A stretch of 64,000 nucleotides of DNA from an uncultured Actinomycetes bacterium (GTDB lineage Bacteria > Actinomycetota > UBA4738 > JBBDTT01). Under the pieces are notes generated by a model. The model was not told the DNA's origin and did no database searches. It worked only from the letters and a program-made list of their open reading frames with translations. A program made the position numbers and the translations under genes. Positions 1 to 64,000 of this stretch are shown piece by piece (within the stretch, counting starts at the first letter, position 1; each line of letters starts with the position of its first letter). Location of the stretch: the NCBI GenBank assembly GCA_963742735.1, contig CAVUMN010000004.1, positions 1,376,001 through 1,440,000 on the forward strand, written 5' to 3'.

Positions 1-1
1 G

Positions 2-538
2 CGGCATCACATCCACGACATGTTCGAGGCGCTGCGCAGAATCCCCCAGCCGACGATCGCGAGCGTGTTCGGCTTCGCCCTCGGCGGCGGCTTCGAGCTC
101 GCCCTGTCGTGCGACCTGATCGTCGCCGCCGACGACGCCAAACTCGGGGTTCCCGAGGTCCGCGTGGGGATCATCCCGGGGGGCGGCGGCACCCAGATGC
201 TGCCCCGCAAGGCGGGACTCTCACGCGCCAAGGACCTGATCTTCACCGCTCGCCAGGTCACCGCCGACGACGCCGCGGCGATGGGCGTCGTGGCCCGCGT
301 CGTCTCGCGCGCCGACCTCGAGGCCGAGACCATGAAGCTCGCCGGCGAGATCACCGCAAACTCGCCGGTCGCCGTGCGCCAGGCGAAGCTCGCCATCGAC
401 CAGGGCTTCGACGTCCCCCTCGAGGAAGCCATCGACATCGAAGGGCAGGCCTGGCGGCACGCGGTCGACTCGAAGGACCGGGCCGAGGGCATCGCCGCCT
501 TCGTCGAGAAACGCACGCCCGGCTGGTCGGGGGAGTGA
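2..538 (+). CDS. Enoyl-CoA hydratase/isomerase (crotonase) family protein, 5'-truncated by window edge
   Basis: Crotonase motifs GFALGGGFELALSCD and PEVRVGIIPGGGGTQ, C-terminal EGIAAFVEKR; frame is open to the window start. Confidence 0.92.
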   Translation, partial: RHHIHDMFEALRRIPQPTIASVFGFALGGGFELALSCDLIVAADDAKLGVPEVRVGIIPGGGGTQMLPRKAGLSRAKDLIFTARQVTADDAAAMGVVARVVSRADLEAETMKLAGEITANSPVAVRQAKLAIDQGFDVPLEEAIDIEGQAWRHAVDSKDRAEGIAAFVEKRTPGWSGE

Positions 539-665
539 GTCCCGCCGGACGGTGACATACATCACCCTTCACTTCCACCTACGGAGGGCGTAGCGTGGAG
601 GTAAGCGACGTCATCGAGGCGCCGCCCATGCGCTCGCCGGTCACGGCGAGGAGAGGGGGGCAGCA

Positions 666-839
666 ATGGCGGCGAAGAAGATCACGCCGGCGGACGCGGC
701 CAGCAAGAAGGTGTCGGCTGCTTCCACCAAGGCCACGAAGACGGTCCGTGCTGCGCGCGCGACCCGAGCCACGCGCGCCACTCGTGCCACGCGCGCGGGA
801 TGGGTCGACAACCACAACGAGACTCTGATCTCGGGCTGA
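666..839 (+). CDS. Small basic peptide (57 aa) with RAT tripeptide repeats and C-terminal NHNETL motif
   Basis: Read by hand (below ORF-track cutoff): MAAKKITPADAASKKVSAASTKATKTVRAARATRATRATRATRAGWVDNHNETLISG*; strong SD GAGGAGAGGGGG upstream of ATG 666. Confidence 0.75.
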   Translation: MAAKKITPADAASKKVSAASTKATKTVRAARATRATRATRATRAGWVDNHNETLISG

Positions 840-1672
840 TCACGAGCGGACAGGCTCTCGCGACGCCGCAGTTGGAGGTCGCGCACTGCCGCGCGGTGCG
901 CCTGCGCGACGAGGGCCAATATCCGGAGGCCTGGGAGGCGTTCGAAGTCGCGCTCGGTCTGGTCGACGAGGTGGATGCGGGTCCGCTCGTTGTCGCCTCG
1001 CTTCTGAACGATCTAGGCGTGCTCGGCAAGTACTCGGGGCGGTTCGACGAAGGCGAGCAGGCCTACCGCCGTGCTCTCGGCCTGGCGGAGGCCGATCCCG
1101 GCGGCGCTCCCCTGGTTGCGACGCTGCTCCACAACCTTGGCGGTCTGGATCACGCACGCGGAGATCTCGCTCGGGCGGAGCCGCTGGCGCGTCAAGGGCT
1201 CGAGATGCGTATCGCGCTGCTCGGTCCTGATGACCCCGCGGTGGCCGCGGACCGAGCCGCGCTGGCCCCCATCCTCGACGGGCTCGGCCGGGCGGACGAG
1301 GCCGAGGAATTGCTTTCCCAGGCGCTCCAGGCGTTCGAGTCCGCGGGGATGGCCAATGACCTCGACGCCGCCGTGGCCCTGCACAATCTGGCGGCCCTCC
1401 GCCACCGGCGGGGCGACCGGGAGGCGGCCGAGACGCTCTACCGCGAGGCCCTCGTCGCCAAGGAAGGCGTTCTGGGGAGGGATCACCCGGAGCTCGCGAT
1501 CACCTTGGTGAACCTTGGGGTGCTTCTCGCCGAGACGGGCCGAGCCGTCGCAGCGGCGAAGCGCCTGCGACACGCGATCCGCCTGCTGGAGGGGAACGTC
1601 GCGGACGACCACCCGACGCTTCTGGCCGCAACCGCCCGTCTCGAATGCATCGCGGGTGAACGGACGACCTGA
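836..1672 (+). CDS. Tetratricopeptide-repeat protein (kinesin-light-chain-like TPRs), no catalytic domain
   Basis: Repeats ASLLNDLG, ATLLHNLG, AVALHNLA, AITLVNLG and LGxDHP; start uncertain (CTG 836 overlapping the peptide stop, TTG 872, GTG 896, or ATG 800). Confidence 0.85.
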   Translation: MITSGQALATPQLEVAHCRAVRLRDEGQYPEAWEAFEVALGLVDEVDAGPLVVASLLNDLGVLGKYSGRFDEGEQAYRRALGLAEADPGGAPLVATLLHNLGGLDHARGDLARAEPLARQGLEMRIALLGPDDPAVAADRAALAPILDGLGRADEAEELLSQALQAFESAGMANDLDAAVALHNLAALRHRRGDREAAETLYREALVAKEGVLGRDHPELAITLVNLGVLLAETGRAVAAAKRLRHAIRLLEGNVADDHPTLLAATARLECIAGERTT

Positions 1673-1694
1673 GCGCCTCGGCTACGCTCACGTC

Positions 1695-2600
1695 GTGCCA
1701 GAGCCCTTGTCGATCCCAAACCGCGTCACCGTCCGCGAGGTCGGCCCTCGCGACGGCCTCCAGGCGGAGGACCCCATTCCCGTCGAGGGGCGCGTCCGGT
1801 TGATCGACGCGCTCTCGGTCTCCGGCGTCACCAAGATCGAGGCCGTGTCGTTCGTCTCGCCCAAGGCGGTTCCGGCGATGGCCGGTGCGGCCGAGGTGAT
1901 GGCCGGGATCACTCGAAGCGAGAGCGTGCAGTACTCGGCGCTCGTCCCGAACCGTCGCGGGGCCGAGGCCGGGGTCGAGGCCGGCGCGGACGCCCTCACC
2001 GCGTTCCTGGCCGCGAGCGACGGCTACAACCGCAAGAACGTCGGCAAGTCCGTCCAGGAGTCCGTGGCCGACGTCGCCGAGGTCGTCGCCGTGGCCCGCG
2101 AGGCCGGCCTCCCGATCGAGGCCACGATCTCCAGCGCGTTCGGCGACCCCTACGAGGGCCAGGTAACGCCGGAGCGCGTGGCCGAGGTCGCGGGGTGGCT
2201 GGCCGACGCCGGCGTCGAGGCCTTCTCCCTCGGCGACACCACCGGCATGGCCAGCCCGACGCGTATCACCGCAGTCGTCGAGCTCCTCCGCGAGCGGCTC
2301 CCGGATCACCGGCTCAACCTCCACCTCCACGACACCCGCGGCGCCGCCATGGCCAACGCACTCGCCGGCCTGCAGGCGGGCGTGACGGAGTTCGACGCGT
2401 CGATCGGCGGGCTCGGCGGATCGCCCTTCGCCCCCGCCGCGGGCGGCAACCTGGCCACCGAGGACTTCGTCCACCTGCTCCACGACATGGGCGTGCAGAC
2501 CGGACTCGACCCGACGAAGCTGCTCGAGGCGGCGGAGATCGCCCGAGAGCTCGTCGGCCACGACCTCTGGAGCCACCTGCCCAGGTCCGGCCCCCGGTAG
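1695..2600 (+). CDS. Hydroxymethylglutaryl-CoA lyase family protein
   Basis: EVGPRDGLQ, SLGDTTG, HLHDTRG, GNLATED; GTG start 6 nt after a TACGCT -10 box. Confidence 0.92.
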   Translation: MPEPLSIPNRVTVREVGPRDGLQAEDPIPVEGRVRLIDALSVSGVTKIEAVSFVSPKAVPAMAGAAEVMAGITRSESVQYSALVPNRRGAEAGVEAGADALTAFLAASDGYNRKNVGKSVQESVADVAEVVAVAREAGLPIEATISSAFGDPYEGQVTPERVAEVAGWLADAGVEAFSLGDTTGMASPTRITAVVELLRERLPDHRLNLHLHDTRGAAMANALAGLQAGVTEFDASIGGLGGSPFAPAAGGNLATEDFVHLLHDMGVQTGLDPTKLLEAAEIARELVGHDLWSHLPRSGPR

Positions 2601-2631
2601 CGCCTCCACAACCCGCTGGGATAATCGAGGC

Positions 2632-5600
2632 ATGCCGACCTGTCCCACGTGTGGCGTCGATCTTCCGGAGGGCGCGCGGTTCTGTCCGAGCTGCGGGTCG
2701 GCCGTGCCGACCGAGGTCGGGACCGAGGAGCGCAAGCTCGTCACGGTCGTGTTCGCCGACCTGGTCGACTCCACCGGGCTCACGCAGCGGCTCGACCCCG
2801 AGCGGGCGCGGGAGGTCATCGGGGCCTACTACGAGCTCGCGTCGGCCGAGCTCGCCTCGCTGCGGGGCCGCGCCGAGAAGTTCATCGGCGACGCGGTCAT
2901 GGCGGTGTTCGGGCTGCCCACCGTGCACGAGGACGACGCGGTCCGGGCGATCCGCGCGTCGCTCGCCATCCGCGACCGAACCCGAAAGCTCGGACCCGAG
3001 CTGGGGCTTCCGTTCGAGCTGGACGTCCACGTCGGGGTGGCCTCGGGCGCTGTCGCCTCGGGCGTCAGCCCGGCCGGCCAGCTGCTCGCGACCGGCCCGA
3101 CGGTCAACCTGGCGGCGCGCCTGCAGGACGCGGCCGCGCCGGGCGAGGTCCTCGCGTCCGAGACGACGGTCGAGCTCACCCGGAACTCCGTCGAGTTCGG
3201 CGAGCCGCGGATGATCGAGGCCGCGGGGTTCGACGCGCCGGTGCGCGCGTACCCCGTGGTCCGGCTGGCGGCGAGCCGGTCGCGGCGAACCATCCCGCTG
3301 ATCGGGCGCCGCTCGGAGCTCTCCCTGCTCGAGGAGACGTACCGGCGCGCGATCCGGAACAAGCGCGCGCACCTGTTCACCCTCCTCGGTGAGCCGGGGA
3401 TCGGCAAGAGCCGCCTGGTCCAGGAGTTCGTCTCGGGTCTGGGCGAGGACGTGACGGTCCTCACCGGCCGCGCGGTGTCGTGGGGCGGCGAGGTCACCTT
3501 CTGGCCGCTGGTCGAGATGCTCCGCGCCGAGGCGGGGATCCACGAGGACGACTCGGTCGCGGTCATCCGGGAGCGGCTGGAAGAGCTCGCCGAGGGGTGC
3601 TGCACGCGCGACGAGGCGCAGCAGGTCGCGGCCCAGCTGGCCCTGGCCCTCGGGGTCGGCGAGGAGGACACCGAGCGACAGTTCCTGCAGCAGGAGGTCC
3701 AGGCCGGGTTCCGGCGTCTCCTGGAGGGGCTCGGCGCCCGGGGTCCGCTGGCACTGGTCTTCGAGGACCTCCACGCGGCCCAGCCGGCGTTCCTCGACCT
3801 GATCGAGCACGCCGTCCTGCGCGTGAAGGGGATCCCCCTGTTCGTGTTGTCGGTGGCCCGTGAGGACCTCCTCGAGGACCGCCCGGGCTGGGGCGGAGGT
3901 CGCGCGGACGCCGTGACCCTGCACCTCGACCCCCTCGACCCCGAGGCCAGCGCCGAGCTCGCCCGCGAATCGGCCGGCGAGGAGCTCGACGATCTGACGG
4001 TCCGTCAGATCGCGGAGCGCACCGGCGGCAACCCGTTCTTCATCGTGGAGACCACCGGCATGCTCCTGCACGAGGGTCGCGAGGGGATGGCGCAGTCGGT
4101 GCTCCCGGCGACCGTCCATGCGGTCGTCGCTTCCCGGCTGGATCACCTCTCCGAGCCGGCGAGGGAGCTCGCCCGCAAGATGTCGGTGTTCCGGCCGCCC
4201 GTGGACCCCTCGGAGCTGGCCCTCGTCACCGACGTCTCCGACGAGGCGCTGGCCGAGCTCGAGCAGGAGGAGGTGCTGGTCCACGACGAGGGCGACCTCA
4301 CCCAGTGGCGGTTCCGCCACCAGGTCCTGCGCGACGTCGCGTACGAGTCCCTGCCGAAGCGGGAGCGCCAGCGGCTGCACCTGGCGGTCGCCGACGAGCT
4401 GATTGCCCGGGGCCTGCAGCCCCGCTATCCACAGGCCATCGCCTATCACCTGGAGCACGCCGCCCGGGCGAGCCTGGACCTGAACCCCGCCGACCGAGTC
4501 CTCGCCGACCGTGCCGTGGAGGCCCTCGGCGAGGCGGGGGATCGCCTCCGGCGGCGGATGGAGCTTCGCAGCGCGATCGACCTCTACCTCCGCGGGTTGG
4601 CCCTGGCCGGGCCGAAGGAGTCGTGGGGAGCGCGAGAGGCGGGGATGCTCGCCGGCATCGGCGAGTCGCAGTACTGGCTGGCCGAGTACGACCCGGCCCG
4701 CGAGCACCTGACGCGGGCCCTGGAGATCGGCGCCGGCTCGGACCGGGTCGTGGCGCATGCCGCCCGGTTCCTGGCGGACATCGTTTTGAACGTGGACGCG
4801 GACATCGAGGCCGCCGAGCGGCTGTTCACCCAGGCCCGCGAGGCGGCGGACCGCTACGGCGACCCGTACGTGATCGCCCGGGTCCGGCTGATGTCCGCTT
4901 GGGTGCCTTCGTGGCGAGGAGACCCGGGGACCGCGGAGAAGGAGTGGCGCGAGGTGGTCGAGCTCGCCCGCGAGCACGGCGACAAGTGGGCTGAGGCCCG
5001 TGCGCTGGCCAACCTGTGCTCGGCGAACTCCGCGGCCGGCGACGAGCGCGAGGCGATGGAGTTCGCGTCGGAGGCGCTGCGACTGGGCGAGGAGATGGGC
5101 GACCGGTTCACCGTCGCGGTGGCCCGGCAGTTCCTCGGCAACTCCTACCGGCGGATGGGCCGGCACGCCGAGGCGCTCGAGATGTTCTCCGCGGCGATCC
5201 GCGCCTTCGAGGACCTGGGCGCGCGGTGGGAGCAGGGCGCCGCGCTCGCCGATCGCGGCGAGGTTCGGCTGTTCACGGACGACCTTCGCGGCGCCGAGCG
5301 GGACTACCGCGAGGCCCTGTCGATCATGACCGCCCTCGACGAGCGCGGGTACCTCGGGTTCATCCACGAGGAGCTCGCGGTCCTGGCCGCCATGGAGGGC
5401 GACTGGCCGAGAGCCGAGACGCACCTGGAGCGCGCCGAGCGGATGGAGATCACCGGCGACCTGTTCAGCCGGGCCGGGCCCCTGGAGACGAAGGCCGAGC
5501 TGGCACTGCTCAAGGGGGACCGGGCGGCGGCGCTCGCCGCGACGCGCGAGGCCCTCGAGCTGCTCCGCCAGAGCGCGTACCGAAACCGCCACGCGGTCTC

Positions 5601-5748
5601 GCTGCTCCGGGCCGCGAACCGGTTCGGCGCGGACGCCGTCGGTGGCGAGGCCGAGGTGGCCGACGCCCGCGAACGCCTGGAGCGCGCCGGCTGGGTGATG
5701 CCCCCCGACCCGGTGGCGCGGGCGGCGAACGCCGAACCGGCACCGTGA
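2632..5748 (+). CDS. Zinc-ribbon / class III nucleotide cyclase / AAA ATPase / TPR signalling protein
   Basis: N-terminal CxxC...CxxC; cyclase motifs FADLVDST, KFIGDAVM, VNLAARLQ; Walker A GEPGIGKS, Walker B LVFEDLH; GGNPFF; TPR-like C-terminus. Confidence 0.9.
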   Translation: MPTCPTCGVDLPEGARFCPSCGSAVPTEVGTEERKLVTVVFADLVDSTGLTQRLDPERAREVIGAYYELASAELASLRGRAEKFIGDAVMAVFGLPTVHEDDAVRAIRASLAIRDRTRKLGPELGLPFELDVHVGVASGAVASGVSPAGQLLATGPTVNLAARLQDAAAPGEVLASETTVELTRNSVEFGEPRMIEAAGFDAPVRAYPVVRLAASRSRRTIPLIGRRSELSLLEETYRRAIRNKRAHLFTLLGEPGIGKSRLVQEFVSGLGEDVTVLTGRAVSWGGEVTFWPLVEMLRAEAGIHEDDSVAVIRERLEELAEGCCTRDEAQQVAAQLALALGVGEEDTERQFLQQEVQAGFRRLLEGLGARGPLALVFEDLHAAQPAFLDLIEHAVLRVKGIPLFVLSVAREDLLEDRPGWGGGRADAVTLHLDPLDPEASAELARESAGEELDDLTVRQIAERTGGNPFFIVETTGMLLHEGREGMAQSVLPATVHAVVASRLDHLSEPARELARKMSVFRPPVDPSELALVTDVSDEALAELEQEEVLVHDEGDLTQWRFRHQVLRDVAYESLPKRERQRLHLAVADELIARGLQPRYPQAIAYHLEHAARASLDLNPADRVLADRAVEALGEAGDRLRRRMELRSAIDLYLRGLALAGPKESWGAREAGMLAGIGESQYWLAEYDPAREHLTRALEIGAGSDRVVAHAARFLADIVLNVDADIEAAERLFTQAREAADRYGDPYVIARVRLMSAWVPSWRGDPGTAEKEWREVVELAREHGDKWAEARALANLCSANSAAGDEREAMEFASEALRLGEEMGDRFTVAVARQFLGNSYRRMGRHAEALEMFSAAIRAFEDLGARWEQGAALADRGEVRLFTDDLRGAERDYREALSIMTALDERGYLGFIHEELAVLAAMEGDWPRAETHLERAERMEITGDLFSRAGPLETKAELALLKGDRAAALAATREALELLRQSAYRNRHAVSLLRAANRFGADAVGGEAEVADARERLERAGWVMPPDPVARAANAEPAP

Positions 5749-5791
5749 CGGCCACCTTCGCGAAGGGCGCCTAGTACCCTTTGATTCGCGA

Positions 5792-5832
5792 CGGGGGTCG
5801 GCTACGCGGGCAGCCGGCCCCCGCCGCTTTTC
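5792..5832 (+). terminator. Probable intrinsic terminator hairpin
   Basis: Stem CGGGGGTCGGCT/AGCCGGCCCCCG followed by CCGCTTTTCC downstream of the cyclase gene. Confidence 0.5.
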
Positions 5833-5853
5833 CGTCGATAGACTGCGGCCGCA

Positions 5854-7017
5854 ATGGACTTCGACCTCAGCCCGGAGCAGGAAGCGTTCCGGCGCGTCGT
5901 CCGCGACTTCGCCGAAGCCGTGGTCCGCCCTCGCGCCGAGGAGATGGACGAGCGGGCGGAGCTCCCCATGGACATCGTCAAGCAGATGGGCGAGCTCGGG
6001 CTGTTCGGCCTGCCGTTCCCGGAGGAGTACGGGGGGCAGGGGTCGGACTTCCTGACCCTGTGTCTGGCCATCGAGGAGCTCGCCCGGGTCGACTCGAGCA
6101 TCGCGATCACGCTCGAGGCCGCGGTCGGCCTCGGCGCGAACCCGATCTACCGCTTCGGCACCCAGGCCCAGAAGGAGCGCTGGCTCGTGCCGATGTGCCG
6201 GGGAGAGATCCTGGGCGCGTTCGGCCTGACCGAGCCCGACGGCGGCTCCGACGCCGGCTCGACGCGAACCACTGCGGTCCTCCAGGACGATCAGTGGGTC
6301 ATCAACGGCTCGAAGGCGTTCATCACCAACGCCGGCACGCCGATCAGCGCGCTGGTCACCGTCACCGCGGTCACCGGGACCGAGGCGGGCGGCCACAAGG
6401 AGATCTCGACGATCATCGTTCCCACGGACACGCCCGGCTTCCAGGCGGCGAAGGCCTACCGCAAGATCGGCTGGCACGCCTCGGACACGCGCGAGCTCTC
6501 GTTCAACGACTGCCGCGTGCCCGAGGAGAACCTCCTGGGGGAGGTGGGGGCGGGCTACAAGCAGTTCTTGCAGACCCTCGACGACGGGCGTGTGGCCATT
6601 GCGGCCCTCGCGGTCGGTCTGGCGCAGGGATGTCTGGACGAGAGCGTTCGGTACGCGAAGGAGCGGCACGCGTTCGGCAGGCCCATCGGGGCGTTCCAGG
6701 GTCTGCAGTTCAAGATCGCCGACATGCGGGTGGCCGTGGAGCTGGCCCGGCTCGCCGTCTATCGCGCGGCCTGGCTGCAGATGTCGGGCCGGCCGTTCAA
6801 GGCCGAGGCATCCATCGCCAAGCTGTACGCGACCGAGATGGCCGTGACCGCGGCGCGAGACGCCGTGCAGGTCTTCGGGGGCTACGGCTACATCGAGGAG
6901 TCACCGGTTGCCCGGTATTACCGAGATGCGAAGGTCCTGGAGATCGGCGAGGGCACCAGCGAGATCCAGCGCCTGCTCATCGCCCGGGACCTGGGCCTGC
7001 CGGGGACCGACCTGTAG
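5854..7017 (+). CDS. Acyl-CoA dehydrogenase
   Basis: AFGLTEPDGGSDA, INGSKAFITN, QVFGGYGY, LEIGEGTSEIQR. Confidence 0.95.
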   Translation: MDFDLSPEQEAFRRVVRDFAEAVVRPRAEEMDERAELPMDIVKQMGELGLFGLPFPEEYGGQGSDFLTLCLAIEELARVDSSIAITLEAAVGLGANPIYRFGTQAQKERWLVPMCRGEILGAFGLTEPDGGSDAGSTRTTAVLQDDQWVINGSKAFITNAGTPISALVTVTAVTGTEAGGHKEISTIIVPTDTPGFQAAKAYRKIGWHASDTRELSFNDCRVPEENLLGEVGAGYKQFLQTLDDGRVAIAALAVGLAQGCLDESVRYAKERHAFGRPIGAFQGLQFKIADMRVAVELARLAVYRAAWLQMSGRPFKAEASIAKLYATEMAVTAARDAVQVFGGYGYIEESPVARYYRDAKVLEIGEGTSEIQRLLIARDLGLPGTDL

Positions 7018-7069
7018 GCTGACCGGTGATTGAACGCCCCGTCCCGAGGCGTCACTCTGAGCATTCGAG

Positions 7070-7099
7070 TTGACATATGCCACAGGAGTTCAGTAGAAG
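7070..7099 (+). promoter_or_regulatory. Possible housekeeping-sigma promoter for the M23 gene
   Basis: Perfect TTGACA (7070-7075), 18-nt spacer, imperfect -10 TAGAAG. Confidence 0.3.
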
Positions 7100-7109
7100 A
7101 GGCCCCACT

Positions 7110-8246
7110 GTGCCCAGCCGAGCTTCCCTCGGGCGCCGGAGACGGCGCACCGCCTCGGCGGCGACGGTCGTCGTCGTCGTGCTCACCATGTTCGCCTCCG
7201 GCTACGCCGTCGCGGACACCAAGGCCGACCTCGTCGCAGCCAAGCGCCGCCTGGCCCAGCTCGAGAACGAGGTCGCCGACGCCGAGGCGCAGGGCGCGGC
7301 CCTCCAGGCCCAGGCCGACGCCATCGCCGCGCAGGTCCACCAGACGGGTGAGGCGATCGCGGAGACCGAGTTCCGCATCGAGCAGACCCTGGCCGGCATC
7401 CACCGCCGGGAGGTGCGGATCGCCGCGCTCGAGGAACGGCTGGGACAGCGAGCCCGGCACGCCTACATCTCCGGCCCCGGCGGGATCTTCGAGGTCATCC
7501 TCGGTTCGTCCTCGTTCGGGGATCTGTCCGACCGCCTTGCCCTCTACGACTCGGTGCAGAAGTCCGACGCCGACCTGGCCCTGTCGATCGAGAACGAGCG
7601 CGTCGAGCTCGAGGGCCGCAAGGCCGAGCTCGACGGGATGAAGGCCGAGCTGGTGCGGGTCCGGCGCATCCAGGAGCGGCAGCTGGCCGCGCAGATCGAG
7701 AAGCTCGGGCAGATGGCGGTGGTGCTCGAGCGGCTGGCCGACAAGCGGGCGGAGGCCAAGGAGCTCGTCGCCACCCTGACCAAGCGATGGAAGAACGAGC
7801 TGGCGGCGATCAAGCGGGCCCAGGAGCTGGCCGGCGGGGGGATCATCCACGGGACGGGGATCTTCAAGGTATGCCCGGTCGACGCCCCCAACTCGTTCAG
7901 CAACGACTTCGGAGCTGCGCGGGTCGGTCACACGCACCAGGGCAACGACGTCTTCGCCCCCTCAGGCACACCGATCCGCGCGCCGTTCCCGGGGGTGGCC
8001 TCCGACGCCTCGAACTCGCTGGGCGGGCTGTCGGTCTACGTTCACGGCGCCGGCGGCTACGTCTACAACGCCCACCTCTCGCGCTTCGGGAAGATGGGCT
8101 CCGTCAACACGGGCGATGTGATCGGGTATGTCGGGAACACCGGAAACGCCCGGTACACGCCGCCTCACGACCATTTCGAGTGGCACCCCGGTAACGGCGG
8201 CGCGGTGAACCCGTACTACTACCTGCTCGACGCCTGCCGTTCCTGA
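7110..8246 (+). CDS. Secreted coiled-coil M23 peptidoglycan DD-metalloendopeptidase
   Basis: Signal peptide, long coiled coil, HQGND and HDHF Zn motifs, IGYVGNTG; alternative start 7077. Confidence 0.9.
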   Translation: MPSRASLGRRRRRTASAATVVVVVLTMFASGYAVADTKADLVAAKRRLAQLENEVADAEAQGAALQAQADAIAAQVHQTGEAIAETEFRIEQTLAGIHRREVRIAALEERLGQRARHAYISGPGGIFEVILGSSSFGDLSDRLALYDSVQKSDADLALSIENERVELEGRKAELDGMKAELVRVRRIQERQLAAQIEKLGQMAVVLERLADKRAEAKELVATLTKRWKNELAAIKRAQELAGGGIIHGTGIFKVCPVDAPNSFSNDFGAARVGHTHQGNDVFAPSGTPIRAPFPGVASDASNSLGGLSVYVHGAGGYVYNAHLSRFGKMGSVNTGDVIGYVGNTGNARYTPPHDHFEWHPGNGGAVNPYYYLLDACRS

Positions 8247-8449
8247 CGGATTGGCCCCGGAATGCCCCGATTCGTTCCCTGACGCCATCGGATAACTAGT
8301 CCGTTCGGGCCAGGAATTCGCCGGTCCATCCCGTATCTAATGAGGGTGCCCAACGCTATTTCCTAGCGAAAAAGGCCGAGGAATCGCTTACGCCCGGGGC
8401 GTTCCGTGCCGATGGAACGACGGTAACTAGTTCCGCTCCCGAAAGGAAC

Positions 8450-9829
8450 GTGACCGTGAAGCCCCTCCGTCTCTTCGTTGCGCTCAGCGTCACCCTGCTG
8501 GTGGTTGCCCTCGGGCTCCCGTTCTTCTCGTCGGCTCCGTCCGGCGCCGCGTCATCGCTCAGTGGTCTTCGCATCCTCTCCGCCCGCAGCTGGGTGGCCG
8601 AGGACGGACATCTGTACACGAAGGCCGACATCCAGGTCGACGGAACGACCCTCCGCAACGTCCGGACCGCGGGCGGCGTCGTCGGCGACAACTGGGAGTT
8701 CGTCGAGTCTCGCGAGCTCGCCGGCGAGGGCTCGCAGGCCGTGCACTCGGCTGACATCGTCGCCGCCCTTCTCCGCGGCCAGCGCTCCGAGGACGGGGTG
8801 TACCGCGACGCCACCGCGGGGTCCTCGGCGACCGCGCTCGGCACTCCCGGCTACTCGACCATCTACGGCTACGGCTGGTGCTCGGCCAACCTGAGCGCCC
8901 CCTACCGGATCAACCCGGCCGGTGCGCCCGGCGGCGCCATCGGCGTGATCCGCGCCGGGTTCAACACGTGGACCAACCACAAGAGCTCGTGGATCTCGTT
9001 CGCGTACAAGGGATCGACGACCGCGGCCAAGCCCGTGCGCGACGGTCTGAACACGGTGTACTTCTCGCGCAGCGCCGAGGCGTTCCTCGGGCGGACGTGG
9101 GTGTACGGGGCGGGAACGCGCCTGACCGGGTTCGACATGCAGCTCAACTCCCGGTACCCCCTGACGGTCGGCGGCTCGGGCTTCGACCTGCAGAGCGTGG
9201 TCGCGCACGAGGCCGGTCACGCGGCGGGCTTCGGGCACACCTCCAGCGGCGGAAACCTGATGTACGGCGGCGGCCAGCCGGCCGGCCAGAAGACCCACTA
9301 CCTGGGGGCCGTCGACAAGGCCGGCCTGACCGCGATCTACCCCTACAACTCGCAGAGCGCCCGGCTCGTGAGCGTGACCGCCCCGAAGTCGATGCGCGCC
9401 GGTGGGACCGGCACCGTCACCGCGGTGTTCGAGAACGTCGGCCGCACGCCGTGGGGCAAGGGGTTCGGCGGCTTCCGCATCCGCACATCCGCGCCGAACC
9501 TGCGCATCAGCAAGTTCGTCTACTCCTCGACCTGGCTGACCGGGTCCTTCCCGGCACGCTCCTACGCGCCGACGTGCAAGGGCGAGCGCGTGACCGTCAC
9601 CTGGAAGATGAAGGCCCCCTCGGCGACCGGCTCCTACACCGAGACGTTCACCCCCGTGGTCGGCGACCTGCTCCACACTCGCTGGCTGACCGGCTCGGTC
9701 GTGAAGCTCCCGATCAAGGTCGGCACCTCGACGTACAGCGGGAGCATCGGCTCGGGCTCAGGCTCGGGCTCGGGCTCCGGCTCGGGATCGACCGGAGGCG
9801 GATGCTTCCTGGGGATCTTCTGCTGGTAG
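8450..9829 (+). CDS. Secreted matrixin-like (M10) metalloprotease with C-terminal Ig-like domain and GS linker
   Basis: Signal peptide; HEAGHAAGFGH zinc motif with LMY Met-turn; beta-rich C-domain; GS repeat tail. Confidence 0.82.
   Translation: MTVKPLRLFVALSVTLLVVALGLPFFSSAPSGAASSLSGLRILSARSWVAEDGHLYTKADIQVDGTTLRNVRTAGGVVGDNWEFVESRELAGEGSQAVHSADIVAALLRGQRSEDGVYRDATAGSSATALGTPGYSTIYGYGWCSANLSAPYRINPAGAPGGAIGVIRAGFNTWTNHKSSWISFAYKGSTTAAKPVRDGLNTVYFSRSAEAFLGRTWVYGAGTRLTGFDMQLNSRYPLTVGGSGFDLQSVVAHEAGHAAGFGHTSSGGNLMYGGGQPAGQKTHYLGAVDKAGLTAIYPYNSQSARLVSVTAPKSMRAGGTGTVTAVFENVGRTPWGKGFGGFRIRTSAPNLRISKFVYSSTWLTGSFPARSYAPTCKGERVTVTWKMKAPSATGSYTETFTPVVGDLLHTRWLTGSVVKLPIKVGTSTYSGSIGSGSGSGSGSGSGSTGGGCFLGIFCW
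9749..9790 (+). repeat. Coding hexamer repeat (GGCTCN)n encoding a Gly-Ser linker
   Basis: GGCTCG GGCTCA GGCTCG GGCTCG GGCTCC GGCTCG GGATCG. Confidence 0.85.
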
Positions 9830-9860
9830 TGACGGCGAGCTGATACCTACCCGCCCGTAT

Positions 9861-9896
9861 ACTTCGACCGTGCGCCCCGACGCGCACGGTCGAAGT
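9861..9896. promoter_or_regulatory. Perfect 15-bp inverted repeat abutting the ecm start codon
   Basis: ACTTCGACCGTGCGC-cccgac-GCGCACGGTCGAAGT, then C-ATG; overlaps TATACT at 9858-9863. Confidence 0.7.
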
Positions 9897-9897
9897 C

Positions 9898-11898
9898 ATG
9901 TCTGAGACCCCGCCGGAAGCCGCCAGCACCGATCGCCCCTGGATCTTTCGCACGTACGCGGGCTACGGGACCCCCCGGGCCACCAACGAGCGCTTCCTCC
10001 GCAACCTGGCCAAGGGCCAGACCGGGCTGTCCATCGCGTTCGATCTCCCCACGCAGACCGGCTACGACAGCGACCATCCGATGGCCCGCGGCGAGGTCGG
10101 CAAGGTGGGCGTCCCCATCGGTCACCTCGGCGACATGCGGCAGGTGTTCGAGGGCATCCCGGTCGAGCGGATGAACACCTCGATGACGATCAACGCGACG
10201 GCCGCGTGGCTCCTGGCCCTCTACGCCGGCGTGGCCGACGAGCAGGGCGCGGCCCGGGCCGCCCTCGAGGGCACCACGCAGAACGACATCCTCAAGGAGT
10301 ACCTCTCGCGGGGGACCTACGTCTTTCCCCCCGCCGAGTCGATGCGCCTGACCACCGACCTCGTCACCTGGACCCTCGCCGAGGCGCCCAAGTGGAACCC
10401 CATCAACGTGTGCTCGTATCACCTCCAGGAAGCCGGCGCGGGCCCCGTGCTGGAGGCGGCGTACACCATGGCGAACGCGATCGCGGTGCTCGACGCCACG
10501 CGCGCCACCGGCCGGGTCTCCGAGGACGACCTTCCCCGGCTGGCGGGGCGCATCTCGTTCTTCTGCAACGCCGGCATCCGGTTCGTCGAGGAGACGGCGA
10601 AGCTTCGGGCCATGGCCCGGCTGTGGGACCGAATCACCGCCGAGCGTTACGGCGTGGAGGACCCCAAGTTCCGCCGGTTCCGCTACGGCGTCCAGGTCAA
10701 CTCCCTCGGGCTCACCGCGCCGCAGGCGGAGAACAACGTCTACCGGATCCTGCTGGAGATGCTCGCGGTCACGCTGTCGAAGGACGCCCGGGCGCGCGCG
10801 GTTCAGCTCCCGGCGTGGAACGAGGCCCTCGGCCTGCCCCGCGCCTGGGACCAGCAGTGGTCGCTCCGGGCGCAGCAGATCCTGGCGCTCGAGACCGACC
10901 TGTTGGAGTACGGCGACCTGTTCAACGGCTCGCCGGTCATGGAGGAGATCACCGAGCGCATCGAGACCGAGGCGTGGGAGGAGCTCCAGCGGGTGCTCGA
11001 GAAGGGCGGGTCGGTCGAAGCGCTCGGCTACATGAAGGAGCAGCTGGTGGCGTCGCACGCGCGGAGCCGGCGAGCCCTCGAGTCGGGGGAGCGGACGGTG
11101 GTCGGCGTCAACGCCTACACCGAGACCGAGGAGCTGCCGCTGACGCCGGGCGAGGACGTCAGCTTCCACGTCGTCGACCCCGCGCTGGAGGCCGAGCAGC
11201 TCGAGGACCTTGAGCGGTGGCGGGCCACCCGCGACGCGGCGGCGACGACGGCGGTCCTCGACGAGCTTCGCCGGGCCGCGGAGGCGGGAGAGAACGTGAT
11301 GCCTGCGAGCATCGCGGCCGCCACGGCCGGCGCGACCACGGGGGAGTGGGCCGACGCCCTTCGGGAGGTGTTCGGTGAGTATCGAGCCCCGACCGGCGTG
11401 AGCTCTCGGGCCGCCGCGAACGGACAGACGTCGGCCTCCCTCGACGACGCCCGCCGGCGCGTGGAGGCGGCGGCGAAGCGGCTGGGGGTGGCGCGACTGC
11501 GCATGCTGGTCGGAAAGCCCGGGCTCGACGGACACTCGAACGCGGCCGAGCAGGTCGCGGTGCGGGCGCGCGACGCCGGCGTTGAGGTCGTGTACCAGGG
11601 GATCCGCCTCACGGCGCAGGAGATCGCCCGGGCGGCGGTCGACGAGGACGTGCACGTCATCGGCCTGTCCGTCCTCTCGGGCGCGCACAACCTGATCGTG
11701 CCCGACGTGATCGATCGCCTGCGGGCCGAGGGGGTCGACCCGGCCCGGACCCCGATCGTCGTGGGGGGCGTGATCCCCGACGACGACGCGGCCAAGCTGA
11801 TCGAGCTGGGGGTCGCGCGGGTGTTCACGCCGAAGGACCACGACCTGACCGCGATGATCGGCGAGATCGCCGACCTCGTCGCTCCCGGGCCCGGGTAG
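9898..11898 (+). CDS. ecm: Ethylmalonyl-CoA mutase (MeaA/Ecm), B12-dependent
   Basis: RTYAG...KGQTGLSIAFDLPTQTGYD; Ecm-type RYGVQVNSLG and QLPAWNEALGLP; B12-binding KPGLDGHSN. Confidence 0.9.
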   Translation: MSETPPEAASTDRPWIFRTYAGYGTPRATNERFLRNLAKGQTGLSIAFDLPTQTGYDSDHPMARGEVGKVGVPIGHLGDMRQVFEGIPVERMNTSMTINATAAWLLALYAGVADEQGAARAALEGTTQNDILKEYLSRGTYVFPPAESMRLTTDLVTWTLAEAPKWNPINVCSYHLQEAGAGPVLEAAYTMANAIAVLDATRATGRVSEDDLPRLAGRISFFCNAGIRFVEETAKLRAMARLWDRITAERYGVEDPKFRRFRYGVQVNSLGLTAPQAENNVYRILLEMLAVTLSKDARARAVQLPAWNEALGLPRAWDQQWSLRAQQILALETDLLEYGDLFNGSPVMEEITERIETEAWEELQRVLEKGGSVEALGYMKEQLVASHARSRRALESGERTVVGVNAYTETEELPLTPGEDVSFHVVDPALEAEQLEDLERWRATRDAAATTAVLDELRRAAEAGENVMPASIAAATAGATTGEWADALREVFGEYRAPTGVSSRAAANGQTSASLDDARRRVEAAAKRLGVARLRMLVGKPGLDGHSNAAEQVAVRARDAGVEVVYQGIRLTAQEIARAAVDEDVHVIGLSVLSGAHNLIVPDVIDRLRAEGVDPARTPIVVGGVIPDDDAAKLIELGVARVFTPKDHDLTAMIGEIADLVAPGPG

Positions 11899-11907
11899 GA
11901 GGCCCGA

Positions 11908-13260
11908 ATGGATCGCGCCCCCCGGCCCTGGCCCGAGCTCGCGCTGTACGGAGGGTCCGCGGCGATCGCCCTGCTCGTGGCGCGCCACGACGCGATCCCC
12001 CTGATGCGTGACTGGGGGCGCGGCGCGTTCTGGCCCTATGCCCTGGGCGCGCTCATCGTGGCAGCCCTGGCCCTGGTCCGGAGATGGAGCGTCGCCGCGC
12101 GCGTCGCGGTGGCCGCCGGGGTGATCGCCGGAGCCGCGGTGGTGCCCACGGTCGCGCACGTCGTCCAGCGAGACGGGGAGGGTCGCCGCACCCACGCCCA
12201 ATCCGAGCTGCTGATCGTCGAGGAGTCGGGCCGGGCGTTCGCGCGGGGAGCGAACCCGTATGTCGTCTCGTTCGACTCGGGGCCGCTGGCGCCGTGGCCC
12301 CCGGGGACCCGGAGCCACGTGGCCTACCTCCCGGGGTCGTTCGTGTTCGGACTTCCCGCCGCCGTGGCGGACGGCTGGGCCGGAGACGCGCGGGTGTGGC
12401 TCGGGCTGGTCGGCGCCGGAGCCCTCGTCCTGGCCCTTCGCCGGTCGCGTGCCGGCGCCTCGCGCGCGGCGCTGGCGTGCGTCGTGCTCCTCGGCCTTCC
12501 GTTCGCGGCGCGCTCGATCACCGGCGGCGGCGCCGACGTCACGATCCTCGCGATCATGTTGCTGTCCCTGGTGCTGGCCCGCGACCGGCGGCCCGTGGCG
12601 GCCGGCCTGGCGCTCGGGGCCGCCGCGGCGATGAAGCAGCTCGCGTGGCCGCTCCTCCCGTTCCTGCTGCTCGCCGCGCGCGACCGTTCGGGCCGGCCCG
12701 CCTGGGGGCGGATGGCGGCGGCCGCCGGAGCGGTGGTCGTTCCCGTCGTGGTCCCGTTCGCGGCGTGGGACGTCGGCGCGTTCGTCGAGGACGTCGTTCG
12801 CTTCCCGGTCGGGCTCGCCGGGCCGACCCCGGCGGGGGAGGCCACCGTCGGGGCCTGGCTGTCCGGCGTTCTGGGGCTGCCCCGGCTGTGGGTGGCCGTG
12901 GGCATGGGGATCGTGGTGGCGGGGGCCGGCACGGCGCTCCTGCTCCGCCGGCCCGTCCGTACCGCCGCCGCCGCGGCCGAGCGCGCCGCACTGCTGATCC
13001 TGCTCGCGACGGTCCTGGCGACGGCCGGCAGGCCCGGCTATCTGGTGTACCCGCTGAACCTGTTCGTGTGGAGCCGCCTCCTGCTCCGGGAAGGCGCGGG
13101 CGAGGCCGGGCTATCCTCCCGGCGTGAGCGAGGCGAAGCCGTGGCGAACGGCGATCTCGGAGGTCACGCCGGGATCGATCCGGGTCCGGGGGTACGACCT
13201 CCTGGAGCTGATCGGCAACCGCCCGTTCGGGGACGTCGTCTTCCTGCTCCTCTCCGGTGA
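11908..13260 (+). CDS. Polytopic membrane GT-C glycosyltransferase (GT87-like)
   Basis: Many transmembrane segments, GANPY, AYLP, GAAAAMKQ; 3' end overlaps the next gene by about 137 nt, so the true end is uncertain. Confidence 0.65.
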   Translation: MDRAPRPWPELALYGGSAAIALLVARHDAIPLMRDWGRGAFWPYALGALIVAALALVRRWSVAARVAVAAGVIAGAAVVPTVAHVVQRDGEGRRTHAQSELLIVEESGRAFARGANPYVVSFDSGPLAPWPPGTRSHVAYLPGSFVFGLPAAVADGWAGDARVWLGLVGAGALVLALRRSRAGASRAALACVVLLGLPFAARSITGGGADVTILAIMLLSLVLARDRRPVAAGLALGAAAAMKQLAWPLLPFLLLAARDRSGRPAWGRMAAAAGAVVVPVVVPFAAWDVGAFVEDVVRFPVGLAGPTPAGEATVGAWLSGVLGLPRLWVAVGMGIVVAGAGTALLLRRPVRTAAAAAERAALLILLATVLATAGRPGYLVYPLNLFVWSRLLLREGAGEAGLSSRRERGEAVANGDLGGHAGIDPGPGVRPPGADRQPPVRGRRLPAPLR

Positions 13261-13885
13261 GCTCCCGGCCGGCAACGAGGGCCGGCTGATCGACGCGATC
13301 CTGGTGGCGGCCGCGGAGCACTCCGTCCTGGCCCCGTCGGTGGACGCCGCGCGGTTCGCGGCCTCGGCGGGGGTTCCCCTGCAGGCCGCGGTCGCGGCCG
13401 GCGTGATCGGCTTGGGCGATCATCACGGCGGGGCCGTCGACGCCGGCGCGGAGCTGCTGATCGAGGCGGAGCGGGACGGCGTGCGCTCGGTCGCGGAACG
13501 GTACCGGGAGGCCGGGCGGCGCCTGCCCGGGTACGGCCACGCCATCCACGACCCGGACCCGCGCGCGGACCGCCTGCTCGAGGTCGCGTCGTCCCTGGGG
13601 CTCGCGGGGCGCCACGTCCGGACCGCACGGGAGCTGGCGGAGATCACCGAGCAGGTGTTCGGGCGGCGGCTCGACCTGAACATCGACGGGGCGATGTCCG
13701 CCCTGCTGCTGGAGCTGGGGCTCGACCCCGGCCTGGGCAAGGCCTTCTACGTGATCGCCCGGGCCCCGGGGTTCTGCGCGCACGTGTTCGAGGAGCAGAC
13801 GGCCGAGCGGCCGTACCGCGACGTCGGCTGGCAGAACGTCGAGTACACGGGGCCGCCTCACCGCGACCTTCCCGAGACCGAGTAG
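13124..13885 (+). CDS. Citryl-CoA lyase / small citrate-synthase-family protein
   Basis: WRTAISEV..RVRGY, GDHHGGA, LPGYGHAIH.DPR, LNIDG. Confidence 0.88.
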   Translation: MSEAKPWRTAISEVTPGSIRVRGYDLLELIGNRPFGDVVFLLLSGELPAGNEGRLIDAILVAAAEHSVLAPSVDAARFAASAGVPLQAAVAAGVIGLGDHHGGAVDAGAELLIEAERDGVRSVAERYREAGRRLPGYGHAIHDPDPRADRLLEVASSLGLAGRHVRTARELAEITEQVFGRRLDLNIDGAMSALLLELGLDPGLGKAFYVIARAPGFCAHVFEEQTAERPYRDVGWQNVEYTGPPHRDLPETE

Positions 13886-13956
13886 AAGTCGGTCACTCAG
13901 CGCGAGTAGGATCACGCAGCCTGGGCGGGCCGGGCACCATCCGGAAGGAGCACGCA

Positions 13957-15876
13957 ATGCGGCGTTGGGCCCTGTTTCTGACCCTGTGCATGATCGCCAT
14001 TCTGCCGTTCGCGCCTGCCGCGTCGGCGGCGTCGTACGACCACCTCGCCCCCGGGGAGACCGCGAACCTGAACGAGGAGGTACCGGTCAACTTCGTGTTC
14101 GTGGGCTACGAGCCCGGCCAGGTGAGCCAGTCCGCGTTCCTGGCCGAGCTTCCCTCGACGTACCGGACCGTGGTGCGTTCCCGGCTCTGGTACGGAGTGA
14201 CCGAGCACCTCGGGGTGAACTACACCTACGACTTCGACGTCACCTACACCGATGCGGCCTTCGAGAACTCCCTCTTCGGCGCGCTGACCGGGCTGGCGAA
14301 GCCGCAGTCCACGGTCGACGGGCTCACCCGAACGCTCTTCCAGGAGGACTACAACAACCAGGTCCACAACATCCTCAACGTCGGGACGAACTACTTCATC
14401 GACGCGCCGACGGTCGAGAAGTGGCTGATCGACCACGCCCCGGCGGGGGTCAACACCCGCGAGGACACGGTCTTCTTCATCAACTGGTGGGGCCGCCCCG
14501 ACTTCAAGTTCCACACGTACACGAAGTTCGGCGAGCCCGACCCGGACACGGGGAACGACTTCGGGAAGGTCCGCCAGAGCCGAAAGATCATCGCGTGGGG
14601 CGGCACCACCGCGGCCGACGAGGAGACCGGCCTCGGTTCCCGGGGTACGCACCGGGTATGGTTCCACGACCTGTCGGCCGGGCCCGACCTCTGGAACGGC
14701 GGCTGGAACGTCGACGACGCCGACCTCGACTTCGACGGCATCGCGGACTACCGGCTGCCGCCCATCTGGGAGTACGCGCAGACCGGGTACCGGCGAATGA
14801 GCAAGCTGGCCGGCGACCTTGGCAAGCTGGCGCGCTACTCGGCCCTCGACACCCTGTTCACGACGTCGCCGCTCTACCCGCCGGAGATCAGCCCGCCGCG
14901 TCTGCCGAGGTCGATCAACCTGGACCTCAACACCTACGAGGGGTGGAAGGGCGTCAACGCCTCGCTGAAGTACCAGACGACGGGACTCCTGGTGGCGGAG
15001 GAGCGCGAGCTCGACCGCCGGACCTACACGGTGGACCAGCAGGACGTGCCGTTCCTGGGCACCAAGTCCGAGGAGTGTTACCGCAAGTGGCTTCGCGACC
15101 AGGTCTGCTATCCGGCCTATCCCTATCCGCCGTTCGCGAACCTGTTCCTGGACAACGCCCTCAACCTCGACCGGGTCCGTGACGGCGGCGGGGACTACGA
15201 AGGGCTGCTCTTCAACTACGCGACCGGAGTCAAGCAGAGCGCTCCGCTCCTCGGGTTCGCCGACGACAACTACCTCGACGGCACCCAGAGCGGCGTCTTC
15301 AACTTCGTCGCGCCGGACATCGTGGCGGCGGGCTACGGCCTGACCACCACCCAGATCCACGAGTTCGGGCACCACCTCGGGATGAGCCACCCCCACGACG
15401 GCTACGACTCCGAGACCGGCCGCGACTTCGAACCCACGGGCTCGCTGTTCTTCGCGTGGGCCGGCGACCAGACGAACTCGATGATGAGCTACATCGACGT
15501 GAACTGGGACTTCAGCCAGTTCGACCAGGACAACTACAACCGGTTCGCGGCGGCGGCGTACATCACGAACGCGAACGCCATCGCGGCGGACATCCTCGAC
15601 GATCCCGACTCGGCGGCGGCCGCGGACGAGCTCGCTGCCGCCGACGCACGGATCGGGCAGGCCAAGGCCGCGCTGGCGGCGCACGACTACCGCGCCACGT
15701 GGGACCACGCGAAGGCGGCGTACGACCTGGTCCGCCAGGGCGCGGCGCAGGCGGGGGTGGAGGTCGTGGCGAGCGACAACGGGTGGACGGTCCTGCCCAA
15801 GACGCCGCTGGGCGATCGCAACGCCCGCAAGTACTCGTTCGTCGATCGCTACGTCGGCAACCGGGCAAAGCCCTAG
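13957..15876 (+). CDS. Large secreted protein with metzincin-type zinc motif
   Basis: Signal peptide ending AxA; HEFGHHLGMSH plus SMMSY; SD GGAG upstream. Confidence 0.75.
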   Translation: MRRWALFLTLCMIAILPFAPAASAASYDHLAPGETANLNEEVPVNFVFVGYEPGQVSQSAFLAELPSTYRTVVRSRLWYGVTEHLGVNYTYDFDVTYTDAAFENSLFGALTGLAKPQSTVDGLTRTLFQEDYNNQVHNILNVGTNYFIDAPTVEKWLIDHAPAGVNTREDTVFFINWWGRPDFKFHTYTKFGEPDPDTGNDFGKVRQSRKIIAWGGTTAADEETGLGSRGTHRVWFHDLSAGPDLWNGGWNVDDADLDFDGIADYRLPPIWEYAQTGYRRMSKLAGDLGKLARYSALDTLFTTSPLYPPEISPPRLPRSINLDLNTYEGWKGVNASLKYQTTGLLVAEERELDRRTYTVDQQDVPFLGTKSEECYRKWLRDQVCYPAYPYPPFANLFLDNALNLDRVRDGGGDYEGLLFNYATGVKQSAPLLGFADDNYLDGTQSGVFNFVAPDIVAAGYGLTTTQIHEFGHHLGMSHPHDGYDSETGRDFEPTGSLFFAWAGDQTNSMMSYIDVNWDFSQFDQDNYNRFAAAAYITNANAIAADILDDPDSAAAADELAAADARIGQAKAALAAHDYRATWDHAKAAYDLVRQGAAQAGVEVVASDNGWTVLPKTPLGDRNARKYSFVDRYVGNRAKP

Positions 15877-15893
15877 GACGCTATGGAGGCGAA

Positions 15894-16757
15894 ATGAACC
15901 CTGAGGACGTGAAGACGGTCGGCGTGCTGGGCTGCGGGATCATGGGCTCCGGCATCGTCGAGGTGGTGGCGAAGGCAGGCGCCGACGTGATCTACGTCGA
16001 GCGCACCGAGGACCGGGTTGAGCGCGGCCAGAAGTCGATCGAGAAGAGCCTGGGCAAGGCCGTGGAGAAGGGCAAGCTCGAGGAGGCCGAGCGCGACGGC
16101 ATCCTCGGGCGGATCAAGGGGACCGTGAACGTCGACGACCTCGCCGGCGTCGACCTGGTCATCGAGGCGGTCACCGAGGACCTCGACACCAAGGTCGAGC
16201 TGTTCCAGCGGCTGGACGAGATCACCAACCCGGAGGTCGTCCTGGCCTCGAACACGTCCTCGCTTCCGCTCGTGCAGATGGCTACCACCACGAAGCGGCC
16301 CGACAAGGTCATCGGGATGCACTTCTTCAACCCGCCGCCGGTCATGAAGCTGCTGGAGCTCGTCAAGTCGATCACCACCTCGGACGAGACCGTCGAGTTC
16401 GCGAGGGCCTACGGCGAGAAGCTCGGCAAGACGACCGTCCTGGCGAAGGACCGGGCCGGCTTCATCGTCAACCTCCTGCTGACGAGCTACCTGAACGCGG
16501 CGGTGAAGATGTACGAGGAGGGGTTCGCCACCAAGGAGGACATCGACACCGCGATCAAGCTCGGCCTCGGGCATCCGATGGGGCCGCTCGAGCTGCTCGA
16601 CCTGATCGGGATCGACACGATGCTCTCGGTGGGCGACGTCCTCTACGACGAGTTCAAGTCGCCCGAGTTCGCCCCGCCGCCTCTGGCGCGGCGGATGGTC
16701 CAGGCGGGCTTCCTGGGGCGCAAGACCGGCAAGGGCTTCTACGACTACTCGAAGTAG
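15894..16757 (+). CDS. hbd: 3-hydroxybutyryl-CoA dehydrogenase
   Basis: GCGIMGSG, SNTSS, GMHFFNP, GHPMGP, GRKTGKGFY; SD GGAGG before ATG 15894. Confidence 0.93.
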   Translation: MNPEDVKTVGVLGCGIMGSGIVEVVAKAGADVIYVERTEDRVERGQKSIEKSLGKAVEKGKLEEAERDGILGRIKGTVNVDDLAGVDLVIEAVTEDLDTKVELFQRLDEITNPEVVLASNTSSLPLVQMATTTKRPDKVIGMHFFNPPPVMKLLELVKSITTSDETVEFARAYGEKLGKTTVLAKDRAGFIVNLLLTSYLNAAVKMYEEGFATKEDIDTAIKLGLGHPMGPLELLDLIGIDTMLSVGDVLYDEFKSPEFAPPPLARRMVQAGFLGRKTGKGFYDYSK

Positions 16758-16761
16758 ACCC

Positions 16762-17598
16762 GTGCTCGCGATCGACCTGCACGTCCACCTCCCCACGGAG
16801 GAGTGGCTCTCCCGGGCGATCGGGCCGCACCTGGAGGCGACCGAGCGCTACTTCCGGAACGCGCCGCCAAGGCGTTCCATCGAGGAGGTCGCGGCCGAGT
16901 ACGCCGAGCGAGACATCCTCGGTGTCGTCCTGGACTGGGACGACGAGTCGGTGACGGGCCGGGGGTGGCTGGGCAACGAGTACCTCGCGGGGCTCTCGGA
17001 GAGGTTCCCGGGCGTCCTGATGGGGTTCGGCTCGGTCGACCCCCACGCGCGGGACGCCGGCGACCGGGTCCGTGCGGCCGCGGACCTCGGGCTGAAGGGG
17101 TTGAAGTTCCACCCGACCATGCAGGCGTTCGATCCGGGAGCGTCGGAGTTCGCGCCGATCTGGTCGGCGTGCGAGGAGCGGGGGCTGGTGTGCCTGTTCC
17201 ACACCGGCACGTGCGGGATCGGGGCGGGCACGCCGGGGGCGGGCGGAACGAAGATCCGGTACTCGCACCCGGGGTTCCTGGACTCGATCGGCGCCGACTT
17301 CCCGGGCGTGACCTTCCTGGCCGCGCACTTCGGGTGGCCCTGGTACCAGGAGGCCCTGGCCATCGCGCTGCACAAGGCGAACGTGTGGATCGAGCTCTCC
17401 GGGTGGGCGCCGAAGTACCTGCCGCCGGAGGTCGTCCGCGAGTCGGGCCGGCGCCTGAACGATCGAACGGTGTTCGGGAGCGACTACCCGTTCATCTCCC
17501 TGGACCGGTGGTTCGAGGAGGCCGAGGCGCTGCCGTGGAGTCCCGAGGCACGGCGGTCGATCCTGGTCGACAACGCCTCGAGGCTCCTGGGCCTCTAG
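16762..17598 (+). CDS. Amidohydrolase_2 family metal-dependent hydrolase
   Basis: IDLHVH, KFHP, FHTG, AHFGWPW, LSGWAPKY, FGSDYP. Confidence 0.88.
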   Translation: MLAIDLHVHLPTEEWLSRAIGPHLEATERYFRNAPPRRSIEEVAAEYAERDILGVVLDWDDESVTGRGWLGNEYLAGLSERFPGVLMGFGSVDPHARDAGDRVRAAADLGLKGLKFHPTMQAFDPGASEFAPIWSACEERGLVCLFHTGTCGIGAGTPGAGGTKIRYSHPGFLDSIGADFPGVTFLAAHFGWPWYQEALAIALHKANVWIELSGWAPKYLPPEVVRESGRRLNDRTVFGSDYPFISLDRWFEEAEALPWSPEARRSILVDNASRLLGL

Positions 17599-18506
17599 CG
17601 CCGGCCCAGCCGTCCGCGAACGTACCCGGTCAGCTTCGCCGCGTCGACGAATGCCATGAGCGCCGGCACCGCGAACATCGAGGTGGCGCGGTCGAGCGGC
17701 TGGCCCTCGAACGCGCGCCAGGCCCGGTTGATCGGGCGATAGGCGTACAGAAAGCCCGCCGTGAGCAGGGCGGCGCGCCTCACCCTCCCGCCCCTGCGCC
17801 ACAGGCGCGGAGCGGCCAGATAGACGCTCGCTCGGAGCGCGTGGCGTCCGGGGTGCATCCCGGCGACGGCGTCGCCCGTGGCGTAGTTCGCGTACTGACG
17901 CCACGTGGCGGCCAAGCCGGGGCGAACGGGCCACCACACCAACGCCTCGGGGACGAACTCCATCCGCATCCCGAGCTCCCGCCAGCGATGGTTGACCCAC
18001 ATGTCCTCGCCGAAATCGAGGTCCTCGGGGTAACCGCCGGAGGCCTCGATCGCCTCGCGCCGGAAGGCGACGGAGCGCGCGGAGGGCATGAACGAGTTGT
18101 CGTCGAACTCGTCGGCCTCCTTCACCAGCGTCGCCGCGCAGGCCTCGAAGAACGTCGTGGGGGCCGGGCGGTAGAAGCCCATGGCGACGTCGGCCCCCGT
18201 CTCCAGCGGCGCGAGGATCTGCTCGAGCCAGTCCGGGGCCATCGCGCAGTCGGGGTCGGTCACCGCGATCACGTCGTGGGCGGCGGCTCGGATGGCCGCG
18301 TTGCGGCCCCGGGCGATGTTCGCGCCCGGCTCGGAGATCACGGTGACTCCCTCGGCCGCCTCCAGCGCCTCACGCGTCCCGTCCGTGGAGCCGCCGTCGA
18401 CGATCACGACCTCGTCGGGGGCACGCGTCTGGGCCTTGAGCGACCGCAGGAACGCGTCGATGGCCGGTCCGGCGTTCTTCACCGTGCCCACCAGCGAGAC
18501 CTTCAC
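17595..18506 (-). CDS. Glycosyltransferase family 2
   Basis: VKVSLVGTVKN, IVDGGSTDGT, GRNAAI, VTDPDC, GED; GTG start overlaps upstream stop. Confidence 0.88.
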   Translation of the reverse strand: MKVSLVGTVKNAGPAIDAFLRSLKAQTRAPDEVVIVDGGSTDGTREALEAAEGVTVISEPGANIARGRNAAIRAAAHDVIAVTDPDCAMAPDWLEQILAPLETGADVAMGFYRPAPTTFFEACAATLVKEADEFDDNSFMPSARSVAFRREAIEASGGYPEDLDFGEDMWVNHRWRELGMRMEFVPEALVWWPVRPGLAATWRQYANYATGDAVAGMHPGRHALRASVYLAAPRLWRRGGRVRRAALLTAGFLYAYRPINRAWRAFEGQPLDRATSMFAVPALMAFVDAAKLTGYVRGRLGRR

Positions 18507-19609
18507 TTGTCGTACACCTGCAGCGTCAGACGGGCGGTCTCCGCCCACGAGAACCGCTCGGCGCGCTCGAGGCCGGCTCGCCGCAGCGACTCCGCGCGGT
18601 CCGGCTCCAGGACGCCGGCGATCGCCTCGGCGATGTCGGGCACCGAGTTCGGGTCGACGAGCAACGCCGCGTCGCCCGCCACCTCCGGCAGCGAGGACAC
18701 GTTCGAGGTCACGGTGGGGACGCCCCGGCTCATCGCCTCGAGGACCGGCAGCCCGAACCCCTCGTACACCGACGGGTAGACGAACGCCGACGCGCCCCGG
18801 TACAGCGCGTCCAGGTCGCCGTGGCCGGCGCGTCCGGTGAGCACGACGTCGCCGGGCCCGGCCAGGGCCAGCTCGCGGAGGAGGGACTGCCCGCCCCAGC
18901 CCATGGGGCCGGCCAGGACCAGGGAGTGGGGGAGGCCCGTCCCGGCGGCGCGGCGATAGGCGCGCACCAGGCGCACCAGGTTCTTGCGGGGCTCGAGGGT
19001 CCCCACGAACAGCAGGTACGGGCGGGAGACGCGCAGGCGCTCGAGGACCGGCTCGACGGGCTCCTCGGTCGCCGGCAGCCACGCGGCGAGGGGGATGACG
19101 TGGACGCGCGCCGGGTCGACCTTCGTCTCCTGCACGAGGTCCTCCGCCGTGTTTCGCGACACGGTGATGATCGCGTCCGCGCGGCGGACGGCGCGGCGCA
19201 GGCCCAGCCGGTACAGGTTCCGCCACGCCGGCGGGAACAGCCGGGGGAAGAGCCTGAACGCGAGGTCGTGGACGGTGACCACCAGGCGCTGGCGGGACCC
19301 GGCCGGGGGGAGGCCGACGCACGACGGAGCGTGCAGGACGTCGAGACCCGACAGCGACGTGGGCAGGCGGGGCCGCCCGGTGGTGTTCCACGCCGGGTAC
19401 AGCCGGCTGATGGGGTGCGGGAGCGGCTGGACCGGGAACGACCGCATCCACGGTTCGGGGAGCCCTCCGGGGAAGCGCGCGTGGAACAGGGTCAGGTCCA
19501 GCGAGGGGTCGGCGGCGGTCATCGCCGGGACCAGCTCCCGGACGTAGGTGCCGATCCCTCCCGGCGCGGAGAAGAATGGCTGGTCGGCCTGGAACGCGAC
19601 ACTGGTCAC
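18503..19609 (-). CDS. Glycosyltransferase family 4
   Basis: GIGTY, TVHDL, VGTLEPRKN, YEGFGLPVLEAM. Confidence 0.92.
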   Translation of the reverse strand: MTSVAFQADQPFFSAPGGIGTYVRELVPAMTAADPSLDLTLFHARFPGGLPEPWMRSFPVQPLPHPISRLYPAWNTTGRPRLPTSLSGLDVLHAPSCVGLPPAGSRQRLVVTVHDLAFRLFPRLFPPAWRNLYRLGLRRAVRRADAIITVSRNTAEDLVQETKVDPARVHVIPLAAWLPATEEPVEPVLERLRVSRPYLLFVGTLEPRKNLVRLVRAYRRAAGTGLPHSLVLAGPMGWGGQSLLRELALAGPGDVVLTGRAGHGDLDALYRGASAFVYPSVYEGFGLPVLEAMSRGVPTVTSNVSSLPEVAGDAALLVDPNSVPDIAEAIAGVLEPDRAESLRRAGLERAERFSWAETARLTLQVYDK

Positions 19610-19941
19610 GCGAAGGCCTCCACGCACTCGCATCCGTCCGCGCCGACGTCCGCCGCGTGCTCGGTTCCGGGGTCGAGCTCGAGCCGGTCGCCGGGCCCGA
19701 GGAGCAGGTCGCCCTCCCGCGTGTGGAACGCGATCGAGCCGTCGTGGCAGAACAGCACCTTGCGGCGGTCGTGGGTGTGCCAGTCGAAGGTCGCTCCGGG
19801 GCCGGTGGCCCACCACCGCAGGCCGTCGGTGGCGTCCTCGCGCAGACGCGCCTCGAGCGCGTCGCGCAGGGGCGATTCGGATGTCGGGTTCGGGGTGTGG
19901 CGAGCGGCCAAAACGGCTCCTTGGTCGGTCTGCCGATCCAT
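19606..19941 (-). CDS. Small cupin-domain protein
   Basis: WHTH...LFCHDGSI...LGPGD...GTEH cupin motifs; start uncertain. Confidence 0.8.
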   Translation of the reverse strand: MDRQTDQGAVLAARHTPNPTSESPLRDALEARLREDATDGLRWWATGPGATFDWHTHDRRKVLFCHDGSIAFHTREGDLLLGPGDRLELDPGTEHAADVGADGCECVEAFA

Positions 19942-19958
19942 ACCCTACCCTCGCCCGC

Positions 19959-21281
19959 ATGGCCGGTTCGCGAGCTCGAATCCTGGCGCCGCTGCGCCAC
20001 CGCGACTTTCGTCTGTGGACGGCGGGGGCAGGCGTGAGCCTGCTCGGCGACGGGATCTTCCTGGTGGCCCTGGCCTGGCAGGTCTACGACCTGTGGAGCG
20101 CGCCCGCGGCGTTCGCGATCGTGGGCGCCGTCTGGACGCTGCCCAACGTCGCCTTCCTGCTGCTCGGGGGCGTGGTCAGCGACCGCTTCGACCGGCGAAA
20201 GGTGATGGTCGCCGCCGACCTGGTTCGCGGCGTCGCCATCGGCGCGATCGGGTTCCTGTCGGCTACCGGTTCGATCCGCCTGTGGCACGTGTTCGTGGGC
20301 ATCGGGTTCATGGGGGTCGGCGACGCGTTCTTCAACCCCGCCTCGACCGCGATCGTCCCGGACCTGGTCCCGGAGGAGGACCTCACCCAGGCGAATGCGC
20401 TCGCCGGGATGCTCCGGCCGTTCATGCTGCGCTTCGCCGGGCCGGCCCTCGGCGGCGTCCTGGTCGGCACGGTCGGCGCGGGCTGGGCGCTGATAGCCGA
20501 CGCGGCCACCTTCGTGGTCTCGGCGATCGCCGTGAGCCGGATCGTGGCGCGGCCGGTCCACGTCCTCGAAGCCGGCGACCGAGGGACGACGAGGTTCCGC
20601 CGGGAGCTCGGGGAGGGGTGGGCGTTCGTGCGCCGCAGCCCATGGTGCTGGGCGACCCTGCTCGCCGCGCTCCTGAGCCTGCTCGCATTCTTCGGACCGC
20701 TCGAGGTCCTGCTGCCCTTCCTGGTCAAGGAGGTTCACCGGTGGACGCCGGAGACGCTCGGCCTGATCTTCGGGGCGGGCGGGGTGGGGGCGATCCTCGG
20801 GGCGCTGGTCCTCGGCCAGCGAGGACTCCCGAAGCGGATGGTCTCGTTCATGTACTGGTCGTGGGCGATCGGCGTCCTGTTGATCGCGGTGTTCGGGGTG
20901 ATGGCGCACGTCTGGCAGGCGGTCCTGGCCAGCTTCTTCATGCAGCTGCTCTTCCAGCTGGGGACCGTGGTGTGGGTCACCCTGATGCAGCGCCTGGTGC
21001 CCCGGCACCTGCTGGGCCGCGTGGTGAGCCTCGACTGGCTGGTCTCGATCGGCCTGGTCCCGCTGTCGTTCCTGCTGACGGCGCCGGCGGCGCAGCTGTT
21101 CGGTCCGCGCAACACGCTGATCGGCGGCGGGGTGTTCGCCGCGGTGGTGACGGCGTTCCTGCTGTTCGTCCCGGGGGTCCGCGACCCCGAGCGGCCCGAC
21201 ACGCCGCTGGGGGCTCAGATGACGCCGTCGTCCTCGAGCGCGGCGAGATCCTCGGCGGTCAGCCCGAGCTCCTCGCGGTAG
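19959..21281 (+). CDS. MFS transporter (EntS/MFS_3-like)
   Basis: LRHRDFR, GGVVSDRFDRRKVM, about 12 transmembrane segments. Confidence 0.9.
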   Translation: MAGSRARILAPLRHRDFRLWTAGAGVSLLGDGIFLVALAWQVYDLWSAPAAFAIVGAVWTLPNVAFLLLGGVVSDRFDRRKVMVAADLVRGVAIGAIGFLSATGSIRLWHVFVGIGFMGVGDAFFNPASTAIVPDLVPEEDLTQANALAGMLRPFMLRFAGPALGGVLVGTVGAGWALIADAATFVVSAIAVSRIVARPVHVLEAGDRGTTRFRRELGEGWAFVRRSPWCWATLLAALLSLLAFFGPLEVLLPFLVKEVHRWTPETLGLIFGAGGVGAILGALVLGQRGLPKRMVSFMYWSWAIGVLLIAVFGVMAHVWQAVLASFFMQLLFQLGTVVWVTLMQRLVPRHLLGRVVSLDWLVSIGLVPLSFLLTAPAAQLFGPRNTLIGGGVFAAVVTAFLLFVPGVRDPERPDTPLGAQMTPSSSSAARSSAVSPSSSR

Positions 21282-22417
21282 ACGGCGTCGTTGGCCGATC
21301 CCTTCGGCAGGCCGGCGTGGCGGATCCGGCCGGGCGTCTCGGACAGCCGCGGCTGCACGTCGGGGAGCAGGACGTCGCCGAGCTCCTCGTCGGGGACCCG
21401 CACGAGGGTCCCGCGGGCCTGGTACTGGACGTCGGCCACGATCTGGGCGATGTCGTAGATCGGCGCGACGGCCGCCTCGCGCGCCTCGAACGCGGCCATG
21501 ACGTCCTGCAGGCTGTGGGCCGCCATCCACTCGCCGATGACGGCGTCGAGCTCCTCGACGTTCGCCACGCGGGCCTCGTTGGTGGCGAACCGCGGGTCGC
21601 GGGCGAGCTCGGGGCGCCCGATCGCCGCCAGGATCCGCTCGGCCACCGACGGGGACGTGCCCGAGAGCGCCACCCACCGCCCGTCGGCGGTCTCGTAGGC
21701 GCCGCGGGGGGCGGCGTAGGGCATCCGGTTGCCGTGCCGCCCCTGGACCAGGCCGAGCTTGTCGTGGACGGTGGCCACCGGGCCGGTGGCCCGGAACAGG
21801 GACTCGAACAGGGACAGGTCGATGACCTGGCCGGGTCCACCGCCGGCGTCGCGGTGATACAGGGCGACCATGACGGCGAACGCGCCGAGGAGCGCGCTCG
21901 TCTCGTCGGCCAGCGCGACCGGCGGCAGGACCGGGGGCTGGTCGGGGAACCCGGTGAGGTGGACGTAGCCGGACAGGGCCTCGGCGAGGGTCCCGAACCC
22001 GGGCCGGCGGCGGTACGGGCCGGTCTGGCCGAAGCCGGACGTGCGCATGACGATCAGGCGCGGGTTGCACTCGAGCAGCCGGTCCGGTCCCAGGTTCCAG
22101 TCCTCGAGCGTGCCCGGCCGGAACGACTCGACCAGCACGTCCGCCGTCTCGACCAGCCGGAGCAGGAGCTCCTGGCCGCGCGGGTCGGACAGGTTCAGCG
22201 TCACCGGGCGCTTGTTGCGTCCGAGGAGCTTCCACCACAGCCCGACGCCGGCGACCTTCCAGCCGAGGTTGCGCGCGGTGTCCCCGGTCCGCGGGTGCTC
22301 GACCTTGATCACGTCGGCCCCGAAGTCGCCGAGGTGCGAGGCGATCCCCGGCCCGGCGATGATCGTCGCCACGTCGATGACCCGAACGCCCTCGAGGGGC
22401 AGCTTGGCCTCGGTCAC
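21215..22417 (-). CDS. Family III CoA-transferase (CaiB/BaiF)
   Basis: PLEGVRVID, GADVIKVEHP..GD, RNK, SGFGQTGPY. Confidence 0.93.
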   Translation of the reverse strand: MTEAKLPLEGVRVIDVATIIAGPGIASHLGDFGADVIKVEHPRTGDTARNLGWKVAGVGLWWKLLGRNKRPVTLNLSDPRGQELLLRLVETADVLVESFRPGTLEDWNLGPDRLLECNPRLIVMRTSGFGQTGPYRRRPGFGTLAEALSGYVHLTGFPDQPPVLPPVALADETSALLGAFAVMVALYHRDAGGGPGQVIDLSLFESLFRATGPVATVHDKLGLVQGRHGNRMPYAAPRGAYETADGRWVALSGTSPSVAERILAAIGRPELARDPRFATNEARVANVEELDAVIGEWMAAHSLQDVMAAFEAREAAVAPIYDIAQIVADVQYQARGTLVRVPDEELGDVLLPDVQPRLSETPGRIRHAGLPKGSANDAVYREELGLTAEDLAALEDDGVI

Positions 22418-22665
22418 GCGGAGGAGATCGAATCGACGACCGCTCGCGCCTCGTCGTAGCGGTCACGCTCGACCAGCACGTCGAAGGTCGGGTGCAGCAT
22501 CTTCCCGTAGTACGACGCGTAGTCCGGCGGGTCGACCCGGGCGGGGATGCCCTCGGACACGAGGCGGCCCGCCATGAGGTAGGCCTCCTCGTACGGGAGC
22601 TTGCACACGACCGCGCTCTCGACCCGGAACGGTTTGGCCGCTTCCGGTTCGACGGGTGGGTTCAC
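22414..22665 (-). CDS. Small protein, DUF2007-like
   Basis: EAYLMAGRLVSEGIPA...VLVERDRYDEARAVV pattern; 4-nt overlaps at both ends. Confidence 0.6.
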   Translation of the reverse strand: MNPPVEPEAAKPFRVESAVVCKLPYEEAYLMAGRLVSEGIPARVDPPDYASYYGKMLHPTFDVLVERDRYDEARAVVDSISSA

Positions 22666-22919
22666 TTTGCGTCGCCGCGGCCCATCCGGGGGTCCGAGGT
22701 GCCTCGGTTCGCGTACGGACCGCGGGTCGTCTCGCGCCACGCGGTCCCCGCGATCTGATGGCGGATCTGCAGCGCTCCCTGCCGAAGGTTCATGGCCCGC
22801 CCCGCCAGTGCCCAGGCCGACGGCCGCGCCCGCCCCGTCTCGAGGTAGCGCTCGAGGGCGTCGAGGATCGCCCGCTCCTGCTCGGGGGTCACGCCCTCGG
22901 GAACCTGGAACGAGCTCAC
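22662..22919 (-). CDS. Probable acyl-CoA carboxylase epsilon-subunit-like protein
   Basis: 85 aa, [13 protein letters not shown]...SAWALAGR; overlaps the pccB stop. Confidence 0.6.
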
Positions 22920-24511
22920 AGCGGGATGTTGCCATGCTTGCGCGAGGGGACCGCCTCGCGCTTGGTGGCGAGCATCCGCAGGGCCTGGATGAGCCGGGGG
23001 CGGGTCTCGGCCGGGTCGATCACGTCGTCGACGTAGCCGCGCTCGGCGGCGATGAACGGGTTCGCGAAGCGCTCCTGGTACTCCTGGATGAGCTCGGCGC
23101 GCCGGGCGGGCTGGTCCTCGGCCTGCTGGATCTCCTTGCGGTGGATGATGCTGACCGCACCCTCCGGGCCCATCACCGCGATCTCGGACATCGGCCAGGC
23201 GTACTCGATGTCCGCGCGGATGTGCTTCGAGTTCATGACGACGTACGCGCCGCCGTAGGCCTTGCGGGTGATGACGGTGACCCGGGGGACGGTGGCCTCG
23301 GTGAAGGCGTAGAGGAGCTTCGCGCCACGCCGGATGATCCCGCCGTACTCCTGCGCCGTCCCCGGGAGGAACCCCGGCACGTCGACGAACGTGACGAGGG
23401 GGATGTTGAACGCGTCGCAGAACCGCACGAACCGGGCCGCCTTCTCGCTCGACTCCATGTCCAGCGTGCCGGCGAGGACCTTCGGCTGGTTGGCCACGAT
23501 GCCGATGCTGCGGCCGTCCAGGCGCGCGAACCCGGTGAGGATGTTCATGGCCCACAACGCGGACACCTCGTAGAAGTCGCCGTCGTCGACCACCCGGCGG
23601 ATGACGTCCTTCATGTCGTAGGGCTCGCGCGGGTTCGGCGGGACCAGCTTGGCGAGCTCCTCGTCGCGGCGTTCCGGGTCGTCGCTGGGGGCGTAGGCCG
23701 GCGGGTCCTCCAGGTTGTTCGACGGCAGGAACGAGAGCAGGTAGCGGACCTGAGCCAGGCAGTCCTCCTCGTCCTCGGCCACGAAGTTGGCGACGCCCGA
23801 GCGGCTGGCGTGGGTCAGCGCGCCCCCGAGCTCCTCCTGCGTGACGTCCTCGCCGGTGACCGTCTTGATCACGTCCGGGCCGGTGATGAACATGTGCGAG
23901 GTGTCCTTGACCATGTAGATGAAGTCCGTCATGGCCGGGGAGTACACGGCGCCGCCCGCGCACGGACCCATGATCAGGCTGATCTGCGGGATCACGCCGC
24001 TCGAACGAACGTTGCGGTCGAAGATGTAGCCGTAGCCGGCGAGGGACGCGGCGCCCTCCTGGATCCGAGCTCCGCCCGAGTCGTTGATCCCGATCACCGG
24101 CGCCCCGGTGGCCGCCGCCAGGTCCATGATCTTGCAGACCTTCTCGGCGAACGTCTCGCCCAGCGACCCCCCGAAGATCGTGAAGTCCTGCGAGAAGACG
24201 AACACCTTGCGCCCGTCCACCGTTCCCCATCCGGTGACGACGCCGTCGCCGTACGGCCGCTTCTTCTCGATGCCGAACGCGTGGACCCGGTGGCGGGCGA
24301 GCATGTCGGTCTCCACGAACGAGCCCGGATCGAGGAGCTTCTCGACCCGCTCGCGGGCCGTCAGCTTGCCCCGAGAGTGCTGCTTCTCGATGGCCTCGGC
24401 GCCGCCGGCCTGCAGCGCCTCCGCCCGGATGTTCCGCAGCTGCTCGAGCCGCTCCTCGGCGGAATGCGCCGGCAGCTCCTCCTCGCCCTTCGACGTCTTG
24501 CGGATGGCCAT
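22916..24511 (-). CDS. pccB: Acyl-CoA (propionyl-CoA) carboxylase beta subunit
   Basis: [43 protein letters not shown]. Confidence 0.95.
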
Positions 24512-24522
24512 CGCGGGCGAGT

Positions 24523-24951
24523 TTATCCGCCCCAGGCGAACAGCCCGGTCTCCTCGTCGAAGTTGCGGACCGGCGGCTCGCCGTTCAGGGCGCGGACGTA
24601 GCCCTCGGCGAGGAACACGATCGAGCCCGGCATGACGTGGCCACCGTTGGCGTCGCCGTTCGCTCCGCTCGCCACGACGTGCAGATGCACGAACGGCTCC
24701 CCGTCCTTGATCGAGACGTTGCCGATCCCGCTGGCGATCTCGAATCCGCTGGCGTACTCGTGCGTCCGGTACTCGCGGGCGTCCTGGTCGTAGTAGCCGA
24801 GCACCAGATTCGAGGTCGCCCCGATCACCTGGAGCGTTCCCGCCCGCAGCCCCAGCTCGTTGACGCCGGCCGTGAGCCCCTCCAAGAGGTCGTCACCCTT
24901 GCCCAGGCGGATGAACGCCGCCTGCCCGTCGTTCGATGGATAGGTCCTCAC
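24523..24951 (-). CDS. PPC/DUF296 domain protein
   Basis: [21 protein letters not shown]. Confidence 0.85.
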
Positions 24952-25544
24952 GTGCGTCTGCCTCCGATCGTCAGGGCGCGCCGCATGACCACGGCGTCCT
25001 CGGACTCTCCGGCCGCCGAGAAGCCGTGGAGCTCGAACAGGTGGGTCGTGCCCAGGTAGTTGCGTCCGGGCCGGGGCGAGGGCTCCTTCCACGGGTAGGC
25101 CTCGGCCGCCGTCAGCCCGAGCTCGCGGAACCGCTCCACCGCCGCGCGGAGCAGCACCCCGGGGAGGCCCTGGCGCCGGTGGCTCGCCGCCAGGTTGAAG
25201 CACACGATCCCGCCGATGCCGGCCAGCTCCTCGTCGGTGCGGTTCAGCCGGTACTCGGGGTTCTGCATCTGTGCGAGGGGTTCGGCGTGGCACCACCCCA
25301 CGACCTTGCCGCCCTCGTAGGCGAGGAGCCCGGTGTGGGTCCCCTCGGCGATCAGTTCGGTCATCGCCGTCTTGTTGTGGTCGCGGGTCTCGGTGTCCGC
25401 GGCCGAGGAGCTCCCGGCCCAGTGGCCCTCCCGGCAGTAGCAGCCCTCCCAGTCCGGGTTGCCGCCGAAGGCGTCGTGCTCCATGAAGTAGACGTAGTCC
25501 TCCAGGAGCTCGGGGCCGAGCACGCGGATCTCGATGTTGCGCAT
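24948..25544 (-). CDS. GNAT N-acetyltransferase
   Basis: CYC, GLLAY..VVGWC, CF..RRQG, EAYP, G..LF..GF. Confidence 0.82.
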   Translation of the reverse strand: MRNIEIRVLGPELLEDYVYFMEHDAFGGNPDWEGCYCREGHWAGSSSAADTETRDHNKTAMTELIAEGTHTGLLAYEGGKVVGWCHAEPLAQMQNPEYRLNRTDEELAGIGGIVCFNLAASHRRQGLPGVLLRAAVERFRELGLTAAEAYPWKEPSPRPGRNYLGTTHLFELHGFSAAGESEDAVVMRRALTIGGRRT

Positions 25545-25597
25545 CCGAGGGTTCTAGCACCGAAGCGCTGTCACTGCCTGCCCGTACGATGCGGGCT

Positions 25598-26536
25598 GTG
25601 GATGGCGTCACCCCGGTCCAGCAGCGGACCCTCGACCAGCTCATGGGCCGCGCCCACGCGCGTCCCGAGTTCCCGGCCGACCTCTCCGAGCGGCTGCGTG
25701 ACCGGATACAGAAGGGCCTCGAGGGCCTGGCCTTCGATCCGCCGCTGTGGGTTTCCAAGTCACGTCTGAACGATCACGGCCGGTGCGAGGGACTGTTCCT
25801 GTCCGGCCTGCAGGGCGACGGCCCGCCCTTCGAGCACCGCTTGAAGTCCGCGGCCGGCGCCCTTGCCCACAAGGCCATCGAGATCGACGTCGGACGGGAG
25901 CGCGAGGACGCCAGCCCCGAGCTGGTGGCGGACTCGGCGGAGCGTCTCGCCGAGAAGGACGGCTCGTTCGCCTCCTACTGGGAGCGCATCGATCCCATAG
26001 AACGCTCCGAGGTGTGCGCCGAGGCCGTGCGACTCGTCGAGCAGTTCCGGGCGTCCTTCCCGCCGCTGCAGCGGGCGTGGACGCCGGTGACCGAATGGTC
26101 GATCAAGGCCGAGTTCGGCGACGTCACCGTCTCGGGACGCGTCGATCTGGTGATGGGACGCGAGGACCCGCAGGACCCGATGCGGGCCCGGCGGCTCGCA
26201 CTGGATCTGAAGTCAGGGAGCGCCTGGCCGGAGTTCCCGGAGGACATGCGCCTGTACGCGCTCCTGCTCACCCTTCGGCACGGGGTGCCGCCCTTCCGGG
26301 TGGCAAGCATCTTTCTCGACTCCGGCGAGTGGCAGGCCGAGGATGTCGAGGAGCACATCCTGTTCCACGCGGCCGACCGGCTGATCGCGGCGGTCCGCTC
26401 GGCGGCCGAGCTCCTGGCGGGGACCGAGCCGCGGCTCACGCCGGGGAGCTACTGCTCGTGGTGCCCGCGCCGCGACACGTGCCCGGCCTACGCGGAGTAC
26501 GTGGCTGGTTCGGTCGATTCGACCGGCCCCGAGTAG
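25598..26536 (+). CDS. PD-(D/E)XK nuclease, Cas4/AddB-like with four Cys
   Basis: SGRVDL, LDLKSG, MRLYAL, N-terminal C plus CSWCPRRDTC. Confidence 0.85.
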   Translation: MDGVTPVQQRTLDQLMGRAHARPEFPADLSERLRDRIQKGLEGLAFDPPLWVSKSRLNDHGRCEGLFLSGLQGDGPPFEHRLKSAAGALAHKAIEIDVGREREDASPELVADSAERLAEKDGSFASYWERIDPIERSEVCAEAVRLVEQFRASFPPLQRAWTPVTEWSIKAEFGDVTVSGRVDLVMGREDPQDPMRARRLALDLKSGSAWPEFPEDMRLYALLLTLRHGVPPFRVASIFLDSGEWQAEDVEEHILFHAADRLIAAVRSAAELLAGTEPRLTPGSYCSWCPRRDTCPAYAEYVAGSVDSTGPE

Positions 26537-26580
26537 AGTCGGGCCCGAACCATCGCCGACCCCCGAAAGGACCCGCTCCC

Positions 26581-27525
26581 ATGTCTCGACGTCTCCTCGC
26601 GTTCGGCGCCGCCCTGACCGTGGCCCTCGCCGGCTGCAGCGACGACCCACCCGACAGCTCGGATCAGGGCGTTCCGGGTCGGGGACCGGCGGCCCCGGCG
26701 ACCAGCAGCCCGGCCGCCGGCCCGAACCTGATCGCGTTCACCAACCTGGCGGAGGGCGACCCGGAGATCTTCGTCATCGCGCCCGACGGCAGCGGCCAGA
26801 CGCGCCTCACCGAGGACCCGGCGGGGGACGTTCACCCCGCGTGGTCGCCCGACGGCACCCGCATCGCGTTCACCAGCGACCGGGGCGGGGCCGAGGCCAT
26901 CCACGTGATGAACGCCGACGGGTCCGACCCGCGGCCGCTGGTCGACGTCGCCGACCCCGACAGCGGCGACACCCAGGACTGGGCCGCGTGGAGCCCCGAC
27001 GGCGAGCGGATCGCCTTCGTCGAGGGCGGCGGCATCTTCACGGTGGCCGCCGACGGCTCGGACCGGCAGACCGTCCTGGAGGACGACGCCTTCTACCGGG
27101 AGCTCGACTGGTCGCCCGACGGTGACACGCTGGCCTACGCCTCGAACAAGATCGACGGCGACTACGAGGTGTTCGCCGTGGACGTGGCGAGCGGCGAGGA
27201 GACCCGCCTGACCACCCTCGAGGGGTTCGACGGCAACGTCGCCTGGTCGCCGGACGGCGAGACCATCGGTTTCAGCACCAACGACGACGAGCTGCAGCCG
27301 ATCGCCCTCATGAACGCGGACGGATCGAACCAGCGAGCCCTGATCTCGGGGAGCATCGCGATCGTCGGCGGGTGCACGTTCTCGCCCGACGGCTCGCGCG
27401 TCGCCTTCGTGAGCAGCGAGACGGGCGACTCGCAGCTCTGGACGATCGCCGTCGACGGGTCCGGCAAGGAGCAGGTGACCGAGGACGCGGACCTCGCCGA
27501 GTTCGACCCGCAGTGGTCGGCGTAG
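26581..27525 (+). CDS. TolB-like beta-propeller lipoprotein (PD40 repeats)
   Basis: Lipobox LAGC; repeated PAWSPDG..IAF. Confidence 0.88.
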   Translation: MSRRLLAFGAALTVALAGCSDDPPDSSDQGVPGRGPAAPATSSPAAGPNLIAFTNLAEGDPEIFVIAPDGSGQTRLTEDPAGDVHPAWSPDGTRIAFTSDRGGAEAIHVMNADGSDPRPLVDVADPDSGDTQDWAAWSPDGERIAFVEGGGIFTVAADGSDRQTVLEDDAFYRELDWSPDGDTLAYASNKIDGDYEVFAVDVASGEETRLTTLEGFDGNVAWSPDGETIGFSTNDDELQPIALMNADGSNQRALISGSIAIVGGCTFSPDGSRVAFVSSETGDSQLWTIAVDGSGKEQVTEDADLAEFDPQWSA

Positions 27526-27564
27526 GTACCCTTCGGGGAAACCCGAGCGAGGAGACCTTCACGC

Positions 27565-28812
27565 ATGCCCAAGGACCTCTACGAGATCGGTGAGATCCCC
27601 CCCGTCGGCGAGGTGCCGGCGCGGATGTACGCCCAGGTAATCCGCCCTGAGCGCTTCGGCGAGCCCGAGAAGGCGTTCCAGGTCGAGGAGATCGAGATCC
27701 CCGAGGTCGGCCCGCACGACGCGCTCGTGCTGGTGATGGCCGCGGGCATCAACTACAACAACGTGTGGGCCGCGCTGGGAATCCCCGTGGACGTGACGAA
27801 GGTCCACGGACGCTTCGGCGAGCCCGACGACTTCCACATCGGCGGCTCCGACGCCAGCGGCGTCGTCTACGCGGTGGGCGACCAGGTCACGAACGTCAAG
27901 GTCGGCGACCACGTGGTCGTCCACTGCGGACAGTGGGATCCGGACGATCCGGTGGCCGCGGCGGGTGGGGACCCCATGTTCGGCCCGTCGTTCCGCATCT
28001 GGGGCTACGAGTCGAACTGGGGCTCGTTCGCCCAGTTCACGAAGGTCCAGGCTCACCAGTGCATGCCCAAAGCCCCGCACCTCACGTGGGAGGCAGCCGC
28101 CGCGCCGACGCTCGTCGGCGCCACCGCGTACCGGATGCTCCACGGCTGGCCGCCGAACGAGGTGAAGGAGGGGGACGCCGTCCTGGTGTGGGGCGGCGCC
28201 GGCGGCCTCGGAACCATGGCCATCCAGCTCGTGCGTGAGGCCGGCGGCAAGGCGGTCGCCGTCGTGTCCAGCGAGGAGAAGATCGAGTACTGCAAGCGCC
28301 TCGGCGCGGTCGGCGCGATCAACCGCAAGGAGTTCGACCACTGGGGGATGCTGCCCCACTGGAAGGACGACGAGGGCTTCAAGGCGTGGATGGGCGGCGC
28401 CAAGGCGTTCGGCAAGGCCTTCTGGGACGCCCTCGGGGAGAAGCGCGGCCCGAACATCGTCTTCGAGCACCCCGGCGAGGACACCGTCCCGACGTCGATC
28501 TTCATGTGCGACACCGGCGGCATGGTCGTGATCTGCGCCGGGACCACGGGCTACAACGCGGTCGTGGACCTCCGGTACCTGTGGATGCGCCAGAAGCGGT
28601 TCCAGGGCTCGCACTTCGCCAACGACGAGCAGTCGAACGCGTTCAACGACCTGGTGGTGGCCGGGAAGATCGATCCCTGCATGGCCGAGCCGGTGTTCGG
28701 CTTCGAGGAGATCGGCAACGCCCACCAGCTGATGTCCGAGAACCGCCATCCCGAGGGGAACATGGCCGCCCTCGTGTCGGCGCCCACGACCGGGCTGACC
28801 GACCTGCCCTGA
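27565..28812 (+). CDS. ccr: Crotonyl-CoA carboxylase/reductase
   Basis: [57 protein letters not shown]. Confidence 0.95.
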
Positions 28813-30204
28813 CGAACGAGCGCTACGACCTCGTCGTCATCGGCTCCGGCCCCGCCGGAGAGAAGGGGGCGGCGCAGGCCGCCTACGCCGGCAAGCGGGT
28901 CGCGATCGTCGAGCGGGACACGCCGGGAGGCGCGGCCGTGCGCCAGGCCGTCGTCCCGTCCAAGACCCTGCGAGAGACGGCCCAGTACCTGACGGGATTC
29001 CGCCGGCGCGCGATCTACGGGGTGAGCCTCAGTCTGGAGCCCGACGTGGCCGTCGAGCGGCTCCAGGCCCGGCGAGCGGCCGTCGTCGACGCACTGACCG
29101 AGGCCGTGCGAAGCAACCTGGACGCCCACGGGATCGAGCTCATCGGCGGGCACGCCCGGCTGGAGGCCGGCCGGCGGGTGCGCGTCGGCGAGCGGGTCCT
29201 CGAGGCCGACGCGGTCTTGATCGCGACCGGGGCCCGGCCGTTCCACCCCCCGGACGTGCCGTTCGAGGATGCCGACGTCCACGACTCGGAGGAGATCCTG
29301 GTCATCGACCGGATTCCCGCGTCAATCACCGTCATCGGCGGCGGGGTCATCGGGGCCGAGTACGCGTCGGTGTTCGTGGCCCTCGGCTCGCAGGTCACCC
29401 TGGTGCACGCCGGCCCACGGATCCTGCCGCTGGCGGACGCCGAGATCTCCGAGCAGCTCGCCGTCACCTTCGCCGAGTACGGGATGCGGGTCATCACGGG
29501 CGTTCGCGCCGAGTCCATCGAACGCGAGGGAGACCGGGTGGTGGTCAACCTCGCCGGCGGCGAGCGGCTGGTCAGCGAGAAGATCCTCTTCTCGCTGGGG
29601 CAGACCGGGAACACCGAGGGGATGGGTCTCGAGGAGGCCGGTGTGGCGATGGACGAGCGCGGCCGGATCGAGGTCGACGAGCCACTACCAAACGACGGCC
29701 GAACGGATCTACGCCGCGGGCGACGTGATCGGCCCGCCGGCTCTGGCCTCCACCGGGATGGAGCAGGGGCGAGTGGCCGTCTGCCACGCGTTCGACATCC
29801 CGTTCAAACGCATGGTGGACCCACTGACACCCATGGGCGTCTACACGATCCCCGAGGTGGCCATGGTGGGGTTGACGGAGGAGCAGGCCAACGAGCTGGG
29901 CGAGGAGTACGAGGTCGGCCGGGCCTGGTTCATCCGCAACCCGCGGGCGCAGATCGCGGGGTTCACCGACGGCCTCGTGAAGCTCGTCTTCCGCAAGGCC
30001 GACCGAAAGCTCCTCGGAGTCCACATCCTGGGCGACGCCGCCAGCGAGCTCATCCACATCGGCCAGGCCGCTCTCGCCGACGGCCACCGCATCGACCGGT
30101 TCATCCACGCGACGTTCAACGTCCCCACCCGGGCAGACGCCTACAAGTACGCGGCCTACGACGGGCTCCAGCGGCTGTCGGGGAAGGTCGTCTCGCCGCA
30201 CTGA
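28809..30204 (+). pseudogene. sthA: Soluble pyridine nucleotide transhydrogenase, +1 frameshift near 29682 (possible assembly error)
   Basis: YDLVVIGSGPAG, PSKTLRE, IGGGVIG in one frame; YAAGDVIGPPALAS, TFNVPT..YKYAA in the next frame. Confidence 0.85.
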
Positions 30205-30222
30205 GCGGCCGGGGCGCTAAGG

Positions 30223-30627
30223 CTAGGGCTCCTGAACCAGCTCCACCAGCACGCCCAGGAACCCCTTGGGGTGGGCGAAGGCGACGGTGGTTCCCCGCGA
30301 GCCGGGCCGGCCGGCTTCGTCGACGAGCGGGACTCCCTCGGCCTTCAGGTGCTCGAGGACGGCGTCGAGGTCGTCGACGCGATAGCCGATGTGATGCACG
30401 CCCTCGCCCTTGCGTTCCAGGAATTTGCCCACGGGCGTGTCCGGGCCCGTCGCCGCGAGCAGCTGGATGTAGGAGCTGCCCACCGCGAACAGGACCTCCT
30501 CGACGCCCTGGTCGGGAACGGTCTCCCGGTGAACGGGCTCGACTCCCAGGGTGCGCCGGTAGTGCTCGACGGCGGCCTCGAGATCCTCCACGGCGATTCC
30601 GATGTGGTCGACGTCGGTCAGGTTCAC
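30223..30627 (-). CDS. mce: Methylmalonyl/ethylmalonyl-CoA epimerase
   Basis: DHIGIAV, GEGVHHI, FAHPK..GVLVELV. Confidence 0.92.
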   Translation of the reverse strand: MNLTDVDHIGIAVEDLEAAVEHYRRTLGVEPVHRETVPDQGVEEVLFAVGSSYIQLLAATGPDTPVGKFLERKGEGVHHIGYRVDDLDAVLEHLKAEGVPLVDEAGRPGSRGTTVAFAHPKGFLGVLVELVQEP

Positions 30628-30998
30628 GGGCTCCTCCGGCGGCGCGCGGCGGGCGGCTCGGGTTGGAGCCGCGCGATCAGCGCGTACGCCGCCGGGAGAT
30701 GGTACGCGGGCGAGGCCAGGGCCTGCACCATGGCCGCCACCGCTTGCTGGCGGATGCCGTTGGCGGGCTCGTCCGCGCCGAGCGCGTAGAACTCGACCAG
30801 GTCCATGAACTGGCGGAGCGAGGGAACCAGGCCGCCGCGCTCGTAGGCATAGATCGTCTGCTGGGCGGCGGGACAGCCGTCCGCCGCCGCGGCGTCCGCG
30901 ACCGCGCGGAACCCGGCGGACTTCCGAAGGCCTCGGAGGAGTCCGCCGACGAGACGGGCGGTCTGCCCGTCGATCGGGGGCGCTTTCTTTCTCGGCAA
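30624..30998 (-). CDS. XRE-family helix-turn-helix protein
   Basis: LRGLRKSAG...QQTIYAYERGGLVPS; stop overlaps the mce start. Confidence 0.7.
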   Translation of the reverse strand: MPRKKAPPIDGQTARLVGGLLRGLRKSAGFRAVADAAAADGCPAAQQTIYAYERGGLVPSLRQFMDLVEFYALGADEPANGIRQQAVAAMVQALASPAYHLPAAYALIARLQPEPPAARRRRSP

Positions 30999-31148
30999 GC
31001 TCGGTCTACCTCGGCGGGCACCTTACGCGAGCCGGGCGCCTGCCGCCATGGTCCCTTTTGAGGAATCCGTGGCCACTTTCGGACATACCGGCATCAATCG
31101 GGCAGGAACTCCCGTCCATCCGGCTCGCGGCGCGCGTGGCGCCCGTCG

Positions 31149-31787
31149 TTACTCGGGATCGACCGCCGAGAGGAAGTCCCACCAGGCGTCGAGCGCCCGG
31201 TTGGCGGCCTTCACGACCTCGACCTCCGAGCCGGCCAGGTCCGCGACGAGCTCCCGCTCGGCCGCGGCGTGGCCGGTGTCGGCCTCGATGTGCGCGGTGA
31301 AGAAGTCCGTTCCCGGCGCGCCCTCGATCCCGTAGTGCGCCTTCAGCCCGTCGATCTTGGACTGGGCGACCGCGGGGACCTGCGACTCGTACGCGTACAG
31401 GGCGGCCAGCCCGGCCGCGGGGGACTCGGCCGCCGCGTCCCGGTAGGCCTGGACGAGTGCCCGGGTCGCCGGGTTCGCCTCGGCGCCCAGGACGTCCTGA
31501 CGGTCCACGCCGATCGCCTCGGCGAAGCGCAGCCAGAGCTCGGCGTGGTTGTCCGGGCCGTGCTCCTCGTCCCACAGGTTGTCGAGGACCATCTGGCGCT
31601 GGGCGCGGTCCTCGATCCCGGTGTGGATCGCGGACAGGAACCGCGGGAACTCGGACTCGAAGGCGTAGTACTGGCGCGCGTATTCCTGGAGCGCTGCGAC
31701 CGGCAGCGTTCCCTCCGCCCACTTCGTGTAGAACGAATGGGTCAGCAGGTGACGTTCCTTCACGAGTGCGTCGACCGTGTCCAGCAT
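31149..31787 (-). CDS. CADD-family heme-oxygenase-like dimetal oxidase (putative self-sacrificing pABA synthase)
   Basis: HSFYTKW, YARQYY, DEEHGPDNH, YAYESQ..SKIDGL, HIEADTGH align with the Chlamydia CT610 motifs. Confidence 0.88.
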   Translation of the reverse strand: MLDTVDALVKERHLLTHSFYTKWAEGTLPVAALQEYARQYYAFESEFPRFLSAIHTGIEDRAQRQMVLDNLWDEEHGPDNHAELWLRFAEAIGVDRQDVLGAEANPATRALVQAYRDAAAESPAAGLAALYAYESQVPAVAQSKIDGLKAHYGIEGAPGTDFFTAHIEADTGHAAAERELVADLAGSEVEVVKAANRALDAWWDFLSAVDPE

Positions 31788-31920
31788 TCCTTCCCCTCCT
31801 TGCGTGGGCACCGTGGAACGCAAGCATGCCACGGACCGTGAGATTCGGTCCGCCCGGCTCGATCCGGCCAACTGACGACCGGCCCTACAATGATCGGCAG
31901 ACCTCGAAAGGAGCTCACGC

Positions 31921-33105
31921 GTGACCACCTCCGTGATCGTCTCAGGCGCCCGGACCCCGATCGGCAAGTTCGGCGGCACGTTCAAGGACCTCAAGGCCGT
32001 GGACCTCGGCGGCCACGCCATCAAGGCCGCCGTGGAGCGGGCGGGCGTCGACGGCGCCTCGATCGACTACGTCCTGATGGGACAGGTCCTGCAGGCCGGC
32101 GCCGGCCAGATCACGGCCCGCCAGGCGGCGATCCTCGCCGGCCTTCCGAAGGAGGTCCCGGCGATCACGATCAACAAGGTCTGCCTGTCGGGGCTCAACG
32201 CCATCGCCCTGGCCGACCAGCTGATCCGCGCCGGGGAGATCTCCACGGCCGTGGCCGGGGGCATGGAGTCGATGACCAACGCCCCGTACGTGCTGCCCTC
32301 GGGCCGGTACGGCGCTCGAATGGGCAACGCCCAGCTCGTCGACTCGATGATCTACGACGGCCTGTGGTCGACGTTCACCGACATGCACATGGGGGAGTCC
32401 TCGGACGAGGTCAACGTGGACCTGAAGATCGGCCGCGAGGAGCAGGACGCGTGGGCGGCCCGCAGCCACCAGCGCGCGGCCGAGGCCCAGAAGAACGGCG
32501 TGTTCGACGACGAGATCGTCAAGGTGCAGATCCCCCAGCGCAAGGGCGACCCCATCGAGGTCGCGGCCGACGAGGGTATCCGCCCCGACACGACCGAGGA
32601 GTCGCTGGCGAAGCTCCGGCCGGCGTTCAAGGTGGACGGGACGATCACGGCGGGCAACGCGTCGCAGATCTCCGACGGCGGGGCGGCCACGTTGGTCATG
32701 AGCCGGGAGCGGGCCGAGGAGCTCGGCCTGGAGCCGATGGTCGAGATCGTCGCGCACGGCATGAGCGCCGAGCGCTACGCCTACCTGCACACCGTCCCGG
32801 CCATCGCCCTGGAGAACGCGCTGAAGAAGGCGGGGCTGCAGGCGAGCGACCTGGGCCTGGTGGAGTTCAACGAGGCGTTCGCCGCGGTGTCCCTGAACGC
32901 CGCGCGCCAGATGGGGTTCGACGAGGGGATCGTCAACGCCAACGGCGGCGCGGTCGCCGTGGGACACCCCATCGGGATGAGCGGGGCGCGGCTCGTGTTG
33001 CACCTGGCCTACGAGATGAAGCGCAAGGGCGTGAAGTACGGGGCGGCGGCCCTGTGCGGCGGCGGCGGCCAGGGCGACGCCCTGATCGTCAAGCTGCCCG
33101 ACTGA
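31921..33105 (+). CDS. Acetyl-CoA C-acetyltransferase (thiolase)
   Basis: INKVCLSG, NEAF, GHPIGMSG, LCGGGGQG. Confidence 0.95.
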   Translation: MTTSVIVSGARTPIGKFGGTFKDLKAVDLGGHAIKAAVERAGVDGASIDYVLMGQVLQAGAGQITARQAAILAGLPKEVPAITINKVCLSGLNAIALADQLIRAGEISTAVAGGMESMTNAPYVLPSGRYGARMGNAQLVDSMIYDGLWSTFTDMHMGESSDEVNVDLKIGREEQDAWAARSHQRAAEAQKNGVFDDEIVKVQIPQRKGDPIEVAADEGIRPDTTEESLAKLRPAFKVDGTITAGNASQISDGGAATLVMSRERAEELGLEPMVEIVAHGMSAERYAYLHTVPAIALENALKKAGLQASDLGLVEFNEAFAAVSLNAARQMGFDEGIVNANGGAVAVGHPIGMSGARLVLHLAYEMKRKGVKYGAAALCGGGGQGDALIVKLPD

Positions 33106-33118
33106 TCGGAGGCCGGGG

Positions 33119-33418
33119 ACGCGCCGGGTCGGAGCGCCGCTCCTCCTGACATTCCTGCTGAGCCTCCTGGCGGCGGGGTGCTCCTCGGACCCCCCTCCCT
33201 CGCCGTCGCCCGAGCCGAGCTTCGACTCGAACCTGCCGGCCTGCGAGGTGGGCGAGGAGTTCCCCTTCGCCGGCGAGACGATCGTCATCCCCGAGCCCGG
33301 GCACTCCTCGACGATGTTCTGGACCGGGCCGCAGGACGCGGGCCAGCGAAGGGTGACCACGGATGAGGACGGGAACGTCAGCGTCGACGACGAACCCGCC
33401 TGCCGCGTCCGGGGCTAA
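33119..33418 (+). CDS. Small lipoprotein (99 aa) with an ACG in the start position
   Basis: GGAGG-6nt-ACG then RRVGAPLLLTFLLSLLAAGC (lipobox), Pro/Ser linker and two further Cys. Confidence 0.6.
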   Translation, partial: TRRVGAPLLLTFLLSLLAAGCSSDPPPSPSPEPSFDSNLPACEVGEEFPFAGETIVIPEPGHSSTMFWTGPQDAGQRRVTTDEDGNVSVDDEPACRVRG

Positions 33419-33431
33419 CGCCGGTCCCCGG

Positions 33432-34325
33432 TCAGCTCGGTGCCCGGCCCTCCCAGGGCAGGGGGGCTCGAGCGGCGCGCTTGAGCTTCCAGAACACGCC
33501 CCACACCTCGAGCAGCTTCGTCTGGGCGTCGCGCTCGTCGGCGACGCCCTTGCCCTCGGGTGAGTAGGCCTCGTCGCGGGCCTCGAACACCGCGTTGAAC
33601 AGCGTCTCGACGCCGGCGTGGGCGCGCTCCGCCTCGATCTTCGCCTCGTCGGCCTGCTGCCGGTAGCGCGGGTCGTTGCCGCGCTCGAACATGCCCTCCC
33701 AGTACGCGGCCTCGCGCAGGGAGCGCTCCAGGTCGTCCAGCAGGTCGTCGGCCTGCTCGGCGACCTGCTTCGCCGACGCCTCGACCTGCAGGAACAGGTC
33801 GCCGTAGAACTCCGGGGTGATCGGCCAGGCCTCGATGATCCACCGGTCCTCGTCGAGGTTCCACGCCGAGTACGGGCGTTCGGACTTCACCTCGTCGTCC
33901 GTCCCGGTCCCGGGCTTGATGTAGTACTGGACCTGCATCGTCCCCGCGCAGTCGTCGGTCGTCAGGCCCAGGCTCGCCACGGTCGGGTAGTTCACCGGCC
34001 CGCACGCCGCACGCAGCCGCTTCACCAGGCCGTCCGGATCGGTGCCGCCGCCGGCGGCGTAGGCCTCGGTGTCCACCCACACCTGGACGTCCAGGTCCCC
34101 GCCCTCGTCCCAGTTGTAGGACGCCCCGGAACCGATCACGCAGAACGAGATCCAGTCACGGGCGCCGGGGGCCGCGGACTCGAGGACCGGGAGGATGTGG
34201 CCGAGGAGCCGGTCGCGAGCCTCGGGCTTCACGCCGTTCGCCTCGAACACGCACGGATACAGCGTCGGGTGCGGGTCGGTGAGGAACGGGACCTGCGGCG
34301 CGGCCGGCGTCTCGTCGTCGGGCAT
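33432..34325 (-). CDS. Pol-beta-superfamily nucleotidyltransferase-like protein
   Basis: hGS..YNW...DLD motif (IGSGASYNWDEGGDLDVQV), VQYY strand, helical C-terminal domain. Confidence 0.7.
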   Translation of the reverse strand: MPDDETPAAPQVPFLTDPHPTLYPCVFEANGVKPEARDRLLGHILPVLESAAPGARDWISFCVIGSGASYNWDEGGDLDVQVWVDTEAYAAGGGTDPDGLVKRLRAACGPVNYPTVASLGLTTDDCAGTMQVQYYIKPGTGTDDEVKSERPYSAWNLDEDRWIIEAWPITPEFYGDLFLQVEASAKQVAEQADDLLDDLERSLREAAYWEGMFERGNDPRYRQQADEAKIEAERAHAGVETLFNAVFEARDEAYSPEGKGVADERDAQTKLLEVWGVFWKLKRAARAPLPWEGRAPS

Positions 34326-34349
34326 GGGCCCGTATCCTGCCATCTGCCG

Positions 34350-35510
34350 ATGAGCGACGACGCGTTCGCGCTGCCCGATGAGCTGGAGACGTTCCGCAAG
34401 GTGGTGCGCGACCTGGCCGAGCGCCACGTCGAGCCCCGGGCGGCGGAGATCGACGCGACCGACGAGTTCCCCGAGGACATCCATCGCCTGCTGGTCCAGA
34501 ACGAGCTGATGGCCGTGGGCTATCCGGAGGAGCACGGCGGATCGGGTGGCGGGTCGCTGACGTTCTGCGTCCTGTCCGAGGAGCTGGCGCGGGTCTCCGC
34601 CGGCGCCTCGCTGATCCCGCTCGTCTCCCGGCTGGGCGCGACCCCGGTGATGCTCGCCGGGAGCGACGACTTGAAGCGAGAGCTCTTCGGAGGGATCGCC
34701 CGGGGCGAGCACCAGATGTCGTACTGCCTTACCGAGCCGGCCGCCGGATCGGACGCGGGGTCCATGCGGACGAAGTACGAGGTGACCGACGACGGCTTCC
34801 GGCTGAACGGAACGAAGCGATTCATCACGAACGCCGGCGTCTCCGACGCGTACACGGTGTTCGCCACGCGCGACCCCGCGCTCGGCACGTCCGGGATCTC
34901 CTGCTTCCTGGCGATGCGCGACGACCCCGGGGTGAGCTTCGGCAAGCTCGAGCACAAGATGGGCATCCACGGCTCGCCGACCCGCGAGGTGTACTTCGAG
35001 GACGCGGAGCTCCCGGCCGACCGGCTGATCGGGGAGGAGGGGGAGGGCTTCACCTACGCGATGCGCACCCTGGACTACTCGAGGCCGACGATCGGGGCGC
35101 AGGCCCTCGGCATCGCCCAGGGGGCGTTCGACTTCGCGGCGCGCTACGCCACCGAGCGCGAGCAGTTCGGCCAGCCGATCGCCCGCTTCCAGGGGCTGCA
35201 GTTCATGATCGCCGACATGGCGATGCGCATCGAGGCCAGCCGGCTGCTCGTCTACAAGGCCGCCTCGCTGGTGGAGCGGGCCGATCCCTCGATGACGAGG
35301 TTCGCGGCGATGGCGAAGTGCTTCGCGAGCGACACCGCGATGGCCGTGACCACCGACGCCGTGCAGATCCTGGGTGGCTACGGCTACATGCGCGACTACC
35401 CGGTCGAGCGGATGATGCGCGACGCGAAGATCACCCAGATCTACGAGGGGACCAACCAGGTGCAGCGGATCGTGATCGCCCGACAGGTGCTGAAGGCGAT
35501 GGGGGCATGA
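34350..35510 (+). CDS. Acyl-CoA dehydrogenase
   Basis: YCLTEPAAGSDA, NGTKRFITN, QILGGYGY, QIYEGTNQ. Confidence 0.95.
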   Translation: MSDDAFALPDELETFRKVVRDLAERHVEPRAAEIDATDEFPEDIHRLLVQNELMAVGYPEEHGGSGGGSLTFCVLSEELARVSAGASLIPLVSRLGATPVMLAGSDDLKRELFGGIARGEHQMSYCLTEPAAGSDAGSMRTKYEVTDDGFRLNGTKRFITNAGVSDAYTVFATRDPALGTSGISCFLAMRDDPGVSFGKLEHKMGIHGSPTREVYFEDAELPADRLIGEEGEGFTYAMRTLDYSRPTIGAQALGIAQGAFDFAARYATEREQFGQPIARFQGLQFMIADMAMRIEASRLLVYKAASLVERADPSMTRFAAMAKCFASDTAMAVTTDAVQILGGYGYMRDYPVERMMRDAKITQIYEGTNQVQRIVIARQVLKAMGA

Positions 35511-36016
35511 CGGATCGGCCCGGCAAGCCGGTCTCGGAGTCCCAGGTGGTGCTCACCGTGCCCATGGAGCTCGAGCACTCGAACCTGGCCGGGAACGTCC
35601 ACGGCGGCGTGATCATGCGCCTGGCCGACACCGCGGCCGGGCTCGCGGCGGCCCGCCACTGCGGCGGGCTGGCGGTGACCGTGAGCATGGACGACATGTC
35701 GTTCATGGAGCCGGTGTTCCTGGGCGACATCGTCACCGTCAAGGCCATGGTGAACGAGGCCTGGCACACCTCGATGGAGGTCGGCGTGCGGGTCGAGGCC
35801 GAGAACTTCCGCTCCGGGCGGCACGCCCACACGTCCAGCGCGTACCTGGTCTTCGTGGCCCTCGACGACATGGGCCGGCCGCGCGAGGTTCCGGCCGCCG
35901 TGGCCGAGAACGACGAGGAGCGCCAGCGTCAGACCGAGGCCAAGCTCCGCCGCGAGGCCCGCCTGGCCCGCAAGCGGGCCATCCTGGCCACCCGCGAGCG
36001 CGAGGGCGATAGCTGA
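35507..36016 (+). CDS. Acyl-CoA thioesterase (hotdog fold)
   Basis: NLAGNVHGG..D, TSMEVGVRV, YLVFVALD. Confidence 0.92.
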   Translation: MTDRPGKPVSESQVVLTVPMELEHSNLAGNVHGGVIMRLADTAAGLAAARHCGGLAVTVSMDDMSFMEPVFLGDIVTVKAMVNEAWHTSMEVGVRVEAENFRSGRHAHTSSAYLVFVALDDMGRPREVPAAVAENDEERQRQTEAKLRREARLARKRAILATREREGDS

Positions 36017-36029
36017 CGGTCCGTCAGAT

Positions 36030-36758
36030 TCAGGCGGCGGGATCCAGGAACCGCACCGAGTCGAGCAGCCCGTCCACGTGCGGCTTCAGGGTCGACCAGT
36101 TGTCCCTCGTGGTGTCCACCAGCACCACCAGGGGACCCGAGTCGAGGTCGAACACGCGGATGACGAGCAGCTGCCCCTTGGGGATCCACAGGGGGTCCGT
36201 CGACTCGTCGATCGTGAGCAGCGGCAGGCACGGCACCTCGCAGTAGGCGGGCTGGTCGTCCAGGACGTCGGTGACGGTGGCCTCGATCAGCGTCCCGTCC
36301 AGCCCGGCCAGGTGGGCCTCGCCGGTGGCTCGGACGTCGAGCTCCTCGCGGCCGGCGAACCAGCTGGCCAGATCGGCCGGGACCTTGCCCGGGTCGCCGG
36401 CCTCGTCGTGGACGGACACCGGCCGGAGGAACAGCAGGGCGCTCTCCTCGCTGTGGAACTCGACCCAGCCCGGCTCGTTGACCTCGCCGAACCACGGGAA
36501 GGGCATGCCGGGCTGTCCCTCGAACGTGAAGACGGGATCGAATCCCGTCGCGGCGTAGCGCTGGTTCTCCTGCGACGCGACGCCCAGGGGGAAGGGGTTC
36601 ACGCCCTCGGGGAGCTCGACCTCGGGGGTCGGCGACTCGGCGGGAGTGGTGGCGGTCGCCGGGGCCGGTGACGCCCCCGTCGCGGCGGGCTCCGGGTTGC
36701 CGGAGCAGGCGGCGAGGGCCAGGAGCATCGACAGGCTCAGGATGATCGATCGGCGCAT
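36030..36758 (-). CDS. Hypothetical lipoprotein
   Basis: MRR + hydrophobic stretch + LAAC lipobox, Pro/Thr linker, SD GAGGAGG. Confidence 0.8.
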   Translation of the reverse strand: MRRSIILSLSMLLALAACSGNPEPAATGASPAPATATTPAESPTPEVELPEGVNPFPLGVASQENQRYAATGFDPVFTFEGQPGMPFPWFGEVNEPGWVEFHSEESALLFLRPVSVHDEAGDPGKVPADLASWFAGREELDVRATGEAHLAGLDGTLIEATVTDVLDDQPAYCEVPCLPLLTIDESTDPLWIPKGQLLVIRVFDLDSGPLVVLVDTTRDNWSTLKPHVDGLLDSVRFLDPAA

Positions 36759-36787
36759 GGGGCTTCCTCCTCGGGGTCTTTCAGGGA

Positions 36788-36816
36788 GACAGACCGAAGC
36801 CCGGTCCAGGGTTTAC
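36788..36816 (-). promoter_or_regulatory. Putative ECF promoter GTAAAC-N16-GTCTGTC upstream of the lipoprotein gene
   Basis: Same bipartite motif and spacing recur upstream of the ECF sigma gene at 37964-37992. Confidence 0.65.
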
Positions 36817-37403
36817 CCGCGGTCGCGAACCCAGGGGCCCCCGGTGAAGACCAGGCGGCGGAAGCCGCAGGCGTCCGCCCCGGTCAGCGACAGCGTGAGG
36901 GTGTCCCCGGAGACGCGCCACCGGTAGGCCATCGGCTCACCGCAGTGGTCGAAGAACGCGCCGGAGGTCAGCACCTCGCCCTCCACCCGGAAGGCGGTGT
37001 CGAGGGCGTCGCCGTACTGCCGGCCGAACCCGGGAGTGGTCAGGAGCTCCATGCGCCCGTCCGCGCCGAGCCGAAGCGTGAAGGCTCCGGCCAGGACGGG
37101 CACGGGAGCGTCTTCCGGCGCGATCGTCCGCCGCCACGTCCCCACCAGCTCCGTCGGGATCACCGCCGGCGCCGGAGCCGTCGGCGAGACGGCGGGGACC
37201 GTGGGCGCCTCCACGACCAGGGCGCGGACGCCGAGGACCGAGGCCGGCACGAGCACGGCGGCGGCCACGGCCACCGAAACCCGGCGCGCGATCCGGCGAC
37301 GGTGCTCGATCCGGACCGTCGCGGTCAGCCGGGGCTCGATCCGCGGATCCACCTCGCCCGCGGCGGCGCGAAGCTCGCGGCGCACGCGCGACTCAACGCT
37401 CAT
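36813..37403 (-). CDS. Single-pass membrane protein, putative anti-sigma factor
   Basis: Short cytoplasmic N-terminus, RRR + transmembrane helix, extracellular domain with two Cys; overlaps the sigma gene. Confidence 0.7.
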   Translation of the reverse strand: MSVESRVRRELRAAAGEVDPRIEPRLTATVRIEHRRRIARRVSVAVAAAVLVPASVLGVRALVVEAPTVPAVSPTAPAPAVIPTELVGTWRRTIAPEDAPVPVLAGAFTLRLGADGRMELLTTPGFGRQYGDALDTAFRVEGEVLTSGAFFDHCGEPMAYRWRVSGDTLTLSLTGADACGFRRLVFTGGPWVRDRG

Positions 37404-37950
37404 CGTCGTCCTCCTCGCCGAGCAGCTCCTTCAGCCGGGCTCGCGCCCGGTGCAGGTGCACCTTCGCCGTGTTCACCGAGCAGTCGAGCAGGTCGGCCAC
37501 CTCCACGACCGGACGGTCCTCGAAGTAGAACAGCACCACCGCGGCCCGCTGCTTCGCCGGCAGCCGGCTCACGGCGCGCAGGGCGTCCAGGTCCCTCCCC
37601 GGCGCCGTGGCGGGCTCCCTCGCCCCGGCCTCCAGGTCTCGCCGCCGCCACTCGCGCCGGGCGTTGCGCACCGCCAGGCGGATGGCCACCCGTCGGACCC
37701 ACGCGTCCGGCATCTCGTACCGGGAGACCTTCTTCCAGTGCCGGAGGAGCTGGACGAAGGCCTCCTGGGCGACGTCCTCCGCCCGCCCACGATCCCGCAC
37801 CACCAGGAAGACGGTCCGGACCACGGCCGCGAACTCCTCGCGGAAGAACCACGCGAACTCCTCGTCGGGGTCGGGCTCGGACGCGCCCCCCTCCACCGCC
37901 GAACGCCGGCGGCCGAGGCGATCTCCGAGCGCGTTCGTCGGGTCAGTCAT
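37393..37950 (-). CDS. ECF RNA polymerase sigma factor
   Basis: AEDVAQEAF, LPAKQRAAVVL, VNTAKVHLHRAR. Confidence 0.92.
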   Translation of the reverse strand: MTDPTNALGDRLGRRRSAVEGGASEPDPDEEFAWFFREEFAAVVRTVFLVVRDRGRAEDVAQEAFVQLLRHWKKVSRYEMPDAWVRRVAIRLAVRNARREWRRRDLEAGAREPATAPGRDLDALRAVSRLPAKQRAAVVLFYFEDRPVVEVADLLDCSVNTAKVHLHRARARLKELLGEEDDDER

Positions 37951-37963
37951 CTCCCCGAACCAT

Positions 37964-37992
37964 GACAGGCCCGGGAGGCCGGGGAGGTTTAC
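37964..37992 (-). promoter_or_regulatory. Putative autoregulatory ECF promoter GTAAAC-N16-GCCTGTC
   Basis: Matches the motif at 36788-36816. Confidence 0.65.
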
Positions 37993-37999
37993 CGCGGAG

Positions 38000-38662
38000 C
38001 TAGCCGGTGGTCGCCGAGGCGATCGGGTCGCTCGTCGGCCGGTCGCTGCCGCCGGCCGGCTCCTCGGTGACGGCCACCAGGTCGAAGTCGGTGCTCGCCA
38101 GCTGGAAGGGCACGACGCCGTCCCGGAAGAGCCCGGAGGGCACCATGCGCCCGTCCTCGCGGAGCCACAGCTCGTACACCCGTCCCGCCGGCGGCGCGGG
38201 GGCCTCGCTCACCAGGAGCGCGCCGTCGCTCCCGGGGACGTACGCCAGGGTGAAGTTCCCCTGAGGGCCGTGCATGACCGCGAGCTCCAGGCCGCCGGCC
38301 GGCCGGTCCCGGGTCACCAGCAGCGTCGCGCCGACCGAGCCCACGATCAGGATCACCGCGGCCGCCGCCCCCAGGACCGCTCGCCGCCACCGGGGCGCGG
38401 TGGTCCGGGCGGCCCGGCCGAGGTGCCGGCCTCCGGCGAGGGCGGCGATGCGGTCCTCGAGGTCGGCGGGGGGCTCGATGGGCGGCGTGGCCAGGGCCAG
38501 GCGCGCGGCGACCTCGGCGAAGTCCCCGTACAGGGCCAGGCACACCTCGCACCCGGGGCGGTGCTCCTCGAACTCCGTCTCGAAGGCGGCGCGCTCGATG
38601 GGATCCATGCCCCCGAGCACGTAGACGACGATGCGCTCCTCGATGACGGCGTGATCGATCAT
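38000..38662 (-). CDS. Anti-sigma factor, RskA-like
   Basis: ZAS-like H...CxxC (EHRPGCEVC), transmembrane helix, YELW, AVTEEPAGGS.RPT. Confidence 0.88.
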   Translation of the reverse strand: MIDHAVIEERIVVYVLGGMDPIERAAFETEFEEHRPGCEVCLALYGDFAEVAARLALATPPIEPPADLEDRIAALAGGRHLGRAARTTAPRWRRAVLGAAAAVILIVGSVGATLLVTRDRPAGGLELAVMHGPQGNFTLAYVPGSDGALLVSEAPAPPAGRVYELWLREDGRMVPSGLFRDGVVPFQLASTDFDLVAVTEEPAGGSDRPTSDPIASATTG

Positions 38663-39285
38663 GGGGCGTCCCTTCCGACGAGCGCGGCCCGCAGCCGGCG
38701 CATGGCCAGCAGGCAGCGGCTCTTCACGGTCCCGAGCGGCAGCGCCAGTCGCTCGGCGATCTGGGCCTGCGACAGGCCCCCGAAGTACATGAGGGTCACG
38801 ACCTCGGCCTGCTCGGCGGGAAGATCCTCCAGGGCCTCGCGGACCTGGGCCCGGTCGCCGGCGAGGTCCATGGTGCGCGCCACGTCGTCGGCGATGTCCG
38901 CGGCGGGGATGGTCTCGTGCTGGACGCGCTGGGCGCGCCGGGTGTGGGCCTCCTCGCGGCGGACCCCGTCCACGGCCCGGTGGTGGATCGAGGACAGGAG
39001 CCAGGTCCGGACCGTGCCGCGCGACGGGTCGTAGGCGCCAGCGCCCCTCCACAGCGCCAGGAAGGTCTCCTGCACGATCTCCTCGGCGAGGAACTCCTGC
39101 TTCACGATCCGCACCGCCAGGCCGAAGGACGCGGCCGCGTACCGGCGGTACAGCCCGCGAAAGGCGTCCTCGTCTCCCGCCGCGATACGGCGCAACAGGT
39201 CGCCGTCGCGGGCCTCGGACAGGCTAGCGACGGACAGGGGCTCCACCTCCTCGCGGAGGCGAAGCGGCAGGACGGATGCCGTCAT
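38659..39285 (-). CDS. ECF sigma factor, SigK-like
   Basis: AEEIVQETF, YDPSRG..RTW, YFGGLSQ..IA, PLGTVKSR; paired with the RskA-like gene. Confidence 0.9.
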   Translation of the reverse strand: MTASVLPLRLREEVEPLSVASLSEARDGDLLRRIAAGDEDAFRGLYRRYAAASFGLAVRIVKQEFLAEEIVQETFLALWRGAGAYDPSRGTVRTWLLSSIHHRAVDGVRREEAHTRRAQRVQHETIPAADIADDVARTMDLAGDRAQVREALEDLPAEQAEVVTLMYFGGLSQAQIAERLALPLGTVKSRCLLAMRRLRAALVGRDAP

Positions 39286-39317
39286 GGGGACCTCGTGCCG
39301 GTGGTCGATGCCCCTGC

Positions 39318-39344
39318 ATTCGCACGCGGGGGGCCCTCGGATGA
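39318..39344 (-). promoter_or_regulatory. SigK-type promoter TCATCC-N15-GCGAAT
   Basis: Resembles the mycobacterial SigK consensus CCATCC-N15-CCGAAT; directly upstream of the SigK-like gene. Confidence 0.65.
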
Positions 39345-39352
39345 GTCACGGC

Positions 39353-41302
39353 TCAGACGAGCTCGCGAACCCGCTCGAGGGCGGAGGGGTTCTCCAGGCT
39401 CGAGAGGTCGCCGGGGTCCTCGCCCAGGGCCGTCGCCCGCAGGGCCCGGCGGAGGATCTTGGCCGACCGCGTCTTCGGAAGCTCGTCCACGAACACGATG
39501 CGCGAGGGCCGGAACGACTTGCCAAGCTGCTCGGCGACCAGGTCCTTCAGCTCGTTCGCGAGCGGTTCGTCCGGCTCCGTCCCGGGGATGGTGACGACGA
39601 AGCACCAGATCGCCTCGCCCTTGACCTCGTGGGGGACGCCCACCGCCGCGGACTCGGAGACGGCGGGGTGGTCGACCAGGGCGCTCTCGACCTCGGCCGG
39701 GCCGAGGCGCTTGCCGGCGATGTTCATCGTGTCGTCGGAGCGGCCGTGGAGGAACCAGAAGCCGTCCGCGTCGACGCTCGCCCAGTCCCCGTGCACCCAG
39801 ACGTCCGGCCACCGGCTCCAGTAGGTCTCCAGGTAGCGGTCGGGGTCGCGGTACAGCCCGCGGGTCATACCGGGCCAGGGCTTCGTGCACACCAGCTCGC
39901 CGACCTCGCCCTGGGCCACGGGCTTCCCGTCCGGCCCCCACACATCGATGGCCATGCCCAGCGACGGGCCCCGCAGGGTGCAGGCCTTCAGCTCGCTGAC
40001 GGGATAGCAGGACAGGAAGCAGGCCCCCACCTCGGTGCCGCCCGAGATGTTGATGATCGGGACGCGACCCTCGCCGACGCGGTCGAGGAGCCACAGATAG
40101 GGGTCGGGGTTCCACGGCTCGCCGGTCGAGCCGAAGATCCGCAGGCTCGAGCGGTCGTGGCTCGTGGCGTGCTCGTCGCCGGCCGGGATCAGCGCGCGGA
40201 TCAGGGTGGGGGAGACGCCGAGCACGGTGATCCGGTGCCGCTCGACCATGTCCCAGATGCGATCGGGGCCCGGGTGGTTGGGCGCGCCGTCGTAGAGGAA
40301 CACCGTCGCGCCGAGGGCGCCGGCGCCGACGATCTGCCATGGGCCCATGATCCAGCCGAGGTCGGTGAGCCAGAACAGCGTGTCCTCGGGATGCACGTCG
40401 GTCTGGTACGCGACCTCGCTGGCGATCTTCACCAGGAAACCGCCGTGGACGTGGACCGAGCCCTTCGGCCGCCCGGTGGTGCCGCTCGTGTAGGCGACGA
40501 ACAGCGGCGTCTCGGGGTCCAGGCGCTCGGTCTCGAACCGGGCCGGCTGCGCGCCGGCGAGCTCGTCCCACCGGAGGTCGCGGGCGTCGTTCCACGGCAG
40601 CCCGGTCCGTCCAAGGCGCGACCACACGACGACCTTCTCGACGGTGGGAGCGCGGTCCGCGGCCTCGTCGGCCGTCTCCTTCATCGGGACGACGTTGCCG
40701 CGCCGCGTGAAGCCGTCGGCCGTCAGCAGCACCTTCGCGCCGGCGTCCTGCAGCCGCGTGGCCACGGCCTCCGCGCCGTAGCCGCTGAAGATCGGGAGGT
40801 AGATCGCCCCCAGCTTCGCGCAGGCGAGGGTGGCCGCCACGATCTCCGGGGCCATCGGCATGAAGATGCCGACGGCGTCGCCTCGTCCCACGCCGAGCGA
40901 GCGGAGGCCGTTCGCCAGCCGGTCGGCCATCTCCCGGAGCTCGGCGTACGTCACCGAGCGGGTGACGCCCTCCTCGCCCTCCCACAGGATCGCGACCTTC
41001 TCGGGGGTGGCGGCCGCCCACCGGTCGACGGTGTTGTGGGCCAGGTTGACCGAGCCGCCCGCGAACCACGTCGACCAGGCGATCCCCCGGGAGTCGTCGA
41101 GGACCCGGTCGTACGGCTCGTAGAACTCGATGCCGAGGTCCTTCACGACCGCGTCCCAGTACCACTCGATGTCGTCCTGGGACCGGCGGAGGAGCTCGTC
41201 GAAGGACTCGATGCCGTGGGCGCGCATCAGCCGGGTGACGTTGGCGTGCTCGACGTGCGCGGCGCTCGGCCGCCACACGATCTCCACATCGGGCTCCGGC
41301 AC
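39353..41302 (-). CDS. AMP-forming acetate/acyl-CoA ligase
   Basis: YTSGTTGRPKG, STGEP, ISGGTE, GRSDD, LPKTRSAKI. Confidence 0.92.
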   Translation of the reverse strand: MPEPDVEIVWRPSAAHVEHANVTRLMRAHGIESFDELLRRSQDDIEWYWDAVVKDLGIEFYEPYDRVLDDSRGIAWSTWFAGGSVNLAHNTVDRWAAATPEKVAILWEGEEGVTRSVTYAELREMADRLANGLRSLGVGRGDAVGIFMPMAPEIVAATLACAKLGAIYLPIFSGYGAEAVATRLQDAGAKVLLTADGFTRRGNVVPMKETADEAADRAPTVEKVVVWSRLGRTGLPWNDARDLRWDELAGAQPARFETERLDPETPLFVAYTSGTTGRPKGSVHVHGGFLVKIASEVAYQTDVHPEDTLFWLTDLGWIMGPWQIVGAGALGATVFLYDGAPNHPGPDRIWDMVERHRITVLGVSPTLIRALIPAGDEHATSHDRSSLRIFGSTGEPWNPDPYLWLLDRVGEGRVPIINISGGTEVGACFLSCYPVSELKACTLRGPSLGMAIDVWGPDGKPVAQGEVGELVCTKPWPGMTRGLYRDPDRYLETYWSRWPDVWVHGDWASVDADGFWFLHGRSDDTMNIAGKRLGPAEVESALVDHPAVSESAAVGVPHEVKGEAIWCFVVTIPGTEPDEPLANELKDLVAEQLGKSFRPSRIVFVDELPKTRSAKILRRALRATALGEDPGDLSSLENPSALERVRELV

Positions 41303-41337
41303 GGCCTCGCTCTCCCCGTTACGCTGGCGGACCAACC

Positions 41338-42648
41338 ATGCCACAAGCCTCTTCCCTTCGGAAACCAGGATCGCGCCGTCTGCGGCGCCCCGCGATCGTG
41401 CTGGCGGGCGTGCTGTCGGCGCTGATCGCGCTGGGCTCCACCTACGCGTTCGGCTACCTGTGGTACCTCCAGTCCAGCCTGAAGCGGGCGGAGGTGGAGA
41501 GGCTCCCCGAGGCGTTCGACGGCCCCCAGAACATCCTGATCCTGGGCAGCGATTCGCGGGCCAACCTGACCCCCGAGGAGCAGGAGGCCCAGGGAAGCGA
41601 GGACGACGTCCCCGGCCACCGCGCCGACACGATCATCCTGCTGCACGTCGATCCGGCGACCGGCAAGTCGGTCGTGATCCACTTCCCGCGGGACCTTCGG
41701 GTCGCGATCGCCGGGACCGGCGCGCTCAACAAGATCAACACGGCCTTCGAGGGCGGGCCCCAGCGGATGATCGACACGATCGAGGACTTCTCGGGCCTGA
41801 CCATCAACCACTACGTCGAGGTCGACTTCGCCGGGTTCAAGGGCATCGTCGACGCGATGGGCGGAGTCGACATCTGCATCGACCGGCCGTTGGTCGACCG
41901 CATCGCCGAGCTGTACCTGCCCGAGGTGGGGTGCTACCTGCTCGGCGGGAAGATGGCCCTGGCGTTCGTCCGCGCGCGCAGCGTCGAGGGCGACCTGATC
42001 CCGGACTTCTCCAGGATCGCCCGGCAGCAGCAGTTCCTGCGGGCCGTGCTGAACCGAACGTCGATCTTCAGCCTGCCCGGCGTGGCCCGGGCGGTCATCG
42101 ACAGCATCTCGGTCGACCCCGGGATCACGGTCACCGACATGTACGACATCTCGAAACGCCTGGGGAAGATCGGCACGCCCGACGTGGACTTTCGCGTGGT
42201 ACCGGGAACCCCCCAGACGATCGACGAGATCAGCTACGTGGTGCCCTACGCGGACCTGGCCGATGAGCTGTTCGCGCGGCTCCGGGAGGGCCGGCCCCTC
42301 GGGAAGGTGGGGCTCGAGCTGCCCCTGACCGAGCCCCACGCCAGCGTGAAGGTCCGGGTCCTCGACGCGGGGGGCGACGTCGAGCTGGTTCGCCAGCGGC
42401 TGATCAACGGCGGTTTCGACGTCCTGCCCACGATCCCGGCGCCTGCGGGGGATACGACCTCCGGACTCCTGTACGCGAAGAGCCGTGAGCCGGCCGCGGC
42501 GCTGGTCGCCCGATACCTGGGCAGCCTGTTCGCGTTCGAGTCGGCGCCCTCCGTCGAGCCCGCCGCGAAGGGCTTCCTGCAGGATGCCCACGTGGGCATC
42601 GTGGTCGGACCCGACTTCCCCGAGCCGGTGCGGCGGGTGGACGCATGA
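41338..42648 (+). CDS. LCP (LytR-CpsA-Psr) family glycopolymer transferase with LytR_C-like tail
   Basis: Transmembrane helix, NILILGSDSR, RADTI, PRD, KIN.A, R..RQQQFL. Confidence 0.92.
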   Translation: MPQASSLRKPGSRRLRRPAIVLAGVLSALIALGSTYAFGYLWYLQSSLKRAEVERLPEAFDGPQNILILGSDSRANLTPEEQEAQGSEDDVPGHRADTIILLHVDPATGKSVVIHFPRDLRVAIAGTGALNKINTAFEGGPQRMIDTIEDFSGLTINHYVEVDFAGFKGIVDAMGGVDICIDRPLVDRIAELYLPEVGCYLLGGKMALAFVRARSVEGDLIPDFSRIARQQQFLRAVLNRTSIFSLPGVARAVIDSISVDPGITVTDMYDISKRLGKIGTPDVDFRVVPGTPQTIDEISYVVPYADLADELFARLREGRPLGKVGLELPLTEPHASVKVRVLDAGGDVELVRQRLINGGFDVLPTIPAPAGDTTSGLLYAKSREPAAALVARYLGSLFAFESAPSVEPAAKGFLQDAHVGIVVGPDFPEPVRRVDA

Positions 42649-43708
42649 AGGCCCTGGTGCTGTCCGGCGGCGAGGGCTCGCGGCTCCGGCCGATCACCCA
42701 CACTCAGGCGAAGCAGCTCATCCCCGTGGCGAACAAGCCGATCCTGTTCTACTGCCTGGAGGCGATGCGGGACGCGGGCATCCGCGAGGTCGGCATCGTG
42801 GTCGGCCAGACCGCCGGCGAGATCCGGCACGGCCGTCGGCGACGGCTCCGCGTGGGGCCTGGAGGTCACGTATCTCCCGCAGGAGGCGCCCCTCGGCCTG
42901 GCCCACGCCGTGAAGATCGCGCGGGAGTTCATCGGCGACGAGCCGTTCGTCATGTACCTGGGCGACAACGTGCTGCTGGAGGGCGTGGCCGGCTTCGTCA
43001 AGGAGTTCGAGGCCCACTCGGCCGAACGCGCAGATCTTCCTGGCGAGGGTTCCCGAGCCGGAGCGGTTCGGCGTGGCCGTCGTCGACGGCGACCGTGCGG
43101 TGCGGCTGGTGGAGAAGCCGAAGGAGCACATCTCCGACCTGGCGCTGGTCGGCGTCTACATCTTCGACGCGACGGTGTTCGAGGCGGTCGACGCGATCGA
43201 GCCGTCGGGCCGGGGCGAGCTCGAGATCACCGACGCGATCCAGCACCTGATCGACTCCGGCCGAACCGTGCGCACGCACATGGTCACCGAGTGGTGGAAG
43301 GACACCGGCCGGCTCGAGGATCTGCTCGAGGCGAACCGGATCATGCTGGGCACGCTGGCCGGCCGGGTCGAGGGCGAGGTCGACGGGGAGTCCCGGCTGC
43401 TCGGCCCGGTGATCGTCGAGAAGGGCGCGAAGGTCGTCCGCTCCGCGATCCGCGGGCCGGCGATCATCGGCGAGGACACCGTCATCGAGGACTCGATCCT
43501 CGGGCCGTTCACGTCGATCTACTACGGCTGCCGCGTGACGGCCTCGGAGATCGAGAACTCCATCGTCATGGAGCAGTGCGTGATCCAGGACGTCCGCGCC
43601 ATCACCGACTAGCTGATCGGCAAGCGCGTCGAGGTGCGCAAGGGCGCCGAGCGCCCCGCCGCCTACCGCCTGATGCTCGGCGACCAGTCCCAGGTCCAGG
43701 TCTTCTGA
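42645..43708 (+). pseudogene. rfbA: Glucose-1-phosphate thymidylyltransferase (long form), two frameshifts and an internal TAG
   Basis: GGEGSRLRP, KQLIPVANKP; YLGDN; EKP, GELEITD in successive frames; shifts near 42828 and 43022, TAG 43610-43612. Confidence 0.85.
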
Positions 43709-43761
43709 GCGTCGTTCGCGCAACCGGATCGAGCCGAGTGGGCTGTTACGCTTCGGGCACC

Positions 43762-44121
43762 GTGCGTGAGTTCCTGAAGAAGGCCCTTCCTCGCCCGCTG
43801 GTCGACTGGATCCGCCGCCGTCTGGCGGTGCGCCGGTACCTGCGGGCGATCTCGTACGAGCTGCTGGCGCGGGACACGCGGCTGGACGATCTGGAGGCGC
43901 AGATCGCGGCCCGGCGCGACGGCTTCTACGACCGGCTGGTCCTCGACGTGCTCGACCGGACCGACCTGGTCATGCAGCAGCTCGACCGCAAGATCGAGGG
44001 CGTGAACGCGCGCCACGGCGAGCGGATCGCCGACCTGGAAGCGGCCTCCGCCGAGCTGACCGAAGCCATCGGAGCGGCTGCGAACCGCCATGGAGGCGCC
44101 GGCCCGGCCGGCCTGAGCGGC
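43762..44121 (+). CDS. Hypothetical coiled-coil protein, in frame with the downstream GT4
   Basis: VREFLKKALPRPLVDWIRR...LDRKIEG; -10 box TACGCT upstream; may be fused to the GT or separated by an indel. Confidence 0.5.
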
Positions 44122-45339
44122 GTGCGCCTGGCCTGGCTGTCGCCGCTCCCGCCGATCCCCTCCGGCATCTCCGACTACTCGGCGGAGATCCTTCCGTTCC
44201 TCGCCGAGCGGGCGGACGTCACGGCGATCTCGCCGAAGCCCAAGGGACTCTTCACCCGCCTGCATCCGCCGGAGGGCATCGCGGTGCGCCGTCCGGGTGA
44301 CGTACCGGCCCGAGGACTTCGACGCGTCGCTACTTCCACCTGGGGAACAACCCCTGGCACGAGTTCGTGTACGAGGCGTTCCTGCGCTCGCCCGGCATCG
44401 CGGTCTTCCACGACTTCGTCACCCACCACCTGGTCGCGCACCTGATGGTCGAGGCGAACCACCAGGAGGACCGCTACCTGGACATCCTGGAGGACGAGCA
44501 CGGCGAGGCCGGCACCAAGCTGTTCCGGCTGAAGCGCTACGGCGTGGCCACGGACTTCGAGAAGTTCCTGTTCCCGCTCGCCGGCTACGTGGCTCGCCGT
44601 GCGCCGGGGATCGTCGTCCACAACGCCGACTCCGCGCGAGAAGATGGCCGAGCTCGCGCCGGGCATGCCCCTGGAGGTGATCCCGCATCACGCCGGCGCC
44701 CCGCCCGCGGCGGTGGCCGGCGTCACTCGCGAGGAGGCCCGGCGGCGTCTGAAGCTTCCGACCGACGGCTTCCTGGTCGGCCACTTCGGCTTCATCACCC
44801 GCCCCAAGCAGCCCGAGGCGGTCGTGAAGGGCTTCGCCGTCCTGCATGCCGAGGATCCCTCCGCGAAGCTGGTCCTGGTGGGCGCCGACAACACCGGCGG
44901 CGGCCTGGAGCGACTGATCGATCGCGTCGGGGTGCGCGACGCGGTCCGCCACGCGGGCTTCGTGGACCTCGAGCGCTTCTACCTGTACCTGCGCGCCGTG
45001 GACGCGGTCGTCAACCTGCGCTACCCGAGCGCGGGGGAGTCAGTCCGGAACGTTCGCCCGCGCGCTGGCCGAGGGCAAGCCGACGATCGTGAACAACTAC
45101 GGCTCGTTCGCGGAGGTCCATCGCGACGTCACGCTGAAGGTCGAGATCGACGGGCCACAGGCGGAGCAGGTGGGCGAGCACCTCCTGCACCTCCGGCGCG
45201 AGCCGGCCTACCGGGCCGAGATCGCGGCGAACGCGCGGAGCCGTACGCGACCACGGTGCTCGACCCCGTCCGGTGCCGCGACCTGTACGTCGACTTCGCC
45301 GCGCGGGTGGCCGGGACGGACGTCCGGCAGCCCGTGTGA
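44122..45339 (+). pseudogene. Glycosyltransferase family 4, multiple frameshifts
   Basis: SPLPP..SGISDYS; HLGNNPWH; FGFITRPK; NLRYPSAGE; shifts near 44297, 44330, 44640, 45043, 45240. Confidence 0.78.
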
Positions 45340-45392
45340 AGGCCCTGTGAAGGCCTCCTGACCAGCCAGGATCGGCCGGAACACCGGTCTAG

Positions 45393-46357
<965 letters not shown>

Positions 46358-46361
<4 letters not shown>

Positions 46362-47203
46362 GGATCGCGGTCACCGGCTCGAACGGCGGCCTCGGCCGGG
46401 CGTTCCTGGAGCAGGTCCCGGCGCATCACCAGGTTCACCCGTTCTCTCACGCCGAGCTCGCCGTCGAGGACTTCCACGCCGTGATGCAGACGCTGGTGCC
46501 GATCGCCCCGGAGGCGATCCTGCACTTCGCCGCGATGACCGGGGTGGACGCCTGCGAGACCGACGAGGCCCGGGCGTTCGCCGTGAACGCTGCCGGCGCG
46601 CGCAACGTCGCCGACGCGGCCCGGAGGACCGGCGCCCGCCTGCTGGCGGTCTCCACCGACTACGTGTTCGACGGGACGAAGGGCGCGGCGTACCACGAGT
46701 TCGATGGGCCGAACCCGCTCAGCGTGTACGGGCGGAGCAAGCTCGCCGGCGAGGAGGCCGTCCGCGAGCTGGCTCCCGAGGCCTGCGTCGTTCGGACCGC
46801 GTGGGTGTTCGGGGCCGGGGACGACTTCGTGACCGGGGCCGTGCGGAAGCTGGCGGCCGGCGAATCGGCGGCGGGGATCGTCGACCTGCACGGCACGCCG
46901 ACGTACGTGCGGCACCTGGCCGCGCGGCTGCTCCCCCTGCTGCGCTCGGGGCGGTCGGGGACCTTTCACCTCGGCGGGCCGGAGCGGCTGTCGTTCCACG
47001 AGCTGCTGTCGAGGGCGAAGGCGCTCGGCCATCTGGCGGGCGAGCTCACCGAGCAGAAGGCGGGCGACCTGGACCGGCCGGCGCCGCGTCCCGTGGACTC
47101 GTCGCTCGCCAGCCTGCGCGCGGACGAGGCGGGCGTGGCGCCGATGCCGCCGGTCGACGAGGCCCTCACCGACCTGCTGGAGCGGATCCGTGGCGGCGAC
47201 TGA
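46358..47203 (+). CDS. rfbD: dTDP-4-dehydrorhamnose reductase
   Basis: TGSNGGLG, VDACE, STDYVFDG, YGRSK, APRP. Confidence 0.92.
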
Positions 47204-48116
47204 GCTCGAGCCCGAGGTCCTGGTCCGGACCAGCGAGCCCCCGAAGCTCCGCGTCCGCCGGCGTCTGCGCGAGCTCGCCGGCCACCGCGAGATCCTCGTC
47301 AACCTGGTTCGCAAGGAGCTGAAGGTGCGCTACGCGACGAGCGCCCTCGGCGTGGCCTGGTCGATGCTCAACCCGCTCCTGTACCTGGCGGTGTTCGGCG
47401 TCGTCTTCACGTTCTTCCTGAAGTCGGGGATCCCCGACTTCCCGGTGTTCCTGCTGTCGGGGATCGTCGCCTGGACCCTGTTCTCCACGGCCGTCGGGCA
47501 GGCGACGACGTCGATCGTGGGCAACGCGAACCTGGTCTCCAAGGTGGCGTTCCCGAGAGAGATCCTTCCGCTCGCCAGCATCGGGGCCGCGTTGGTCAAC
47601 TCGGCGTTCCAGCTGCTGGTCCTGTTCGCGTTCATCCTCGTCATCGGGCACCCCGTCCTCGGCTGGAATCTCGTCCTGCTCCCGCTGGCCTTCGTGGTCC
47701 TCCTGCTGTTCACCGCCGCGATGGCGTTCCTCGTCTCCGCCTTCAACGTGCGCTATCGCGACACCCAGCATCTGGTCGAGCTCGGACTCCTCGCGTGGTT
47801 CTGGGTAACCCCGATCGTGTACCCGGCCGGAGCCATCGCGACCAGGTTCGCCGACGCCGGTTGGTCCTTCGACCTCTACCTGATCAACCCCATGACGGAC
47901 ATCGTCATGGGGTTCCAGCGCGCGCTGTACGGCGCGACCGCCGTCGGAACCGAGGGGGGCAAGTTCGCCGAGAAGGGACAGGCGATCCTGCCGAACGGCA
48001 CACTCGACTACTACGCGGTGCGGCTGGGGATCGTCGGTCTGGCGTCCCTCGTGCTGCTGTTCCTGTCCTGGCGGTTCTTCTTCAACCGGTCGGGCGACTT
48101 CGCGGAGGAGCTGTGA
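47190..48116 (+). CDS. wzm: ABC-2 polysaccharide export permease
   Basis: KELKVRY..S.LG..W, KVAFPR, TPIVYP, INPM, FAEEL. Confidence 0.9.
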   Translation: MAATELEPEVLVRTSEPPKLRVRRRLRELAGHREILVNLVRKELKVRYATSALGVAWSMLNPLLYLAVFGVVFTFFLKSGIPDFPVFLLSGIVAWTLFSTAVGQATTSIVGNANLVSKVAFPREILPLASIGAALVNSAFQLLVLFAFILVIGHPVLGWNLVLLPLAFVVLLLFTAAMAFLVSAFNVRYRDTQHLVELGLLAWFWVTPIVYPAGAIATRFADAGWSFDLYLINPMTDIVMGFQRALYGATAVGTEGGKFAEKGQAILPNGTLDYYAVRLGIVGLASLVLLFLSWRFFFNRSGDFAEEL

Positions 48117-49294
48117 GCCCGCCGACCATCGCCATCGAGGGCATCTCCAAGCGCTTCAACCTGTACGCCGAGAAGGCCTCGAGCCTGAAGGAGCGCATCG
48201 TCCGGCTTCGGCGCTCGAAGGCCCGCGAGTTCTGGGCCCTGCAGGACGTCTCCTACGACATCCCCGCCGGGCGCACCGTCGGGCTTGTCGGCGCGAACGG
48301 GTCCGGCAAGACCACGCTCCTCAAGGTGATCGGCGGGATCATCCGGCCCACGGCCGGGACGGTGACCACGCGTGGCCGCATCGCGGCCCTCCTGGAGCTC
48401 GGGGCCGGCTTCCATCCGGAGCTCACCGGCCGCGAGAACGTCTACCTGAACGCGTCGATCCTCGGCCTCACCAAGAAGGAGACCGACCGGCACTTCGACG
48501 AGATCGTCGCCTTCGCCGAGCTCGAGTCGTTCATCGACCAGCAGGTCAAGTACTACTCGAGCGGCATGTTCGTGCGGCTCGGCTTCGCCGTGGCGGTCCA
48601 CGTCGACCCACAGATCCTGCTGGTGGACGAGGTCCTGGCGGTCGGCGACGAGGGGTTCCAGCGCAAGTGCATCGAGCGCGTCAAGCAGTTCCAGGCCGAG
48701 GGCCGCACGATCGTCTTCGTGACCCACGCCGTGGACCTGGTCCGGCGCATCTGCGACGAGGCGATCATGCTCGACCACGGCAAGGTCGCGGCCTCCGGCG
48801 AGGTCGACTCGGTGATCTCTGAGCTGCGAACCATCCTGTTGCAGCAGCACGCGTACTACGCCGGCGAGGAGGGCACCCGCGACCTGGAGATCGTGAGCGC
48901 CGAGGTCTACGACGAGCAGGGCCGCACCGGCGCCGCCTTTCACCCCGGCGACACCGTCGTCGTCCAGGTCGACCTGAAGGCCAACAAGCCCGTGGAGAAC
49001 CCGGTCATCTCCATCGGGCTCACCGACGGCGACGACCAGTTCGTGTTCGGCACCAACACCGACTGGCGGCAGCAGCGGTGGCCCGTGTTCGAGGGCAAGC
49101 AGCGGGTGAAGTTCATCCTTCGCGGCATCCCGTTCGTCGAGGGCCGGTATTCGGTGACCCTGGGGGCGCACTCGCGCGACGTGAGCACCGTCTACCACTC
49201 CCTGGAGAACCGCTTCTTCTTCGACGTGTCCCGCGGCGAGGAGAACACCGGCCGGGTGTTCATTCCCGTCGAGGTTCAGGTCGAGCCCCTGTGA
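48113..49294 (+). CDS. wzt: ABC polysaccharide export ATPase with Wzt C-terminal domain
   Basis: GANGSGKTT, GFHPELTGREN, YSSGM, DEVLAVGD. Confidence 0.92.
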   Translation: MSPPTIAIEGISKRFNLYAEKASSLKERIVRLRRSKAREFWALQDVSYDIPAGRTVGLVGANGSGKTTLLKVIGGIIRPTAGTVTTRGRIAALLELGAGFHPELTGRENVYLNASILGLTKKETDRHFDEIVAFAELESFIDQQVKYYSSGMFVRLGFAVAVHVDPQILLVDEVLAVGDEGFQRKCIERVKQFQAEGRTIVFVTHAVDLVRRICDEAIMLDHGKVAASGEVDSVISELRTILLQQHAYYAGEEGTRDLEIVSAEVYDEQGRTGAAFHPGDTVVVQVDLKANKPVENPVISIGLTDGDDQFVFGTNTDWRQQRWPVFEGKQRVKFILRGIPFVEGRYSVTLGAHSRDVSTVYHSLENRFFFDVSRGEENTGRVFIPVEVQVEPL

Positions 49295-50289
49295 GGGTCC
49301 TCGTCGTCGCCCCGTACCCGCCCCGGCGGGACGGCATCGCCTCCTACGCCGCGGTCCAGGTCCAGCGCCTGCGCGAGGCCGGGCACGCCGTGACCGTCCT
49401 CTCGCCGCCGGACGGCGGCGGCGACGTGAAGGCAGAGTTCGTGGGGGGCGACGCGTTCCGTCGGGCCGCCGCCCTGGCCCCGGGCCACGACCGGGTCCTG
49501 GTGCACTTCCAGCCGAGCCTCTACTACCGCCCTCGCGCGCCGCTCTCGAAGATCGCCACGTCGCGCGCGCTGCTCTCGCTGTGCCGCCGCCGGAACGTCG
49601 AGGTCCTGGTCCATGAGGCCGATCCGCCGAAGCTGTGGCGTCCGGATTACGCCCTGCTGGCGGCGGCGTTTCGCCGGGCCCCGCGGCTGTGGTTCCACAC
49701 GATCGCCGAGCAGGCGGCCCTGGAACGCGGCTACCGCGTGCGAACCCGCGGCGCCCTGGTTCGGCATCGGGACGGCATCCGCGTGCAGGCGATCGGCCGC
49801 GACGAAGCCCGCCGCCGGCTCGGGCTCGACCCGGACGAGCCGCTGTTTGTGTGCCCGGGGTTCGTCCACTCGGACAAGGGGTTCGACCGAGCGGTCGAGG
49901 CCTTCGCCCGGGCGGGGGAGGGGACGCTGGTCGTCGTCGGCTCGGTGCGGGAGGCCACGCCCGCCAACGTCACGTACGCTTCCAGGCTTCGCGAGGCGTG
50001 CGCGGCCACGCCGGGGGCGTCGTGGCGCGAGGGGTTCGTCTCCGACGCCGACCTGGACGCGTGGATCGTCGCCGCCGACGCGGTGGTGTTGCCGTACCGC
50101 CGGTCGTGGTCGTCCGGCATGCTGGCGAGGGCCCAGGCCCTGGGGACGCCGGCGATCGTGGCTCGCGTCGGGGGGCTGCCCGAGCAGGCGGAGGATGCAG
50201 ACGTGGTGTTCGACACGGACCGGGAACTGGAGATCGCCCTGCGCGACGCCGTGGCCCGGGCCACCGGCCGCCTTCGGGAGGCGCGTTGA
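49291..50289 (+). CDS. Glycosyltransferase family 4
   Basis: PPRRDGIASY, GFVHSDKG, VLPYR..SSG, VGGLPEQ. Confidence 0.85.
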   Translation: MRVLVVAPYPPRRDGIASYAAVQVQRLREAGHAVTVLSPPDGGGDVKAEFVGGDAFRRAAALAPGHDRVLVHFQPSLYYRPRAPLSKIATSRALLSLCRRRNVEVLVHEADPPKLWRPDYALLAAAFRRAPRLWFHTIAEQAALERGYRVRTRGALVRHRDGIRVQAIGRDEARRRLGLDPDEPLFVCPGFVHSDKGFDRAVEAFARAGEGTLVVVGSVREATPANVTYASRLREACAATPGASWREGFVSDADLDAWIVAADAVVLPYRRSWSSGMLARAQALGTPAIVARVGGLPEQAEDADVVFDTDRELEIALRDAVARATGRLREAR

Positions 50290-50741
50290 GCGACCCGATG
50301 GCGTTCGACTTCGAGGCGGCCGAACGCCATCCGGAACCCGACCCACACCAACGGAGGAGACGAATCGTGCTGATCGTCCTGATCCTTTTCTCGGTGACCC
50401 TGGCGGCCACGGCGCAGCTCGTTCTGAAGGCCGGGATGGACAAGGTCGGCGCGATCGGCAAGGCCGACGTCGCCAGCCCGCTCACCACCATCGCCCGCGC
50501 CGCGCGGTTCCCCCAGGTGTGGATCGGCCTGGCGCTGTTCGGGGTGTCGGCGGCGTTCTGGCTGGTCGTGCTGTCGCGGGCGTCCCTGTCGTTCGCCTAC
50601 CCGTTCGCCGCGCTCACGTACGCCCTGATCCTGTTCGCCGACAAGTTCATCCTGGACAACCCCGTCCCCGGGCTGCGGTGGGTCGGCGTGGTGTTCATCG
50701 CCACCGGGATCATCCTGGTCTCGCGGACTCCCCACACATGA
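50286..50741 (+). CDS. SMR/EamA (ArnF-like) small membrane protein, possible lipid-sugar flippase subunit
   Basis: AQLVLKAG, W..VLSR..LSFAYP, four transmembrane segments. Confidence 0.78.
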   Translation: MSDPMAFDFEAAERHPEPDPHQRRRRIVLIVLILFSVTLAATAQLVLKAGMDKVGAIGKADVASPLTTIARAARFPQVWIGLALFGVSAAFWLVVLSRASLSFAYPFAALTYALILFADKFILDNPVPGLRWVGVVFIATGIILVSRTPHT

Positions 50742-51607
50742 CCGAGTCGCCTCGGCGGCCGTCGGTCTCGGTCGTCGTCGTCAACTTCAACGCCGGCGAC
50801 CACCTGCGGCGGTGCCTTCGCTCGGTGCTGGAGTTCTCGGGTGACGCACCCGTCGACGTGGTGGTCGTGGACAACGCCTCCATCGACGGCAGCGCCGACG
50901 CCGCGGAGTCCGGGTTCCCGGGGGTGCGCGTCATCCGCAACGACGTGAACGTGGGGTTCGCCACGGCGGCCAATCGGGGGATCCAGGCAACGGCCACCCG
51001 GTACGTCTTCCTGCTCAACCCCGACGCGGAGGTCCACGCGGGGACCCTCGCCGGGCTGGTGAAGGTGGCCGAGGAACGTCCTCGCGCGGGCGCGATCGGC
51101 GTCCTCGTCCGGACCCCGGAAGGAGAGATCTATCCGTCGGCGCGCCGGACCCCCTCGCTGGTGACGGGGCTCGGGCACGCCTTCCTCGGCCTGTTCGATC
51201 CCGACAACCGGTTCACCCGCGCCTACACCATGGCCGACTGGGACCGCGGCTCGGAGCGCGAGGTCGACTGGGTGAGCGGCTCCGCCGTCTTGCTCCGTCG
51301 CGAGGCCCTCGACCGCGTCCGCGGCTTCGACGAGGGCTACTTCATGTACGTCGAGGATCTCGACCTGTCCACGCGCCTGCGCCGGGCCGGCTGGGAGATC
51401 CGGTTCTCCCCGGAGCTGGAGGTCGTCCACGTCGGAGGGGTCTCCACCGGGCGCTCCCGCCGGATGTTCCTGGAGCACGGCCGCAGCGCGTACCGGTACT
51501 TCGTGAAGTTCCGGTCGCCGGGGCCGATGGCCCTCCTGCGCCCGCCGGCCCGGCTGGCCTTCTGGCTGCGGGCCCGGCTCGCCGCCCGGAAGCTGGGCCG
51601 TCCGTGA
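50738..51607 (+). CDS. GT2 glycosyltransferase, WbbL-like rhamnosyltransferase
   Basis: VVVVNFN, VDNAS.DGS, NVGF..A.NRG, LNPD, FDEGYFMYVEDLD. Confidence 0.88.
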   Translation: MTESPRRPSVSVVVVNFNAGDHLRRCLRSVLEFSGDAPVDVVVVDNASIDGSADAAESGFPGVRVIRNDVNVGFATAANRGIQATATRYVFLLNPDAEVHAGTLAGLVKVAEERPRAGAIGVLVRTPEGEIYPSARRTPSLVTGLGHAFLGLFDPDNRFTRAYTMADWDRGSEREVDWVSGSAVLLRREALDRVRGFDEGYFMYVEDLDLSTRLRRAGWEIRFSPELEVVHVGGVSTGRSRRMFLEHGRSAYRYFVKFRSPGPMALLRPPARLAFWLRARLAARKLGRP

Positions 51608-52620
51608 AGGCCGTGGTGCTCGTCGGCGGCGAGGGCACGCGCCTGCGCCCGCTGACCGAGACCATCCCCAAGCCGCTGCTGGAGTTCCTGCATCGGCCGT
51701 TCCTGCACACGGTGCTGGACCATCTGGCGGCCCACGGGGTCGAGGAGGCGGTCCTGTCCTCCCCGTATCTCGAGGAGCGGTTCGCGGGGTTCCTCGCGTC
51801 GCGCGAGGGTCACGCGCCGGCGGTCACGTGGATCACGGAGGACCAGCCGCTGGGGACGGCGGGGGCGATCGCCCACGCCCTGCCACACCTGGACGGCCCG
51901 ACGTTCGTCCTGAACGGCGACATCCTCACGGACCTGGATCTCGGCGCCCTGCTGGCGCTGCATCGAGACACCGAAGCCGTCGCCACGATCGCGCTCACCC
52001 CGGTCGAGGACGCCCGCCCCTACGGGTTGGTGACCACGCGGGGAACGCGGGTCCGCGCGTTCCGCGAGAAGCCCCAGGACCCCATCCCCGGCAACGTCAA
52101 CGCCGGCACCTACGTGCTGGAGCCCGAGGCCCTCGACGGCGTCCCCGCCGGCCGGACGATCTCGATCGAGCGGGAGGTGTTCCCGGCGCTCATCAAGGCG
52201 GGCCGGATCGTCTCCGCGTTCGCGTCCGACGCCTACTGGCTGGACCTCGGGACCCCCGAGCGTTACCTGCAGGCGCACTTCGACGTCCTGGAGGGACGCG
52301 TGCGCGGCTTCGACGTCCCCGCCCCGTTCGTGGCCGAGGGCGCGCGGGTGGACCTGCGGGCTCGCCTGGGGCGGTGGGTGGTGGTCGGGCCCGACGCCGA
52401 GATCGCCCGGGACGCCGAGGTCGAGGACTCCCTGGTCCAGCGGGAGGCCTCCGTCGAGGCCGGCGCGCGGGTGCGGAACTCCATTCTGGGCCCGGACTCC
52501 GACGTCGGCGCCGGGGCGGTCCTGACCGGCGCGGTGCTGGCCGAGGGCGCTCGCGTGGCTCCCGGCGTGGTCGCCGACGGAGCCCGGGTGGGCCCCGAGG
52601 AGCTGTTCACCGGCCCCTGA
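51604..52620 (+). CDS. NDP-sugar synthase, probably mannose-1-phosphate guanylyltransferase
   Basis: GGEGTRLRPLT..PKP, PLGTAG, NGD, EKP, SIEREVFP, hexapeptide-repeat tail. Confidence 0.88.
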   Translation: MKAVVLVGGEGTRLRPLTETIPKPLLEFLHRPFLHTVLDHLAAHGVEEAVLSSPYLEERFAGFLASREGHAPAVTWITEDQPLGTAGAIAHALPHLDGPTFVLNGDILTDLDLGALLALHRDTEAVATIALTPVEDARPYGLVTTRGTRVRAFREKPQDPIPGNVNAGTYVLEPEALDGVPAGRTISIEREVFPALIKAGRIVSAFASDAYWLDLGTPERYLQAHFDVLEGRVRGFDVPAPFVAEGARVDLRARLGRWVVVGPDAEIARDAEVEDSLVQREASVEAGARVRNSILGPDSDVGAGAVLTGAVLAEGARVAPGVVADGARVGPEELFTGP

Positions 52621-52700
52621 GCCCGCAGGCAGGATTCCCTGAATCGGCCAAATCGCTGTGCTACCTTGGGGGTCCACGCCCCCGACACCTGAAGGGACCG

Positions 52701-54410
52701 ATGCGTAGGACCGCGCTCGTGATCGCGCTCGTCGCGGGCCTCCTGATGGGAGGCTCCGGCGCCGCGCGGGCCGCCATCGACTTCGACCTGTACGGCGGCG
52801 GCTACGGCCATGGCCTCGGCCTGTCGCAGTACGGGGCGTACGGCCTGACGCAGAAGGGGTGGACCCGCAACGGGATCCTCCAGCGGTTCTACACGGGCAC
52901 CACGGTCGCCGCCGCCACCGCCCCGCCGTCGAGCATCCGGGTCGGCCTCATCCAGGGCTTCGTGTCGACGCGGGTCAAGGCCGTGGGCGGCGCCGTGAAC
53001 GTGAAGATCGGCGGAACCGCCCTTCCGAACGTGGCCACGATCCCCGAGGGCGAGACGTGGACGATCTCGGTGTGCGCCGGCAAGTACTGCGTGAAGCGTC
53101 CCGACGGGACCCAGGCCGCGACCGGGGGCGGCACCGGCTCGCACCTCTTCCTCACCTACCAGCCCTCGGGGAACTCGGTGTTCCTCTACGGCACGAACCA
53201 CACCTACGACCGGGGCTGGATGGAGTTCAACATCTACGCCCCGTGCACGGGGTGCGCCCTCGACTTCCGGGTGATCAACGTCGCGGGCCTTCAGGGATAC
53301 CTGTACGGCCTGGGCGAGGTCCCCAGCTCGTGGCCGGCGACGACCCTCCAGGTGCAGGCCGTCGCCGCCCGGACCTACGCGCTCTACAAGGTCAACACGA
53401 GCGGACAGAACCGGCCGGTCTGCAACTGCGCCGTCTACGCCAGCACGCTCGACCAGGTCTACGTGGGCGCCGACAAGGTGAACGCGGCGTTCGGCGCCAA
53501 CTGGAAGGCCGCGGTCGACGCCACCAACAACCTGATCGTGAAGAAGGGCACGTCGCCGATCGGGGCCTTCTACCACTCGTCCTCGGGCGGGTTCACCGAG
53601 AACAACGAGAACGTGTGGGGCGGCGCGCCGCTCGACTACCTGCGCGGACGGTGCGACCCCGGCGACTACACGACCGCGAACCCCAACCGGACCTGGACCT
53701 CCACCTTCACCGGGGCGGCGATCGGGAACCTCCTGGCCTCGTACACCGGGACCGACATCGGCGACGCCACGAGCTTCTCCGACACCAGCCGCGGCGTGTC
53801 GGGACGGATCATCGAGACGAAGGTCAACGGGACGAACGGGTCGGTCACCGTGTCCGGCTCGACCCTTCGGCGCGCGCTCGGGCTGAAGGACCACCACGTC
53901 TGGATCAACAGCAACCGGAACGTCACCGGGACCATCCGCACGACCTACGACAGCCGAATGTGCGCCCCGGGGCTCCCGACCTCCGTCTCGATCACCGTCA
54001 CCGGCGGCCGGTACCAGGCCTTCAACGACGGACGGATCTACGCGAACAATGCGCTCGGCGGCGCGTACTGGACCCACGGGCCCATCGGCGACAAGTACAT
54101 CGCCATGGGTGCGCACACCAGCGTCCTCGGCATCCCCCGGGAGGGGATCGTCGCGGTTGGCTCCACCGGCGGCAGCCGTGAGAACTTCGAGGGCGGAACG
54201 ATCTACTACAAGGCCGCGACCGGCGCCCACGAGGTCCACGGCCGCATCTACAACGTGTACCTCAGCAAGGGTGGCGCCACCAGCTCGCTGGGCTACCCCA
54301 AGACGGACGTCGTGAATCAGGGGAACGGGACGCTGAAGTCCACCTTCGAGCACGGCACGATCACGTGCCCGAACTCCGACACCGGCTCCTGCACGACCGT
54401 CGTCAGCTAG
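52701..54410 (+). CDS. Secreted SpoIID/LytB-domain protein with LGFP-like repeats
   Basis: GYGHGLGLSQYGA, EVPSSW, QAVAARTYA, DQVY; C-terminal LGIP/LGYP..FEGG repeats. Confidence 0.88.
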   Translation: MRRTALVIALVAGLLMGGSGAARAAIDFDLYGGGYGHGLGLSQYGAYGLTQKGWTRNGILQRFYTGTTVAAATAPPSSIRVGLIQGFVSTRVKAVGGAVNVKIGGTALPNVATIPEGETWTISVCAGKYCVKRPDGTQAATGGGTGSHLFLTYQPSGNSVFLYGTNHTYDRGWMEFNIYAPCTGCALDFRVINVAGLQGYLYGLGEVPSSWPATTLQVQAVAARTYALYKVNTSGQNRPVCNCAVYASTLDQVYVGADKVNAAFGANWKAAVDATNNLIVKKGTSPIGAFYHSSSGGFTENNENVWGGAPLDYLRGRCDPGDYTTANPNRTWTSTFTGAAIGNLLASYTGTDIGDATSFSDTSRGVSGRIIETKVNGTNGSVTVSGSTLRRALGLKDHHVWINSNRNVTGTIRTTYDSRMCAPGLPTSVSITVTGGRYQAFNDGRIYANNALGGAYWTHGPIGDKYIAMGAHTSVLGIPREGIVAVGSTGGSRENFEGGTIYYKAATGAHEVHGRIYNVYLSKGGATSSLGYPKTDVVNQGNGTLKSTFEHGTITCPNSDTGSCTTVVS

Positions 54411-54413
54411 GGC

Positions 54414-55157
54414 TCAAGCCGCGCCGGGCTCCGGCGCGTGGTTCTCGCCTCTGAACGCCTCGATCCAGCCGTTGGCGATGGTGGTGGCCTGGGCCGGCTC
54501 AATGGTGGACGGGCAGGTCATCAGGTAGTTCCACGCCGCGAACGCGACCGAGGTGCCCTCGGGAAGCCCGGCGTAGGGGGCCAGGATGACCTTCTCCTCG
54601 TCGGTGGCGGCCTCGGTGAGGGCACCGACGACCTCCTCCGGCGTCGCGTCCGGTTCCTCGGCCGTGTAGTACATGACGGCGTAGGCGTGCTCCATGCTGT
54701 GGACGAGCTTCGCCTCCTCCTGCGGGGACTCGTACACGCCTGCGTCGAGCGGCGACGGGTCGTGGCGCCCGGACGTCGCCGGGACGTCCTCGTAGGCGTA
54801 CGGCTGCTCGTGCCCGCCGCCGAAGTCCTGCTGCCGTTCCATGGGCGAGCACCCGGCGGCCTCGGCCGCGGCGACCGTCTCCTCCGAGAGCTCCGGCGTG
54901 CCGACCCGGGTCAGGAACCAGAAGATCCCCGCGATCAGGGCCGCGATCCCCACCACGGTCACGACCCGGCGGATGGCCGCACGGCGCCGGTAGCTCTTGA
55001 TCGCCCGCTCCCGCGCCCGCCGGGCCTCCTCCTTGTACTGGCGGCGCTGCGGGGGAGCGGCCTTCGCCGGCGCCTTGGTCTCGGACGCGCTCGCGGCCGC
55101 CGACGGCTTGGCCGCCGGGGGCGTGTAGGGGCGCTTCCGCTTGCGTTTCTTGGCCAT
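54414..55157 (-). CDS. DUF3105-family membrane-anchored protein
   Basis: PATSGRH, VHSMEH, AAW, APEP. Confidence 0.82.
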   Translation of the reverse strand: MAKKRKRKRPYTPPAAKPSAAASASETKAPAKAAPPQRRQYKEEARRARERAIKSYRRRAAIRRVVTVVGIAALIAGIFWFLTRVGTPELSEETVAAAEAAGCSPMERQQDFGGGHEQPYAYEDVPATSGRHDPSPLDAGVYESPQEEAKLVHSMEHAYAVMYYTAEEPDATPEEVVGALTEAATDEEKVILAPYAGLPEGTSVAFAAWNYLMTCPSTIEPAQATTIANGWIEAFRGENHAPEPGAA

Positions 55158-55160
55158 GCG

Positions 55161-55487
55161 TCAACCCTTGGGAGTGCCGGGAAACTTGAACTCTACCGGC
55201 TGGGTTCCCAATCGAGCTGCGAGGCGGCCGAGGTACACGATCACCAGCACACCGAGGAAGGTGACGGTCAGCGCATAGACGAAGAGCGCGGCGACCTGGC
55301 CCGCCGTCCCGAACAGCTGCTCGAACCACTTCTGGATCGCCGTGTTCCAGGCGAGGGCGACCACGACGCCGAACGCGGTGCTGACCAGCGAGATGACGGT
55401 GGCCAGGAACTCCTTGGAGAACCGGCCCGCCTGCTTCGTCACCAGGTCGATCGGCTTCAGGTCCTCGTTCTCGGTCTCGTCTGCCAT
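55161..55487 (-). CDS. Small two-helix membrane protein, DUF5654-like
   Basis: TAFGVVVALAWNTAI...FVYAL; SD GGAGG. Confidence 0.75.
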   Translation of the reverse strand: MADETENEDLKPIDLVTKQAGRFSKEFLATVISLVSTAFGVVVALAWNTAIQKWFEQLFGTAGQVAALFVYALTVTFLGVLVIVYLGRLAARLGTQPVEFKFPGTPKG

Positions 55488-55613
55488 CGGGTCCTCCCTG
55501 TCGACGGGTCCACGGATGCTAACCAGGCGCCGCGAATTGAGTCCGGGGCTCCGGCTCCCTATGCTTCGCGTGCCTTCCCCGCCGGGCTTCCCCCTGGGGA
55601 AAGGAGCGCGCGT

Positions 55614-57018
55614 ATGGCGACGGAGACACGCCCGTCGACCTCCGCGTCGGGCCTCGACCGCTTCTTCCACATCTCCGAGCGCGGGTCGACCGTGCGAACG
55701 GAGCTGCTGGCCGGGGTCGCCACGTGGCTCACGATGGCCTACATCCTGTTCGTCAACCCCGCGATCCTGGGGGCGGTCGCGGATCGCGACGGCGTCCAGC
55801 TGGCCTTCCCGCAGGTCCTGACGGTGACGGCGCTGGTCGCCGGGGTCATGTGCCTCCTGATGGGCCTCTACGCGAACTACCCGTTCGCGCTGGCGGCGGG
55901 GCTCGGCCTGAACGCGTTCGTGGCGTTCACGCTGGTGCTCGGCAACCAGCTGACGTGGCCCGAGGCGATGGGGGTGATCCTCATCGAGGGGCTGGCCATC
56001 ACGGTCCTGGTCCTCACCGGGTTGCGGGAGGCGATCCTCAACGCGATCCCCATGGACCTGAAACGGGCCATCGGGATCGGCATCGGCCTGTTCATCGCGT
56101 TCATCGGCCTCGAGGAGGCCGGCGTGGTGATCCGGCCGGAGAGCGCCGACCCGATCGTGACCCTCAGCCGGGATCTCACGACCCTGCGGATGCTGGTGTT
56201 CGCGTTCGGGCTCGCGTTGACGGGGATCCTCGTGGCCCGCAAGACGCGGGGAGCCCTGCTGATCGGGATCCTCGGAGCCACCGCGCTGGCCCTGGTCCTG
56301 AACTACGGCTGGGTGGACAAGGGCCTGTACGAGCTGCCCGGCGTCGGCCTGTTCCCCAGCGACGTCGTCCAGGGCCCGGACTTCTCGCTCCTGGGCAACG
56401 TGTCGTTCAACGTGTTCGAGGTCCTGGGGTGGGCGACGGCGCTCGCCGCCATCCTGTCGGTGATGCTCTCCGACTTCTTCGACACGATGGGGACCGTCGT
56501 CGGCCTGGGCGGCGAGGCGGGGCTGCTCGACAAGGACGGCAAGCTCCCGAGGATCAAGCGGGTGCTGCTCGTCGACTCGCTGGCCGCGGCGGCCGGCGGG
56601 GCCGCGTCGGCCTCCTCGAACACCACGTACATCGAGAGCGCCTCGGGCATCGCCGAGGGCGGCCGTACCGGGTTGACCTCGGTGGTCGTCGGCGTGCTGT
56701 TCCTGCTGTCGCTGTTCCTCTCGCCGATCGCGGGGATGATCCCGCCCGAGGCGACGGCGCCGGTCCTGGTCATCGTCGGCTACTTCATGATGACGCTGGT
56801 CAAGGACATCGACTGGGCCGACCCGCCGGATCGGCATCTCGGCCCTGCTGACGATGGTCATGATGCCGTTTACCTTCAGCATCACGAACGGCGTGGCCGC
56901 CGGGTTCGTGGCGTACACGGTCCTCAGTGTCGGGGCCGGGAAGTGGAAGGAGGTCCACCCGCTTCTGTACGGGGTCTCGGCGGTGTTCGTCTGGTACTTC
57001 CTGCGCGGCGTGGTCTAG
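55614..57018 (+). pseudogene. NCS2/AzgA purine permease, frameshift near 56826
   Basis: TMAYILFVNP, GLNAF, DFFDTMGT, YIESASG, GGRTGL; MPFTFSITNG continues in another frame. Confidence 0.88.
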
Positions 57019-58292
57019 CCGCGGCGCAGGTGGTCCTCGATGGCGAGCGGTGACCGCTCGGGTGGGCCCTCCGCGGGTGGAGGGCCCACCGCGATCGCGC
57101 CCATCGGGATCCACTCGGGCCCGAGGCCGAGGGACTCGCGCGCCTCGTCCTTGCAGAACAGGGTGGAGGAGACCCAGCACGAGGCGAGGCCCTGGGCGTG
57201 GAGCGCGAGCATGAAGCTCTGCACCGCGGCGCCGCCGGAGAGCAGGAACATCTCGCGCTCGGCCGCCGTGCGCTCGTCGTCCGCGTAGGCCTGTGCCCCG
57301 TCCGGCCGGAGGGCGGGGATCACCAGCAGGGGGGCCTCGCCGAGCAGCGCGTCCGAGCGCGCCAGGCGGCGGGCGATGACCGCCTCGTCGGTCCCGTCGG
57401 TTCGCAGGTCGGCCGCCCAGGCGTCGGCCATCGCCGAGAGCAGCCGCCGGCGGCCCGCCGGGGACTCGAGCGCCAGGAACAGCCACGGGCGCGTGTGGTG
57501 GGGGGCCGGCGCCGTGCACGCCGCCCGGACCGCCTCCTCGACGGCCTCGCGAGGGACGCCCCCCTCGCCGAAGGACCGGATGGAACGACGGGCGTGGATG
57601 GCCTGGAGCGGCGACTCGCGGAACAGGTCCTCCTCGGGCGGGCGGACCAGGTCGCGGCCGGTCCCGTCGGGGGCGGACCACTCGAGTCCGCGGACGATCG
57701 CCACCGGGATCCCCTCGGCCTTGCCCATCACCAGCCCGCCCGCGGCCGCGACCTCGTCGGCCAGGGCGACCTCGGTGACCTCGAGCTCGCGTCCGCCCGC
57801 GTCCGACGTCCCCCGCAGATCCACGGACGCCGGCATGCCGGCGACGCCGATCGCCACGTTCACGAGCCCGGTCCGCCACGGCCTCCCGAAGGTGTCGGTG
57901 ACGACCACGGCGACCCGCGCGCCGGTCCGGGCCTCGAGTCCCTTGCGGATGCCCTCGGCCGAGCCATCCGGGTCCTCGGGGAGCAGGGAAAGGAACCCCT
58001 CTGCCACGTTCGACGCGTCCACGCCCGCGTTCGCGCAGACGAACCCATGGCGCGTCTCGGCGATGACCAGCTCGCCGCGGCGGGCGACGGTGCGAACCGA
58101 CTCCCGCGCGACCCAGCGGTCTCGGCCCTCGGCGTCGGGCACCACGCGCCCCTCCGCCTTCGACACCACCTTCTGGGTGACCACCACGACGTCGCCGTCG
58201 CGCAGATCCTCGTGGGCGGCGATCAGCTCGGCGAGGTCGTCGCCCTTGCGGACCTCGGGGAGCCCGGCGACCGGGATGAGCTCGACGCGCAC
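57015..58292 (-). CDS. cofE: F420-0:gamma-glutamyl ligase fused to nitroreductase domain
   Basis: QKVVSKAEGR, CANAGVDASN, DTFGRPWR; RRSIR, APAPHHTRPW (FbiB architecture). Confidence 0.93.
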   Translation of the reverse strand: MRVELIPVAGLPEVRKGDDLAELIAAHEDLRDGDVVVVTQKVVSKAEGRVVPDAEGRDRWVARESVRTVARRGELVIAETRHGFVCANAGVDASNVAEGFLSLLPEDPDGSAEGIRKGLEARTGARVAVVVTDTFGRPWRTGLVNVAIGVAGMPASVDLRGTSDAGGRELEVTEVALADEVAAAGGLVMGKAEGIPVAIVRGLEWSAPDGTGRDLVRPPEEDLFRESPLQAIHARRSIRSFGEGGVPREAVEEAVRAACTAPAPHHTRPWLFLALESPAGRRRLLSAMADAWAADLRTDGTDEAVIARRLARSDALLGEAPLLVIPALRPDGAQAYADDERTAAEREMFLLSGGAAVQSFMLALHAQGLASCWVSSTLFCKDEARESLGLGPEWIPMGAIAVGPPPAEGPPERSPLAIEDHLRRG

Positions 58293-58293
58293 G

Positions 58294-59225
58294 TCAGCTC
58301 ACCAGCGCGAGCGCGGTACGGGCGATCGTCTCGGAGACGTCGTCGTCGGCCATGATCGTGTCGGTCACGGCGACGTTGATCCCGAGGCCCTCGACGTCCG
58401 GCGCGAGCGCGCGGTCGGCCTCGTCGATGACCCATCCGCCGAGCAGCCCCTCGTACGCCCGCGCCGCCCCCACGGCGGTCACGTCGAGCCCGGCCGCCGG
58501 CATGAGCTTGTCCGCCATGCCCGCCACGGGCGCGCCGCCCACGATCGGGCTGACCCCGACGACCGTGTCCCGGCGTGCGGCGAGGGCGTCGCGGACGCCG
58601 CCGAGGGCCAGGATGGGACCGAGCGACACCACCGGGTTCGACGGGCACAGCACCACCGCGTCGGCCTCGGCGATCGCCTCGAGGACCCCGGGCGACGGGC
58701 GCGCGTCGGCGATGCCGGCGAACATGATGCCGGTCACCTCGTCCCGGGCGTGGCGCGCAACCCAGTACTCCTGGAAGTGGAGGTCCTCGCCGCCGGTCGT
58801 CTGGATTCGCGTGGTGACCGACGTGTCGGACATGGGCAGGAGCTGCGATCCGACGCCGAACGCGCGGCGCACCGCGTCGGTGGCATCCGAGAGGGTCGCG
58901 CCGGCGCCCAGCAGCCGGGTCCGCATCTGGTGGGTCGCCAGGTCGAGATCCCCGAGTGCGAACCAGCCGCCCTCGGGATCGATCCGCTTCAGCTCCTCGA
59001 ACGCACGGAACGTCTCCCCGCCCCGGCCCCACCCACGCTCGCGGTCGAACACGTCGCCCAGCCAGTAGGTGACCGAGTCCAGGTCGGGGGAGACGTGAGC
59101 CCGTTCAGGACGAGGTCGTCGCCGGTGTTCACCACTACCGTGACGTCCTCGGGCGGAACCGCGCGGACCAAGCCGCGCAGGAACTTCCCCGCGCCGATCC
59201 CGCCCGCCAGCGCCGTGACCTTCAT
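58294..59225 (-). pseudogene. cofD: 2-phospho-L-lactate (phosphoenolpyruvate) transferase, frameshift near 59095
   Basis: LAGGIGAGKF, NTGDD; WFALGD.D.ATH, HFQEYWV, PSNPVVS. Confidence 0.9.
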
Positions 59226-59277
59226 GCCGGGAACCCTATCCGCAGGTGGCGAGTGGACGAGGGCCGAACGAGTAGCC

Positions 59278-61851
59278 ATGCTCCGTCGCGTTCTCGTCCC
59301 GATCGCCGTGCTCGCGCTGCTCGGCCTCCCATCGCCGGTCGCCGCGCAGCCCGGCACGGAGATCCGGTCCGGAAACCTCCTGCTGAGGGTCGACCCGGAT
59401 CCGTTCGCGCTGGAGTTCGTCGACGCCGCGGACGGGGACGTGCTCCGAACGCTGGGTGGAGAGCTCGCGGACCCCTCCGCGCCGCACGCCCGGTACGGGC
59501 CGCTCGGGTACTCCTTCGACCTCCGCGTCCCGGTGGTCAACAACGCGTTCCTGGGGTACTACGTCGCCGCCGAGGCCGAGACGGTGTGGTTCCACGCGGC
59601 GCGCCTGCTCGAGGCCCGGCGTGATGCCCGGGGGACGACCCTCCGCGTGGAAACGAACGACCCGCTCGGCCACGAGCTCGAGGTGCGGATCGCGCGGGCG
59701 GGGTCCGGCGGGCTCTCGGTCGCGTCGCGGATCGCGCCGGGCTCCGGCCCGCTGGCGGACCTGGCCTCTGTCTCGGGAGCGGCATTCCGGGCCGACCCGG
59801 CCGAGCGCTACCTGGGATTCGGCGAGCGGTCGAACGCCGTCGACCAGACGGGCAACCGCGTGTTCTCGTGGGCCGAGGAGGGGCCGTTCTCCTCGGGCGA
59901 CGGCGAGGCCCTTCTTCGTCCGCTGGTTCCGGGGTTCACCTTCCCGACCGGGCCCACGACGTCGAACTTCCCGATCCCGTGGCTCGTCTCGACGCGCGGC
60001 TTCGGGGTGCTCATCGACCAGACCGAGCGCTCGGCGTTCAACCTGCGCAACCACCGCGACGACGCCTGGCAGGCCGAGGCGGAGTCCGCACGGCTGCGCC
60101 TGACCGTCTTCGCCGGGCCGGACCCCGCCGACGTGGTCCGGCGGTACTCGGCGTACGCGGGTCGCCAGCCCGCGCCGACCCCCTGGATCTTCGGGCCGTG
60201 GTTCCAGCCGACCCTCGAGGCCGAGCCGTACGAGGTCGCTGACCGGTTCCGGGCCGAGGACGTCCCCGTGAGCGTTGCGCAGACCTACACGCACTACCTG
60301 CCCTGCGGCGCGCACGTCGGTCAGGCCGATCCGGAGCGTGACCGCGTTCGCGGCTACCACGCCCGCGGATATCGCATCACCACGTACTTCAACCCGCACG
60401 TCTGCACGACGTACCAGCCGGTGTACGACGAGGCGGCGGCGAACGGCTGGTTCGTGAAGGACCGGCTCGGCGAGCCCTACGTGGTGTCGAACCCGTTCAC
60501 CGCCGACGAGCAGGTCGCGCTGATCGACTTCACCGATCCCGGCGCCGTTCGCTTCTTCGGCCGGCTGCTCGACGAGGCCGTCGCGGCCGGCTACGACGGG
60601 TGGATGGAGGACTTCGGCGAGTACGTTCCGACGGACTCGGTGTTCTCGAACGGCGCGTCCGGGCTGGTGATGCACAACCGGTACCCGGTGCTCTACCACG
60701 GCGCGTCCACCAGGCATACGGGCTCCCGCACGCCGGCCGTGTTCGTGCGTTCCGGGTTCCACGGTGTTCAGCCCCACGCGCGAGTGGTGTGGGGCGGCGA
60801 TCCCACCGAGGACTGGTCCTGCGCCGACGGGCTCTGCGCCGCGGTTCACCAGTCGTTGTCGACGGGCCTGTCCGGCGTGGCGTACTGGGGCTCGGACATC
60901 GGCGGGTTCCACGCGGTGGTAAACGACCGCACCGACGACGAGCTGAACATCCGTTGGCTCCAGTTCGGGGCGGTGAGCGGCGTGATGCGGACCCAGGCGA
61001 ACGGGTTCAGCGTCCAGGACGACCGCGCCGATCGTTCACAGGTCTGGCACCCGGAGGTCCTGCCGGTCTGGCGGCGCTACGCGAAGCTGAGGACCCAGCT
61101 GTATCCGTACCTTCGCGCCGCCTCGCGCGAGTACCAGCGATCGGGGCTGCCGATCGCCCGGCACCTCGCCCTGGCCTACCCGGAGGATGCGCGCGCCGTC
61201 GCCCAGCAGGAAACGTTCCTGTTCGGCCCGGATCTGCTGGCCGCGCCGGTGATCGAGCCCGGGGTGCGCGAACGCTCCGTCTATCTCCCGCCGGGAAGCT
61301 GGATCGACCTGTGGCGGTCCGCCGCCTACGTCGCCTCGACGGGGTCCCTGCGGCTGGGCCGGGCCCGGATCCTGGAGGGCGGATCGGCCGCGGTCCTGCC
61401 GGCTCCGCTCGAGGAGCTTCCGCTCCTGGTCCGCGCCGGCGCGGTCCTGCCGATGCTCTCCCCGGACGTCGACACCCTGGCGGGGGTGGGGGCGGGCCGC
61501 GGAATCGTCGACCTCGCCGATCGCACGGGCCGGCTCCACCTGCTGGCCCTTCCCAGGGGTCCGAGCTCCAGCACCTTCCTCGACGGCGAGCAGCTCCGGT
61601 CGCGGGAGGGCCGCGGGCGCTGGACCCTCGAGATCCGCGGCGGACGGACGCGGACCTACGAGCTGCAGGCCAGCCTGCGAACGCTGTCGCGGCCCTTCGC
61701 GCCCTGCTCCGTGACGCTCGGGGGCCGCCCCGTGACGCGGTGGTTGTACGATCGATCCACCGGCGTCCTGCGAGCCACCTTCAAGACCGCCGTGGGCTCG
61801 CTGATCGTCGCGAGCTGCCCACCCCCGAGCGCCTTCGCACGCGTTGCCTAG
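59278..61851 (+). CDS. Secreted GH31 glycoside hydrolase
   Basis: Signal peptide; GFGER, nucleophile WMEDFGEY, WGGD, GSDIGGF, FLFGPDLLAAPV, YLPPG.W. Confidence 0.9.
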   Translation: MLRRVLVPIAVLALLGLPSPVAAQPGTEIRSGNLLLRVDPDPFALEFVDAADGDVLRTLGGELADPSAPHARYGPLGYSFDLRVPVVNNAFLGYYVAAEAETVWFHAARLLEARRDARGTTLRVETNDPLGHELEVRIARAGSGGLSVASRIAPGSGPLADLASVSGAAFRADPAERYLGFGERSNAVDQTGNRVFSWAEEGPFSSGDGEALLRPLVPGFTFPTGPTTSNFPIPWLVSTRGFGVLIDQTERSAFNLRNHRDDAWQAEAESARLRLTVFAGPDPADVVRRYSAYAGRQPAPTPWIFGPWFQPTLEAEPYEVADRFRAEDVPVSVAQTYTHYLPCGAHVGQADPERDRVRGYHARGYRITTYFNPHVCTTYQPVYDEAAANGWFVKDRLGEPYVVSNPFTADEQVALIDFTDPGAVRFFGRLLDEAVAAGYDGWMEDFGEYVPTDSVFSNGASGLVMHNRYPVLYHGASTRHTGSRTPAVFVRSGFHGVQPHARVVWGGDPTEDWSCADGLCAAVHQSLSTGLSGVAYWGSDIGGFHAVVNDRTDDELNIRWLQFGAVSGVMRTQANGFSVQDDRADRSQVWHPEVLPVWRRYAKLRTQLYPYLRAASREYQRSGLPIARHLALAYPEDARAVAQQETFLFGPDLLAAPVIEPGVRERSVYLPPGSWIDLWRSAAYVASTGSLRLGRARILEGGSAAVLPAPLEELPLLVRAGAVLPMLSPDVDTLAGVGAGRGIVDLADRTGRLHLLALPRGPSSSTFLDGEQLRSREGRGRWTLEIRGGRTRTYELQASLRTLSRPFAPCSVTLGGRPVTRWLYDRSTGVLRATFKTAVGSLIVASCPPPSAFARVA

Positions 61852-63179
61852 ACCCCCGCGACCGAGAACAGCCTCCACTCGCCGGGCACGCCGCGGAGCT
61901 CGTGCATCCCGCGGTCCTCGAACGAGATCCCGCTGCCCACGGTGAGGTCCTTCACGGTAGAGCTGGCGAGAACCTCGCCGCGGCCCGCCAGGTCGGCCAC
62001 CCGGGCGCCCACGTGGACCGCGAGGCCGCCCACGTCCTGGCCCATCGACCTCGCACTCGCCGGTGTGGACCCCGGCGTGGACCTCCAAGCCCAGCGCGCC
62101 GACGCCATCGGCGACCGCCCGCGCGCATCGAACGGCCCGGGCCGGCCCGTCGAACGTCGCCAGGACGAGTCGCCCACGGTCTTGACCTCCCGTCCCCGGA
62201 ACCGCTCGAGCTGCCGGCGGACCAGGCCGTAGTAGTCCTCCAGGACGCCCCGCCAGGCGCGGTCGCCCAGGCGGGCGGCGTGGCCCGTCGAGTCCACGAT
62301 GTCCGCGAAGACGACCGTGGCCAGGACCCGATCGGGATCGGTGGGAGGCCGGGTGCCGGTCACGAACTCCTGGATCTCGTCGAGCAGCGGGGCCGTCTCG
62401 CCCACGAACGGGACGTGGTCGATACCGGGAAGCTCGACCAGCCGCGCCCCCGGGATGTGCTCTGCCAGGTACCGGGAGTGGCCGATCTCCCGGAAGGCGT
62501 CCCCGACGCGGTGCAGGACCAGGGTCGGGACTCGGATCGAGCCGAGGATCGCGCGGACGTCGGTCTGGCCCCACATCTCGATGAGTCGCTTGACCTCGCC
62601 GGGGCTCGCGGTGGCTCGCTGGAAACGCACGAACCACTTCAGGTACTCGGGATCCTGCGACTTGCTCGGGGAGATGAGGTCGGAGAGAACCTCGGTTCCC
62701 CACGCGTTCTCGACCATGCTCATGAGCGCGGCCCAGATCTCCGGCCGCCGCCCCCACGGGTAGTCCGGCGCCCACAGGGTCCGCGCGTACGAGCCGTACA
62801 ACATCAGCGGCGAGAACCGCTCCGGATACGTCGCGGCGAGCAGGCACCCGAGCGGCCCGGCCTGGCTGTACGCCAGCAGGCCCGTTCGCTGCGACCCCGC
62901 CGCGTCGAGGACCGCCAGGGCGTCGTCCATCTGGTGCTCGAACGCCGGCACTTCGCCCGTCCGGTCGGACAGGCCCGATCCGCGAAGGTCGTACACGATC
63001 AGCCGGGAGAACGACGCCAGGCGGGTCAGGAACCGAGCGAACCCGGACTCCTCCCACTGCAGGTCCGCGTGGTTGCCCCCCGCCACCAGGAACAGCAGGT
63101 CGGTGGGCCCGTCGCCCACCACCTGGTAGGCGAGATGGACGTCGCCGTTCTTCGCGTAGTGGGTCTGGGGCGCGTCCAT
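61848..63179 (-). CDS. Alpha/beta hydrolase fused to class III cyclase (LipJ-like), two compensating frameshifts
   Basis: [22 protein letters not shown]; the expected [18 protein letters not shown] lies in another frame between about 62160 and 62047. Confidence 0.85.
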
Positions 63180-63261
63180 GGGGCGGAAGTCTGACGCGGA
63201 ACGCCCGTTCCGGACAATCGGACGATCGGCCGATCTTTCGGCCCGTTGTACGCTGCCCGCG

Positions 63262-64000
63262 ATGACGATCGAGCATCGCGTCGGGCGCGCCCTGGCCCGG
63301 GCCCGCGGGGGGAAGACGCTCACGGTCGACGAGGCCGAGGCGCTCATGTCCGCGCGCGGCCACGCGCTTCGCGACCTGATGGAGATCGCCGCGGGCCTGC
63401 GGGACCTCGGCCACGGCCGGACGGTCACCTACTCCCGGAAGGTGTTCATCCCGCTCACGATGCTGTGCCGGGACCACTGCCACTACTGCACGTTCGCGAA
63501 GCCGCCGGCGAAGCTCGACGCCCCGTTCCTGACCCCCGAGCAGGCCGTCGCCATCGCGGAGGCCGGGCGCGTCGCCGGGTGCAAGGAGGCGCTGTTCACG
63601 CTGGGGGACAAGCCCGAGGAGCGCTACGCCGAAGCCCGGGAGTGGCTCGCGGCCCGCGGCTACGCCACGACCCTCGACTACGTCCGCGCGGTGGCGATCC
63701 GGGTCATCGAGGAGACCGGCCTGCTGCCCCACCTCAATCCTGGGGTGATGAGCTGGGAGGAGATGGCCCGGCTCAAGCACGTCAGCGCCTCGATGGGGCT
63801 GATGCTCGAGACGTCCTCGGACCGGCTGACCGAGCGGGGGATGGCCCACTTCGGCTCTCCGGACAAAGTGCCGGCGGTGCGCCTGCGAACGATCGAGGAC
63901 GCCGGCCGCTTGTCGATCCCGTTCACCACCGGGATCCTGGTCGGCATCGGCGAGAACGCCCGAGAACGGGCCGAGTCGCTGTTCGCCATCCGCGACCTCC
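63262..64000 (+). CDS. cofG: FO synthase CofG subunit or FbiC N-terminal half (radical SAM), 3'-truncated
   Basis: Read by hand: [51 protein letters not shown]. Confidence 0.92.

Follow-up and report, generated by a model that had tools for sequence, protein, structure and literature searches.

TPR class II secretion chaperones such as SycD and LcrH are small cytoplasmic proteins built entirely of TPRs, which hold an exported substrate by an extended segment lying in their groove. In Prosthecobacter, the bacterial kinesin-light-chain-like protein BKLC has a link to bacterial tubulin genes. A third point of reference is the RRNPP family of receptors (Rap, NprR, PlcR, PrgX), among which the Rap proteins, like the protein described below, lack a DNA-binding domain. 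We compared with these systems a pair of genes in the window, by which we mean the whole 64,000-nucleotide stretch of DNA that was analysed, from an uncultured Actinomycetes bacterium. A preliminary description had proposed that the pair is an inserted module in which the tail of a short peptide is the processed core or the ligand of a TPR receptor of the RRNPP type. The features of the locus are as follows.

2-538, + strand: flanking enoyl-CoA hydratase, 3' part, outside the system (ECH_1 161 bits; NF005802 204.6 bits)
539-1694, + strand: two-gene cassette, inserted after the hydratase stop (536-538) and before the lyase start (GTG 1695)
648-660, + strand: Shine-Dalgarno-like purine-rich stretch, read from the sequence, with a 5-nt gap to ATG 666
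666-839, + strand, stop included: NHNET precursor peptide gene from the ORF list, 57 aa, ATG start
666-797, + strand: basic, non-hydrophobic leader-like region, residues 1-44 (KKITP and Lys/Ala/Thr, then RAT repeats)
798-836, + strand: docking unit G45-G57, GWVDNHNETLISG, the predicted interface residues 45-57, which fits the family consensus
810-824, + strand: core N-H-N-E-T, inside the docking unit
800-1672, + strand: TPR-only protein, kinesin-light-chain-like (Pfam TPR_12 and TPR_10), longest ORF from ATG 800
1695-2600, + strand: flanking HMG-CoA lyase, outside the system (NF004283 340.5 bits, cut-off 246)

The peptide frame, its TPR neighbour and their setting

The 57-aa frame and the strong Shine-Dalgarno sequence of the preliminary description are both present, the latter as the purine-rich stretch at 648-660, and the frame stops at TGA 837-839 directly after the tail GWVDNHNETLISG. 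The varied codons reported for the RAA-RAT-RAT-RAT-RAT-RAG stretch were seen again in a codon-by-codon reading (CGT GCT GCG / CGC GCG ACC / CGA GCC ACG / CGC GCC ACT / CGT GCC ACG / CGC GCG GGA). GC3 of the frame is 0.83, and the peptide lacks a hydrophobic segment. Because this frame holds the only strict match to the motif in all six frames of its own 3.08-Mb genome, we do not attribute the motif to chance. Antisense coding of the repeat region was rejected because the differences between repeat units are synonymous in the + frame and the motif has a strand bias of 196:1. A promoter scan of positions 400-1900 found no sigma-70-like site, and a terminator scan of the same interval gave three terminator-like matches, all on the minus strand inside the ORF and not meaningful. 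In a word-index search of 5.8 billion proteins, not one of the 864 word candidates for the peptide reached E ≤ 1, nor did any of the 4542 found in the same set for the 104-aa repeat protein of genome G012 reach E ≤ 0.01. The top ESM Atlas score of the peptide was 0.77, which gave no lead, no Pfam or NCBIfam model covers the NHNET peptides, and a literature search with the motif strings returned nothing relevant. A search of sequencing runs yielded no RNA run containing the locus and one soil DNA run with 0.18 of the sampled words. We conclude that the 57-aa frame is very probably a genuine gene.

That the neighbouring protein is made only of TPRs, as had been claimed, agrees with our searches: TPR families are the only ones that Pfam and NCBIfam find in the 266-290-aa protein (TPR_12 116.8 bits, cut-off 30.1; TPR_10 84.1 bits, cut-off 27.5), with no HTH or effector domain, and its homologues in low-GC taxa (278-302 aa) are TPR throughout. 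The AF2 model has a pLDDT of 97.7 and 14 helices. In a PDB profile search the protein matched the KLC1 TPR domain (7ai4, E = 1e-57) and BKLC (5o01, E = 2.7e-27), and its top Foldseek matches were KLC1 and KLC2, several of these being structures with a cargo peptide bound in the concave groove (6fuz, 6fv0, 3zfw, 6swu). The profile and Foldseek matches listed comprise kinesin light chains, LGN/Pins, OGT and designed TPRs, and no RRNPP receptor (Rap, NprR, PlcR, PrgX) is among them. With kinesin light chains as the nearest solved structures, no homology to RRNPP receptors among the matches listed and no effector domain, the proposed RRNPP-type receptor is not supported; judged from its sequence, the pair is not part of the RRNPP family. 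The labels FxSxx, HaaT and TOMM were likewise dropped, their scores lying far under the cut-offs. For FxSxx_TPR (NF040586) the score is 83.2 bits against a cut-off of 300 and covers only profile positions 472-730 of 830, and an identity as the FxSxx-COOH TPR protein (NB-ARC plus TPR, about 830 aa) was rejected also because the window peptide does not end in FxSxx.

In-frame candidate starts of the TPR gene are ATG 800, CTG 836, TTG 872 and GTG 896, and family alignments place the start of the family-wide conserved core near 896. The overlap of the peptide stop with an in-frame CTG is real (CTG 836-838, TGA 837-839), but that CTG is unsupported as a start because low-GC homologues begin with ATG. 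The ATG starts of these homologues lie from 14 nt before to 60 nt after the precursor stop, a range that by sequence comparison would suit ATG 800 and TTG 872 equally well.

We regard the cassette as inserted because the hydratase-lyase junction is intact in relatives and codon usage is atypical. The hydratase abuts the lyase in 10 of 12 lyase-bearing relatives, the same-genus genome G001 included, which bears out the earlier remark that the two are normally neighbours. T-ending codons make up 12.1% of the peptide ORF and 12.0% of the TPR gene, for which an excess had been noted, versus 1.7%, 2.6% and 3.4% in three flanking genes; GC3 is 0.82-0.83 in the cassette versus 0.93-0.94 in the flanks. 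Synteny and codon usage thus agree on an inserted peptide/TPR module, as the preliminary description had it.

Linkage of the NHNET unit to one TPR family

A search of one-genome-per-species contigs with the TPR signature returned 469 stretches, 468 of which tblastn confirmed, and linkage was counted on the best 80 of these 468 loci. Units of the form N.N[EQ][ST] number 196 on the TPR strand, in 61 of the 80 loci, versus 1 on the other strand; for strict NHNE[ST] the counts are 138 versus 0. Seven more of the 80 loci carry variant units, and 9 lack the unit despite adequate flanks. The 61 unit-bearing loci span at least six phyla. The consensus of the 196 units has G at -4, a hydrophobic residue at -3, N-H-N-E-T, [LV] and [VLI], and alignment of the window peptide with 12 single-unit precursors from other phyla leaves N49, H50, N51 and E52 invariant. 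By sequence, then, the peptide family has the core N-H-N-E-T-[LV], and the tail GWVDNHNETLISG is one of its canonical units. Carriers of the TPR loci include soil Acidobacteriota, Chloroflexota, Heliobacteria, Verrucomicrobiota, Rokubacteria, a myxobacterium and Actinomycetota, among the last of these cultured members of Streptomyces, Actinomadura, Asanoa and Dactylosporangium. Strains in culture that carry the system include Streptomyces cellostaticus DSM 40189, Asanoa hainanensis CGMCC 4.5593, Actinomadura barringtoniae GKU 128, Dactylosporangium sp. CA-092794 and Minicystis rosea DSM 24000. The peptide gene usually lies 5' of the TPR gene, and the pair occurs mostly outside Bacillota.

Three further samples bear on the same linkage. 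In a phylum sample of 401 genomes the TPR gene occurred in 6, with the unit at 5 of these 6 loci. The window's own genome holds a single motif and a single TPR protein of the NHNET-linked family. Starting from the peptide side in metagenome contigs, we found a family TPR (at least 100 bits) at 28 of 77 loci, on the peptide's strand in all 28, and at 18 of the 35 loci where at least 1100 bp of downstream sequence is present; some ten metagenome peptides that look real had no TPR gene within 2.5 kb. Homologous peptides beside TPR homologues, whose lack the preliminary description had named as grounds for refuting it, are thus present at 61 of 80 loci and in 5 of 6 phylum-sample genomes. It had also mentioned NHNET-ending small proteins near TPR/CHAT genes; the TPR half of that statement is borne out, and CHAT appears in no neighbour cluster found in at least 4 loci. 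Across several phyla, as far as sequence comparison reaches, the NHNET motif is found almost only beside, and on the same strand as, one family of KLC-like TPR proteins of about 280 aa. The pairing is widespread in bacteria and apparently undescribed.

Precursors in relatives differ in architecture, with up to 13 units per locus. Linkers between units range from strongly acidic to strongly basic, and some precursors have a Cys-rich segment of 10-15 residues ahead of the unit. A single TPR gene serves precursors with as many as 11 differing variable segments (L083, L044), and one MAG holds paralogous cassettes with differing unit types (L027, L052). Signal peptides and cleavage sites were called by eye throughout: in many precursors the unit follows GG, AG or KAG, in others it comes directly after a Sec-like leader, and 6 of 13 aligned single-unit relatives have such a leader. 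The curated leader models stayed below their cut-offs in relatives (lant_leader_L1a 16.1 bits, cut-off 22; Bacteriocin_IIc 10 bits, cut-off 27.1), and Pfam and NCBIfam gave no double-glycine-type leader match in the window peptide.

Clustering of all flank ORFs revealed no universal third gene. At 12 of 85 loci the cassette has an M50 protease as neighbour, in most cases as a fusion with HlyD that sits after the TPR gene in Acidobacteriota and Heliobacteria, and an MFS match occurs at 16 of 85, all actinobacterial, between precursor and TPR gene in Actinomycetota. The M50-HlyD neighbours match daptide_HExxH (169 bits) and RiPP_HExxH_LiaK, all under the cut-offs (300 and 225 bits), and ahead of the M50 domain the fusion proteins show a region with weak resemblance to PqqD. 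In five well-assembled genomes that were checked, M50 was distant or not found and never adjacent. A di-haem oxidoreductase occurs beside the cassette at 4 of 85 loci and an HTTM/SdpB-like protein at 3 of 80; no family of modifying enzyme is common to more than 4 of 85. Two further genes, for a Ser/Thr kinase (21 loci) and an ECF sigma factor (6-10 loci), are confined to loci of the Acidobacteriota type.

The surroundings of the window pair itself are sparser. Its neighbours are the hydratase, the lyase and a cyclase/ATPase/TPR protein, with no modifying enzyme found by Pfam or NCBIfam and no signal peptide, exporter or protease beside the pair. At E ≤ 1e-8 neither the MFS nor the HlyD partner has a homologue in the genome (88.9% complete), which does contain two M50 homologues elsewhere. 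Residues 4-44 of the peptide share 48% identity (pairwise E = 3e-5) with a 91-aa protein of KAVRAT/RAT repeats that the same genome encodes beside an M50 protease with cNMP-binding domains; this free-standing basic repeat relative of the leader has no NHNET. Searches of 61 related genomes with the peptide gave low-complexity noise except for a same-genus RAT-repeat paralogue (E = 0.0056).

Predicted docking, proposed mechanism and rival readings

Complex prediction for peptide and TPR protein gave ipSAE values of 0.85, 0.86 and 0.84 versus 0.02 for the best control; of 157 solved complexes 116 reach the mark applied to these values, as do 2 of 215 mismatched pairs, a calibration that holds only roughly for runs with custom alignments such as ours. 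At least 62% of contacts were common to the runs, with a pLDDT of 49-51 for the partner chain, and the high score may owe something to memorised solved complexes of kinesin light chains with cargo peptides. The partner-chain interface maps exactly to residues 45-57 and leaves the leader-like region outside, so the model agrees with the suggestion that the NHNETL tail is the ligand. In the model, the groove around the unit is lined by the family-invariant TPR residues N46, K53, H87, N88, G91, L92, H94 and N214 and by the nearly invariant N172. Groove position 164 is Tyr at 41 of 49 loci with His in the unit versus 2 of 15 without, a covariation that by a quick tree rests on about two clades; the window, with L164 and A123, is an exception to it. 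The NHNET tail is thus predicted to dock in the TPR groove of its neighbour.

We favour the reading, at a probability of roughly 55%, that the 57-aa frame and the TPR gene are a cognate docking cassette of peptide and TPR protein, inserted into an operon of CoA metabolism, and that they would make an exported ribosomal peptide whose NHNET handle would be read by the cytoplasmic TPR protein. We favour it because of the linkage, the predicted binding, the insertion and the leader and exporter context in relatives. The peptide would be a ribosomal precursor, cut just before the unit and then exported; in the window, cleavage after R-A-G would release about 12 residues, WVDNHNETLISG. The TPR protein would recognise the invariant NHNET handle and hold or present the precursor so that it can be cut and exported; its role would be that of a chaperone or adaptor that reads the handle, not that of a transcription factor. 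Parts missing here would correspond to those that relatives supply (Sec-like or double-glycine-like leaders, multi-unit precursors, an MFS transporter, M50-HlyD). In the window's own genome the leader would have been swapped for a genus-specific basic RAT-repeat module, and the M50-cNMP protease beside the RAT-repeat protein would be the most likely processing enzyme.

A small-peptide gene next to a TPR gene, with a predicted ligand in the groove, could also be expected of quorum sensing like that of Rap-Phr, in which the peptide would be secreted, trimmed to about 10-13 residues and re-imported, and the TPR receptor would alter a partner protein. The single-unit precursors of relatives, with a Sec-like leader ending just before an 11-16-residue tail, would fit such a system, as would the paralogous cassettes with different unit types in one MAG and the multi-copy propeptides that the available text of PMC11343458 reports for RRNPPA systems. 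We nevertheless think signalling of this kind unlikely, if worth keeping in mind: a TPR protein nearest to kinesin light chains, with no RRNPP receptor among the PDB matches listed, carries no HTH or other effector domain, and N-H-N-E-T is nearly invariant across phyla, just the reverse of private signals, which should diversify rapidly. Moreover, a single TPR serves precursors with up to 11 variable segments, the Cys-rich segments before the unit exceed the length of a groove ligand, and RRNPP is a feature of Bacillota in the available text of PMC10075063. A little less plausible to us is a purely intracellular adaptor pair, in which NHNET would be a docking motif that tethers the TPR protein to the target of the N-terminal part; the basic RAT tail could then bind nucleic acid or polyanions, and multi-unit proteins would cluster TPR copies. 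Kinesin light chains use cargo motifs in exactly this manner (PDB titles), the window peptide has no hydrophobic segment and no exporter nearby, and its N-terminal part has a free-standing relative, a basic repeat protein without NHNET. Against this stand the Sec-like leaders, Cys pairs, double-glycine-like sites and exporters of many relatives, which point to an extracellular fate, and linkers that vary from acidic to basic, which argue against a conserved role for the parts outside the motif.

If the pair belonged instead to a classical RiPP pathway, an enzyme encoded elsewhere would chemically modify the unit or the residues before it, with the TPR protein as its precursor-recognition subunit. 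Sub-cut-off scores against the TPR partners of cyclophane RiPPs (FxSxx_TPR 83-144 bits, HaaT 34 bits), the weak PqqD-like region before M50 in the fusions, and the di-haem oxidoreductase and HTTM/SdpB-like genes beside some cassettes all lean that way, but among cassette neighbours a modifying enzyme is common to no more than a few loci and beside the window pair there is none, and we consider this reading quite improbable. That a chance open frame in GC-rich DNA happens to precede a stand-alone TPR gene would surprise us greatly. In favour of it, 580-1030 is open in all six frames, no homologue turned up in protein databases and the Atlas score is low (0.77), but the motif is unique in the genome with a strand bias of 196 to 1 across loci, and the unit is conserved as amino acids across phyla while codons differ. 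The Shine-Dalgarno stretch, the in-frame GC3 and a predicted interface that falls exactly on conserved residues also speak against chance.

Beyond the window, we advance a broader proposal tentatively and at less than even odds: that NHNET peptides and KLC-like TPR proteins might constitute an unrecognised, multi-phylum class of ribosomal peptides. In such a class the invariant five-residue handle and its non-enzymatic TPR reader would replace recognition of a leader by an enzyme and direct the processing and export of cargo that is highly variable and in many cases multi-copy, or else the peptides would serve as an inter-phylum signal; the window would then be a minimal two-gene form whose leader came from a resident gene family. 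Small precursor genes of this kind escape standard annotation, yet the signature of the partner TPR marks 468 loci, and a five-residue handle with a dedicated reader would be a simple marker for mining hidden, variable and putatively secreted peptides. Should the peptides be bioactive or act as signals, they would represent a new natural-product family or peptide communication outside Bacillota.

Comparison with described systems

With multi-core RiPPs and bacteriocins, the NHNET precursors share hypervariable segments set between conserved flanks, in as many as 13 copies per locus, and in some cases double-glycine-like sites; the adjacent HlyD-fused proteases resemble RiPP M50 proteases (daptide MpaP-like, YydH/LiaK-like), all of the matches being below cut-off. 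In contrast to these systems, no common modifying enzyme was found, the window pair has no adjacent protease or exporter, and the constant partner is a TPR protein, which none of them requires. RRNPP and RRNPPA systems such as Rap-Phr also join a small propeptide gene to that of a cytoplasmic TPR-type binder, an arrangement seen in the window as same-strand adjacency; many NHNET relatives have Sec-like leaders, and tandem units occur in some RRNPPA propeptides as well, according to the available text of PMC11343458. The NHNET pairs differ in having no detectable homology to these receptors among the matches listed, no effector domain, an invariant motif and a mostly non-Bacillota distribution.

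For the secretion chaperones SycD and LcrH, two relatives gave weak matches to the NCBIfam LcrH_SycD model (E = 1.8e-4 and 7e-4), far under its 104.8-bit cut-off; there is no type III secretion context, and the NHNET substrates are short peptides and not translocator proteins. Closest to the window TPR protein in both sequence and fold are the kinesin light chains with their cargo motifs and BKLC, and an extended peptide is predicted in the same groove. Unlike kinesin light chains, the window protein is free-standing, bacterial and about 280 aa long, without a heptad region or motor, and its predicted ligand carries a distinct, invariant motif and is encoded next door.

The peptide gene and its TPR partner

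We use cassette for the 57-residue NHNET peptide ORF of the window together with the adjoining TPR-only gene. The peptide gene has the following features.

648-660, purine-rich stretch, with 5 nt from its end to the ATG of the 57-residue ORF
666-839, + strand, 57-residue peptide ORF (ORF list)
837-839, TGA stop of the peptide, overlapping a CTG in frame with the downstream TPR ORF

Varied codons encode the RAA/RAT/RAG repeat of the peptide, as read from the sequence, and TPR families alone were found in the downstream protein with Pfam (TPR_12, 116.8 bits; TPR_10, 84.1 bits). These details of the preliminary description, including the overlap of stop and in-frame CTG, were confirmed, and we consider the peptide gene real. 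Besides the CTG, ATG 800, TTG 872, and GTG 896 share the TPR frame as candidate starts. The peptide matched no model in Pfam or NCBIfam; the top NCBIfam match of the TPR protein, FxSxx-COOH system TPR protein, reached 83 bits (cut-off 300). Just past the lyase gene, window 2632-5748 encodes a 1038-aa protein with zinc ribbon, adenylate/guanylate-cyclase-like, ATPase, and TPR regions, which partially matches TOMM_kin_cyc (173 bits, cut-off 706) and HaaT TPR (75 bits).

The pair had been proposed to be an inserted module, and both synteny and codon usage uphold this. Among 12 relatives having HMG-CoA lyase at E <= 1e-60, the enoyl-CoA hydratase directly abuts the lyase in 10, the same-genus genome G001 among them; of the remaining two, one is without hydratase in the locus and the other, G017, carries a different insert of ~1.1 kb at the junction. 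T-ending codons make up 12% in both cassette genes versus 1.7-3.4% in three flanking genes, and GC3 is 0.82-0.83 versus 0.93-0.94. We conclude that the pair is an insertion. The G017 insert (L117:420-1500, from another family of the order) holds one long ORF, and this site may be a hot spot for insertions. In a quick tree of 75 TPR rows, the window protein forms a long branch beside Thermoleophilia rows, apart from the same-order genome G012 (support 89), a placement that is consistent with transfer, though not decisive. Elsewhere in that tree, Heliobacteriaceae-labelled rows interleave with Blastocatellia and one Verrucomicrobiia row falls within a Limnocylindrales clade, reflecting either frequent cassette transfer or mis-binned MAG contigs.

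Linkage of NHNET units to the TPR family

Counting the window's own genome, the window-type TPR is rare among its kin (3 of 61 relatives, 3 of 294 class genomes, and 6 of 401 phylum-sample genomes). Five of the six phylum-sample loci have a TPR-strand ORF with units in which three variable residues precede N-x-N-E-[ST]: G012 encodes two repeat proteins with acidic linkers between units, G343 a Lys-rich N-terminus followed by six units with basic linkers, and G398 a 38-residue product in which a Sec-like leader ending ...AEA precedes RLATNHNETIR. The unpublished genome G006, on which no other point rests, offers an acidic-linker example in MFS-TPR-precursor order.

Scanning one genome per species for the TPR signature HNL[GA]GL[EAD]H[AS]R gave 469 matching stretches, 468 of them confirmed by tblastn. 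Linkage was counted in six frames in the best 80 of these 468 loci (487,882 bp), which include Acidobacteriota (mainly Blastocatellia and Pyrinomonadaceae), Actinomycetota (Streptomyces, Actinomadura, Asanoa, Dactylosporangium, Cryptosporangium, Gaiellaceae, Solirubrobacteraceae, and Acidimicrobiia), Chloroflexota, Heliobacteriaceae-labelled MAGs, Verrucomicrobiota, Rokubacteria, and Minicystis rosea.

Motif matches by strand in the best 80 TPR loci
N.N[EQ][ST]: TPR strand, 196 matches in 61 loci; other strand, 1 match
Strict NHNE[ST]: TPR strand, 138 matches in 46 loci; other strand, 0 matches

Among the 19 pattern-free loci, seven have variant units (QHNET, NHSET, NTNEE, NDNEI, and similar), three have <310 bp upstream of the TPR, and nine have no unit of any kind in six frames. 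All six frames of the 3.08-Mb own genome together contain the strict motif just once. The proximity of NHNET-type peptides to TPR homologues, suggested in the preliminary description, is established by these counts, and we consider the pairing both real and widespread. One Blastocatellales MAG (L027, L052) and one Solirubrobacteraceae MAG (L065, L083) have two cassettes apiece, with a separate TPR in each; the Blastocatellales precursors clearly differ, L027 being Cys-rich and GG-type and L052 EEVIAP-type.

Scanning metagenome contigs for DNA encoding NHNET[LF]V[RS] returned at least 125 stretches, and 77 loci were examined. A family TPR of at least 100 bits was present in 28 of the 77, on the peptide strand in 28 of 28. 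Because the TPR was found in 18 of the 35 loci having at least 1100 bp downstream, and because about 10 of the 17 TPR-less loci encode real-looking precursors with no TPR within 2.5 kb, we regard the link as strong, not absolute. About five of the 17 look like chance matches in long or low-complexity frames (L144, L153, L159, L160, L162); in two TPR-less loci, an IS110 transposase (L179) or a Uma2 nuclease (L161) comes after the unit.

The 196 units, 1 to 13 per locus, give a consensus of G at -5 and -4, L/I/W at -3, N, H (79%), N, E (88%) or Q, T (96%), [LV], [VL], [RS], D. The window unit, G-W-V-D-N-H-N-E-T-L-I-S-G and then stop, satisfies every conserved position, and its four residues between Thr and stop are the commonest tail length among precursors. 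It can be aligned with 12 single-unit precursors, in which N-H-N-E is invariant. Judging by eye, Sec-like leaders and cleavage-like sites included, we distinguish three precursor types. In type 1, a single unit directly follows the end of a Sec-like leader, as in three genes of an Acidimicrobiia MAG (...AHA-GWTNHNETLVRPK and kin) and in Rokubacteria, Verrucomicrobia, and Solirubrobacteraceae. Type 2, a single unit behind a Lys-rich, non-hydrophobic N-terminus, is exemplified by an Acidipila MAG (five tandem genes), Asanoa, and the window, where R-A-G ahead of W46 matches the [KR]-A-G sites. Type 3 is multi-unit, with a double-glycine-like site (…ELDGIKGG, …VKAG, …VRAG) or an EEVIAP-type spacer before each unit; some multi-unit precursors have Cys pairs within a variable 10-15-residue segment.

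Predicted docking of the unit in the TPR groove

We predicted the complex from the TPR (75-row alignment) and the 57-mer (13-row alignment). ipSAE was 0.85, 0.86, and 0.84, compared with 0.02, 0.02, and 0.01 for controls; among solved complexes, 116 of 157 attain this ipSAE mark, as do 2 of 215 mismatched pairs, a calibration that is only rough with custom alignments. At least 62% of contacts were common to the runs, with partner pLDDT of 49-51. The predicted interface comprises peptide residues 45-57 only, along the whole TPR groove, in agreement with the proposal that the NHNETL tail is the ligand or processed core. Groove contacts, numbered from 872, are N46, K53, H87, N88, G91, L92, H94, N172, and N214, of which seven are family-invariant and N46 and N172 nearly so. 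The score may draw on solved kinesin light chain (KLC)–peptide complexes. Groove and unit also covary: position 164 is Tyr in 41 of 49 His-unit loci versus 2 of 15 non-His loci (Pro, Arg, or His there), and Asp, Glu, His, or Gln is found at position 123 in 36 of 49 versus 1 of 15, the non-His loci representing about two clades; the window TPR has L164 and A123. This covariation lends partly independent support, and docking of the unit in the groove is a well-supported prediction.

Proposed processing, export, and role

Residues 4-44 of the window peptide are 48% identical to a 91-aa protein on another contig, C3, of the own genome (pairwise E = 3e-5, with a low-complexity caveat). This protein, KKIQP…(KAVRAT)n(RAT)n, is without NHNET; its G001 orthologue is 72% identical, and the window ORF begins with 24 nt that almost match the start of the G001 gene. 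The window precursor appears to be chimeric, its basic leader-like part coming from a resident module and its NHNET unit having been acquired. In both genomes, the basic repeat gene comes after genes for a zinc-ribbon protein and for an 842-aa M50 protease that carries two cNMP-binding domains, and the M50 adjoining the G343 precursor is 37% identical to the C3 protease, which we propose as the likeliest processing enzyme. The conserved C3 group (L108:23-3171; orthologous set in L008) consists of the 842-aa intramembrane M50 (daptide_HExxH-like), a 69-aa zinc-ribbon protein, and the very basic 91-aa repeat protein, which has no family match and may be a protease substrate or precursor.

Clustering all flank ORFs of TPR loci revealed no universal third gene. 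An M50 intramembrane metalloprotease adjoins the cassette in 12 of 85 loci (169 bits against daptide_HExxH, cut-off 300; also YydH/LiaK-type matches and a weak PqqD-like N-terminus), with an HlyD match after it in nine of the 12 and in one further locus (L099). In Blastocatellia and Heliobacteria, an M50-HlyD fusion lies directly 3' of the TPR gene; in G343, M50 gene and precursor are divergently oriented. MFS matches occur in 16 of 85 loci, all actinobacterial, mostly between precursor and TPR and overlapping the TPR start. In Dactylosporangium sp. CA-092794 (L097:1384-3903), MFS and TPR share one open frame with no stop between them, which may be an exporter-TPR fusion, albeit a single case in GC-rich DNA, where long open frames are common; if true, it would connect the TPR with export. 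Among Acidobacteriota-type loci, 21 feature Ser/Thr kinases and 6-10 feature ECF sigma factors. In five well-assembled genomes, M50 homologues lie far away or were not found; in the own genome (88.9% complete), no MFS or HlyD partner homologue was found at E <= 1e-8. Four loci whose units have a conserved Trp (L034, L040, L047, L056; e.g. L056:3912-5117) encode a di-haem oxidoreductase (DHOR, E = 5.5e-37) next to the cassette, and in three loci (e.g. L032:820-2405) the upstream flank encodes an HTTM/SdpB-like membrane protein together with a DUF5819-like neighbour; they are candidates for sub-family modifying enzymes. TPR proteins of low-GC taxa have 278-302 aa and N-termini that are not hydrophobic, and four from Pyrinomonadaceae/Blastocatellia (L059, L063, L092, L105) have one N-terminal membrane helix. 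The precursors of these four have Sec-like leaders and Cys pairs, and charge distribution gives no clear TPR topology.

We favour a role in which a ribosomal peptide would be exported and a cytoplasmic TPR, as adaptor or chaperone, would read its invariant NHNET handle for cleavage and export, because the handle hardly varies across phyla, unlike the hypervariable residues ahead of it, because a single TPR serves up to 11 different units, and because leaders, Cys pairs, and exporters are the usual companions. A classical RiPP with unlinked enzymes and an intracellular adaptor role of the pair are possible alternatives, as is Rap-Phr-like signalling; no RRNPP receptor was among the Foldseek matches listed for the window TPR. 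Literature searches, with subscription journals and supplements outside their scope, returned nothing relevant on NHNET-type motifs, TPR/RiPP precursors in Acidobacteria, kinesin light chains with precursor peptides, or RRNPP in Actinobacteria, and neither Pfam-A (2025) nor NCBIfam 20 contains a model of NHNET peptides. In sequence profile and fold, the window TPR resembles the kinesin light chains: its profile is nearest to KLC TPR domains (7ai4, E = 1e-57) and a bacterial KLC-like protein (5o01, E = 2.7e-27), and the top Foldseek rows for its AF2 model (14 helices, pLDDT 97.7) are KLC1 and KLC2, including several structures determined with cargo peptides.
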